From Trichosphaerium sp. ATCC 40318 (lineage: Eukaryota > Protista > Tubulinea), in assembly GCA_038496445.1 (NCBI GenBank), contig JALMLS010000062.1, forward strand, positions 124,001 to 188,000: a DNA stretch of 64,000 bases. Direction: 5' to 3'. The notes below the pieces were generated by a model. That model was not told the origin of the DNA and searched no databases. It saw only the letters and a list, made by a program, of their open reading frames with translations. Position numbers and translations under genes: made by a program. This document shows, in pieces, positions 1 through 64,000 of this stretch (position 1 is the stretch's first letter; each line of letters begins with the position of its first letter).

Positions 1-806
1 TAAGAATATGAGCGCCTTGTAATGCTTTGATGCCTTCATCTGTTACTGAAGTGGTGGAAAGGCTAATAGTATGAACGCCTGAAAGTAGTTTTATAGCTTC
101 ATCACTGATATTACAGCGGTCAAGCTTAATGGTATGAACACCAGTCAGTGATTTGACACCTTCATCAGTTACTGAAGTGCCGCTAAGGTTAATGGTATGA
201 ACACCAGCCAGTGCTTTGACACCTTCATCTCTAATGTGTTGACAATCCGAAAGATCAATATTATGAACACCAGAAAGCGCTTGTAAGCCTTCATCTGTGA
301 TATTCTTACAGTGCTTAAGGTTAATGGTGTGAACACCAGAAAGCAATTTAACACCTTCATCTGTGATAGTCATACAGTGCTCAAGGTTAATGGTATGAAC
401 ACCTGAAAGTGATTTCATGCTTTCATCTGTAATGCTCACGCAATAAGAAAGATCAACGTTCTGAACACCAGATATTTCTTTGAGAATTATATCAGCGTGC
501 TTGCCCCTTATTTTGATTTTTGTAGATTGTACACCGCAACTATGTCTTACGAGCGCTTTTGCCTGGTCGACAGTACGCAAGGTAACGCTTTCGTATCCAA
601 TAACATCATGAATAATAGAAGCAAGCGCATTGCATGTTTGACAAGCTGCAAATCGCGCTTTTGTAGTTTTCCGTAGAATAAAAGCTAGAATCTCCGTAGG
701 CAAGTCCAAAACGCATGTTTGTGCGCTAATATGATGTTTAGCGCACTAATTAGAGTATTAAAGCGTTTACGTACCTTGGTACGTTAGTTTTAGAGGCTAT
801 CGACAT
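1..806 (-). CDS. F-box + leucine-rich repeat protein (runs off the window start; missed by the ORF track)
   Basis: ATG at 806 and one short intron give MSIASKTNVPSAQTCVLDLPTEILAFILRK (F-box-like). This is followed by ~24-aa repeats such as SGVHTINLEHCMTITDEGVKLL and SGVHTINLKHCKNITDEGLQAL, open to position 1. Confidence 0.85.
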
Positions 807-1242
807 CGTAATCAATAAATCTTTTGTTTTACCGGAGTTTGTTTTTATTTCGAAATAAAAGTCAGCTAATTTCGTGTTATTTTGTCCATGCATTTTGCGT
901 GTCAAAAGTGAGATACATACAGCACTTTATATTGCTACAAGTTCATTGAGGATGAGCCCAAAACACCGGTTCTGTTCGGTCATTACAGTAGGTACAGAAT
1001 TATCAACATTACTGTCAACCAAGAACTCCAGGATCATTGCTAAAAGCAGACCTTTGCCCGGTGTTATTGTAGGTACAGAATGCGTGCCAATTAGTTTGAA
1101 GTGCGTTAGTTGACAAGTTGAAGGTGAAAGCAAAAGCAAGGTAATGCTAATAGGAAACCTCTAAACCAGTAGCTACTACATCTCCCACTATATCGCAAAC
1201 ACGACGTCAGAGTATATTTACAAATTCTTTATTAATAAACAA

Positions 1243-4200
1243 TTACTGTGGTAGTGCCATAGTATGTATATCAGAGTAGAATGACGTTGGCGTGTATGGA
1301 ATACCAGCACCCATAGAAACGAGTACTTGCCGTCTACCAATCTTGCACATTGCATGGAAGAATCTAGGACCAGGTGGAGCACCTCCTTGCTTTACACGAT
1401 GCATTTTTCCACGTGCTATTTTACAACAATAAGTTTCAAAAAAAAAGAGACTCGTTAAAACAAGAGGTTAACGTACAGACATCAAAGATGAATAACTCCT
1501 TAGAAATAACTCCAGATAAAGCACCACCATAAGTGAATATCCTTGGGTAGTCATCACTTGGAAGCACATCTGCAGTATGCCACTAAAACATATAAGATTA
1601 AATTACTTTTCTTTGAAATTGGTTTAAAAATTTTGACTAAACAAACACGTACAGCCATGCCATGGAAGAACGGAGGAAATTGGAAAGGTATTTTCTCCCA
1701 AGACATACTATCTAATCTCAAACAGAACACTTCCTTTGAGAAATGTTCCATGCCATTCTCAGAAGAGTAACCGCCAATGAAAAACACTTTGTTTCCAATA
1801 ACAGTAGCAGAAGCTCCATCTCTTGCCGAAGGACCTTCATTCGTTGTCTTAACATTTGACCACGTGCCAGTAGCTAATCAAAATAACGTTAGTAACCTAT
1901 TGTCCCTATCAAACACTAGTATATACGTACTTGTATCCAAGCAAAGCAAGTCATCAAAGAAGTCTTCTGGAACAATTGTCGAACCACCAAAGATATAAAT
2001 TTTGTGATCCTTTGTAAAAACTGATTGGAATGATCTTGGTGCTGGTATATCTCCGTCACATTTCATCTTTTCCCATGTTGATGTTGTACTATCAAAAACA
2101 TGTACATCATTGAAATAACGCTCATCATTTTCTCTTGGTTTGAAGCAGCACGAACCGCCAAAGATGTAAAGTTTTTTGTCTAAAAAAAGAAGAACAAAGT
2201 AAGAAATCTCATCAATCTTATCGCTTTTTGACGGCTTTACTTACTTATTGCAACAGCTGAATGTCCTGATCTTGCACAAGGAGTTTCTTCAGTTGATTTG
2301 CAGAGCGCCCAACTCATAGTGCTAAGATCCAAAATGCGTAAATCGCCATAATATTTTTTTTCTTGGCTATTCTCAAAGTATCCACCAAAGACGTATACTT
2401 TACCGTCAATATATGTCATACTAGCACCAGAACATTTCTCTGGACCATCTCCAGATGTTTGTAGAGCGCCAGGCCAAGATACTAGATTACCAAGTTGAGC
2501 TACTTTCTATTAAATGGTTAGTGCTTAGAACACAAAAAAAAATGGAAAAGAATTCGAAAATGGAATTAGCGTTCGTACTTTCATTTTCTCTTCTAGTTCT
2601 TCTTTTGTTTGTTTAACTTTTGCTGGCTTTAATGTAGGCATTTTTTCTTGAGGTATAACCTCGTTAACAACCCATTTGCCAGTCAAAGGATTATACGCAA
2701 GAGGGTAAGCAACAAGGTAATCCTTGTCTTTAATAGGTATATCTAAAATCAATGCAGGTTCATTATAATGGCCCATAAAGTACAATTTGATTTTAATCGA
2801 ATCTAGTAGGACACATAAGTACAAATCAGTCACAATAGAGCGCTGTTGTGCAACGTGAAAGGTGCGCAAAGGAAAAAACCGACTTACCTTCAGCTGGGCA
2901 CTTAACTTCCAAAACAAAGTCGTCACGTCTTTGTTTAAGTGCTACCTTCGTTTTATCATCCTTTAAGTATTCCACTCCCTCCATAAAAGTAGCAGCAATG
3001 TTTGTATCATCAATACCTAACCAATCTTCGTCAGAAAAAGAAAAAAACCCGAAACTTATAAAACTACTAACCAGTTACTGTTAGCGCAATCTTATCTCCT
3101 TTCTTTTCGTAATTGACACGGAGAAGTCTTTTGAGTATAAAAGGTGGTATCTCTAACCCAAGTTCCTTCATGATAGCGATCATCAAGTCATCAGTTTTTG
3201 TAAAAACACGAATTTTTGATAGCCTATCAAGTGGCGTTTTCTGTAAATTACAAATCGCCAAGGTTTCGTTTGTTCCAACTATAAAAAACATACCATAAGC
3301 ACATTATCGAGACAGTACTATAGATTACCTTTTTTAGGCATCCAGCATGCTGGAGATACTGTCAATGAAGAGCCAAGTACAAGCATAAAGTCACACTGTT
3401 CAGTGTTTTCCCATGCGTATCCAATTACTTTCTCTGGTAGAGACTCACCAAAATTAACAATAGAATCTTCCAATTCACCATAGCACCTTGATATTGTAAT
3501 ATTAGTACACAACACAAACATGCACGTGGGATCGAAGAAAACAGAAGAAAGGTACCCTGGTACAGAGCATATTCTGCCTGTTTTATGATCCTTAACGGAT
3601 ACAGCGTAGCTGGCAGTAGCGTCAAAGTCGCGTATGTACTCTTTACCGCATTTAGAGCACTTTTCTAAGTTGGTATTGCCGTGCAGTTCTGCAATCTACG
3701 CACTGTAAGCAAAAAAGAAGGAAAAAAAAAGCAAAAAACAAGAAAAACAGTTTAATGCTTGAAATTGTATTCGTACGCGAGACGGTTTAATACCAGTTTT
3801 GCGGTGAATTCCATCACAGTTTTGGCTGATGAGGAGTTTTAAAAGTCCTTCGTCTTGTAATTTAACTAAAGCCATATGTGTGGGCGTAGGCATCGCTATT
3901 GAAAGGGTTAATAACAAGCGTGGTGTCAGAGTTTCAGCGAATACCTTTTAACGTCCCAACAACAGGTTTAGTACGCTTACCGCCTGTCGCAGCAAGCGTC
4001 CATACGCCCTCAGGACCTCTGTAATCAGGGATGCCTTAAAACAACATTAACAACAATTTCTTTACTTCATAACGCGTTTTATACTTACCAGCTGCAGTAC
4101 TAATACCAGCACCTGTAAAAACACAAAAATGTTTTGCCTTACGAATCAAATCCGCTATTTGCTGAGCCTATGTATATTATAAGCGTTTTTACGACGTATT

Positions 4201-4286
4201 TAGCAATAAACCTTTTCTGTAACGCTTTCTATAGCTTCATTTCTCTCAATAAGTTGTTCTGGATCTGCATGTGCGGTCCAAGCCAT
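1243..4286 (-). CDS. Class IV (SIRT6/7-like) sirtuin fused to a C-terminal Kelch beta-propeller, multi-exon
   Basis: Sirtuin motifs: [90 protein letters not shown] domain follows, then intron 2507-2578 splices in frame to Kelch repeats (VYVFGG, IYIFGG, ARSGHSA, PRSFQS). Stop at 1243-1245. Confidence 0.85.
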
Positions 4287-4554
4287 TGCTATAATGTTTT
4301 AAAGTGTTTGTATTAGTTGTGTTTTATTTTTATCGTCTTGTACTTGTCACAGGGACGGAGTTCTGTTTGTTGAAAGTAATTACTTTTATTGAATTTGAGA
4401 GGGTCTTGGAGACGATTCTACGTATGTAACATCGTAGCTACTAACTCCTCTGCAACAGAACTTGTTGTACTGCAACACTAGATCGATTCTCAAGATTTTT
4501 TTGTTTTTGTGTATTTCATTGTTTGCTATTCCTTTTACAGTACAACGTATTATT

Positions 4555-6635
4555 TTAATTACCACCATCAAGGTATTTGCCCATACCAAACATATTCCTA
4601 TTAACCTTTTAGACAGTCTACAAAAAAAAGCAAAATGTGTGCATGATAAAAACGCACCTCATGGCGAGTTGACCTGCAGCCGGTCCGAAACCAACCAATT
4701 TAATAAACACTTTATCTAAAGCAAGTAGTGAGACTTAGAAAAGGGTGCAGAAAAACAATAAACAGTAAAACGGTTACAAACTCTGAGCATTACTACGTAC
4801 CGTTTTCGCCACAAATTTGAAACATAAGTTCGTTTGCAAAGTACTTATCTGCTTCTTTTAATGACATGAGGAAAGGTATGAGCTTGTTTCCCATACAAGG
4901 ATAATCCTTTTGAGCTGTCCTAAAGACCACAAATCAGTTTTTTGAGGAGCAGTCTACTTTTATGCGTACTCTACGGCTGGTTTTCCTACTTCTAACTCAA
5001 GTTCTACGCCCAAATCGCGATGAGGAAACATTTTCTCCAAAAAGTACCGTTGTGCAGGTACAAAATTGTGTGCAATACAACACAAGAGCATAAGTAGTTG
5101 AATAGGACATTCGCTACGATAAGGTAAATACAAAATGACTTTGCGTAGTGCGTAGAATATTTACGCACTTTGGAATTCTTTCTAATGTTATTTCCAATAG
5201 CTCCATTAGCGCTCCGAGTGTTTTCTCACTCTGGGAGATACCTTTTGGTTGTAGAATGATTGTGATAAACTTTGTTGGGATGTTCAGGAAACAGTTAACA
5301 ACCTAGAAAACATGGATTAGAGTCAAGTATAATACAACCAAGCGAATGGTAAAGATGTAGATTGAACTTGTTTTTTGATCCCAAAACACCTCTTTGTACC
5401 TGTTCTTTGTATTGTAACACCTCAACATGCTTTTCTGTAGCATAAAGTACTTGCAAAGATGATTTGATCAACCTAAGTCACCCATCAACGCCAAAAAATC
5501 TACCGACGAGAAAATAAAGAGAATACTTACGACTCAAAATTTGGTACAACTTTTTCATACGATTCTTTTTCTCCCTAAGCTTGTGTTAACAACCCAATTA
5601 CAAAAATGCATTATACTCACCTTAGCTAATGCGCCTAGACTCACAGTGAGGTTAAAAACAATGCGTAGCACCTCAAAAAGTGCTTTCGGCCGCTTTGCAG
5701 GGAATTCTTTTACCAGTTTTTCAAAGTACTACAAATCAGACTTAGAACGACTAAACACGCGATAAAAATAACTTACAACGCCAATAATCTGCAAACAGCC
5801 AAGTTCTTGTAATTTTTTGACAGAAGCCTGGTATACTTCTTCTTGCTTTGGAAATGATACTAAGCAAAGCAATCGCGCATGTGCAAATAATACTTCATCA
5901 TCATAAGCACTTGTATCCTTCACAAAGTAAGTTAGAATTTTGCGCATATTTTTTTTTGAGAGAAAGAAAAACTCGATGTCTTTCTTAGTTTTTCCTTACC
6001 TTGAATAAGTTTAACACTGACGTGACTCCATCCATATCCATAAAAAATTGCATACAATCCATCTCGCTTCCATTCATATGTATCATTACAACGCACTTAG
6101 CAGCTTCTTTCATTATTATTGGAACAAATTTAGGATTTGCAATATCTAGTCCACTCCATTTCATGCAATGGCGATAAAACTATATCACGGCATTAGCTAA
6201 TTTTTTTTGATAGCTCAGCAGCACAATACGTACAGTCTTGGTAAAAATGGGATCACTTTTTCGGGTTTCCCTTGATAGCGTCTTTAAACTAGCAAAAACA
6301 AGGGATAATTCTAGGGTTTGGCGTCAAAACGCGTATGGACTATTAGCGCGGACCTTTGTCGTTGGTTTCATCCAAAGTGTAAACTATTTTCATCAAATGA
6401 TTGACAAGCGTTTCTTTGATGTCTATGCCATAGCGTGGTATGAATCGCATAAACTCTAATAATGTAAGGCGAGGCTTCTGTGAAAGAACTTACTCTCGTG
6501 CGCATCAACGAACGCTTGGAGTGCAGAAACGCGCTCTGGAGTTTGTGGTGATGTATCTAGGATGTTCTGGAGGTAGTTTACTTGGTCTGTTTCGTTAACA
6601 TCCGCAGTAGTGTCTAAAGGACCTTGCACCGCCAT
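4555..6635 (-). CDS. RIC8: Ric-8 (synembryn) G-alpha GEF/chaperone, multi-exon
   Basis: The spliced C-terminus reads LKEADKYFANELMFQICGEN..VFIKLVGFGPAAGQLAMR, matching the Ric-8 ELLFxLC / GYGNAAG motifs. ARM-like helical exons lie upstream; ATG at 6635. Confidence 0.8.
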
Positions 6636-7920
6636 GATTGCTTTTCCTTGAGCAAAATTAACCTCTATCCGTTATTTATGATTCTTTAATTAAATATATA
6701 GGTGTAAAGCGCACTAAAGGAGCGCAGGTGGTAGCAAACGTAATGTTTCTGATTTTTCTGCTGTACTAGTTAAAACGTACCCTTTTAGAACCTAGCAAAC
6801 TACAGATAAGTGCCAATCACTCTTATCTTGAACAATAAAGCTACAAAAAAATAGTCAAACTTTGTTCTCATTTGATTAAAGTCCAACGGTTTAATATTGT
6901 CACCAAATGATGTATAAATCCTTTTACGTGCGTTAAATAAGGAAATAAGAATGCTAAACAAAGGTTACTCATTTTTTTTAGCTGCTGGCGTATTTGGTCT
7001 GCGTATCTGTTGTGCTTGCGCATAATCATGGCTCTGGAACTCCTAAAAAAAGAAGTGGAGCAAGAGAACACGTACACGTTAATGGAGGTCAATAAACCGC
7101 TTTCAAAAAGTTGTCTTATGGCGTGCAGGGTACAGAAAAGGAGAAGGACTTCACATGCAATGCAAAGACGCCAAAGGAAAATGGGGAAAAGGCCCAAAGT
7201 GTCAAGAGGTATAAGACAAGCGATTTGCGCCGTTTTTATACCCAACAATTAAACTGCTTTTTTTTTTATTAGACAGGCGAAGAAATGACGTTTCCTTTTG
7301 GCCAAGATAATGCAGACGTGCACTTGGATTTTGGAGCATGATGGAGACTATGAGCATTTTTCTCGGTTAATCGATCGCTCAGGTACTCTCTGTTTGTAGT
7401 GTTTAATAATGGCTCCATTAATGCGTTATACATGTTAGTCGTGCTTCTTTAAGGGGCTAACAAAATGTTGTAGACAACTGGCAATGTCGGTTCAAAATGT
7501 CGCCAAAAATGGAATTTTGGATACCTTTTTATATCCCTATTTGGGGCATTGTAGAACGTACTCATATTCATATTAACTCACATATAAATTTTATATTCCA
7601 TACAAATCCTCGCAACGTACTCATGGGTGCAACTGCGTATCCTGGTAAGCAATAAAACAATGTAGAAAAAAAACCTCGAGAAAAAAACTGATAATTTCGT
7701 AAAAACAAATAACACTAGCGTGTTTTCTTTATTGTTGCTCAGTCAGGGAGACCTACAAAAGGTAGCTCAATAAAATGTAAGTATGATCTTAACAGGTTTA
7801 TCATTTTTATCCAAGTTTTGCCCATAGTTAATTTAGAGTACAGTTTAATTAGGTAGGTTGTACATTTATTTACAAAGTTATCTTACTTTTCCAGCCACAC
7901 CTCTGCTATGCGCTGTTGAT

Positions 7921-10150
7921 TCACATTTCGTTCGTCATTTGTCGAGTTTTCATTATTTCGAAAAGCATAGTGCATTTCTGACACACTGGTTTCGGAATAA
8001 CACCGAGCATTATTAATACTGAGAACATGATACATCCCATACAAATAGAAAAAACTGCTTCTAACCCTACTGCAATACAAAGCGAACTCAAGAACTACAT
8101 CAAAACACAATAAGACTAAGGAAAAAAAAAAGGTTCACGTGCCAGGTATGTAATATCCTTGGTTGTTGTGTATCGCAGTACTATAGCTACACTCACAAAA
8201 ACAAAGCCTACAAACTGTGCAAAACGCTTAGGAGGACCAGGCTTGTAACTAGGGAGCGATATGATTTTGTACAAAACTGGCTTTGCAACATATAGCACGA
8301 ACCATGCCTTGTACTCCAATGTTAGTAAACCCGTAGGTATACATTGTTTAAATGTACCTCTGGTGATAGTTTAGGACCGAATGTAGCTCGAAGTAGAAAT
8401 CCAGAACAGATCCACATTAGTAGATAAGGAAAATTAAGTGTGTAGTCTAAAATGATTGCAACAAATATTTCTAACAATAAAAGGACTGATTTTGCCCTGA
8501 CCAAGTGCGAGTCTACAGGATGTGGATATTGAAACCAATCGGATAATTTCTTTGGTGGGTTAACCCATATAGGCAGCTCCTATATATATGTTAAATGTAT
8601 CCATGTGCAAAGGATTGGTAAGAGTGTCACGTACTATTTGAGCTGCTAGATCAATATCCTCTGACCCAAATGTTGTACATTTAACTCTGCCTTTTTTAGC
8701 ATCAACACTTAGTTTAACAACACTAGAACTCTTCAAAGATTCAGCTATTATTGATTCTCTGGTTACTTCCCCGTTTTTGATCATTATACTCGAAAATATC
8801 AGCAGTATAAACTGAAGTACAACAACGACGCTTTCTGAGAAAAAAGTTAATTTAATAGCACAATGTTTCTTCATGCCTGTCATTATGTAGAATGCTAAAC
8901 GTCTTTCGATTATGTTATATTGCAAGAGTAAGGAAATTAATATGCTAAATGAAAGGAGTGCTATGCCACAACTTGTAATCAGCGGAAGAATTACTACGTT
9001 TTGAATGAATAGTTCTCTTTTCTGTTGCAAAAAACAATCAGTGTTATGTTGTCAAATTTATTCACTCACGTTGTCTTCATGTAGAAGTTTCATGCTTGAT
9101 GCGTTTAAATAAGCAATAGGATATAGAATAAAAGCCATCGATACCAGCAGTAGAGCGCATGCAATGCTGAAAACCCAAAGATGTGACATGTTTGGCAGCA
9201 AAACCATCTTGAAGTGTTAGTGTCACTGTTTAAAAAGTTAAATTATATCGCACCAACAGCGGAGCTACCAATGAAAGACTTAATAAGATAAGTACTATTG
9301 GAATGGAGATAAGGCATGCTTTGTGGATGTTGATATGTATTTTTTTTGAATCATGAAATTGGCTCCTATTAATCTTTATTTAAATTTGGTTTTCCTTCAA
9401 AACGTACCAGAATGGCACAAGTGCAGCGAAAGCAGCTAATGTTAAAAATCCCGATATGTTCCACAGCCACTCATTAAGTGGTTTAGGAAGGTCATTTGGA
9501 ACTCCAAAGATCCGTAAACAGGAGAAAAAGACAAACACTGTACAAAAGTTAATATGATCTTTTTTCTGTTGTACAAGTTGAAAAGAACCGGAGTTGTTTA
9601 TTGACAATAAAGTGTAAATTGTGTCTGACTAGCGCACCTAAAGAAGAAGCAAAAGAGAAGCCAAGGGTATTGTGGCCAAAGACTACGCTTCCGCTACGTA
9701 GAAACCTAATGTTGTGTCAAAACAACAATAAAAAAACCACGTTTTTTTCGGCGTCGGTTCGTACCTTACAAGGATCTTACACGCCAATCCAATTGTAACA
9801 AACAAGAACGACAATAGTACTATCGAATAATAATACTTGAGTGCCAAATGCCATGAGTCTTTGCACCCAGCGGTTCCGTAACGCGGACAGCAAACTATGG
9901 TCCTATTCATTGCATACAAAAAACCATTAGGCCTAATAAGGGAAGTTAAGTTGTATTAAATTAACGAACTTGGCGGAGTTTCCTAGATGCTCAACAACTT
10001 CTGAAACCACAAAATAAGTCTTGTCGTTTTGCCAATTGTGTGCTGAATTTTTTTTTCGAATACGGCCGGGAGGTGACTTATTCCATGTCTATAAGCCACT
10101 AATTTAGCAACTGTTTGATCCAATGTGTCACAATGAAGATTTTTACGCAT
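7921..10150 (-). CDS. Multi-pass (7TM-like) membrane protein with C-terminal DUF4395 domain; start approximate
   Basis: A Cys-rich CCPRYGTAGC segment and several hydrophobic exons are joined by in-frame intron 8580-8634 to FQYPHPVD..LLRATFGPKLSP..GPPKRFAQFVG..LEAVFSICMGC..IPKPVCQKC, a DUF4395 pattern. Confidence 0.7.
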
Positions 10151-10269
10151 TTGACGCCTCACCGAGGTAGTGGTACGCGATTTAAATGTGCATTTCACTA
10201 ATACAACTAAAAACGCTCAAAATCGCGTGTTTAGGCTCTAAAATGTATGTATTACATATTAATACATTG

Positions 10270-11981
10270 TTTTAGAAAAATACCGGTTGTACTCCACACA
10301 AATACCCACACGCAAAAAACAGGGTCACTGGCTATCACAACAAAACCAGAAAGACTTTTTTGAGCAATTAAAAGATGTATTTGGCATAAAAGACCTTGAT
10401 GACTGGTATAATATACGCTGGCAGGACGTTGTAGATAATGGTGGCAAAGGAGTACTTGCACGGTAACGTCTAACCGCAAAATTCAATCATTCCAAAAACC
10501 AAAATCCGAGCGATTTTTGATTTTCTTTTAAATCTCGTTCAGGTATGATAATTCACTTGCAAGTGCGTTAAAATCAGTATATCCAAGTCATAATTGGCGT
10601 GTATGGTGTTTTAAGTAAGCTTAGATGAGATTAAAGCCTGGAATTTAATTTAAACTAGATCAGTGCCTGCAGGGTTTTGGAATACAATGAAAAATCAGCA
10701 AAGTCTTTTTAACGATATGGCACAAAGCTTGAATTATAAGATATTAGATGATTGGCATAATATAACTCTTACGGCTATAGCTGAAAGAAACGGTGGAGGG
10801 CTTCTATATAATAGGTACGTTAGATCTAACGGCATTGACACGAATTCATTGAATTAACTTTCAGGTTAGATACTGTAATTCTCCTGTAGCAGCTCTTCAA
10901 GCTATTTACCCTGAGCACCCATGGCGTTTGAATATGTTTAGGTATACAATTTAAAACATCTAGAATGTTAGGCTCACTTCTAAAAAAGGCAATCTCCTCA
11001 ACAACAATATTCACGTGGTCATTGGGGAGATCAAGATAATGTTCTTAACTTTATCCGAAGTACGGAGTTTTGTTTTTCGTTTTCTTCTTCGATTTCTTGC
11101 AAGGGTTTATGGTTTCTAATGCATGTATTATTGTAGCTGCTGAACAAGAGCTTGGTATTAGTAGAATAGATGAATGGTATAGAGTATCTCAAGATCAAAT
11201 TAAAAGAGTCGGTGGAGGTGGTTTACTTCATTATTACCCTGGTATTCTTCAACAATATTATCCTGAAGAGGATTGGCACTTTACAGAGTTTTCCAGACAA
11301 GAAAAAAAGTCGACACAGAGGTGCATGCTCAAGGCAGACAATTGAAACAAACATTTTGGTTTTTTTTCGTTCATTCTGTTGTTCTAACAAGTGAGACGTA
11401 CTTAGACTGTTATGTGTTGGGGTAAAGTATGCTCTACCAAAGTATGATGTATTAGAGGAGTATTGTATAACTGATGATGATGTGATGGGCATGTATATTG
11501 TTGTAGACGTGTATGTTCCAGAGTTGAAGTTAGCTCTTGAATATCAAGGTACAAAAACCTTTTATAGTAATGTTAAAGTATGACGTTATGCACTAGGAGA
11601 GCACCATTATCATGATGTAAATATATCACGATTTCAACCTGCTTCAGTTCAACGTGATCGTGATATTAGGAAACGACAGATTTGTAAAGAAATGGGTTAG
11701 ATTTTGAGAATTTGGTTTAGTACTAGTGATATTCTAATTAGTTGTTAGGCATAACTGTAATTGCCATACCCTATTGGTGGAAAGGTGATAGAGATACAAT
11801 ATCAGCAACAATAGCACACTACAGGTAAGCACTCGAAGTAATTTTTTTCATTCTTTAAAACTGCGTTTTCAAAGACCTAAAAACTTTGTTTGTTATAAAC
11901 CCTTACATGTTGCTCAGGCCTGATATAATGTTGGATGTACCAGAAGGCATTCCACCTTTATTGGAATCGTCTTTCCGATAG
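10270..11981 (+). CDS. Helical-repeat protein with C-terminal PD-(D/E)XK (RAP/Vsr-like) nuclease domain; start not resolved
   Basis: Three repeats of the type GHW..QKDFFEQL..FGIKDLDDWY..GGKGVL..Y..SL..AL..VYP..W precede DVYVPELKLALEYQGEHHY..RDIRKRQIC..GITVIAIPYWW. Confidence 0.75.
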
Positions 11982-12045
11982 CATATGCTATAAATCCCAC
12001 GAAGTGTATAATAAACATGTAAAAACTTTCCACAAAAAGATAAGT

Positions 12046-13615
12046 TTATTGAGATGCACACAAATCATATTTTGCGTTTGGGAATACGACGTATCCGTAT
12101 GACTGAGGTTTTACAGTAAACGAAGAACCTGCGCTCACTAAAGGTGTAATTGTAGGTAAATTATCGCCATTCATTTTGAGCAGATTACCATTGAGATACA
12201 TGTCTCTAGATAATAGTTCCTTTGATGAGAAAAAATAATCGTTTCTTGTTTCAGTTCCCACTAGCCCTTCAATTGTTACTTCAACACTTTCGCTAGGATT
12301 ATTATTAAGTACAGCAAAAGCTACACTTCCTGGAGCTACCAAACCGCAATGAGCATAGATGTGGAAGTCATCAGAAGGGACCAACTTCAAACCAAGAACA
12401 CGTGGTCCCATAAACTTTTTCCATAAAAGTCCTGTGTAATAATCTGGGTTCGGCTCAAATGTGTTTGTGTCAACAAGCTCATAGTGACAACCAACAAAAC
12501 TCTGTCTATTAAAAGCGGCATGACCAAGGTTAGATAATTGACCAAGAGCGTCAAGGTAGTAAAAGCCATCTGAAAATGTGTTTGAAATGTTTGGAAGTCC
12601 GCCTCCATTATGAGGACCACCTTCGCCTAGCCAAACTGGTATTGGTGGTTTATGTTTATCAGCTATAGCTTTCATACTTTTACCTTGTGTTAAAGTCTGC
12701 TCTATGAAACCAGGAGCTGGTTTCTCATCGTAAGAGTGGTAGACCAAATCGTCCAAATATCTAAACATTGAGTCAGAGAAATGGGCTCCATGAAAAGTAT
12801 GTGGAAGTTTTCAGGTTCGACGTACCCGAGTGTAGCATTGATAAATGTATCCATCCATGATAAGTGAGTGAACTGGCTCATGCCAGGGCAAGGACCCATC
12901 AATCTAGGCTGTGATACGCGTCCAGCCCAAGTAACTTCAATAATTTCTTTACACTTCTTATACGCCGCAACATAGTTTGTAAAGTGCTCTGTGCCAAGGG
13001 AAGGTTCCATTTCTTCACCTAATTCTATACCGTACATTGTATATCCTTGTTTAGCTGTGTATTTTAAGAACGCTTCTGGGTTTGTATAGTCCCAAGCAGT
13101 CTCGCCAATCACTGGATAAGATAACCCAAAAATCAACTTCAAATTTGTTTCCTTTACGAAATCGAGTACCTCAACCCACCTTGTCATGTTCAAGCAATAT
13201 TTTGGGTCTGGGCACGTGACATTCTCATTTACTAGATACGTTATTTTCTTATCTAAAGAGCCACCTATACGAAGGAAACCAGGTGAAAACGCTTTTGCCA
13301 AGTTTTTCAGCTTTTGGCTCTTTAAATCGAGTGTAAGTATTCCAGCAGTTCCCCAACCGTTTGGTTTACATCCCTAACTGAGTTTTAGGACACATTTATT
13401 TGGATTCGTTTAACGAAATACTTACGCCGTCTTTAGGCCACCAGTCCAGCGTAAACGAAGCGAATTCTAATCAAAACCGTTTAAAAAAAATGAGTTAAAA
13501 ACTAGAACCCACCTGGCAACGTGTTTGCGATAACTTGGCCTACAGAGACAGATACTTGAGGAGAGCAATAAATTAACGCTAACAACGCAAGAAATGCCAA
13601 TACACGAAGCGTCAT
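12046..13615 (-). CDS. Glycoside hydrolase family 79 (heparanase-like), secreted
   Basis: Signal peptide, FASFTLDWW, LRIGGSL, IELGEE, VWLGEGG, YLDALG, RQSFVG, PNPDYYTGLLWKKFMG and YAHC motifs. The frame change at ~12760-12825 is explained by a GT-AG intron. Confidence 0.9.
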
Positions 13616-13960
13616 TGGAATGAAAAACTTTCGATTATTTTTTTGTCTGTTTTTCTTGCTTTAGTCAAAATAGAATAAGTTGTGCGTTCTTCATTAAAAC
13701 ATTGTTCGGTTTTACAACATTGGAAATACGCATCAACAGACCATTCAAAACGTCGTGGTTATGTTTACAGATTTATTTTGAGTACCAAATCGTGAACACG
13801 TGATTGATCATGTGACGCCTCTTTTATTGTATTATCGAATCGAGGGGCATCATAAAAACTTTGTTTGCCCTTTTTTTTAATTAGTCGATTTTTTTTAAGT
13901 CTCCCTTGAAGCACATAACGATTTTGTTGTATTCCGCCTTTTTATTTTTATGTATACTTG

Positions 13961-16126
13961 ATGAGCCAAGGTGCAGCACTTCTCGGGATTATTATTACTT
14001 TCTCGTTATTATTTATCATTGCTATACCTTCATTTACCATCTTTGGTGTATATATTAACGATTCATGTGCTCCTCCTATAGTTGTTATAAACGGTACATC
14101 ATTTAACGAAACGGTAAACACAAACATCACCATCAACGATCTCAACACATTCAACACTACAATCGACGACAAAGAACACTACTGTAAGCCAAAAAGAAAG
14201 CATTTCTTTTTTGAAAGTTTTCTTTACAAGAGACCGTAACGAAAATAGCTTCCTCAGCGTATTCTAAGGCGCTAGTTTACAGCTAGCGCTTTAGAATAAC
14301 GAAAAAAATCGCTTTATAAAATCCCCGACCTTTAGTCATGTGCGTATCGAATTGACGAATTTACTTAGCACTTGGACTTGCCAATTGGTCAGCAATATCA
14401 GGTGGAGCTATCATCTTCTGCGTTCTACTTTTACTAAGTTTTTGGTCATTAAACTACGCTATCAAAGAGATACCTACCGAGGTTAATGCAGTTGTTGGTA
14501 TCGTGGGAGCGTTGATATTTATTGCTGTATGGATTTATGGCGTTGTTATTTTGATAAACAGCGATGAATGCAAAGAAAATCTTTTCGGTTTATGGGTTGC
14601 TGCTTTAGTACTTCTCATTCTTGATGCCTTGGCGATTATAGCTTGTATATGCGCTGTCAGCTTTTATTTATATGTATCCTATAACGATGAATTCATTCCA
14701 GCAGCTACAGGGGCGCCTAAAAAGCGTGTGAAGAGTATACAACTTGGAACGATTGGAGAGGTTGAACATAGTGTACAATACGCAGATCGTCACGTGACAA
14801 TGTCCACTGGATCTCTTCATATCCCTCCTTCTGGTAGAACTACTGTCGATACTGCATATGGAAGTAGATCGATGATTAGCGTAGATATAAGAGAGAACAC
14901 GTTTATCCGTGCGTATTTTTTTTTTCAAACAAACAAACATCCATCTCAACGCCGATTTCGAAGCCAATAGAGGCTCCTATCAACTTTATTCTTTTTTTTT
15001 AACTTTTTTGAAAACAAACCCGAAGTTAATGATCTTATAAGTTGATTTCATTGCACGCGTGTAAAAAATAAGAAGTGATTTTTATTTTTTTATTTTTTTT
15101 TCCTTTTCTCAATTTATTAATAATATCTCAGGTCGTGGTATCGGTAACAGGTTTCCTTGGTATTTTTCACAGAGTCTTAGTGACTCTTTTAAATGGAAGA
15201 AAGTGTCAGCTCATGAGAGGATAAACCTAACACGTAAAAAATACCCGAACGATTATAACTTTGTTGAAAAACTATTCTACATGAGTGCACCAAGAGATTG
15301 GAAAATAAGCTCTATTGCTGCTGTTAAGAACTCTATATTTCAATCCCCTTTTGAAGCACGTATAGGGAAATTAGGTACGAGGGTTTTTATTATCACGTGA
15401 CTAAAAACTACGTTTTTAGGTGAAAAAAAATCAAGACAAGAAGAGAATTTTTTTAATGAGTCTCAGAGTACCTTACGAGCTAAGCTGATTGACAGACTTG
15501 ACAGTTATATATGTCATGAAACAGATGAAGGTGTTAAAGTTCTTTTTGTTTGGTATAGCACAACACCACAAGAAGCAAACGCAATAGCAGACAAAGGCCT
15601 AAACATTAACGAAAGCGGTACGTTAGGCTCTTTTTGTTGAATTTCCCAAAAACCACAAAACAAAGCCAGCATTCCAATCGATTTTTGTTCTTACTTTTCA
15701 CGTAGCACCACATGGTAGAGGCATTTATGCGACCCTTCAAGCTAAATACGCCGAAGAAGGCAATGGCGTCTTAGTACTATGTACATGCGCTGTACTTAAT
15801 GCGTTCCCAGTAGTAAGATACCTTTAAAAGAAACCTGCTACAACAAAATAATTAACCTTTTTGTAGATTCACGCAGATGCCAATATGCTTCGCGGTAGCA
15901 ATGTCAAATCTGGCTATGATGCTCATTTTGTACCAATGTCTGTTGGTGTAGACTCGACTAGTCCTCTTTCTAGCTTGGCAGATGTACCAACATACGACAA
16001 CATCGTTGTTTTTGAGGTACCTTAAGAAATTAGATTAAATTAAGGAACTAACCCTTTTTACAGCCAAGCCAGATAATACCTAGGTTTATTGTATACCACA
16101 AAAACAGCTCCATATTTAAGAAGTAA
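13961..16126 (+). CDS. 4-TM membrane protein fused to a degenerate PARP-like ADP-ribosyltransferase domain
   Basis: Four hydrophobic helices are joined in frame by intron 14909-15131 to VLFVWYSTT..HGRGIYAT..KYA..LVLCTCAVLNAFPV..GYDAHFV..YDNIVVFEPSQIIPRFIV. Confidence 0.7.
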
Positions 16127-16398
16127 AAAAAGACAGTTTTTAATTAAAAACCAATGTAAACAACTACTAAAAAACGCACACGTGCAATTTTTGTTCTGAC
16201 CAAAAAAAATACGTTTTGTTACTTTTCAGTTTTTATCAATTCAAGTCACTTGTCTCGCACTCGTAAGTTATGTATGCGCTAAACAGGTTACATATGTACC
16301 CTAAGAATTTCCTTTTGTGCTGATGCAAGTCTCGTAGTTTACGGTCAAAGTAGGTCACATTTTCGATCTTAAGTTATTAACTTTTACCTCAAATCGTG

Positions 16399-17025
16399 AT
16401 GCGACGTATGTGGTTTCTGCTAATCTTAATATGCTCTTGCTATACATCATATAAAGGGTTAAAAAGATGGCATACTAAATACGACGCAGCACTAGCGCCA
16501 AGAAAATCATGTAAAGTAATGTCCATACAAGCATCAAGAAGGGCATTTCCTATCAAAAGGAAGATTCAAATACTAAAAATATTCTCTTTGGTTACATTAA
16601 ACTTTACGTTTACTACCTCGGACATTAAAACGACGTTTTCCGTTAAGCTTAATAATGAGTGGCTTGGAATTGGATCAATGATAAAGAACACAGTTTTATC
16701 TTGCAACAGAAAGGCTCCTTTATACAAAAAAACCGTTATATTCCGGACATTCGTAAGAGGATCAAAACATCATATTGTAACAGTTTTTGCTCATGCAGAT
16801 AACAATGAAATGAACGCTGGTATTGCTGAGTTTAAAGTAACATCAGAAATACCTTCATATCTTATAGGTGTTATATTTACAATTATATTAACAGTATGCG
16901 CTCCATTATTTATGGTATCACGTTGCTACTATGGTGCACTTTATCAAAAAAAAAAGAAGAAACAAAATCACGTGATAGCAAACGATATTGAAGACACTGT
17001 ATGCAATCAACGAAAGACGTTGTAG
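16399..17025 (+). CDS. Hypothetical type I membrane protein, single exon
   Basis: 208-aa ORF with an N-terminal hydrophobic signal, a TM helix (YLIGVIFTIILTVCAPLFMV) and a basic stop-transfer segment. Confidence 0.6.
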   Translation: MRRMWFLLILICSCYTSYKGLKRWHTKYDAALAPRKSCKVMSIQASRRAFPIKRKIQILKIFSLVTLNFTFTTSDIKTTFSVKLNNEWLGIGSMIKNTVLSCNRKAPLYKKTVIFRTFVRGSKHHIVTVFAHADNNEMNAGIAEFKVTSEIPSYLIGVIFTIILTVCAPLFMVSRCYYGALYQKKKKKQNHVIANDIEDTVCNQRKTL

Positions 17026-17278
17026 CTATTGTACGATGGTCAACACGACATAAAAGAATAAATTCTTGTAAGATACAAATGTACAAACTTGCAATGGTGC
17101 AAACAAAGTTGGTTTCAGTGATACGCTATCCAAGGTATTTCACACAACAAAAAGAGTTGTTTCCAACCATTCCACAGTAGTATGTGTTGACGCTGGTTCG
17201 ACAAGCTCATTAGTTGTAATGAATTGTGTTTTGTGAATGAGGTAACTAAGCGACACTCACTACTATTGGTGATGTAAA

Positions 17279-17761
17279 ATGGCACTACCAAAAGCTTCGG
17301 ATATTGTTAATGATTACCAATACAAAGTTCATAAATACGATGATTTGTGCGTAACGTACACTTTACGTCTACAGAAAGTACAAAAAACACAGTTTGGCTC
17401 GAAAGCGCCTTTTACGTTCAAGAGAGTACATACAACAGCGTATAGCGGTACTTGGACAGGATATTCGGGCGTATGGACTCACACGTATAAAACAAGCACC
17501 ATAGTAGGTGATAAGGATCATACGTGTTCTAAGTACCCTGAAGAGCGTAACGATCGCGATGAACAACCACCAAAACAAAAACTATGCGTAATTGTGCTAG
17601 CGATCGATAAACGTATCTCTGGATACTACGAAGATGGCTGTGGTGACGTAGAAGATACTTATGATGATAAAGGAACCGTTGTGTTGGATTTTGTGAAGTT
17701 AAACAACAGATCGAGCGGTGTAGTGCTGAATAATGTGGTTTTTCGCATGCCTTCCAAATAA
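17279..17761 (+). CDS. Hypothetical protein, single exon
   Basis: 160-aa ATG-started ORF with an A-rich start context (AAAATGG); no motif recognised. Confidence 0.55.
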   Translation: MALPKASDIVNDYQYKVHKYDDLCVTYTLRLQKVQKTQFGSKAPFTFKRVHTTAYSGTWTGYSGVWTHTYKTSTIVGDKDHTCSKYPEERNDRDEQPPKQKLCVIVLAIDKRISGYYEDGCGDVEDTYDDKGTVVLDFVKLNNRSSGVVLNNVVFRMPSK

Positions 17762-18142
17762 ACGACCCGTGCTCGCTTAAAACTACGTAAAGTCCCGCTT
17801 AGAAACTCAAAGCAACAAACCAACTTAAGTCTGTGGCTGTAATGTTTCGCTGAGTTCACATCAATGACAATCGAGGAATATCACGTGCCTCGTTAAAAAA
17901 GTCTAAGTTTACCAGGATCAGAATCCTTCCATATTTCTGACCCAGTTCGATTTTAAATCACGTGGACGTACTTCACGTGATTACTGGTATTATCACGTAG
18001 TGTCTATGGTTGTGATTTCGTGGCGTTGTACTACATGGAGAAAAAAACAGAGATGTCAATACTCATGCACGCAGCCAAGAATGGTGCCGAAAAAGGATGA
18101 TAGGGTTACTATTGTTTTTTTTTATTTCTATGTTAAAGCTCA

Positions 18143-20599
18143 CTAAACACATAGAGAAGCAAGCTCTTTTCTTACTTTCAAAAATAAGGAAGCATCTTTT
18201 GAAAAAGTGTAATCGTTTGAAACAACTTGTTCAATTACTTTCATCACCTTCGCTTTACCAACTTTTTTTTCGGCTAACTTCATATATTCTCTATCTTCTA
18301 TACCGTCCCTTACTTGTTTGAACCTAATAGAAGACACTGGGATATGATTGGATCCACCAATGATATCAGGTGTACCTTAAAAACAGTTATTGTTTAGTCG
18401 TCTTTTTTAGCTTGTTTTTTTTCTCGAAAATTAGGGTTTGTTACCTGGGTAGAAGAACGTCCCGTCTCCGTTTCCAGTAAAGTAATAAATATCGTGCCAA
18501 GGGTCCTTTCCTTGCATAGCATAGTTAGTAGACCAATACAGTTCCCCTTGAATATCGTAAAGATAACTCATCCAGGACATTATCCTGTTGTTTATAGCTG
18601 AATGATCTATGACATACGATGGCCATCCTTGACGTTTATTTAACAGACCATCTTTCAAATATCGTTTCAACGTACCCATTTCGCAAGCACGCGTTGAATC
18701 ACATCCGGGAGTTCCGCAGCCGTCAGACATACAACTAGAAAAGTGTGTTTTAAAAAAGCGAAGGGCTTTTTTTTAAAGTACCTTTGGTACCACCACAAGG
18801 TATTTACTTTATCATAAGCTGAACGTTGATTACCGTTTACTTCATAGCAGTTGTTTTTTGGTTCCATGTAGTTTATAATAGGCACCCAAAGATCAATAAA
18901 TTCCGTTATATTCTAAAGAAATGTGGCTATTAACGCGCGTTACATGCAAAGCGATTCATACCCGTGAAACTGCTTTGTCCATCTCAGTTGTGCATAAAAC
19001 ACGCAGGTCAGGATCCGCTTTGTGTACTGCAATTGATCTAGAAGTCAGTTTCTCAAAATCAAAAGGTGTATGCGGCTCGTCCTATCCAAAGAAATGAGTA
19101 TATTATGAGAAAGAAAAAATAAAAATTATATTAGCGTACTTGAGTGTAATCAAACAACGTATCAAACCATCCTTGCTGTTTAAAGAAAGCAACAACATCT
19201 TTCCAGTATTGTATCTAAACAAGCAGTTAAAACTCAAGTTCCCAATTGTTACGTGAACCAAGACTTCACAAGAAAAGATAAAGAAATATTTTAGCAAACT
19301 AGCCACGCACTTGGTTTGCTATTTGTGTAGATGTACAGTTAGGAAAAGAATAACAGTGCTTTGCCAATATTTGGCAAGATGTTATTTTTGCTTCTTTTAA
19401 ACCATAAGGCAACTCATGGCCATTAAAGAACGTATGCCAATTATCGTAATACTTATCAAAATCAGGCCTTTATGGATACTTCATTAGCTTTTTTTTGGGT
19501 TATCACGTGATATGTTACGTACTTATCAGTGTTTATGGAAAAGTCACTTTCTGAAAAATCGCCTAAAGTAACTCGATGCATCATAGCTTCTTCTTGGTAC
19601 TAGTCGAGAAATAAAAAAAGTTAGATACTGTTGCTCTTGTCAGTCATTTTTCAAACTCTTTATTTAAAGATAGATACCAGTTTAGTAAGTTCAAGCCATG
19701 CTGTATAATTGTCATTTCCATAATGTGCTTTTGCAGCACTGTCAATACTATGGGAAGAAATTAAATAACCGTAGCGTGATATTTCTTTACAGTCTTTTTA
19801 CCTGAAGCCGAACATTAAGGAGTAGTTCGTTACAGTAGATGGTAGCGCAAAATCCCATACAGTCAGTGTAAACTGTACCTTTTCATTCCCGTTTATAGTA
19901 ATAAAGCCGCTGTAGTCACCCTACAAAACAGGGTAAGCAACAAAGAAAGAAAAATCGAAAACGACGTACTGGTTTAGCATCTTCAGGAATAAACATGTCA
20001 ACCCACATGGCCCTGTTTTCACCTGCTGGTACACTAAATGGAAAAGCGTTTCTTTTCTCTAATGAGAATGTCACATCGTAACGCTCTTGTGATGTTGTGG
20101 CGTACCATTGAAGAAAACGTCAACATCAGGTACAAGAGGATCAGGCCATCTTCCAACTTTGCCATAGCCTTGGAGCGTTAATATATAAATTATATACAAC
20201 GTTAATAGCGTACAATCACTCTCAGTTGTAACGTTAAGATACGCCTGGCGATACAGCTTCGCTGGAGTACCCTCAAAAAGGGTTGAAACGGAAACTGAGT
20301 GAATCTAAACTGGCGGTTAACCACTTATTTTAAATCAAATTCTACTAACATCCTGAGGTCCTATGAGAACTATTTGGAAAGAATGGTATTCGTTTCTAGC
20401 GCTGTAGGTTTGGAAAGTTCCTGTTACACTTATGGAGTCTTCAGGACGTATTTTAACAGCAGAGTGCATCAACACAGCTGTTGGTTCTAGTTTTAAACAC
20501 GTGATTAGCGGAAAGACAACAAAATGATTCTCACCTACCTTTAGTTATCTCTATAGCATGAATGGCGTATGCCAAGAGTATACACAATAAAAGTCGCAT
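18143..20599 (-). CDS. Secreted DUF4091 / GH123-like glycoside hydrolase, multi-exon
   Basis: Signal peptide; RNEYHSFQIV, WPDPLVP, GENRAMWVDMFIP..GDYSG, LTVWDFALP, DEP, GWPSYVID..GELYW..GNGDGTFFYPG and SSIRFKQVRDGIEDREY. Confidence 0.8.
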
Positions 20600-20869
20600 C
20601 TACAACTGACTTCTGAGTGTTAAAGCTGATAAATGGTCGAGTTTATTTTCGAATGAACTTGTATGACCGGTTTATGGCTATACGGCGTTAGTACCAACGT
20701 AGCATATCAACAAGAAGCTGTATTTAAATAGAATCAATCCGTTCAGCGTACGTCCATGACTACAAAACACTTTCAAAACAACGATTTTGCACATGTCAGA
20801 AGCCAAAAAATATCGTTGCTACATACAACCGATTTTCTGAGTTTTGCTTTTGTATTACAGGGGCCATAG

Positions 20870-21110
20870 TTTTTTCCGAATTTTCCGAAAACAAAAATTC
20901 GAAAAAATAGAATTCGTAGAAAGATGCATAGCTAGGGCAGTCCACTAAACTAGAAAGCGCCTGGTTCACTTACGGTCGGGTCCTCGCTGTGCTCGGAACT
21001 AGAACCCGACCTTCGCTCACATATAGTGATCCATTGGTGGGTATAGGCATTCGGTTTTTGTATCGAATTCTATTTTTTCGAATTTTTTCTTTCGAAAAAT
21101 TCGGAAAAAA
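20870..21110. mobile_element. MITE-like non-autonomous element with 47-bp inverted repeats
   Basis: 20870-20916 and the reverse complement of 21064-21110 match at 44/47 positions. The interior is non-coding, with a GC-rich hairpin (GGTCGGGT...ACCCGACC). Confidence 0.65.
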
Positions 21111-21301
21111 CGTGGGTCCGTTTTATTGAGCAAACGATAATTTGAAGGAACAGTCTCGCCTTTTTTAGGTTATTGACAAAGTTACCTTATGTTGTTTTAG
21201 GTTTTATATCTATCATAATTAATTGGATATAGATAATTCCAAGATCTGCAACCCGCTGCAAAACCTTCAAAGGCAGCAATCAAAGTTCCCTACTTGTTCA
21301 G

Positions 21302-22000
21302 ATGAAAAAACAAAAAACAAAAAAGAGCTTGTCTTCTTTTAAGGTAACTAGTATACTTGATCTCCCTTGTGAGATTCAAAGGTATATATGCATTTTCAAT
21401 GTTGAAGCGTTCACAAAATATCATACACTCTCAAGAAGAGCAGCAATCAATACACATTTCGATGAAGGATTACAAAAGAAGGGAAAATGGATATCTTGGT
21501 ATAAAAGTGGAAAGGTAAAGGCTCATCAATATTGTACTGGTCCAAGTAACATATGGCACGAGAGTGGAAATATAATGATGCAGTATACAATGGTTGATGG
21601 TATAAAAAATGGCGACCAGAAACAGTGGTACAAAAGTGGTCAACTCTGGGTACAAAGTATGTGGGTTGATGGTAAACGACATGGTGAAGTTAAAGAGTGG
21701 TATAAGAGTGGTCAGATCAAAGCACAAATCATGTTTGTTGATGGTAAACAACATGGTGAAGTAAAAGAGTGGTATGAGAATGGACAACTCAAGATACAAA
21801 GTGTGTGGGTAGATGGTAAAAAGAATGGTGAATACAAAATGTGGCATATGAATGGACAACTCAGGATACAAAGCATGTGGGTTGATGATAGAAAGAATGG
21901 TGAATATAAACAGTGGCATTCAAATGGACAACTCAAGGTACAAAGAGTATATGGTAATGGAACGCAAAAAGGTGAACAATCAAAGAACACGAGCTGTTAA
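21302..22000 (+). CDS. F-box-like + MORN-variant (YwqK-like) repeat protein, intronless
   Basis: ILDLPCEIQRYI followed by 24-aa repeats of the form WYxxGQLxxxxxxVDGKxxGExKx. Confidence 0.85.
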   Translation: MKKQKTKKSLSSFKVTSILDLPCEIQRYICIFNVEAFTKYHTLSRRAAINTHFDEGLQKKGKWISWYKSGKVKAHQYCTGPSNIWHESGNIMMQYTMVDGIKNGDQKQWYKSGQLWVQSMWVDGKRHGEVKEWYKSGQIKAQIMFVDGKQHGEVKEWYENGQLKIQSVWVDGKKNGEYKMWHMNGQLRIQSMWVDDRKNGEYKQWHSNGQLKVQRVYGNGTQKGEQSKNTSC

Positions 22001-22004
22001 CTGA

Positions 22005-22325
22005 ACATTTTAAGGGCCAAAGTAATTGAATTTGGCAAACAGCTAGTGGCCATAAACGACGGAACAACTGTAGACAATAGATTAGAATAAGTTAAAGGAT
22101 CACAACATCGTTTTCATTCTTTGTGAGTGAGCTATGGAAAAACCTATAGCCAGTAATGTTATTTTATATGTCATCCATTCCATTGTGGTTAAATACCACG
22201 CGGATTGTTTGGTAGCTATTATATAAATCTCAAATGAGATGTTACCAAAGGAAGTGGGCTGGATTTGATGCTTGACAACTCTAAAAGAAGTATGTTAAAC
22301 CATTGTACTCACCATACTGTGTATG
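22005..22325 (-). pseudogene. Decayed remnant of a paralog of the F-box/SPRY gene at 31315-33929
   Basis: The minus strand reads ATG|gtgagt..ttttag|AGTTGTCAAGCATCAAATCC..CCACTTCC.TTTGGTA, matching M|SCQASNP..PLPFG of the SPRY gene with the same intron position. Downstream similarity is broken by deletions. Confidence 0.6.
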
Positions 22326-22459
22326 AGAAAACTGCCAAGAAAAACCGTTACAAGGCAAAGAGTAATTCCAAAGCAGCGCCACTAGTTTGTGCTATGTTTT
22401 TGGAAGCTGGCTTAGTCGGCCATTTAAGCAAATTAGGAAATTAGCTCATAAATAAAAGA

Positions 22460-24195
22460 ATGACCGAAACTGAAAGCCTTGGTATGTAGAATTGTAGTCG
22501 AGCTCACTCGCGTTTATACTGTGCCATTTAGAGTCTCTTTTGGCGCTTATACCTGAAGATAAGCAGAAAGAAGCTAACCGTATTTTACATGGCATGAACA
22601 TGGGTAAATTAGTACGTGAAGTGCCTGAAGATAATACAGAAGCGTTATCGTTTGAATTAAAATGTACGATAGACTAAAAAATCAATATCCAGATCTAAAA
22701 GCTCTTAATACATCTAGCATTTCAATTTGACGCGAAACCTGAGTCAACTAGACCACCAAGAAGAGTTAAAATTGGTTTGATTCAAAACACTGTCGTTAAA
22801 CCGACAACAGACCCAATTGATGTTCAGGTTCGCTAAATCTTACCCTAATTTACACTGTAAACTAATCCAACGAAAAGTACAAAGCAATTGAAGCAAAAAT
22901 CGGTGAAATGCTTCATGAAGCTGGTAAACGCGGTGTTAATGTTGTTTGTTTACAAGAGGCGTGGAGTACGTTTGTTTTAAAACACGTGAGCGAGATAAAG
23001 CAGTTTTTTGATTTTGCTATTTTCTTTCATCTCAAACACGTTTTCAGAGCGTCTACAATCTCGCCATTTTACGCCTGAGTGTGTGACTAACATTAACACT
23101 AGCGTGTCCGTTCTTTTTCTGCACTAGAGAAAAGACGCCTTGGTTGGAATTTGCTGAATCAGCCGAAACAGGCCGCTCTACAAAATTCCTTCAAGGCATT
23201 GCTAAGACTTATAATATGGTACTACACCTATTCTGGTCATATCATAGCAAGCCTAATGATGTAATAGGTCATTGTATCTTCTATCTTAGAGCGAGATGAG
23301 AACCATGGGGATACTATCTGGAACACTGCTGGTAAACTTTTTTTATGTTTCCAAAAAATTATTCAGTTTAACGCCGTGCTCTCGCTTATGTCTTCCTCTA
23401 GTTGTGATTGGTAACAATGGGAATGTTATTGGAAAGACAAGGAAGAACCACATTCCTCGTGTTGGAGACTTTAATGAGTCTACATATTACATGGAAGGCA
23501 ACACTGGTCATAGAGTTTTTGAAACTATTTATGGGAAAATTGCAGTGAATATTTGTTATGGTCGTCACCATTCACTAAACTGGATGGCGTACGGATTAAA
23601 TGGTGCAGAGATTGTTTTTAATCCATCTGCTACTGTTGGTGACCTTTCAGAGCCAATGTGGCGTATTGAAGCAAGAAATGCCGCTATGCAAAATAAGTAC
23701 GGATTCTTTGAATGTTCTGTTTACTGTAGCTTATTGGTGTCATTAGTTATTTTGTGGGTAGTATCAACCGTGTAGGTAGTGAAACATTTCCAACTGAATT
23801 TACAAGGTAAGTTATAAATAGAAACGTACATGTGTTTTAGGATGAGGTAGCTTATTGTTGTTGTAGTGGAGATGGTAAGCCAGCAAAGAAAGTTTTTGGA
23901 CATTTTTATGGATCGAGTTTCGTTTCTGCACCTGATGCATCACGTACACCTGGATTATCAAGAGTCAAAGATGGTCTTTTGATTGCTGATGTTGATTTGA
24001 ACTTGTGTAGACAAGTTAAGGATAGATGGTGCTTTCAGGTAACAAAAGAAAAGGTTTTGACCAACTTACCCTTTTTTTTTAACACATTTTCCTCGTTAGA
24101 TGACAGCACGCCACGAGTACTATGCTAAATTTTTGACTGAATATGTCAAGCACGATTATAACCCTGATGTCATTAGAGATCCTTCGTTGTCTTGA
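22460..24195 (+). CDS. UPB1: Beta-ureidopropionase (beta-alanine synthase, nitrilase superfamily)
   Basis: [78 protein letters not shown] and [15 protein letters not shown]. Confidence 0.95.
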
Positions 24196-24877
24196 ATACC
24201 ATGTAGTTGAAATAAAGATTGTTTTAGCAATGTCAATGATGCAATTTACTGGTCATTTTTCTTCAAAGTAAAAATAAGCGTTGGAAAGAGTGCTACCAAC
24301 ATCAAACAAAAAGATCCATAGGGCCGAAACCCCGATTTTCCATATATTGATAAAGTAAATTACTAATGGATCTGGTAGAAAAAGCAAGTAGTACAGTTTT
24401 TGTTCTACGATCAAAACCAAAAAAAAAAAAAGTGGTATTAAATTTTTTGCCAATTACACTTTACATGCTTAAAAATTACGCGTACAACAGATAAATGAGT
24501 TAGTAAACATTGGTTAATAATAGTAAGTAATTTTTCTAATCATTCATGAAACGAGGAAATTCGCTTTGTTTTGGCAATGTTGTTTTTAGTTTTGTTGAGA
24601 GTAAAAACTCTTATTGTATTGGTTAGGTATTTGTAACGAGCATTAATGCAATTCATACAATTCAAAACTCTTGATCCTGTCTCCATAACGCTTGGCTAGA
24701 GCAAACTGTCGATTGAAAAGGAAAGATTAAGCCACTTTGGCACAGGCGAAACAAAAGCACTTTATTTGTGTTGTAGTATGCATTGGAGCACTTCGAACAA
24801 AGAAAATAACTAGTGAAATAACAGGTTGACTAACTTGACCGAAACAGATAATAAACTATTAAATTGGTGTGGTAGTT

Positions 24878-27160
24878 ATGAGCGAGCCAGCTGATGCACC
24901 TGACGCAAACAAACCGGTCAGAGTACAATGCTTGAAGCTTGGCCAGATAAAATCGCGGGGTTCTATTTCTGACCAAGTTGGCGCACTGTCATTATCGTCT
25001 AAAACAAACAAAAGGGCAAAGCGGTTATCGAAAACTTTAGATGACTTACGACCTACGGAGTCGTTTTGTAAATACCTGAACACCATACAGAACCAAATAG
25101 AGTACGAACTACACTTTCAACAAGTGAAAAAACCAAAATGGTGTTTAACTTATCTGACAGCGGCCAATTAACGTCTCGAGGCGATGTAGCGCGTGTCGCG
25201 AACAAACACTGCCATGTAGCGAACTCGTTTGTACCAAAGCGCGATGGCCGCTTTTTTGAGTACTTTATAACAGTTGGATCCAATGCTGATCATACAGGGC
25301 CAGAAATAAAATTCAAATACCCCAACGACGCGTACGCGCTTTAACTCAATACCAATCATTGTTCCCTTACGTGTGTAGCATTGTTCCGCCTTCAATAATG
25401 TCCTTTTGCTTCCCAGCGGGCTACCAAGTCAAAACAATGCAAAAAACGCAGTCATTCACAGATATAAACCAAGTAAACGCCCCGTTAAAACATTTTACAC
25501 TCTTAACCGACAAAAAACAGCATTTAACGATTTCATTTAGGCTCTTTTTGGTCAATTAAGCCAATACGAGGACTCTGATCATTCTTTCGTATTTGTTTTG
25601 ACAGGAGGTGAAGAGCTATTCTATGGTGTTGCTGTAATAACATCAGTAATGGAACAAGGAAGCTCAAGTGATGTGGTACGCGGGTTTTTTTCTTACGAAT
25701 TTCTAACAAAACTTCTAGAAGAAGAGCGTTCTTGGTGAGAATCAACCACAGCCTAGGAAGAACACGTTGAGAGATTCAAGAGATCAAGCTGTTGTATTTA
25801 CACCTAAATGCTATTGTATTGTTACAAAGTTTCCTTTTTTTCAATTACACTTTGCTGTGTTGCACAGTGTTGTAGGTAAGCACGTGCATCTGAATTTTTT
25901 TACATTTAATCTTTGTACTTACGAGTTAACGATGAATTTAGCCAAGCAACGATTATTTTCTGTGAACTCAGTGATGGCATTACAAAAAGGATCACCACGT
26001 AGGGAAGAAAGAGGTAATTGAAATGATACTAAAAATGGTTTTTACCTTACAAATATATTTAGCACTTGTTACCGATATTGAGCAATTAATTGGTGTGTAT
26101 CTTAAACAACAAGTGCCGAAGGAAGATGGCGATAATGTTTCTTTTAAGTTACCAGGCGACATTCAAGATATAACATTCAAATGTCCAGTGCGCCACATCT
26201 GTTTGCAAATATCATCCCGTGCTAATCTTTTTTTTAACAGATGGGAGACGAAAATAAACTCATAGCTGAGTTTTGTGTTGCTTCGTTGTTCCGTATTTTA
26301 TCCCTTGGCACTATACTTAAATTATTCACATGCTGTCTTCTCGAACGACAGGTAGTATTAGTATCAAGGCATCCGGCAATATTATCGGCGATAAGGTACT
26401 AAATATTCGCTTACACGAAAACAAATTCTTATTTATTTCGTAGTTTAGCACTTATTCCATTACTACGTCCTTTCATGATACAAGGAGCGTATATACCTGT
26501 ATTACCTGATACAGAACACTTTACAACGTGCTTAGACGCACCTGGTATGCCCGCCAACAACTTTAAACCATTCTAACTTTTTGAACTTTTCTACTTTGTG
26601 TTACTCACAAGCTTCTAGTACCTTACATAATAGGCGTAACAAGCCTACCAGAAGGTTTTCTAAGCGATAGATATTCAAATATCGCTATATTAGACATAGA
26701 AGCCAATAAAATAAGAGTACCTCAAGACTTTCCTGAAAAAGTACTTCCAGGTCAAGTCACTCTAAGAAAGAATCTTAGACCTTTCTTTAATACTCTTCGT
26801 GGTGCTGCAAAATATGAACGTAAGATGGAGAAACCATTTGTTCATAACCAGGAAGAGATTGAAGCTGTTCATGGTATTATACAAGTAACTGGTACTTACT
26901 TGGTTAGTATCATTGAAAAGTTCTCTGAATGTGCTGATGTTGAAACATTCAAACTTGGTGATCTTGATCAGATGAAAGATATTATTTCTAAGCTTCCTAG
27001 AAGCTATAGAAGTTTTTTTACTCTCTTCTCTGAGACACAGATGTTTGCTACTTATGCTGATTTATTTATGGAAGCAATGGCTAAAAATGAAAGAACTGCT
27101 AGTGACTTGCTTAAAAAATTAGAAGAGCTTGTACAAGAACATGTTCAAAAACACGTGTAA
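24878..27160 (+). CDS. DENN-domain Rab GEF, multi-exon
   Basis: FFEYFITVG, FCFPAG, FYGVAV, PKCYCIVTKFPFF, LLERQVVLVS, LLRPF..YIPVLP..LDAPVPYIIGV and FSETQMF. AATAAA immediately follows the stop. Confidence 0.9.
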
Positions 27161-27577
27161 ATAAAGTAATAATATCAAGTGTAACTACTAGGTATATTGT
27201 CAATCCATATAATAGTATTGGTTTGGTACAGAATCATAAACGAGACCAGGAAGTTCACAAGTAGTTGCAATGTTAAAAGTAGGTGAGTGAAATCAGTCAG
27301 TAGCTCATGTGTTAGACAAACCAAGATTGGCCACAAAAGATAGATGCCTCTCTTAAATATTACAAGCGTACAATAGGTTAGTTCCTTATCACGCATCTGG
27401 GAGTACTGACTTAACTTTGTAAAAATAAACAGCTTTTTGAACGCAATAGCTCCTCAATTACTCGCAAAGTACATATATCGCATATGGCCGTTAAAAGAAA
27501 GGTACCATTTCAGTTTGTGCGTTTTGGAAATCTACATTAACGCTAAATAGAGCATAAACGAAGACAAACGAGCGTTT

Positions 27578-28840
27578 ATGAATCTACTTGACATTCCCAT
27601 TGAGTTACTGCTTGATATCTACGAGAAAGACGATGAAGTGTTTATAAAGCTTCCATTGCTTTCAAAACAAACTGCAATGGTTACTAGATATGATAACGAT
27701 ATGAAAAAGCATCGTAAATGGATACAACGAAAAGGAGATTTCATCCTGCGAAAACAAGGCTGGCGAAATGGTAAACTACACGGAAAGTCAAAGAGATTCT
27801 TTCAGAACAGTAAACAACTTTACGAACAAACTGATTATGTAAACGGTTTAAGAGAAGGAAGCCACAAGGTATGGTTCGCAAATGGTGTACTTACAGAGCA
27901 TTCACATTACTCCAATGGTAAACTTGATGGAGAATACAAGAGCTATTCTGAGAAAGGTTTATTGTATGGTAGTTGTGTTTATATCAAGGGTAAACGTGAA
28001 GGTGAGTACAACTTGTATTCTGACACAGGTTGCTTGGTAAGACAGTATCATTATGCTTATGGTATGCGAAATGGAGTGTACTGCAGCTGGTATGAAGATT
28101 GGTGGGAAAAGGAGAGTTCCGCTGAGAGGAAATTGAAAGAAAAGTGGTATTATGTTGATGATATACGTGAGGGAGAGTATAACAAGTGGCATAGAACTGG
28201 TGAACTTGAAAAACGTAGTCGTTATATCAATGGGAAACGACAAGGAAAGTCAACAGAGTGGCACAAAAACGGCCAAGTGAAGAAAAAGGGTCGTTTTATT
28301 GATGACTTAAAAGAAGGTAAATGCAAGGAATGGCTTAGCACTGGACAGTTGGTAAAGTGTTATCATTATCAAAAGGGAAAACTTGAAGGAGATTACAAAG
28401 AATGGTATAAGAACGGTAAATTGAAGGAGCAATATAACAATACACAAGAACAACGTAATGGAGATTACAAGAAATGGTATGAGAGTGGTCAACTTGAACA
28501 GAAGTGTTGTTATAGTTATGGAAGACGTGATGGACAGTATACTGAGTGGTATGAGAGCGGTGTTGTGCGTGTTAAGTGTGGTTATAAAAACTATGAAGCT
28601 CCTGAAGATACAAAACATGGAAAGTACATGAAGTGGTATGAAAGCGGACAATTGTGGAAAAGGTGTCGTTATGATATTGGCTACAAAAGCGGTAAGTGTG
28701 AGATATGGCGAGAAAATGGTCAGATAGCGGAAGAGCGTATGTATCGTAATGGACATCTTCATGGTACTTGTGTACAATGGGATGAAGATGGTAAAATGGA
28801 GTCAGTAACCGAATTCGAGCATGGTGAAGTATTGGGATGA
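27578..28840 (+). CDS. F-box-like + MORN-variant repeat protein, intronless, 420 aa
   Basis: MNLLDIPIELLLDI followed by about 14 repeats of G..K.WY.xG.L....Y..G. Confidence 0.9.
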   Translation: MNLLDIPIELLLDIYEKDDEVFIKLPLLSKQTAMVTRYDNDMKKHRKWIQRKGDFILRKQGWRNGKLHGKSKRFFQNSKQLYEQTDYVNGLREGSHKVWFANGVLTEHSHYSNGKLDGEYKSYSEKGLLYGSCVYIKGKREGEYNLYSDTGCLVRQYHYAYGMRNGVYCSWYEDWWEKESSAERKLKEKWYYVDDIREGEYNKWHRTGELEKRSRYINGKRQGKSTEWHKNGQVKKKGRFIDDLKEGKCKEWLSTGQLVKCYHYQKGKLEGDYKEWYKNGKLKEQYNNTQEQRNGDYKKWYESGQLEQKCCYSYGRRDGQYTEWYESGVVRVKCGYKNYEAPEDTKHGKYMKWYESGQLWKRCRYDIGYKSGKCEIWRENGQIAEERMYRNGHLHGTCVQWDEDGKMESVTEFEHGEVLG

Positions 28841-29348
28841 AGAAGGATCACTTTGAGTCGGATAGAGTGTTAAGAATAAGTTTAAGAAAGGTTGCATAGG
28901 CAAGAAGGAAACGAGCATGATGACCAGAACTTACTGTAAGACTAAGCATTGTAGCAATAAAAGCGTAGTTACAACAAGTTAACCAAAAACATTGAAGCAC
29001 TGTTAGCGAATAGAGTGTTTGTTACTATTGAAGCGAATTGTATTACAGCTAGTATCCCAACATATACTATCACACGTGCGATGAGACTTCAATGATCACA
29101 GAAATCCGTTTTTGTTGTGTACCCTTTTATTTTCCCAACATTCCGTAGAATTATACTCCTTTGTTACACTAGGTGTTCCTCGATGCTTTTAGTTTAAATA
29201 AGGCAACTTTTGGGTCGTTAGTTTCTTTGTAGTTTTAATTAGCAGGATAATCATCTGTACGAGCAAACGAGCATAACATGGCGTGGAAGTAACATGTTAG
29301 ACACATGCTGACTTTTATTATAAGTACTATTTCTAACGCACGTGAGGG

Positions 29349-31154
29349 ATGGTCTACAGTATCCTCACATTAGTATTGTTCGCGTCCAGTATAACTTGCA
29401 TAACTGTACATGATTATCTAACTGGGGCGGACTGTAAGATATGTCACAAATTGCCTTGTTTAAAAAATGATTAAATAGATCAATTTAATACTCCTGATGT
29501 CTCGTGGATATCTCAAGATGCGTGGCCCTCAGATAAAATATTTGGTACGCAAAACCACGTGGGTATTAGCGTATTGCTGGAACCTGTAATTAATTACGAT
29601 ATGAGTAAATGTTGTTTTATTTTATTCCTTCACTGCATAGAATCGCACTTCGATGTAACGATTTTGTGAAATAGGATTCGCTGTCAGTCTAAAGCATCCC
29701 AATGTATCTGGTAAAATTGTGTTCATCCCAGAACCAGTAAAATGGGCTGAAAAGTATGCTGAAGCGAGAAGTAAAGGAGCGATTGCAATTATTTTGACTT
29801 CGTATATTTTCGGTACATCTTTTATTTTACTTTCTTTCAAAATGGTATCACTTAATACCTACCAAGATGCTGGCCTGCTTAACTATGCTCGACTCACCAA
29901 TATAGATGAGAGTTTGCATTTACTCAAACCAGGTTTACCTACGGTTGAAGGTTCTGGTGAACAGTTCATTTCCTCTTTTTACATACTCGAAAATTATACT
30001 GATTTGGAGTTCCCGTGCACTCTGTCGCGTCTAGGTATGCCTTTATACTGAATGCAAACATAACAAGTTCCAAATGAACTAATGGTGTTAGATCCAAACC
30101 CGTGGAAAGGCGTAGCGTTCTACGGCTCTGTATGATGAAGTTTTTTACCCTTCTTTGACGCTAATCTCTAGTAGCTTTTTATTTCTCTTGGAATCGGATT
30201 CTTGTGTCTTCTCGCAGTATTCATGGCGTGTTACAAGATTTACGTGCTTTCTAACTCCGAAGAGGGTCTTATATTAACGGTACCATTGGCTTGCCTATAC
30301 ATCGAAGTTTTCGCCAATACAGGTAATAGAACTTCGTTTATTACTGCAAAGTGACGTTTGTTGGTTTTTAGTACGAAGTATATTCATCATTATTGATCCG
30401 ATATTTATGAGAAGAATCTTTCCAGTAACTGTCTACAGCTTCATGACTTTAGGACTTGTTTCTTTATCATTAGCAACAACTGTGCTTCTAGCATTCTATT
30501 GGTAAACAAACAATTTTTATCACATGATATTATTTTTTCTGTTTTTTTCCGTACTTCGACGTCCTTGACTGGCTTTTCTCAAGGCAGGAGGTACTGTACA
30601 ATACAAGGGAACTTAGAAATGATAAAATTTCAAAGCCGACATTCATAATCCAGAAATTGTTGGTTCCTAGTATTGTAGCCATTTCAGTCTTAGTATTGAT
30701 TGACATTTCTGGTTCTTTCATATATACTTTTACTAATAATGTTGTGCTGTTCAGAGTCTTTGAGTCAATCTTATTCACCGCGTCGATGGCTTCCGGACTA
30801 TATCTAATCATCACAGGGTTCTTTATACTAAGGAGAATCAGTTCAGTAAAAGTAGACAACAAAAATGTCAAAAAGATTAAAATGGTAAGCCCACATTGCC
30901 GTCTATATAATTTTTTTTAGATCACAATACAAATCATGTCAAGCGCAATCTTTATCTTTTTTGTTGCAGCTACAAGTATTGTTAGTATATTTGGTGTATT
31001 TACAAGTCCAGGTGGTTTTATAACTGTATTTATATTACACTGGGTGCCTCTGACATTAATAAGCATAACTCAAATATCAGCTATTAGACGTAAACCAAGG
31101 AACAGACATCAGAGTCTTCAAGTGGTATTGAAACACAATCTCAACCTTATTTAG
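29349..31154 (+). CDS. Signal peptide + PA-like domain + 7TM-like membrane protein, multi-exon
   Basis: Signal peptide; GKIVFI..EKYAEARSKGAIAIIL (PA-domain pattern); NPW followed by serial TM exons (IIDP, LAFYW). Confidence 0.65.
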
Positions 31155-31314
31155 AGTTAAACCGGCAGAGTGAAACAAAATACAATAAAATTCGTTTTGG
31201 TTAAACTAACTTTCATGCCAAAAATTGACAGTGAAAAAAAGTATTTTTTTTATTGGGTTACAAATTTTGATGGATGAGTTGTTTGTATACCAAGAAACAG
31301 TTCTTTGACGTTAA

Positions 31315-33929
31315 TCATTTCCACAGAGAGCGTATATAACGCCAAAATGTGTGAACAGACCGAACAAAGTAGTAAGGGATGCGTAATGCCCTAGAAACCG
31401 CAAACGCAATCAGATACTTTGTGAGTAAAATGAAAGAAATAAAGAAGAAATACGCACGTGCTCGATAGAAAAATAACAGGGTAGAATATAAATTGTAAAA
31501 CGTTGAATGTTGTTACAGCTTTATGCTTCTCCGGTCTATCCACAATAGCGCTTTTATCAATGCTTGGCAACAAAACTTTGCGTAAATGAGTGTACTGTCT
31601 AAAGAGCAAACATTAGACTCAAAAAGTACATGCCAAGTTTGGATTGTCCGGCAGCACCTTTTTGCAGCATCACGCATATCTTTGTAGCTCCTGCATTCAT
31701 CATAGCTGCCCTAAAAACAAAAATATGAGTATTAGATATTGATAAAGAACAAGAGGAGGTACAAGTTTTAAAACAACAAATTTGACATAATCATGATCAT
31801 CTGGTAAATCACATTCAAGGATTGTTGTATACATAGAAAGGCTGTAATTGTAATAAAAACGTTAGGGTTTATATGAATGTGTACATGTGAGTGCATCACA
31901 TTGAGAACACAAAAACAAGCAATTTAAAGAGAAAGACGTACGTTAATACAATGTATTTGTCAAGAGCTTGTTCAATGTAAGTTTTAGCCTTCTTTATTTT
32001 GACGCTATCAGTATCACCTATTCATTGCTTAATCAACGTTTTAACTTGATGTAAAGACAAATTCGTTGTACCAGGTTTATAAAGATTAAGTGAAGGAAGA
32101 ATAGCTCGAGATTTTCAGTTAGCTCATTTTGCCATTTAGCTCCAGGTTCTGATATCAAGTCAAGGAATACTTTTAATGGCTCTGTTTGATAGCTACGTAA
32201 CCCTGGATCTTCTCCTTTGTAAAAATGCCATACAGCATCTTCCAAGGTAGTGAGTATTTGAACTTGTGCAAACTGTGCTACCAAATCATGTATTTCCTTA
32301 ATTGACGCTGTGTTTACATTAAAATCAGGAACTGTAACAAGGTGCTGTTTGGCATAATTAATTAAATCACGATTCCTTGATGCTTTAGCAGTACCAAGTA
32401 TAACTAAAGAGTTCATGAGATAGAATTTAAAAGTTTCCTTCTAACCAAACTGCTCAAGCAACCAGATAAAAGTCTTTTGCTCTTCGTGTATCATTCCCCA
32501 ATCTGTTGGTTTTTCATTATACTGTACTGATTAGAATAGAAAGAATTATATCGATGGCACCTTTGGAACTATAGGGCGCTTTAAGGGCTGATTGAAATCT
32601 GTAGTAGAATCCATGTTAGAAATCTCGTGGTAAGTCAAAAAGACAGTTACTAGTACCTTGACATTGCTTGTCAATGTATGCAGCAATATCAAATTCAAAT
32701 GGCTCGTTTCCAAAGTTTACACGAAATTTAGCGTTATTAGACATCATACCAACACTTGCAAAGTATTTATGACCTTCAATATCAGGCTACCAAAAGTAAT
32801 TACAAAAAAGGTATTACGGTAGTGAAATACCTTTGGCACAACCCACACTAAGGTTCCATTCTTTGTAAAAAATAGTTGTTTAGATAAAAAGTCAAACCCA
32901 CATCCAATCGTGTCATGAATACCCCATTTTTCTTTGAACACATACGTCCAATCATGTTCTTTATAAAGAGAAAGATCAGTGACAAAATCAAAAAAAAAAT
33001 ACAAAAAAAGCATTCTCACGAAAGTACAATCCACCATCATCTCTACATCAAGAAATTAGTTAAAACAGCCATTGCAATGATGTATTATTACGCGTGATAT
33101 CCATATGAAGAGTTTCTCCATCCAGGTAATGACTTGGCTTTTGAAAAGTTATTGATAGCAGCACCAACACGAATACCACTTTGAAGAAAAAAGTAAGTGG
33201 ATGAGGAACAACAGTTGTAAATGAGCCTACCAGCGATCTTTGTCAGCGTTTATCACATAAAGCTCATAGTATGATACAGACGCGATTCTACCAAAAGGAA
33301 GTGGTCGCATCGGATTTGACGCTTGGCAACTCTGGTAAAAGAAGAAGTAATTAGCAATCACACGCTGACACAAAAAGTAATTAGAGGATACCATAGGATT
33401 ACCATCACCGACATATGTTACCTCTGTATTGTTTTTTGAAAATGATAAACCTTGGTCATGTTCTTCTATTTAAATAAAAGTCACGTGCCTGAACTCAAAA
33501 ATTAAAACGTTAAACATACTTTCTTTTACAAGTTGAAGTGATGTCATGTATGACTGAAGCGGATATCGCTCTCGGAACAGTTGTTTCCACATCATTCCTT
33601 TTGGAAGTCTTTGAACCCATTTGTATTTACTACAGAGACTCTCCTAATACGTAAATAATACATTAGGCTGAGAAACCGATGCGACGAGGCGAGTACCCAA
33701 AGAGATTCAGCAGAATAAAGCTTTTCCCAACCTTTTGACACTAATGGAACCACATCTGTTCACTGTTAGCTAATTACGCGTAGATATGACGGTTACCAGC
33801 TAGTTTGATTGGTATCAACTTAATTATTTTGTGGGCGATCTAATCGTATCTTAAGGAATAGAAGTATACAATACATACCTTAAGCGGTACTTTTGATAAT
33901 GACAAATCACTTGCTATTGGTGAGTTCAT
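31315..33929 (-). CDS. Divergent F-box + SPRY-domain protein, multi-exon
   Basis: LVSKGWEKLYSAESLWESLC..WKQLF (F-box C-terminal part); SPRY motifs YYEL, LPGWRNSSYGYH, DTIGCGFD..LFFTKNG and RVNFGNEPFEFD. Confidence 0.8.
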
Positions 33930-34136
33930 TTTTTAACGGTTTTTGATGGTTAAGTGCACGTGATAAAAGTAGAGAATAAGTACCAGTCATTGTCTTTTAA
34001 GTTGGTATGGACAATTTAAAGTCAACACTTGGACAGTGAAAGCACTGAACGACACTTTATTACTAAACTGACGTGGTAACTTGAAGAAACTGATAGTGCA
34101 ACTTTACGCTATGAACAAGTTGTGCTGTTGTGTTTA

Positions 34137-36025
34137 TTAGATTGTAATGAGTACAAGAATGATGATCGAAATAACGTTGGCAATGATACGGGTTGTAGTA
34201 CTTGGAGGAGCAGCAGTACCTCCCGTTGGAGAATCAGTAGTCGTTGAATTACCTCCAGTTGGTACAGTTGTATTTGACATGCTTGTTGGCGACTCTACAG
34301 CCATTGGTGCTTGTGGTTCTTGGGTCGGAGCGTCAGTTGGAGGTGGAGGGCAAAACCATGGATCATTTTCAATGACAAGAAGAGATGTTGTGATATTTCC
34401 GCCTAGTGGCAATCGTTCTGTTTTAGCCGTAACCTAAGATATATCCCGTTAGCATATTTTGTATGTATCGCAGGTAAATAATGTACGTACTATTCCAAAC
34501 CCACAAGGAGGTACAGATGCAAAGGCAACGCCTGGATATGTAGCAGCATACGAGTTGTCATATTCATTCTCTGTTACATTGCCATCACTTGAGATGACTA
34601 CAACATGAGGTGCACTGTCGTTATCATGAACGTATGATACAATAAATTCGCTTATTGGAGTAAATCCAGTTGTTAGGGAATAGCTTGAAACGACATGCTC
34701 ATTTGTGATGTTGTATTTTGCGTGAACTGTAAAGTTTCCATTTTCTACACAATTAATCGAGAAAATGACAAGTCTTAGAGTATTAACAGAAAGATCATCA
34801 GCTAATCTAAGTCCATATAATAGACCAAATTGTTCTGACACATTATTATACACAAGTTTCATAATTGCAGAAGTTTTTCCATCACCTTCATCAACTAACA
34901 CAGCATCTTCAAAAACCTGTTGCAAAAATAGATGTCAGCTTAATTAATACTTGTTGACGTACTCTCAAGCCTTGTGTCATCTCTACTGCAGAGACATGTA
35001 TTTGACCTGTTCCGTCTCTTATCGATTCCCTTACAGCCACCAGCATACATGTGATTCTCCAGCGGCCGCATCACTTCCGTCTGTGCGTAGCATGGTTACT
35101 GACATTCAACAAAAAGTTAGTTGAATATCAATCGAGATCTATACTCGTACATGGATCACTCGCGTCTGGCAGTATCTGACCAGTTTTAGGGTTGATAAAA
35201 ACAGGTTGTAAGGTGTATTGTTGCAAAGCAATGTAAAATTGTACAACAGGTTCGTAAATAAAGCCACCTGCTAGAGCGGGACTCATAGGCAAAGTAATAT
35301 TCTCAGATACGTAAAAGAAAGGCTGTAATATAAGTTAGCAACAAAATTACTAGTACAAGAATGAAACAAAGTACGTACCGGAGATGCTGTATCGTTAAAA
35401 TGAATAAGACGAATTTCGCACTGTGTCATGGGGGTTCCACGTTTTTTAAAGGGGGTAAACACAATGTTCGTGTCGCAAGCCAATATTGCAAACTCATTAT
35501 CTCCGTATATAACTCCGACAGGACTGTATTCTCCTCCTAATGGGTTAATAGTAAACGTTGTTGCGTTTCCTGTTGCAATATCTAAAAAAAAAGATGAGTT
35601 GTTGATTTAAGAACGTCACGTGATTTTTTTATGTTGCCAATGTTATCTTTTAGTTTATGACAAAGAGCGCACCTTGAGGGCTACCTATTACAATAGAGTA
35701 ACCACCTGCTTCTCGATAATAAGCACGCTTGATTGGACCCTGGGTTGGTGTTATATCCTTGTCTATCGTTACTTCTGAAACAACAATAACTGTTTGCCCG
35801 AAACCTTGTATGTCTCCAACAGCAACATGTGGGTGCCCAATATCTTCATTTCTTGAGCTGTTGAGTAGAGGCTCTACGTATAGATCTCGGAGGTCGTTCC
35901 ATTGATTAAAACCTTTTGCAGCGTACACTACAGTATGTTAAAATTAGCTATTAATTCCTAGCCTTGTTAAACGTGCCCGAAAAGATGATGGCAATAAAGC
36001 AAAGAAATATTGATGATTTTATCAT
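34137..36025 (-). CDS. Surface-protein family copy 1 (type A body): signal peptide, beta-rich ectodomain, Pro/Thr stalk, terminal hydrophobic (GPI-like) tail
   Basis: MIKSSIFLCFIAIIFS..GFNQWNDLRDLYVEPLL ... ENDPWFCPPPPT..IIANVISIIILVLITI*. Confidence 0.85.
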
Positions 36026-36189
36026 AGAGGTGTTGATGCGAGGGTTAGAGCTTATGATTTATGGTTAGTAACTGCACAGTATCGTATTCAAAGGGAGAGA
36101 TTTGGGGAGATTAAAGAATTTAAAGAACACCTAAACTACTTTTACAACATTGTAAAGTAATGCGTATTTCGATGTATAGTTAGCCTACT

Positions 36190-39135
36190 ACTAATTAGTT
36201 TATCAACTCCGAGCAATGGATATTTTTACTACTGATTCTACAGCCTATTATTATTGTAAACACGGTAATCTTTACGTGCAGCTTTGCATTTTGTGAATTC
36301 TGAGAGTTGACAAGGGAATTAACTCTGTGTAGCTCTAATATTATTTATAACTTCTATATACAAGTACATACAGAATGTGGATAGGCGTAATAAAGTAATA
36401 GGGGCGAGACATCATAGGAACCAATACAGGTAAAAAAACGAAAAAAGAAAGCAAAAAAAAAGAAGAAGAAAAAAGAAGTTAATGTGATACACAAATCACA
36501 GATAGAATAAAGTAGAACATTGAATGTTGTTACTTCCTTGCTCACGTGATAATCCAAATTTATATTATTCTTTCAACATAAATGAGCAAACTCACACAAC
36601 CTTTACAATTATTAAACAATTTTTAAACGCCAGAGTAGCTATGAGCAAGTTGTACTTGTGTTTATTAGATTGTAATGAGTACAAACACGATGATTGCAAC
36701 AATATTAGCAATGATACGGGTTGTAGTACTTGGAGGAGCAATATTACCTCCCGTTGGAGAAACAGGCATATCAGTAGTCGTTGAATTACCTCCAGTTGGT
36801 ACAGTTGTATTTGACATGCCTGTTGGCGACTCTACAGCCGTTGGTGCTTGTGGTTCTTGGGTTGGAGCATCGGTTGGGGCCTCGGTTGGAGGAGGCTCGG
36901 TTGGAGGCTCGGTTGGAGGTGGTGGGCAAAACCATGGATCATTTTCAATGACAATAAGAGATGTTGTGATATTTCTGAATAGTGGCAATCGTTCTGTTCT
37001 AGCCGCAACCTAGTATTCTTTAGTATCTATGTGGCTCGCGTTTGAATAATGTACTATTCCAAACCCACAAGGAGGTACAGATGCAAAGGCAACATCTGGA
37101 TAAATAGCAGCATACGAGTTGTCATAATCATTCTCTGTTACAGATCCATCACTTGAGATGACTACAACATGAGGTGCACTGTCGTTATCATGAACGTATG
37201 ATACAATAAATTCGCTTGTTGGATTAAATCCAGTTGTTAGGGAATAGCTTGAAACAACATGCTCATTTGTGATGTTGTATTTTGCGTGAACTGTAAAGTT
37301 TCCATTTTCTACACAATTAATCGAGAAAATGACAAGTCTTAGAGTATTAACAGAAAGATTATCAGCTAATCTAACTCCATATAATAGACCAAATTGTTCT
37401 GATACATCATTATAAGCAAGTTTCATAAGTGAAGAAGCTTTTCCATCACCTTCATCAACTAACACAGCATCTTCAAAAACCTGTTGCAAAAATAGATGTC
37501 AGAGCTTAATTAATACTAGTTGACGTACTCTCGAGCCTTGTGTTATCTCTACTGCAGAGACACGTATTTGACCTGTTCCGAATCTTATCAATTCCTTTAA
37601 AGCCACAACAATACATGATCCCCCAAGGGCCGCATCACTTCCGTCTGTGCGTAGCATGGTTGCTGACATTCAAAAGTTAGTTGAGTATCAATCGAGATCT
37701 ATACTCGTACGTGGATCACCCGCGTCTATCAGCTGACCCATTGTAGGGTTGACAAAAACAGGTTGTAAGGTGTGTTGTTGTAAAGCAATGTATGATTGTG
37801 CAAGAGGTACGTAAACAAAGCCACCTGCTAGAGTGGAACTCAGAGGCAAAGTAATATTCTCAGATACGTAAAAGAAAGGCTGTAACATAAGTTAGCAACA
37901 AAATTACTAGTACAAGAAGCAACAAATACGTACCGGAGATGCCGTATCATTAAAGTGAACAAGACGAATTTCGCAATGTGTATTGGGACCCTCCTGTTTT
38001 TTAAAGCCGACCAACACAATTTTCGTGTCGCAAGCCAATATTGCAAACTCATTATCTCCGTATATAACTCCGACAGGGCCGTATTCTGCTCCTAATGGGT
38101 TAACAGTAAACGTTGTTGCGTTTCCTGTTGCAATATCTAAAAAAAAGATGAGTTTTGTTGAGTTAAGAACGTCACGTGATTTTTTTTAATGTTGCCAATG
38201 TTATCTTTTAGTTTATAACAAAGAGCGCACCTTGAGGGCTACCTATTACAACAGAGTAACCACCTGTTTCTCGAAAAGCGCGCTTGTTTGGACCCTGGGT
38301 TGTCTCCTTGTCTATCTTTACTTCTGAAACAACAATAACTGTTTGCCCGAAACCTTGTATGTCTCCAACAGCAACATGTGGGTGCCCAATATCTTCATTT
38401 CTTGAGCTGTTGAGTAGAGGCTCTACATAGAGATCTCGGAGGTCGTTCCATTGATTAAAACCTTTTGCAGCGTACACTACAGTGTGTTAAAATAGAATTA
38501 GCTATTAATTCCTAGCCTTGTTAAACGTGTACCCGAAAAGATGATGGCAATAAAGCAAAGAAATATTGATGATTTTATCATAGAGGTGTTGATGCGAGGG
38601 TAGAGCTTATGATTTATGGTTAGTAACTGCACAGCATAGTATTCAAAGGGAGAGATTTGGGAGTCTACTAATTAGTTTATCAACTCCGAGCAATGGATAT
38701 TTTTACAACTGATTCTACAGCCTATTATTATTGTAAACACGGAAATCTTTACGTGCAGCTTTGCATTTTGTGAATTCTGACTGTTGAACTCCATGTAGCT
38801 ATAGTTGTCAACTTCTTCTTGATGTTCACTTCTATATACAAGTACAAACAGAATGTGGCTAGGCGTAATAAAGTAATAGGGCGAGACATCATAGGAACCA
38901 ATACAGGTAAAAAAAACGAAAAAAGAAAGCAAAAAAAAAGAAGAAGAAAAAAGAAGTTAATGTGATACACAAATCACAGATAGAATAAAGTAGAACATTG
39001 AATGTTGTTACTTTCTTGCTCACGTGATAATCCAAATTTATATTATTCTTTCAACATAAATGAGCAACCTTTACAATTAAAAACAATTATGCAATTTTTA
39101 AACGCAAGAGCAAGCAAGTTGTACTTTAGTGTTTA
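36190..39135. repeat. Near-identical duplicated intergenic spacers (36190-36660 and 38665-39135) marking a ~2.5-kb tandem duplication unit
   Basis: Both spacers carry long shared runs such as GGCGAGACATCATAGGAACCAATACAGG...GTGATACACAAATCACAGATAGAATAAAGTAGAACATTG. Confidence 0.9.
36665..38581 (-). CDS. Surface-protein family copy 2 (type A body)
   Basis: Same exon structure as copy 1, with extra PPTE stalk repeats. Confidence 0.85.
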
Positions 39136-40004
39136 TTAGATTGTAATGAGTACAAACATGATGATTGCAACATTAGCAATGATACGGGTAGTACTTGGAG
39201 GAGCAATATTACCTCCCATTGGAGAAACAGGCACCTCCCAAATCCACAACGATGTACAAACGTGATATCTGGGTGTTGCGAGGTAGCCACTATCATATTC
39301 TTGCTCAGCTACAGTTCCATTTAGCTGAGATGAATGCAATATGTATCATTATCGTGAACGTAGGCAACAATAAAAGCGCTACGAAAGGCTGTTTAAAACA
39401 GTGCGAAATAAAAACATCACCAAAAAGCGTACTGGAGAAGCTGTGTCGTTAAAATGAACGAGACGCACTTCGCAATGTATCATGGGGAAGCCACGCTTGG
39501 CAAATATAGCATTCCTATCAAGTCAGTATCATCTCCATGCAGAACTCCTACAGGGAAAATAGCACCAGGTCTAATAGTTGCGTTTCCTGCAGCAATATCT
39601 TCAAAAAATCAGTTTTTTGATGAAACGTGATTTTGTTATTAATTTGATCTATTACGTACCTTCGTGGCTACCCAATACAATACACTACCCACCACTAGTT
39701 TGAAGCGCTTGAGAACGCTTAATTGGTGGTGGTGGAAGTATTTTCATATCTGTCTTGAGCTCTGAAACAACAATAACTGTTTGCCCGAAACCTTAACAGC
39801 AACATAAGGGCGCCCAATATTCTCGTTGTAAGTGCTGTTGAGTAGAGGCTCTACATAGAGATCTCGGAGGTCGGCCCACTGATTAAAACCTTTTGCAGCG
39901 CACACTACACGTGTTAAAATTATATCAAGAGGTTAGCGGTGTTACAAACAACGTAGCCGAAAGATGAAGGCAAAGAAGCAAATGATAATTGATAATTTAA
40001 TCAT
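39136..40004 (-). pseudogene. Surface-protein family copy 3 (type B), collapsed pseudogene
   Basis: About 870 bp versus ~1850 bp for intact copies. It has multiple internal deletions (e.g. GTATGTCTCC missing at ~39794), an in-frame TAG (GG*CIVLGS) and a damaged first donor. Confidence 0.85.
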
Positions 40005-40578
40005 GGGTACGTGTATTTGCAGGTACGTTCTGAAATATGGGTTATAACTACATTATAGTGTTCAAAAAGGGAGAGAAAGAGATGAAAGAGCACACTAAGT
40101 ACAGAAGCAAAACTTCAACTCCAACTCCGAACAATGATCTTTTTTCTACGTTTGATTCTGTGACCTAAACCATTGCTAACAGGAATCTTTGTACGAATAG
40201 CTCGTATTTGTATTACATGAATTCCGACTATTGACATGGGAATTAATTAAGTAATCAATACAATCGCAAATATAAATCAGCTTTTCACGGTTCTTCTTCA
40301 CTTCCACAAGTACATACTACTATATTTCAATTAGGAAAACATCCCTATTATCTCGGTTTGTTTGTTGTTTTTGCTGACTAGTGCTTTGACAGATAAAAGG
40401 GCTGGTAGACCTAAAGTAAGGTTTAATATTAATGCACTGCGAAATAAAGAGTTCTTTGCTATGTTGTAAAAGTAGTAGTTTAGGTGTTCTTTAATCTCCT
40501 TAATCTCTCCCTTTTGATAACTATACTGTGTAGTTACAAACCATAGTGTTAAGTACGCACCTACAAATACACGTATCC

Positions 40579-42426
40579 ATGATTAAATTATCAATTATCA
40601 TTTGCTTCTTTGCCTTCATCTTTTCGGGTATGTCGGTTGTTGTAACAATTCCGCAACCTTTTATTCTAATTTTAACATTCTACAGCGTACGCTGCAAAGG
40701 GTTTTAATCAGTGGGCCGACCTCCGAGATCTCTATGTAGAGCCTCTACTCAACAGCACTTACAACGAGAATATTGGGCACCCTTATGTTGCTGTTGGAGA
40801 CATACAAGGTTTCGGGCAAACAGTTATTATTGTTTCAGAGCTCAAGAAAGAGATTAAATTTCCGCCACCTCCATCAAAGCGCTCTCAAGCACCTCAAATC
40901 AATGATGGGTACTCTATCGTACTAGGGAGCCATAATGGTAAGCAATAAGTAAAAAGATTAAAAAAAATCACGTGACATTGTTTATGCTTAAAACTCTGAT
41001 TTTTTTTTAGATATTGCTGCAGGAAACGCAACAACCTTCACTGTTAGGCCTGCTGGCGCTCTTTACCCCGTCGGAGTTCTACATGGAGATAACGAGTTCG
41101 CAATATTGGCTTGTGATAGGAACTTTGTGATTAAGCGTGGCTACCCAATGATATACTGCGAAGTGCGTCTCGTTCATTTTAACGACACAGCTTCACCGGT
41201 ACACTTTTTGATGTTGATTTGTTTTTATTTCTAACTGTTTTAAACAGCCTTTCTTTTACGTATCTGAGGCTATTGCGATAATTGGGGATAGCCCTGCAAC
41301 GGGTGGATTTATTTACGAACCTGTTTCAACTTTATACATTGTGTTGCATCTACAGTCGTTAATTCCTGTTGTTATCAACTCAAAAAATGGTCAAATAGAT
41401 ATGGGTGATCCAGGTAAGATATGCAAATTGACTACTTAAAAAATAACTTTTTTTTTATAGCAACCATGTCATTGGCAGAGGGAAGCACTATGGCTCTTGG
41501 TGGAACTTGCGTTGTAGTAGCATTTGAGGAATCGACCGCGGGTGGTACAGGAGAAGTACTTGTTACAGCAACAGAGATAATAAGTGACTTGAACGTACGA
41601 CAACAAATGAAGCTTTATTTGTAACTAATTTTCTCTACAGGCTTTCGAAGACACTGTGTTACTCGATGTATCACCAGAAAAGATTTATGATGTTATGGAC
41701 ATCGCATACGATGCTGCTTCAGGTCAATATGGTCTGCTATATGGATCCATTGTAGGAGGAAAACCTACTACCACACGATTAAGACTTGTACGGTTTACTG
41801 TTGATTGCGTGGAAAATGGAACTTTTACAATTCATGGAAAGCACAATATCTCAGATGAGCATGTCGTTTCAACCTACTCAATAACAAATGGATACTCTCC
41901 AAATAGCGCTTTTATTGTTGTCTATGTTCACGATAACGATACCGAAACTCATGTTGCAGTCATATCAGCTAATGGAACTGTAACTGAGCAAGAATATGAT
42001 AGTGGCTACCTCGCAACACATCCAGATATCTCGTTTGTATCTGTACCTCCTTGTGGATTTGGAATAGTACGTACTCTTTATAAAAGAGCCAAAGAGTTTA
42101 TATACTAAGCTTGATATTAGGTAGCAACCCAAAGTGAAAGAATGCCAGAAGACTGCAATACAACGTCATCTCTTATTGTCATTGAAAACGATCCATGGTT
42201 TTGTCCTCCTCCTCCAACTGACGCTCCGACCCAAGAACCACAAGCACCAATGGCTGTAGAGTCACCAACAGGCATGTCAAATACAACTGTACCAACTGGA
42301 GGTAATTCAACGACTACTGATATGCCTGTTTCTCCAACGGGAGGTACTGTTGCTCCTCCAAGTACTACAACCCGTGTCATTGCTAATGTTGTTGCAATCA
42401 TCGTGTTTGTACTCATCACAATCTAA
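40579..42426 (+). CDS. Surface-protein family copy 4 (type B body), inverted orientation
   Basis: MIKLSIIICFFAFIFS..GFNQWADLRDLYVEPLL ... VIANVVAIIVFVLITI*. Confidence 0.85.
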
Positions 42427-42804
42427 TAAACACAACAGACAACTTGGTAATAGCTTCTTTTACTTTTTGAAAGCGATCGTAACTAGCACGTTCTCAAAAG
42501 ACAGTTGCTCGTTATGTAGAGTGTGAAACTATGTCAAGTATTTGAAAGGGTCACCACTGGCTTGTACTTGATTTAACCTAAACCATCGCTAGCAGTTTTA
42601 CAGATAGACATTGACATGGATTTAAAAGTCGCACTATAAATATGAGTTCTCTTCATTTCCATAGGTAGATACTAATTTAAGTCTGAGAACAGTTATAATA
42701 AAGTACTATGAAAGGACCAGCAATAACAAATTAAATGAAGAAAATAAGAACAGAAAAACACAAAAAGTAGATCAACAAAACTATGACAAAGTTGTTAATG
42801 TTTA

Positions 42805-44670
42805 TTAGATTGTAATGAGTACAAGAATGATGATCGAAATAACGTTGGCAATGATACGGGTTGTAGTACTTGGTGGAGCAGCAGTACCTCCCGTTGGAGA
42901 AACAGGCATATCAGTAGTCGTTGAATTACCTCCAGTCGGTACAGTTGTATTTGACATGCCTGTTGGTGACTCTACAGCCATTGGTGCTTGTGGTTCTTGG
43001 GTCGGAGCGTCAGTTGGAGGAGGAGGGCAAAACCATGGATCATTTTCAATGACAATAAGAGATGACGTTGTATTGCAGTCTTCTGGCATTCTTTCACTTT
43101 GGGTTGCTACCTAATATCAAGCTTTAGTATAAACTCTTTCGCTTTTTTATAAAGAGTACGTACTATTCCAAATCCACAAGGAGGTACAGATACAAACGAG
43201 ATATCTGGATGTGTTGCGAGGTAGCCACTATCATATTCTTGCTCGGTTACAGTTCCGTTAGCTGATATGACTGCAACATGAGTTTCGGTATCATTATCGT
43301 GAACATAGGCAACAATAAAAGCGCTATTTGGAGAGTATCCATTTGTTATTGAGTAGGTTGAAACGACATGCTCATCTGAGATATTGTGCTTTCCATGAAT
43401 TGTAAAAGTTCCATTTTCCACGCAATCAACAGTAAACCGTACAAGTCTTAATCGTGTGGTAGAAGGTTTTACCCCAACTATGGATCCATACAGCAGACCA
43501 TATTGACCTGAAGCAGCATCGTATGCGATGTCCATAACATTAGAAATTTCTTCAGGTGATACATCGAGTAGCACAGAGTCTTCGAAAGCCTGTAGAGAAA
43601 ATTAGTTACAAATAAAGCTTCATTTGTTGGCGTACGTTCAAGTCACTTATTATCTCTGTTGCTGTAACAAGTATTTCTCCTGTGGCATCCATACTCGATT
43701 CTTTATAAGCTACTACAACGCAAGTTCCACCAAGAGCCATAGTACTTCCGTCTGCGGATGACATGGTTGCTATAAAAAAACATGTTAGCTTTAATTTTTA
43801 CAGTTTTCCAAACAAATCTTACCTGGATCACCCATATCTGTTTGACCATTTTTTGAGTTGATAATAACAGGAAGTAGAGAGTATTCGGTCAACGCAACGT
43901 ATAAAGTTGAAATAGGTTCGTAAATAAAGCCACCTGACACAACATCACCCATAGGTAACGTAATAGCCTCAGATACGTAAAAGAAAGGCTGTTTAAAATA
44001 GTTAGAAATAAAAACAAGGCAACATCACAAAGCGGCGTACTGGAGAAGCTGTGTCGTTAAAATGAACGAGACGCATTTCACACTGTGACCCGTATCCTCG
44101 CTTGACATACATGGTATTCTTCTCACAAGCCAATATTGCGAACTCGTTATCTCCATGTAGAACTCCGACAGGGTAAAGAGCGCCACCAGGTCTAACAGTG
44201 AACGTTGTTGCGTTTCCTGCAGCAATATCTAAGAAAAGATCAGGTTTTTGATGAAAAGAAACAATGTCACGTGATATTTTTTTAATTTGTAGATCTATTA
44301 CGTACCTTCGTGGCTTCCCAGTACGATAGAGTACCCATCATTCATTTGAGGTACTTGGGAGCGCTTTGCTGGAGGTGGCGGGGTCGGCTTTTTAATGTCT
44401 GTCTTGAGTTCTGAAACAACAATAACTGTTTGCCCGAAACCTTGTATGTCTCCAACAGCAACATAAGGACGCCCAATATTCTCGTTGTAAGTGCTGTTGA
44501 GTAGAGGCTCTACATAGAGATCTCGGAGGTCGGCCCATTGATTAAAACCCTTTGCAGCGTACGCTGTAGAATGTTAAAATTAGAACAAAAGGTTGCGGAA
44601 TTGTTACAACAAACAACGTACCCGAAAAGATGAAGGCAAAGAAGCAAATGATAATTGATAATTTAATCAT
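42805..44670 (-). CDS. Surface-protein family copy 5 (type B body)
   Basis: Near-identical to copy 4 in the 3' exons; the tail matches copy 1. Confidence 0.85.
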
Positions 44671-44915
44671 GGATACGTGTATTTGTTGGTATGTTTTTGA
44701 TATTATGGTTTGTAACTACACAGTATAGTTATCAAAAGGGAGAGATTCGGGAGAGATTAAGGAGATATTCTACAACGCTTAACCTACTTTACAGCACAAA
44801 TGAAGAGCTGTAATATTTCGTAAAGTTCAGTACTATCCCACCAGTTAGTGTATTGTTAACTCCGAACAACAGAAATACTTATTAATATTCTTCAAGTTTT
44901 AGGGTTTTAATTTCT

Positions 44916-46254
44916 TTACATTACATTAGTAGTAAGGGTTTCAGGCGATAATAACTCTGCTTCTTTACCAAGGAACTCTGCAAGTTTCATCATGCCGTAG
45001 TCGCCTCCATAAGCACTTTTTTCAGCATCTGAATTATAGTTCGAGTTGCAGTTAACATCGTATACATAGTATGTTCCATTCTTATCTGTAATAAACTCTA
45101 TGCCAGATACTTCTATATTATGAAACTTTATAAACTCCTCTAGCTGACTTATCAAAGGATGCTTAAAATCTTTTAGGATAATAAACTTGTCCTTATTATA
45201 TTCTTTTTGATTTTCTTCTTCTGTAGGCTTTGACGCAGGACAAGCAGCGTCACCTATCTATTGCCGAAAAAAGTAAGAATATCTTAATCAACGTATTTTA
45301 TCACGTGATTTTAACGTACTTGACAGTGATCAGCTGGACAAAGTTCAAAGCCTTCGCTTGTATCAACAGAAACAGCATACATAAATTTACCATTTATGAA
45401 CTCAAGTCTAGTTATACGTCCTTCAGGTGCTACAGACTTTATAAGAACTCTTTCTTTAGTTCATAAAAAAAAGAACATACACTCAATGTATTGTTGCACC
45501 AAGTAAATACCATCAATAGGCTCATCAAAACCATCAGAATTTATAAACGTTTCCAGTGCTTCAATTGTGGAGAATTTATTCACACCTAATCCCTTCCTAG
45601 TCATACGATGTCAACAGATTATAGTATAAAAGGTATTCTTGACATGACAAATTATCAACTTACCCGGCTCTGTTATGTTTTATAATAAAGTCTCTTCCTT
45701 TGAAATGCTTTTTAGCCAAAGATAAAATGTTTTTACGAAGGTCATCACCAGATCCAGTTGCAGCGTATGTTTCTGGCGTAGAAATATTACGTGCTTTCAA
45801 GGTAGCGTATTGGCGCACTTTACTAACCGGTTTTAAGAAAGTATGGTTTAATTAATTTCTAGAATACCTTAGTTCCATTCTAAGCGCAGATGTACCGTTT
45901 ACTACGCGTCTATCGTGTAAATCGAGCCATTCTAGAAGCGCCTTTCACAGTTTTAGATTTTACAATGTAACATGCGTTTAAGGCTTACGTGTGTATGTTC
46001 CGGAGCGTACCGGTGGTTACGAGTGTGAGAAGATGGAGAAACACGATTGAAAAAGACGGATTGGGGCGGTTGCTTCGACAAGTCAATAGCGCCACCACGA
46101 CCTACGTGCCATTCTTCGTAGTTGAGTTTCAACTCTTTAAACGCGTTTCTAACAAAAAGCGCTTAGAACCAGTTCAATCCTTGTTTTATAGTTACCTCAG
46201 CGATGGTAGCCAGTCGTTATTCTCATGTATGACGATAATTGGTGCGTTGCTCAT
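44916..46254 (-). CDS. RimK-like ATP-grasp ligase, multi-exon
   Basis: IHENNDW, FFNRVSPSSHTR, RRVVNG..SKVRQY, IKHNRAGKGLGV, LVQQYIE, ITRLEFING, GFELCPAD and GIEFI..YDVNCNSNYN. Confidence 0.85.
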
Positions 46255-46675
46255 TGTTACCAGTTTTTGAAGTACAGATGGACGTTTTTTTCTTCCACGT
46301 GCTACACACTATCGCTTAAAAAGGAAAGTAATTTTTTGCTAGCAATATTATCGATAGCTTAGCTTCATCTGACACCGAATACGTCTGTACACGTAGAGCA
46401 ATATGGATTATAGCCATCTTCGCATTTTCATGCCGGATCATCACGTAGATTTACCACGTGACCAAAAATACTTCTGAGTGTCGTTTTTACCGTGTCAAAT
46501 ACAGTTGAAACGTAATGCATATGGAAATAACTTCACGTGACCAGTCTCTTGACAACTTTTTTCTTGTCCATGCTAAATCTAAACTAGACGAACACTGCGT
46601 TTTGTGTACAAGAAGGCCATCGCCTGCAGACCTCTTCATCACCTGACTAGCAAAGACCGTTATTTTTTTGTAAAA

Positions 46676-47665
46676 ATGCGTATCTTATCCGTGGTATCAT
46701 ACCTCAGCCTGTTATTATTTGTGTTTGGCCAGTTTTCTTCAGATTGCTTCGACTGGCCAGCTAAAGACTTTAATCGTGAGAACCACGCGTACGTCGAGTA
46801 TGAAAACGTTTTTCTAAAGCTCTGGTAGTAACCTAGATGTGTTTCTTCACGCTGGCGACAAAGCTCCTGATTTTACTTTATTAGATATCCACAATAAACC
46901 TCATACACTGAGCACATTGTTACAAGAGAAACCAGTAAGTTGTTTGAACTTTCCGTAGAAGTTTTGATTAACGACAAAAAACCAAAAAGGTGTTGGTTCA
47001 ATTTGGAAGCTACACATGTAATGGCACGTGGATTATTAGACGCACCGACATAAGTTATTAACCGATATTTTTATTAGTGTTCGAGGGAGCTGTAGAGCAA
47101 AGTAAACAAATGGCGGAGACGTATCCTCAAGTCACCTTCGTTGTTGTTTACAACATTGAAGCGCATCCAAGAACTGATGTATCTCCTTACAAGGGCATTG
47201 TACGCGACTGAGGTTAAGTTAAACAGTACTGACAATGCATCAAGCCTTGGGAAAACTCTAAGTACTCAATTTACCGTCAACCTATGATGTACACCGATAG
47301 AGTTAGATTAGCACGTGCTACATATGACTACTGGCAAGGCTTAGGCGACCAGCTAATTCTTGTTGACGAACTCACACCTCACGGTATAGTTTAAATTAAA
47401 ACATTAAGCATGCTCGATATCGCGTCTAAGGAATTATTAGGTCCAAATAATCCAATGTGGTGCACTTATGGTAATGTACCAAACGGCAAGTATTCAAGAA
47501 AAAGTATTTTTGTTCTAACTTTGTAGTATGTTAGGTGGTTGGCTTATTGGACAAGACGGCATAGTTGCTTATGAGGAACAATGGTTTGCTCACAACATAG
47601 CTGGATTTCGTACAGCAATTGAGAAGATGATTGGAGCTGACAATACTACCCTTTCGGCAGTATAA
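46676..47665 (+). CDS. Secreted iodothyronine deiodinase-like thioredoxin-fold protein (Cys form)
   Basis: Signal peptide, GDKAPDFTL, KPVLVQFGSYTC.., VYNIEAHP, RQP..Y.DR..A and YGNVPN..WLIGQDG. Confidence 0.8.
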
Positions 47666-48099
47666 TTTGTTGAAAAAAAACAAAACATAAAGCAATGTTA
47701 GTTCCTTAGTTATTTACAACCGTTGAACAACATTGTAATATGTCACGTTAAGGAAGTGGTCTTGTCAGATTTTAGCGCAGCCGTAAAGCTTCACATTGTT
47801 ATATGCATTTGTCTGAAAAAGGCTTTAATGGTCACAACCTTTTTGCCCAAAAGAAGGTGAGAAATGTGTTGAATTTTTTTTCCTAATCAATTCCATATTT
47901 TTTTGTTCCACAAAAGATCCTCTACGTCACGTGTATCATATTATCTAAAAGGTACAATAACCAACACCATACAACCCGATTCCGGTTTGCTGCACTCCGA
48001 AACAATTTAAATTAAATATTTTGCCTACGTGTAACGTTTTTAACCAAGAAAACGTATTTCAGGTTCCTCCTTGACATCGTGTGGTAGTATTGTGGCCTT

Positions 48100-49725
48100 A
48101 TGAGCTCTGAAGACCATACAATAGATGAAAAAGAGTTTGAAAGGCAGAGATGGATACGTAGACGCCGTCGCTCACGGCGACTAGTGATAAACGCTATTTT
48201 ATCAAGTTGTCTTGTTGTAATCTTTAGCGTTATTCTAATAACGCTATTGATACAAATAGCGCTCTCTAGTGGCTATACAGAACTCAAAAACAATGAAATA
48301 AGTTATGGAACAACAGAACAAGGTGTTTACGAGAGACTAACAAAACCATACACGGATTTTGATCCAAAGGAATATCCGTTAAAAACGGATAAATGTATTG
48401 AATGGTCAGAAAAACATATGAAAAGAGGTCGTCAGCTTTGGGATATTTATGTCACTGCAAGTGAGAAGTTGAAGGATTTAGAGAGCTATCCTATATCTTC
48501 TATAAATAACATTACTTCTCAGAGGTATACACCTTATAGATTAATTGCACATGATTGCTTAAGAGAGCTATTGACTTTTAAACTAAATAATAGTAACGAA
48601 AGAAAAATTAACATATTTATAGCTGTTCATAATCGTCTCACGTGCGTATTGAAAAACGTTAATTTTATGTTTTTATTGACTCAGTATTAGTAATCTAAAG
48701 CATGCTGTAAAGTCACTAGAAACTGCTGCTCAGGCCGCTGGGAATGTTCATGATCTTCATATTGTTATCATCGAAAGTGGTAGTAATGAGTGCGAAGAAT
48801 TTTCACAAAGTGAAGATGCTGTGATACAAAGGAGTTATTTACGTGTACCTTCTATTATTGGATCATTATGGGGATGTAGTGGTTTATTTCCAACAAGCGT
48901 ACTTTATAACCTTGGTTTCTTAACAGCGCGAGAAGCCGAGTGGAATTTATTTTATGTTGCTGATTTTGTAGTGCCAAAAACTTTCTTCACTAACAACAAA
49001 ATTCATGATGGTGCTGACGCCTTCTACCCTTATAAACGTACGTGCAATATTTTTGATATGAGGCTAAGAAACTCCTTTTGTTTATTGATTGTTTAAGGCG
49101 CTGTTTTCTTAAACAAGAAACAAACTCAGGCACTTCTTAAAATTTGGAAGAACGTTGGATACATTCCTGATAATCGTATTCGTTTTGGCCATAAGAGTAT
49201 TAAACCACATGGTATAATAGTAACTCATACGATGGATAAGTCATTTTTTTCTAAATACTGTTGTAGGTGGAGCTCTGTACATTCGAACGGATGCTTTTAA
49301 AGCGGTTGGTGGATATGATCCAGAGCTTTTTTGTGGATGGGCTCCAGAAGATACAAGTATGAGAAATAAACTAGTAAGACACCTTGAAACTGGTAAAGAT
49401 CTTGAGCGTAGACAAATGGGTAAGCAAACCAACTCGGGTTTTTTTTCTGCTTCTTTTTTGACATAACTTTTTGTTGATTGTAGATTTGTATCATATTTAT
49501 CATGATGACTCCACTGGAGGCGGTTATTATACTGCTATGGGATTATGGGCAACAAGACAAATGATGACGGTTGACGAAGAAAATATGAATCAGTTCTTAC
49601 AGCTTAAGAGCTTCTTACTCTTGCTTGAGTACGTGCACATTTTTTTTATCTTATGAGTTGAATAAAAACTAACAAATTTCAGTCAACAATACATACGTGA
49701 GTTGGTAACAAAAGAATCAAAATAA
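48100..49725 (+). CDS. Type II membrane glycosyltransferase (GT-A, GT7 C-terminal-like domain)
   Basis: N-terminal TM, IFIAVHNR, LYNLG, and GGALYIRTDAFKAVGGYDPELFCGWAPEDTSM. Confidence 0.8.
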
Positions 49726-50210
49726 ATTTTGTACATACACCGTCCACACATATCTTTCGAACTTGTGGGAGCGTAGAAGTTTTCTTGATCGTTGAGAAGA
49801 AGCAGTAACAGAAGACACTTTTCAGTTTTGAAACAATAAGTTAAACTAAGCTTCATAGTTTGTTTCTAGAGTATTGACTTTAAAAAAAGGGTAACCCGAT
49901 ATCGTTCTGTGATAGCGTGCTACAAGATTTATTTGAAACTACTACCATCTCTACAAACAATGTAGCGATTGTTAAAGAAGCGTTGAAGACGGATATTTGG
50001 CACTTTTTTTTTTCATTCGGTTCACGGAATAACTCTTCAATATTTATTCCCGTTAGTTAGTTACTATGCATGTAACATATCAGTTTTATTGTTCATGCAA
50101 CAAAGATGTTGAAGGTTAAGAGAAAAAAAGTTCGCGTTAAGTAACCGCGTAACTTAAATGTCGGGCGTACAGAAAACAGCCCGTATTTTATTGGGCACAA
50201 CACAGGCATA

Positions 50211-51141
50211 ATGGAGAAAGAAGGTGGTATAAGCGATATGTATGAAGATGACAGTGATATGTTCGAATTAAAGCAAATTAAACAAAAAAACGGTACTAGC
50301 AATGGTGATAGTAGTATCATAGCTAAAAGAAGGCGGAATGTCGTAATTACGGAAGTCATTTTTACCGTTGAGGTTTCAGAACCTGTAACAGAGGAGAATG
50401 GCTCTAAGAAATTCACCTCGTATCAGATAAACACTAAAGTACGTCGTTCGTACAAAACGTCATTTTGTTTTATAAATACAATCGACTCTAAACGAAGCCA
50501 TTGTGCTTATTAGACAAACATGAACCCACCGTATCCTGTATCGGAAGCTTCCGTTCGACGCCATTACAGTGAATTTGTATGGCTTGAAGAATACCTGAAA
50601 CGCTATCTAAAACACTGGGGTAACTCATACAAGGTAAATAAAAAGATCATCACGCTTTTAAAACACATTTTGCTAACACGAACGCCAATCGCAGGTAAAA
50701 AGGACATCCAGGAAGCCAAAGCCAGTACCAGGTAAGAAACGGCAAAAACAGCCAAAAAGCAAACCTGAAACGGTTTTCTTAACATTCCTTAGATCTTCCT
50801 GGAGATACTGTACTATCATTCTTGAAAATTACATTGTTCGATGAGGCGTTTGTTGAGAAGGTAAGGAAGATCGGGGAAATACTTTTTCAGAAATTCCATA
50901 TTTTAAAATAAATGTTTTTTATCATTTCAAACTGGTTCTCCTGATGTCTTACTACTTTAAATAGAGGCGCTCTGGACTGCAGAAGTTCTTGAGAGAGGTT
51001 GTTGATGATATAGCGTTACGAGAAGCGCCAGGTAAGGGTTTTTTTTTGTAAACTATAGTGTCACTTACGTTTTAAGGTTTGATTGAGTTTTTGACAAAAG
51101 ATGACATCACAGATACAATAGAGAATCGCCGTGCTATTTAA
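50211..51141 (+). CDS. PX-domain protein (small sorting nexin)
   Basis: VSEP..KFTSYQI, VRRHYSEFVWL, P.LPG, FVEKRRSGLQKFL and LIEFL. Confidence 0.85.
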
Positions 51142-51357
51142 TATTAATAGTGGGTACTCCAGAACACATTTGCAAAAAATAGTTTACAAAAGAAATCACG
51201 TGTACAAAACCAAACATAATACACCACACAAAGCACTTGTAACAACAATAAAAAAAATCAGTTCTTTGATTTTGAGACGGATTAGAATTTACTAACACCA
51301 CCTCCTTATGTACTCTTATAGCGTTGGAAGGTAACATTTATTAATACAAGTCAGTAC

Positions 51358-53037
51358 TTATAGCGTTATGGATGTGATTACTGCATCAAGTACTGCAACT
51401 CCTTTTGGTGTTGCACGCAAGTTTTTACCTTTCCATTCTAATAGTCCATCCTCTATACATGTTTTAACTCTTTCTTTATCTACAATATCTTCTATTGGTG
51501 TATTTGCACGCTTAGATATTTCATCAAGACAAATACCTTCCTACAAAAAAGTAAATGAGTCAAAGGTTGGATTTATGATCTTATAGTTTACCCTTATTCG
51601 GAGTCCCATCAATATTAGTTCACGGTATATATCATTAGAAGATAACTGAGTTTCTTCTGCACATGATCTTTTATTTGTTTTTTCTATGGCTTCCATCCAC
51701 CGCGAAGGAAGTCGCTCCTAAGAATAAAAATTAGAAATATAGTAACACAATATTGTAATCTTTCACAAACCTGAGAAAACGCCCATCGTTTATCGTTTAA
51801 GAAAAGTCTTGATGAAGCACCTGGTCCAATACCTACCCAATCACCTCCTTTCCAATAAACTAAGTTGTGCTTACATTCTTGTCCAGGTACAGCAAAACTA
51901 AATGAGAAAAAGTTGTAAGTTAATTTACGAAACAACATCAAGTACATACTTGCTTATTTCATATTGCTCTAAACCAAGACTTTTAGTTTCGTCCACAGCA
52001 ATATTGTATAAAGCATATCCTTTCGCTTCATCTACTTCAGTGATAGCCCCTGTCTAAAAATATCAGAAGAGACTTGCACAGCAAAAAAAAAAAGGTGTTA
52101 AACAAGTTGCTCACTTTTAACGCGTGATGAAAAGCTGTTCCAGGTTCAAACGTCAGAGAGTACAGAGACATATGTTTAGTTCCTAGTGACAAAGCTTGCC
52201 TTAATTCTTTTCTACATGGAACAAGTACGTCAACAACGAGTCTTGTTTTTCCACATCAAACAAAACGTTTACATACCTCCACTCAGTCTCTGTTTGTTCT
52301 GGCCTTCTATTATAAATCATATCGAATGATACTCTATCAAAAATACTCTGAGCAGTATCTATAGCATCAAGTGCCTCCTTTGATGTATGTTGACGACCAA
52401 GGAACTTTAAATCTTTATCATTCAAAGCTGGAAAAAATAAATCAATCAATTTAAAAAAACCTCGGCAACACTTCACTGAAGCAAGATGTTTTAATACCTT
52501 GAATACCAAGTGACACACGGTTAATCCCATGATCCTTAAAATCCTTTAATTTACTTGTTTCCACCTATTAAATGAGTGAAATTAGCGTTGACATTGCAGT
52601 TAACGACATTTGACATACTGAAGTTGGATTAGCCTCCATTGACACTTCAATGTCGTCTGCTACTTCGCATTTGCTTGATAGAGTATCCAGAATCGATGAT
52701 ACCATTTGTGGTCGCATGAGAGAGGGTGTGCCGCCGCCAAAGAAGAGCTTAAGGCATTTTTTGGTTTAAATCGTTCATGCTGGCGTTTTTACGCACAGTC
52801 TGTATCTTTGGGATGCGTTGAGTCGTTGTTTTGACATGTTCCACATAATCATCGAGCTCCTTTATAATACAAGCTTCCATACGCTCATGAGGTATTTTTT
52901 TGGTGACGTAGCGATTAAAATCGCAGTATGGGCATATTTTCTTGCAATAAGGCCTATTACTCATTAAACAATATCTTAGACGCTCGAAAAGCATACCAGT
53001 GCACATATACGCTCATATTATACATTTTAGTTAACAT
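51358..53037 (-). CDS. RSAD1: Radical SAM heme chaperone HemW/RSAD1 (HemN-like)
   Basis: SVYVHWPYCKKICPYCDFN, FFGGGTPS, EVSMEANP, RVSLGIQ, HMSLYSLT.EPGT, YEIS.FA and HNLVYW..DWVGIGPGA. Confidence 0.92.
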
Positions 53038-53359
53038 TCTGTCCAAACACCAACTGAGGCCTCAAACGCTCACCTTCTTGCGTTATTGCAGTAATATTGT
53101 AACGTAGCAGGATATACAATGTAAATAAAAGCTTTCACGTGCTATCACATTAAGATAGCAACGTTAGCCCTTAAGCCACGCAAACATAGGATAATTTTAT
53201 GCTATTATAATCTGTCAAGTATGTCTGCAGGCACGCTAAATCTGCAACAATTTGTTTTGAGAATAGCCTCCATGCTAGCGTATCCGTTAGTGGCGTTTTA
53301 AATACATGAACAGCTAAATTGTCACGTGTACATAAAAACAACTTTTTTGGCTACAACAG

Positions 53360-54342
53360 TTGTATTATTGCCTAACGGCAGGTTTAGATCAACCACCTTC
53401 AAAGCCTGGGCGTTACCTTCTCGGTGGGAGTACTAGTAGTAATCTATTAGACATACCAAAGGATATTCAACGGTATCTAGTACTTTCAATGAAGAAACGT
53501 TTTATAAGTTTCATTCACTCTCAAAACTCGCTGCAACCAACACTCACTTCAATGATAAACTCGAGAAAAATGGAGTGTGGATGGAGTGGTGCGATAGTGG
53601 TAAACTTCTATCACAATACGTTATGATTGATGGAAAGAAGAACGGAGTCTACAAAGAGTGGTATAAAAATGGACAACTTGAGGTTCAGTGCACGTATGTT
53701 GAAGATAAAGAAAACGGTGAGCTTAGACTATGGCATAAAAATGGGCAACTTCAGATGCAGTGTACAAAAGTTGATAATGAAAGTAATGGTATGCACATAG
53801 AGTGGTATGAGAATGGGCAACTCTTTAAAAATACTACTACTTTTGAAGGTAGACCTAATGGTGAGTATAATGAGTGGTACAAGAATGGACAACTTAAGAC
53901 ACAAACCATAGAAATCAATAAAAAGAAACACGGTGAATTGAAAGAGTGGCATGAGAATGGACAAATAAAACTGAAGTGTTTGTTTGTTGAAGGCAAAAAA
54001 AATGGAGAATTCAATAAGTGGTACGACAATGGACGACTGTGCATGCAGTGCATGTTTGTTGATGATAAGATAGAAGGTGAATACAAAAAGTGGCATGAAA
54101 ACGGACAACTGTGGGTTCTTTGTAACTACATATGTGGTAAGCTAAATGGCACTGGTAAAGGGTGGCATAAAAATGGACAGCGAGAAGTAAGCGTTAGTCA
54201 TGTAGACGGCAAAATAGTAGGTGAGTACAAGGAGTGGTATAATAATGGACAGCTAAAATTGGAGTGTATGTATGTTGATGGTAAAGAAAATGGTGAGGAA
54301 AAGAAGTGGTGCAGAAATGGACAACGGATGTTGTTTTGGTAA
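53360..54342 (+). pseudogene. F-box-like + MORN-variant repeat gene with a 1-nt frameshift at ~53480
   Basis: NLLDIPKDIQRYL lies in one frame. The continuation homologous to the 21302 gene (TFNEETFYKFHSLSKLAATNTHF) lies in the frame of ORF 53575-54342. No in-frame ATG is evident upstream. Confidence 0.7.
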
Positions 54343-54614
54343 AATGCTAGAAAAAAATGAGAAACTCTTTAAGCGTCAGTTTGTTAGCAAATTACAAGAG
54401 TGACTGATCTCAAATATGGACAAATCCGAGAGCTTTAGAAGAAAAAAAAAGCCAGCTGTGCTCACTCTCAACAAAGTACAGGCTACTAAGAATAAAAATA
54501 AATTTCGAAAAAAAAACTGGTTTTTTTTACTTTGGAGTGCGTCACATGATTTCAACATTGTAACTGTTTATTATTGAACAACATATTTGAATTGTTACAT
54601 GCGCAGGAGTACTC

Positions 54615-55600
54615 TTAATAAGAAAAGAAAGTGCTCCAAATATCGGACTTCGACTTGCTTTCTGCTTTTCTTTTTTCTTTTTTCTCCATTTGTTCTTTTT
54701 TTCTTGCTGCTAAAAGCAAATTACGTACCTTGTTTTCTTTACAATACAAGTCTTGTAATTCAAAAGCGCGTCTTATTTCACCACCTAAAAACAATATCAG
54801 AAACGGTCTACAGGTAGATAGATCTAAGCACTCCAGTGCGTCTTTGTTGGGATCTTCGTTGAATACAAGAAGTACGTACCGTGGTAAACATCAACTGACA
54901 CCCCAAGGCTGTGTAAGTTCTCATATGCTTTATTAAGAATCAAGATATTTTCAAGTATCTTCTCCTTATCATGACGATCTGGTTCTTCAACAACAAGTTC
55001 AGCTATCTTTTTAAGAAACCCCTGAATCACTTTGAAATTATGCCTAAAAATAGTCAGTCAACTAACACTATCGTATGAACACTAACTCCACTCAAAGTAG
55101 TAGCATGCTTTCAATGGTCGAAAATAAGAGGAATTTAGAGGCAGGGTTTAATGCCAAAGAAAATCTTGGCAAAAATAGATTGATTGATAGATTGATACTT
55201 ACACGAAACAAGCAAGCGGTTCTTTTGTCTCTTCAGCGTCTCCAAACATTCTATACTTTACCGCAACAGATAACATCTCTTCATTGAGTCTACAGCAATC
55301 CTGATAATCGCTACATACATACAAGACTTTATCGTTAAAAATATCTTGAATCCTTTTTAAACAAGTTGCTGGAGAATTACACTTCCAAGCGTTGATTGTC
55401 TTCCAAGCAACTTCAACATGCGGTTTAAGTTCTACTTGAACCACCACAGGCGAATTTATAGGTGTATTAGGTGTTGCAATGAGGTTGTATTCGTGTTTTC
55501 TTGTTAACGGCTTCAAAGCTGTCTCTTGAAGGTATTGGATAATCTCTGTATTCGTTTGTGATATCGATCTTATGAGTTCGAGAGATGCTTCTGTGTTCAT
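54615..55600 (-). CDS. Hypothetical protein, multi-exon
   Basis: Successive protein-like exons (55199-55600, 54824-55030) and a basic C-terminal exon ending DIWSTFFSY*. Internal splicing is not fully resolved. Confidence 0.5.
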
Positions 55601-55959
55601 GGTGGAAAGGTAAATATGATTTGAAAGAAATCAATCAAGAAAAAAGAGATTTGATTGAAAAACGTTTTTTGCCGCAAAAAAAAAATCAGTCAAATCCTGG
55701 TGTCAATGATAAACTTGTGTACAAAATTATGTTCACGTTCCTCCAGAATATTCAAAATAAACCAACATATCCAGTGTATTTGGTGAAGGCGTGGTGGGCA
55801 GCATTTTATTGTACATGTTTTGACTTTTGCTTATGATTGTTACAAGAAAATTAACGAAAAGCGATACTTGGTACAAATGTAGTGTTTTATGAAGGAAAAC
55901 CGTCTTTGCATCAATCAACATCTTGCGTCAAATAAACATACTGTAAACTGATTTGAGCC

Positions 55960-56180
55960 TCATCTACAAAATGTCAACAAAAATTGCAGGTTGATGCTCA
56001 CTTTGACTCCTTCATCAGTTATTTGTTCACAACTACACGGACAAATATTGTATACACCTGATAAAGCCTTTAATCCTTCATCTGTTACTTTTGTGGATAT
56101 TAATCTAATAGTATGTACACCAGCCACCGCTTTCAAGCCTTCAGTCACACGTGTATGTGATAAATCTATAGTGTGCACAA
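55960..56180 (-). pseudogene. Isolated fragment of the LRR family seen at 1-806
   Basis: About three repeats (VHTIDLSHTRVT-EGLKAVAGVHTIRLISTKVTDEGLKALSGV) with no F-box or start, and one repeat lacking its Asp. Confidence 0.7.
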
Positions 56181-56328
56181 CAGTACCAACCCGATCCGAA
56201 TCATACGCGAGTATGTCTTATATAACCATGGTTGTGGGTACATTATTTTCAACAAATTTAGACAACACTCGGGACTCAAACTTTTCGATATTTAATTACA
56301 ATACAACATGACACTTTTTTTTTTACAT

Positions 56329-58750
56329 TTACATTTGACTAAAATCAGTTTGACTGAAGTTTACCTCATGAGCTGATAAATCATTCAAATTAACTAAAAC
56401 AATAGATCCTGATTTACTGAACTCTGGTACACGTATCAGACGAACACGTTGACCATCTTGTCCTATTTTTAAAGTAAGTAAGCACAAAGTAAAAAACATA
56501 ATCAGAAAAAAAAACGCTAAAAAAACTTCCAAGACTCGTACCTGTGACTATTCGCGTCTCGAATTTATCAGCACAGCCTTCAAAATACACATGAGGTGTT
56601 TTCTCAATGATAAAAGGATCAGAATCTTGGAATGGAAAGCATCCTATAAAAGCAATGAGTAAAGAAGAAAAAGTTGAAAATGAAAAAAATCATTTTTTGG
56701 TTGTACCTAATGTATCAGGCGCTGTAGGCGCAACATGTCTCCATTTAAGTGTCTCATCCATTAGTTCCAAACGGTCTGGTATATCTAGGTACTTTTCGAC
56801 ATCAGAAAGTGGTTGTCCAGAGTTTCCGTGAATCCTGAAACGGACAGTATTAGAATTAAAAAAGACAACAATAAAAAATTGCGCGACGAAATGACATACA
56901 ATACGCCATCAATTGTTGTTTCGTAAGGGTTGGTAACTGAGGTGAGCTGTTTTACTTTATTACCCCAAGGGAATAAACAGCGGCTGAGCGGTTGCTGTGG
57001 TAAATTATAGTTGCCAGCGTCTTTCTCTCCGGCCATCTAATTCGATTGTTAATTTTATGGATCGTTCAGAAAAAATGCTTTTCTGTTTTGAGGTACAAGC
57101 TCCTACGTACTATGTCGACAGGTAATGAAGCAGCCATTTCAGAAAGGGTTAGATCTAGTATACGTGTAGGAGAAGCAAATTGTTCTCTGTCTCTAAAAAG
57201 TTGTTATTACGAGAAAGGTAAGAAGAAGCTTAATTTGATCTTTCTTGACCTGTTCTTACCTTTGTGTGATTTGTTCGTGTGAGTTTAGTTTATGACCTAT
57301 TTCTGATTCTTCTGAAGAACATGTTAGGTTACCAGCGATTATCATATGGACAATAACACTCTGTAATTGATGTTCCTAGTAATAAAAATAAGCAAATGCT
57401 TTCACCAACATTGAAAATAAAAAAAGCAAGAAAAGAAGGCAGCAATAGGCAAGCTTGATTACATTGTCACTAGAATAAAATAATAATTTTATAACGTTAA
57501 CATCAACTCTAGGATGTTCCAAATTTACAATTAGTTTACACGTCATAACGACACTCTCGTTGAAAACGAATAGGACTCCAAAAAAAAAAGGTAAAAAAAT
57601 GTCAACATACCTTTTCACTTCCAACATGACCAGCAACGTAGTCCGCCATAATGTTCAATAAAATAGGACTTGTACTTGGAGCACCAACATTAAGACCAGA
57701 CGTTAAACAAACAAAACGTGGAGCATCACCTTTGGGAAAAACGTTAATAAAACAAAACAAAACAAATTTAAACAAGCAGAAAAAAAAAATTGCTTACGCT
57801 TTTGTGGGAGTGGTGGTTGTGGAGCGTATCCAGGTTTGATAATCTCATATACTTCAAATGCGCCTTCATCGTTTCTAACACCACGGACTGCAATTACCAT
57901 ACCTGTGGAAGTGCATCAGGACCAAAAACAATTTTTTTAAATTGAAATGAAAAAAAAGTACCTGTCACTAACAGTTTGGCGTCAGCAACATCTCCAACAA
58001 GTTTGATGCGGCTGGATCCATCCTCGAGTACAACTGTGTCTTCTTCACTTACATAGCTCTTTTGTTGTGGTACAGGAACCAACGCACGCTACACAGACGT
58101 TAGTAAAACACGTAACTGTCATTTTGTTGAATAAAAACCGACAATTTAGCAGAAACAGTACAACGCGGATGGTAATGGATCGCGTACCTCTTTGGCGTAG
58201 ATTTTGAGCGTATTTGGCTTCAGTGGCATCTGTTTGTAGACAGTACCAGCTACAATACAAGGACCATCGCAAGTTGACACGTCATTGATCGTTTTAGCGA
58301 CTACGGGTTCGCCTAGTAATCGTTGGTTAGAAGCAGATTTAAAAAACGAAGAAATGTTTTGTAGTTTTGGCGGTATACCTTCTTCTTGGTTTTTCCAGCT
58401 CTCACAAGCGCGTTCGAGCGCAATGGGGCCTAAAGTATCGAGACGGTGCGAATAAATTTCAAAGTATTGCTGAGCCCTTTTAACGGCATTATTACTCGTT
58501 CAAATAGTGTCTTCATACCTTTTATTGCGTTGTTTGAAGCGTTCTTCGCGATTTACATTTACGTTATCTCTGAACATCGAATGGGCATTTTTCGCTTCTT
58601 TATCGATAGCAAAATCACTAGAACAAAGCCCAGCGAATTCTCCTTCTCTTTAGAACCCAATTAGAAATAACGGCTACTTGAAAACTAGGTGTACTGTAGA
58701 AATCTCTCAACCACTTTATGTGCAGGTTCTACGTTATATTCTACCTCCAT
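56329..58750 (-). CDS. POLD2: DNA polymerase delta small subunit
   Basis: QQYFEIYSHRL, IVAGTVYKQMPLKP, LEDGSSRIKL, VCLTSGL, MIIAGN, MAGEKDAGNYNLPQQPL, VTNPY, GNSGQP, WRHVAPTAPDTL, DPFII..PHVYF.G and LIRVPEFS. Confidence 0.93.
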
Positions 58751-59039
58751 TATTATTGATTTGAAGTGATTGTAAAATGAACGTGAAAACTTAATCAAAG
58801 TCATTAAGACAGCACAACCAAAACGTTTTAGTTTGTCTTGAATGGAACAATAAGAACTGTTAATTTCTGCTCAGACCAGTTTGATTGATTTGGTTTTTCA
58901 GTAGTCTTGGCGTACTTTTGTTTTTATTATTTCGGCGTATACGTTATCAATGTAACGCATGTGCGCCTACAGGTAGCTTGGCTACAATAATTAATTTGTT
59001 TGTGTAGTTTTACATTAAAAATACAAGTGGTGCTAACTA

Positions 59040-60130
59040 GACCGCAATTTCGGCGTCCAGATAAGTGTGGTTGGTGTTTTGTTGTTTTTTAGCACTCTAC
59101 AAACTCACGTTTGCGTTGTACTATAATGAGTTCGAGGTGCCTCCAATCGATCAATGTCAGTGAGCAGATACGCAAGCGATAGTTTTGTGACTAGTTCTGG
59201 GTTTGTAGACGCCTTCTTCAACGGTTTTTTTTTCGTAGTTTTACCAACGCTACGCGACCTGACTTTTCTCCGACCTTTTGCAGCTACTAGTTCATCCAAG
59301 TAATCCCAAAATTGCACTAAATCCTCGTCCATTTGTGCACTACTCGACAATGGTTTACTTTTCGCTTTTTTTTTTGTAGTACCAATAGGCATTGCGCGTG
59401 GACTATACAATAAAGTAAGAAAACCTGTTCGATTAGGAAAGAAATACAATTAAAAAAAAAGTTGTCAACTCCTCGTAATGTTACGTAATTGTACCTTATC
59501 ATAGACATGCTTCTACTCTTACGTCTACTATGTCCTTTTACAAGGTGCGAACGAAGTCGCTTTAGGTTTTTTGTTACCTTTCGTAGCTTCTCGACTCTAA
59601 TATCGATATGCAGGTGCATCTCTTTGTGTATCCGCGATACGTCGAATGTGTGACGACGTTTTGTTGAAAAGTTATGTACAATGGGAGACAAAGTGACAGT
59701 GTACTCTGCGTTCTAAAAGGAAATGTGAGCTGTTTGATGCAATTAGGGTTAAAAAAAGAATACTTACTGGTGAAGAGCAAACCAAGTTACCAGCTGACTT
59801 CTCAGGCCAGTAAACGTTTTCAAAGAGGTGCTGGTTCTCGTTTGTTTTAGTAACCCAATAACGCGTTTCTATTTGAACAATAAGTTACTGTGAGCGCTTG
59901 CAACCACAAGTAATCGGTTGTTTTACGTTACTACAAAATAAAAAGCAAAAACTACAAATAAAAGCAAAACTAAACGAATTTGCATGTCTGTTATCGTACC
60001 ACCAACATCTAGGCGAAATTCATAACCGGAGTTCCATTTAAAATCAACGTTTTCGCAAAGAAATTTAGGAACCTCTCCTTCTTCTAGTCTAGAATATAGG
60101 CTAGATACATGTATGTTACAATACATCTTA
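59040..60130 (-). CDS. Hypothetical basic protein, boundaries uncertain
   Basis: Protein-like minus-strand ORFs 59923-60126, 59317-59691 and 59105-59449 are separated by intron-like gaps. Confidence 0.4.
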
Positions 60131-60504
60131 ACGGGCTAGCAAAGCTTGCCACACCTCACGCTCAAGCTGAAATTGCACAATAGGAAGATGCATTGACCAG
60201 AAAGGAACAGCTAATAGCTATCACTGTAAACGTACTTCTAGCTAAAGTAACCCATTCAAGGCACTGTATTGGTATTACAGAAAAAACTTGTTGTTTTTCA
60301 GTTATTGTACAGCTCATTAGTATAGGCAATCATTATCACATACAGTATAACCTTTAAATAGTAACGCGTTTTCTCGCAAAGGGAAGCTTGAGAAGTCAGT
60401 TCAGGGCGAGAAAGGTAGGTTGTTCTTTTTTTTTCTGATCTTATTTGTTTCAATCAGAAAACAAAAGTGACATAAGTACAATAATACGATGATTACAAGC
60501 TATG

Positions 60505-62377
60505 TTATTTATTCATCTCCTTGTCGTATTTCTTCATTACACTAAAAGAGACGAATTAGTAAGATGACGTTATCTACTAGGAAGTCAAGTATTGCGCCAT
60601 GAATATGTCCACAATCGAAAAAAGAAGAAAAACGAACCTCGTAAGTGACTGTCCACTACGTTTGACCAGTACTATGGAAAGTACTAATACCACTATTATG
60701 GCTACACAGATAATCGGCACTGATATAGCAATTGCCAATGGGAACGAGTTGGATTGACAAACGTCTGATACACTGAACACAACAGATAACTTGCCATCAT
60801 CGTTCTCTTGTGAGTATGAGACAGTTTGACAGTCATTATCGTCAAACGGCACATCCACATCAACCTCGAAATCCTCTTCACAAAGAGTGTCGTTTACTGT
60901 CAAGAAGTGAATCTTTGTATTACCAACTTCCAGTTCTCTACTAAGATTGATTGTGATGTTTGTGGAGACAACACAACCTGGAAAACATTAGCTATTGGTT
61001 TGAAGTAAAAGCCTCACTCTCAAGTGTTACTATAGGTACGTGGCCTGTGGTAATATCTTGAACCAATAAAACAGATGGTCCTGTAAGTGATACCACACCA
61101 ATATCTTGAATTACAATAAGAGTACCTACAGCTAACTTAATATCAGCGCAATCTAACTTACGGTACCATCAACACAGTTTGCTTGTATTTGTGTGTTTCT
61201 ACAACTACTGGGTATAACTGGTTGAATTGTAGTTACGGGAGAATATGTAGGTGGTAATGTTGATGGAGGAAATTGCGCATTTGTAGGTGTTGATACAAAC
61301 ACTGGAGCGTTTGTTGGTGGTAGTGTTGGAGGCGGAACTGGAGCATTTGTAGGTGTTGATACAAATACTGGAGCGCTTGTTGGTGGTTGTGTTGGAGGTG
61401 GGACCGGAGCATTTGTAGGTGGTAGTGTTGGCGGTATAGGTTCAAGTCGCTTAAGCATATTTTCAACAAAGATCCCATCTGCAGGAGTAAAATGGCTGTT
61501 TCGTAGAAATCCATGATCTCCAAGAGCAACAAAAGATCCCAATCCTAATATATTTATGTGACGATAAATGAAATTGTTTACTTTTTAAAACAAGCTTACC
61601 GTAAGTGACTTCAATGATAACATTGTAAGTTTGGTTGTTATATTGTAGTGTGCCAAGTACACTTACATCGGATTGCTTTGGAAAGAAGTACCCAAACTTA
61701 TTGAAAAAGTCTATTGTTGGTGTAGTAGACACTTCCTAAACAATGTTTTATTGTAGTGTTTGTACTTGTGTTGTACATGTAAAATATTTCTGTTGGGATC
61801 CACAATTCCAAATTCGAACGTATCTACAAAGAAGATTGTAAGATAAAACCAAAAAATATATGAGCTGAAATACAGAACAATCACGTGATTGATTGAAACT
61901 TATTCTTTTTAAAAGAGTTTACCGAAAGTATTACAGAGTGTATTAATGAGCTCACAAGCAATAATAGCTTTTCCACCTAAATCGTGCTGTAAACAACTTA
62001 ATTTGCTTTGTTAAAATGATGTACCTCTCGCTATAAACTCTAGAAACGCTACTTCTTCGCCTTGTAGGTAGTCAAACGCAAATGGAGCAAATACCTCGTC
62101 TATCGGCATATTTGCTATAAGGCTCTGTTGAGGTGTAAGTAGCACTCTACGGGCTTATAAAGTACTTGATGCTGTGGGACACGCCAAGAAATATTGCTAT
62201 CGTCCAAATATTGCTGGAAATCACTATAATAGGCAGTGTTGCCTAGGGTAAAGGTGCCTCTTTTACAATTTGAGAATAGCTCTCTGTAACTTTTATTGGG
62301 TACCTCGTGTTAGTGTAGACAACGACACCTCCCGCAATAAGATAAAACCAAAATAGAACCAAAAGAAGAGCGTTCAT
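60505..62377 (-). CDS. Type I surface protein: signal peptide, GIFT/class-I-GATase-like domain, Pro/Thr mucin stalk, beta-rich domain, TM
   Basis: EEVAFLEFIAR/GGKAIIACE and GSFVALGDHGFLRN..DGIFVENML patterns; PPTLPPTNAP repeats with a 66-nt period at ~61280-61420; TM LAIAISVPIICVAIIVVLVL. Confidence 0.7.
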
Positions 62378-63045
62378 GACAGCGTTTGGTAGATATTTTA
62401 AAAACGTGCACAACTCACAGCGACTTTGTAGAAAAACATATTGCTTTTTTATCTGTACTACACACGTGGTTATTAATAATAGGGCGAGAAAACGATATAA
62501 AAATCGATTTGTACACGAACTGATCATTTCTCAATAGTATCACCTATTTAATGTTTACTTTACAGGCAATTGCGGGTCATGAAGATAAAAAACTGTTTTA
62601 TTAAATAGTCCAAAAAGGAGTAATAAAAAAGATTGGTGTTAGTGTATGTGATTAAAACTACAGAGATAGTACACCTGAGTTATCTAAAGTACGTTTATGC
62701 TTTTTTTTGACACATACGTGAGAGATAAATTCAGTTGAGATATTTTTATTTTTTCCATCTTTGTAGTGGTTTTGTAAAATTACCTATTCGTTCGTTTATC
62801 ACATCCTATGAGCAATACGAGGGAAATTGACAACTATGAAAGGGACGAAAAAAACCGTTTCTTCTACATAGATACATGTATGTAGGTTTATACTAGGATC
62901 CATTGGAGTCTCAACATGTTTAGTCATAATGTTGTCACACTTGTTTTAGAGGATTGTGTACTGAGATTACAATGTCCAAGTTTTGACTGAACTGTTTCAA
63001 GCAACACGCAGCATTGAAAACGATATATATTTTTTACAATCATTG

Positions 63046-64000
63046 TTATGGCTTGGGAGGTTCTGGTATTACTTTACCGCGCGGCCTTACAGCACTCTTA
63101 GACAAAAGTTAGTACAAAGGAAAATGGCAAGAAAATTGTGAGAAAACGAACCCAAGAGGCAAATGGAAATACACGGTCGCGTATTGGTTTTACAAAAACG
63201 ACAAGAACTATTACTGTGAACACAACGATTGTAAGAACAATGGGTACTGATATAACCAATGCCATTGGAAATGAAGCAGAGTTACAAACGTCTGATACAC
63301 TAAATACCACAGACAACTCTCCGCCATTGTTCTCTTGCGATTGAGAAATATGTCGGCAGTCATTATCGTCAAACGGTATATCCACATCAACCTTGAAATC
63401 CTCGTCACAAAGAGTGTTGTTTACTGTCAAGAAGTGTATCTTTGTATAGCCAACGTCCGGTTCTTTTTTAAACTCGATTGTGATGTTTGTGGAGACCATA
63501 CAACCTGCGAACTACATTAGAACTAATAGAGCTTATCAAAAAAAACTGGGACTCACCATAAATTGTGACTACAGGTACGTGCTCTGTAGTGTTATGTTGT
63601 ACCAACACAATATGAGGCCCATCAAGTGATACTAAAACTACGTCTTCAAAAATAAAAAGGCGACCTACATTAAAGTGAGTTATCTCCCGCAACGTTTCTA
63701 TTACCATCAACACAAATCGCTTGTGTTGGTATGTCTCCACAACTACTTGTAGGTGGTACAGTCGTAGGCACAGATGTTGGAGGAATAGGTGTAGGTAATG
63801 TTGACGGATGGATTGGTGTTGGAGGAATAGATGTAGGTGGCAGTGTTGATGGCGGTATAGGGTCAAGTCGTTTAAGCATATTTTCAACAAAGATCCCATC
63901 TGCAAGAGTAAAATGGCTGTTTCGTAGAAATCCTAGATCTCCAAGAGCAATAAAAGATCCCAATCCTAAATATTTAGACGATAAATGAAATTGTTTACTT
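63046..64000 (-). CDS. Tandem paralog of the 60505-62377 surface protein (5' part outside the window)
   Basis: GSFIALGDLGFLRNSHF..ENMLKRL, a shorter P/T stalk, shared DVDIPFDDNDC..LSVVFSVSDVC, a TM and IRDRVFPF. Confidence 0.8.

Follow-up and report, generated by a model that had tools for sequence, protein, structure and literature searches.

We consider it likely that a five-copy gene cluster of Trichosphaerium sp. ATCC 40318, located at positions 34137-44670 of the 64,000-nucleotide stretch of DNA analysed here (the window), belongs to a Trichosphaerium-only family of probable GPI-anchored surface glycoproteins, in which the C-terminal tails have been swapped between copies by ordinary conversion. 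The host is a free-living marine amoebozoan about whose surface, life cycle and feeding little is understood, and the family is apparently specific to it and previously undescribed. The gene model, a six-copy subfamily, at least 27 family loci and a likely propeller-type head are newly defined here, and make the family a candidate for studies of adhesion or of prey and substrate recognition.

Organisation of the cluster and its mosaic of bodies and tails

Repeat finding and a five-way DNA alignment divided the cluster into five homologous units in the orientation - - - + -, as an earlier note on this DNA had described. Two body types are present, A in copies 1 and 2 and B in copies 3, 4 and 5 (in copy 3 for its 5' part only), and the division of the ectodomains of copies 1 and 2 from those of copies 4 and 5, which the same note had proposed, is clearly seen in exon 6, where identity is 95-96% within a body type and 68-69% between A and B. 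We derived a seven-exon gene model, which for copy 5 is confirmed by a transcript peptide (P0001). By this model copies 2, 4 and 5 are intact, and the two remaining copies of the window (1 and 3) are decayed. The cluster lies at 158-169 kb on a 739-kb contig, and an intact sixth copy with a T1 tail (one of two tail types, T1 and T2) is located at 43 kb on the same contig, about 120 kb from the cluster.

Copy 2 (36665-38581, minus strand) combines an A body with a T2 tail and encodes 523 aa in exons 38581-38533, 38476-38231, 38136-37934, 37879-37711, 37662-37529, 37480-37055 and 37009-36665; within the last of these, a 12-nt tandem repeat present in 4.8 copies (36860-36919, minus strand) encodes a Pro/Thr/Glu expansion that adds 13 residues to the stalk. 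Copy 4 (40579-42426, plus strand) has a B body and a T2 tail and encodes 506 aa (exons 40579-40627, 40686-40937, 41011-41198, 41248-41413, 41461-41594, 41641-42066 and 42121-42426); it stands head-to-head with copy 3 and tail-to-tail with copy 5. Copy 5 (42805-44670, minus strand), which is transcribed, has a B body and a T1 tail and encodes 508 aa (exons 44670-44622, 44563-44306, 44228-44041, 43988-43823, 43769-43636, 43589-43164 and 43110-42805). The inverted arms formed by copies 4 and 5 are 94-95% identical, with indels and numerous coding differences. Copy 3 (39136-40004, minus strand; T2 tail) is a pseudogene, as had been noted earlier: its B-type 5' part has lost the intron-1 donor and carries a 10-nt deletion in exon 2, and large deletions have removed most of exon 4, the whole of exon 5, the start of exon 6 and the stalk.

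Copy 1 (34137-36025, minus strand), with an A body and a T1 tail, had been taken as intact, and here our analysis differs. Its exons (36025-35977, 35927-35673, 35581-35379, 35322-35151, 35098-34963, 34916-34491 and 34433-34137) sum to 1538 nt, which is not a multiple of 3, and exon 5 contains a 2-nt insertion (35052-35053, minus strand) that shifts the frame and leads to a stop at 35031-35033. The insertion is absent from the other full-length copies (2, 4, 5 and 6), and the exon-5 profile matches copy 1 in two frames. In addition, the donor of intron 1 is GC, not GT, and omega between copies 1 and 2 is 0.88. Judged from its sequence, copy 1 is probably the second pseudogene of the cluster.

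The earlier proposal that tails assort independently of bodies was borne out by site-by-site comparison. Over the last 77 nt, copies 1 and 5 are 98.7% identical (1 of 77 positions differs) and copies 2 and 4 are 96.1% identical, whereas identity across the tail groups is only 84-87%. Between the start codon and the linker in exon 7, 297 of 348 informative sites separate A from B, whereas all 9 informative sites of the final 77 nt separate copies 2 and 4 from copies 1, 5 and 6 (Fisher p 9e-16 for the body-site versus tail-site split). No single tree accommodates body and tail. Recombination tests on the aligned copies likewise supported a mosaic (PHI-type test p <= 0.001; run-length permutation for copies 1 and 5, p 2e-4). 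In copy 1 the homogenised part of exon 7, comprising the stalk and the T1 tail, spans 34137-34387 (minus strand; tail at 34137-34213), and the equivalent stretches are 36665-36964 in copy 2, 42166-42426 in copy 4 and 42805-43065 in copy 5. The 3' flanks group copies 1, 2 and 4 against copies 5 and 6.

Protein architecture, membrane anchor and head fold

The product of an intact gene contains, in order, a signal peptide, a head of ~390 residues, a short Cys-containing linker, a Pro/Thr/Ser-rich mucin-like stalk of ~50 residues and a hydrophobic end. By inspection, every copy begins with Met-Ile-Lys, followed by 16-19 hydrophobic residues and a small-x-small site (A-Y-A in P0001 and V-Y-A in copy 2). 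P0001 has ten N-x-S/T sequons, and a protein of its type has only 8 Cys. In the six copies on the cluster's contig the C-terminal hydrophobic run is 16 residues long and ends at the stop codon; these six copies and 14 of the 15 distant paralogs read to the stop have a hydrophobic C-terminus with no cytoplasmic residues after it, in agreement with the earlier observation that a cytoplasmic tail is lacking. Located 8-12 residues upstream of the run is G-G-T-A-A or G-G-N-I-A, and at the same spot in distant paralogs S-G-S-D or S-D-A (all by eye). The transamidase subunits Gpi16 and Gaa1 are encoded in the genome by multi-exon genes (contigs C214 and C69), with Pfam matches above the curated cut-offs. 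Taken on these sequence features, the products are probable GPI-anchored surface proteins. Such a protein would enter the ER and be N-glycosylated on its head, its C-terminal signal would be exchanged for a GPI anchor by the genome-encoded transamidase, and the stalk would present the head above the membrane as a component of the cell coat, in a role that we infer to be most likely adhesion or ligand/glycan binding.

We considered whether the product could instead be a type-I membrane protein held by its terminal hydrophobic helix, with no GPI anchor. AlphaFold places a helix at residues 489-507, which would suit such a protein. However, this arrangement is unlikely, as a run of only 16 residues that ends at the stop lacks cytoplasmic and stop-transfer residues, and the small residues (G, A, S, N) 8-12 positions upstream of the run and the presence of the transamidase genes also argue against it.

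Two folds only were made, from alignments of exons 2 and 6 and of exons 3 and 5, each representing part of the head; a full-length MAFFT alignment of P0001 with the exon fragments of paralogs was misaligned and discarded, and only certain exon combinations align. In the AlphaFold models, residues 275-395 form beta-meander blades (pLDDT 85-95). The ten strands between residues 275 and 411 are arranged as 4+4+2, with four-stranded antiparallel blades side by side, and the top matches to this region are all beta-propellers. The exon-3 region is also beta (pLDDT 62-86), the N-terminal two thirds of the head are modelled at low confidence, and the partial models contain no closed ring. Foldseek matched paramyxovirus HN (probability 1.0, E 9e-4), and VIA gave Z scores of 8.8-9.6 to propeller proteins, with TM below 0.5 and no propeller family singled out. 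The confidently modelled part of the head superposes on the propeller blades of the HN/sialidase fold, the fucose lectins AAL and PLL, FG-GAP integrin heads and semaphorin 7A, the last of which carries a propeller head on a GPI anchor. Unlike the known propeller families, the Trichosphaerium head has no family sequence motif and no blade repeat: Pfam scans of 45 family fragments contained no Asp-box, FG-GAP, Kelch or WD signature, and hhalign between exon profiles detected no blade-to-blade sequence repeat. Overall, the models indicate that the head is likely all-beta and at least partly beta-propeller-like, the propeller assignment being based on about a third of it. A giant-virus origin was considered separately and rejected, since the viral and Atlas fold searches gave generic propellers and no specific match.

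At the sequence level, searches were conducted exon by exon, with database proteins as the only full-length queries. With the full-length protein, Pfam returned no family even at an E-value threshold of 10, exon-by-exon scans were also empty, and neither single-sequence and profile searches of PDB sequences nor a search of IMG/VR gave a relative. A word search with full-length P0001 matched nothing but P0001, and an ESM Atlas feature search with exon 6 gave only unnamed clusters with low recognition. An exhaustive profile search with exon 6 recovered the gene's own cluster and otherwise only, and weakly, a repetitive bacterial protein (P0002; E 1.4e-4, four stretches), which we took as a chance match. 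The ectodomain, in which no known family had been recognised earlier, thus appears to lie outside all described families, no homologue having been found by Pfam, PDB-sequence or database searches.

The order of parts is the same as in the fungal GPI adhesins Als, Flo and Epa (signal peptide, beta-rich head, Ser/Thr/Pro stalk and GPI signal). Those adhesins have a ligand-binding head and a heavily glycosylated stalk of variable repeat length, and their genes, like the present ones, are clustered, with pseudogenes and recombination between paralogs. In contrast to them, the propeller-like Trichosphaerium head contains no PA14, Ig-like or Flo11 domain and has no sequence or fold relation to theirs, Trichosphaerium is an amoebozoan and lacks a cell wall, and its cluster lies away from the contig ends.

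Family size, transcription and the question of antigenic variation

A genome-wide copy count, which the earlier note had proposed, extended the family beyond the sixth copy on the contig to at least 27 loci (exon 6 gave 27 matches, spread over 17 or more contigs). Exons 2, 3 and 6 were present in all 19 loci that were fetched and an exon-7 match in 16 of them; stalk and hydrophobic end were both found in 15 of these 16, the exception (L018) being without the hydrophobic end. An overall omega of 0.4-0.5 points to purifying selection on these sequences, and omega is near 1 in exons 4-5. Transcription of copy 5 is documented by P0001, an MMETSP0405 peptide (508 aa, taxid 498012) that contains the translations of all seven exons, in order and exact; the original transcript assembly contained only a 209-aa fragment of this copy. 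In a collection of 15 billion proteins, which includes two assemblies of the strain ATCC 40318 transcriptome, a nine-member family profile found the copy-5 cluster and nothing else. A further transcript (P0004) carries a copy-2 type stalk, a hint that copy 5 is not the only one transcribed.

The earlier note had interpreted the cluster as paralogs that recombine and encode GPI-like surface proteins, and had likened it to variant-antigen or recognition arrays. The first part of this interpretation is supported and the analogy is not, as A and B copies exchange sequence only in the last exon. In a programmed system of the trypanosome VSG or ciliate serotype type, a cassette array would shuffle modules and one member would be expressed at once. 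If this were true, the members (at least 27) would form a repertoire of alternative GPI-anchored coats, essentially one per cell or life-cycle stage, pseudogenes and neighbouring copies would feed sequence into the expressed genes by conversion, and the family would be an amoebozoan counterpart of the ciliate serotype antigens, with copy 5 the only member with transcripts in the sequenced culture. Compatible with this are the size of the family and its pseudogenes as possible donors, the demonstrable conversion tracts, some of them in B-type ectodomain exons, the omega near 1 in exons 4-5 and the finding of copy 5 alone in the protein collection; a transcript record of one member could mean restricted expression, which an ordinary gene family does not predict. 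Free-living ciliates, moreover, run such systems with GPI-anchored antigens and can use mutually exclusive expression (PMC4235209). Nevertheless, we regard the programmed system as very unlikely, and the one-coat repertoire as equally improbable. What A and B copies have exchanged is only the stalk and an unexposed tail, the genes are under purifying selection, the locus is internal to its contig, two of the five copies in the window are decayed and the organism is free-living. The shortness of the original copy-5 fragment suggests that other members may be too weakly expressed for assembly, and P0004 points away from expression of a single member. Nothing resembling an expression site or a recombination signal was seen at the locus.

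The ciliate serotype (immobilisation) antigens and trypanosome VSG are likewise GPI-anchored protein families of protists, encoded by multiple genes and subject to conversion. They differ from the Trichosphaerium family in structure, being Cys-rich periodic repeats or helical bundles, and in an exclusive expression that relies on a subtelomeric position or on expression sites, whereas the latter has 8 Cys, a beta-rich head and an internal locus, and gives no sign of exclusive expression or of conversion altering exposed parts between types. A precedent for gene conversion in amoebozoan surface-lectin gene families is provided by the Gal/GalNAc lectin families of Entamoeba (lgl and igl), which are surface proteins, some of them GPI-anchored, with conversion between paralogs (PMC3125142); these have no sequence similarity to the present family, and Entamoeba is a parasite under host immune pressure, unlike the free-living Trichosphaerium.

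Origin of the tail mosaic

The sequence comparisons support recombination between paralogs, by gene conversion or unequal exchange, as the best explanation of the tail mosaic. Conversion between A and B copies is supported by their synonymous divergence, which is 0.25 in exon 7 (range of dS 0.24-0.28) and about 0.68 elsewhere, in exons 2-6. The mosaic would have arisen by ordinary ectopic conversion, or by unequal crossing-over, between adjoining direct and inverted copies. Between A and B, sequence was exchanged only in the last exon, within the low-complexity stalk (15 variable among 171 aligned sites) and the hydrophobic tail; exchange would be concentrated there, where the copies are most similar. 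Probably, T2 was the ancestral tail of the A lineage and T1 that of the B lineage; later, a short T1 tract would have passed into copy 1, and T2 together with an A-type 3' flank into copy 4. Copy 3 has the look of a B/A recombinant and would have decayed afterwards, and the DNA 3' of it is 97-99% identical to that 3' of copy 2. As the difference between T1 and T2 falls within the C-terminal signal that would be lost on GPI attachment (or in the membrane, if the anchor were a transmembrane one), a swap would yield no new exposed surface; the exchange of tails is thus best regarded as a by-product of concerted evolution and not as a generator of diversity, because the tail would be absent from the exposed mature protein.

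Could the similarity of exon 7 reflect selective conservation, with the two tail types being old alleles sorted by duplication and no conversion at all? Linker, stalk and hydrophobic end are indeed an architecture common to the whole family. However, selection on the protein is a poor match to the nearly threefold lower synonymous divergence of exon 7 and to a low-complexity stalk that varies freely in length and sequence among distant paralogs. Neither does it sit well with body (297 sites) and tail (9 of 9 sites) that fit no single tree, or with tails of copies 1 and 5 that differ at one position in 77 while dS of their bodies is near 0.7, and we give this explanation very little probability. 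That the tail combinations are absent from the organism and were created in assembly, by stitched haplotypes or foldback reads, is barely credible: the assembly is a 642-contig draft of a multinucleate amoeba, some family members have identical copies on separate contigs and the inverted pair of copies 4 and 5 has a foldback-like look, but an independent Illumina transcript peptide equals copy 5 (B body and T1 tail) over 508 of 508 residues, the arms of that pair are too divergent, the T1 tail recurs on the remote copy 6, and exon-7 DNA occurs at exactly six places, every one on the cluster's contig.

Conversion between paralogs thus remains our preferred explanation, and the locus offers a clean textbook case of gene conversion limited to one exon, among paralogs in direct and inverted orientation, in which the mechanism is ordinary, opening none that is new, and the swapped module is not on display at the cell surface. 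Mosaicism is also evident within the B-type ectodomain, where copy 5 is like copy 4 across intron 1 to exon 2 (p 4e-4) and like copy 6 from exon 2 to exon 5 (p 0.002), a pattern that is the expected product of ordinary ectopic conversion among young paralogs.

Gene copies and gene model

Both repeat finding and a five-way alignment bore out the five homologous units, in the orientation - - - + -, that the earlier note had described at 34.1-44.7 kb of the window (G000:C12:124001-188000, part of a contig in a eukaryotic assembly of 70.3 Mb and ~37% GC; the published draft genome of Trichosphaerium sp. has 70.87 Mb and 37.69% GC; PMC10521059). From the five-way alignment of copies 1 to 5 (c1-c5) we derived a 7-exon model with short introns (about 46-97 nt) and donors mostly of the GTACGT type. 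Under this model c2 (523 aa), c4 (506 aa) and c5 (508 aa) are intact, the exons of each summing to a multiple of three with no internal stops. c3 is badly decayed: the donor of intron 1 is lost, exon 2 carries a 10-nt deletion, and all of exon 5, most of exon 4, the stalk and the start of exon 6 are missing. c1, previously taken as intact, has a 2-nt insertion in exon 5 (35052-35053), absent from the other four copies compared, which leads to a stop at 35031-35033. Because of this lesion, a GC rather than GT donor in its intron 1 and an omega of 0.88 for the c1-c2 pair (versus 0.4-0.5 in other pairs), c1 is probably a young pseudogene, which leaves c2, c4 and c5 as the intact ones among the five window copies. 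A sixth copy, c6 (locus L001; 515 aa, intact), lies ~120 kb upstream of the cluster on the same contig.

All six copies have the stop context TAATAAACA in common (34128-34139, 36656-36667, 39127-39138, 42424-42435 and 42796-42807 in the window, and near position 1600 of L001). It contains a double stop and an AATAAA hexamer, possibly a polyadenylation signal that overlaps the stop codon.

Mosaic of bodies and tails

The copies have two types of body, A (c1 and c2) and B (c4, c5, c6 and the 5' part of c3), and two types of tail (the last 77 nt of exon 7), T1 in c1, c5 and c6 and T2 in c2 and c4. From the start codon to the exon-7 linker 297 of 348 informative sites separate c1 and c2 from c4, c5 and c6 and only 2 of the 348 set c2 and c4 apart from the rest, whereas in the last 77 nt all nine informative sites separate c2 and c4 from c1, c5 and c6 (p 9e-16, Fisher's exact test), so that the tails do assort independently of body type, as had been claimed. 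A run-length permutation test (p 2e-4, for c1-c5 and also for c1-c6) and a PHI-type test (p <= 0.001) lend support. Of the 77 tail positions, one differs between c1 and c5, c3 carries a c2-type tail (97% identity), and 15 of 171 aligned stalk sites are variable. Compared by region, A (c1, c2) and B (c4, c5, c6) are 58-82% identical in exons 1-6, 46-76% in introns and 87-92% in exon 7. Synonymous divergence between them is 0.24-0.28 in exon 7 versus ~0.68 in exons 2-6, so that constraint on the protein does not by itself explain why exon 7 is so alike.

Beyond the stop codon the 3' flank is of one type in c1, c2 and c4 and of another in c5 and c6. The DNA downstream of c2 and c3 (36188-36592 and 38665-39070; repeats D12 and D14) is 97-99% identical, showing that the duplicated unit reaches well past the coding region; an A-rich low-complexity tract lies inside these segments. 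The B copies are mosaic among themselves: c5 is c4-like from intron 1 into exon 2 (p 4e-4) and c6-like from the end of exon 2 to exon 5 (p 0.002), and conversion thus also reaches the head-coding exons and acts over ~120 kb. In the stalk of c2 a 12-nt tandem repeat (4.8 copies, 36860-36919) adds 13 Pro/Thr/Glu residues, and a shorter insertion occurs there in c6, so that repeat slippage, in addition to conversion, makes the stalk vary in length.

Overall, site patterns, recombination tests and exon-7 synonymous divergence support gene conversion or unequal exchange as the source of the mosaic. In the simplest history the A lineage would have carried T2 and the B lineage T1 ancestrally; c1 would have received a short T1 tract ending near the stop codon and c4 T2 with an A-type flank, while c3 would be a B/A recombinant that decayed afterwards. 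Everything seen is accounted for by ectopic conversion of the ordinary sort, favoured in the exon where the copies are most alike and richest in repeats; amoebozoan surface-lectin genes offer a precedent (PMC3125142).

Transcripts, protein architecture and relatives

The only real match in an exhaustive exon-6 profile search was P0001, a 508-aa transcript peptide from the MMETSP0405 transcriptome (taxid 498012, Trichosphaerium sp. ATCC 40318). P0001 contains all seven c5 exon translations in order, which shows that c5 is transcribed and confirms its model, the combination of B body and tail T1 included, from independent RNA data. A second peptide, P0004 (MMETSP0405 Transcript_26469), which we compared with 36665-37009 and 42805-43110, combines the c5 body with a longer c2-type stalk and tail T1. 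Exon-7 DNA occurs at only six places in the assembly, all on contig C12, and as none of the six has this combination P0004 is either an allele that the assembly lacks or a de-novo assembly chimera formed via the common stalk sequence; whichever its origin, it suggests that c2-type stalk sequence is transcribed.

Full-length sequences used for searches and folds were database proteins only. P0001 begins with a hydrophobic N-terminus with a small-x-small cleavage site, followed by a head of ~390 residues with few cysteines and 7 of the protein's 10 N-x-S/T sequons, a linker with a Cys at its end and then a Pro run, and a stalk of ~50 residues, mostly Pro, Thr, Ser, Gly and Ala. It ends in a 16-residue hydrophobic run up to the stop codon, with small residues 8-12 positions upstream, and this C-terminus, as judged from its sequence, looks like a GPI-attachment signal. 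Genes for the transamidase subunits Gpi16 and Gaa1 are present in the genome; from these features we infer the GPI anchoring that the earlier note had put forward.

Of two alignments of P0001 that were folded, that with exon-2 and exon-6 rows gave ten beta strands (4+4+2) in residues 275-395 at pLDDT 85-95, and that with exon-3 and exon-5 rows gave beta strands in residues 110-176 at pLDDT 62-86. All structural neighbours of the confident part of the head were beta-propellers (paramyxovirus HN, sialidases, GH43 enzymes, WD40 proteins, fucose lectins and integrin heads), with a Foldseek probability of 1.0 (best E 9e-4), VIA Z up to 9.6 and Atlas TM < 0.5. With ~50 residues to a blade, there would be room in the head for roughly seven; as the blades are modelled in part and no blade-to-blade sequence repeat was detectable, we call the head propeller-like with moderate confidence only.

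No relative was found in Pfam (full-length protein, E up to 10; among 45 family fragments at E up to 1, no recurring weak family), PDB sequences, IMG/VR or a word search of 5.8 billion protein clusters, and a profile search of 1.84 billion representatives returned P0001's own cluster only. The family is thus new and, on these searches, apparently lineage-restricted. Its kind is a known one, in which clustered paralogs under concerted evolution encode a signal peptide, a beta-rich head, a mucin stalk and a GPI signal. The exon-6 profile matched 27 genomic places, several of them grouped in small clusters, on at least 17 contigs. All 19 loci fetched from these 27 have exons 2, 3 and 6, and 16 have an exon-7 match, with stalk and hydrophobic end in 15 of the 16 (the exception being L018); outside the C12 subfamily exons 4-5 are too divergent for recognition. 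Members with identical scores occur on different contigs (C80:259520-259876 and C182:6770-7123, with identical exon-7 translations; C7:377-727, C190:104406-104756 and C387:7239-7589), some at contig ends, and represent either haplotigs that were not collapsed or segmental duplications of very recent date.

The variant-antigen analogy and neighbouring genes

The observation in the earlier note was confirmed and is corrected in three respects (one more pseudogene, one more copy, more family members); its interpretation was supported in part. Out of at least 27 genomic loci the strain's public peptide sets contain the c5 cluster only, which leaves a small probability for a variant-antigen system, and exclusive expression of GPI-anchored antigens is known in free-living ciliates (PMC4235209); however, it is simpler to suppose that the family is weakly expressed, since the original transcript assembly had c5 only as a 209-aa fragment. 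The likening of the cluster to a variant-antigen cassette array is not supported: A-B exchange would make no new exposed surface, because the stalk is nearly identical across copies and the tail dimorphism lies inside the predicted GPI signal, whose cleavage would remove it (or inside the membrane, were the protein transmembrane), overall omega is 0.4-0.5 and near 1 only in exons 4-5, the organism is a free-living marine amoebozoan, the locus is internal to its contig, two of the five window copies are not intact, and ectopic conversion suffices.

The window holds a second locally repeated gene family, three long + strand open frames (21302-22000, 27578-28840 and 53575-54342) that match the MORN repeat variant family PF07661 (E 1e-26 to 1e-31). 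A - strand open frame at 12046-12768 has a marginal match (E 4e-5, just above the cut-off) with the final part of the glycosyl hydrolase family 79 N-terminal domain.
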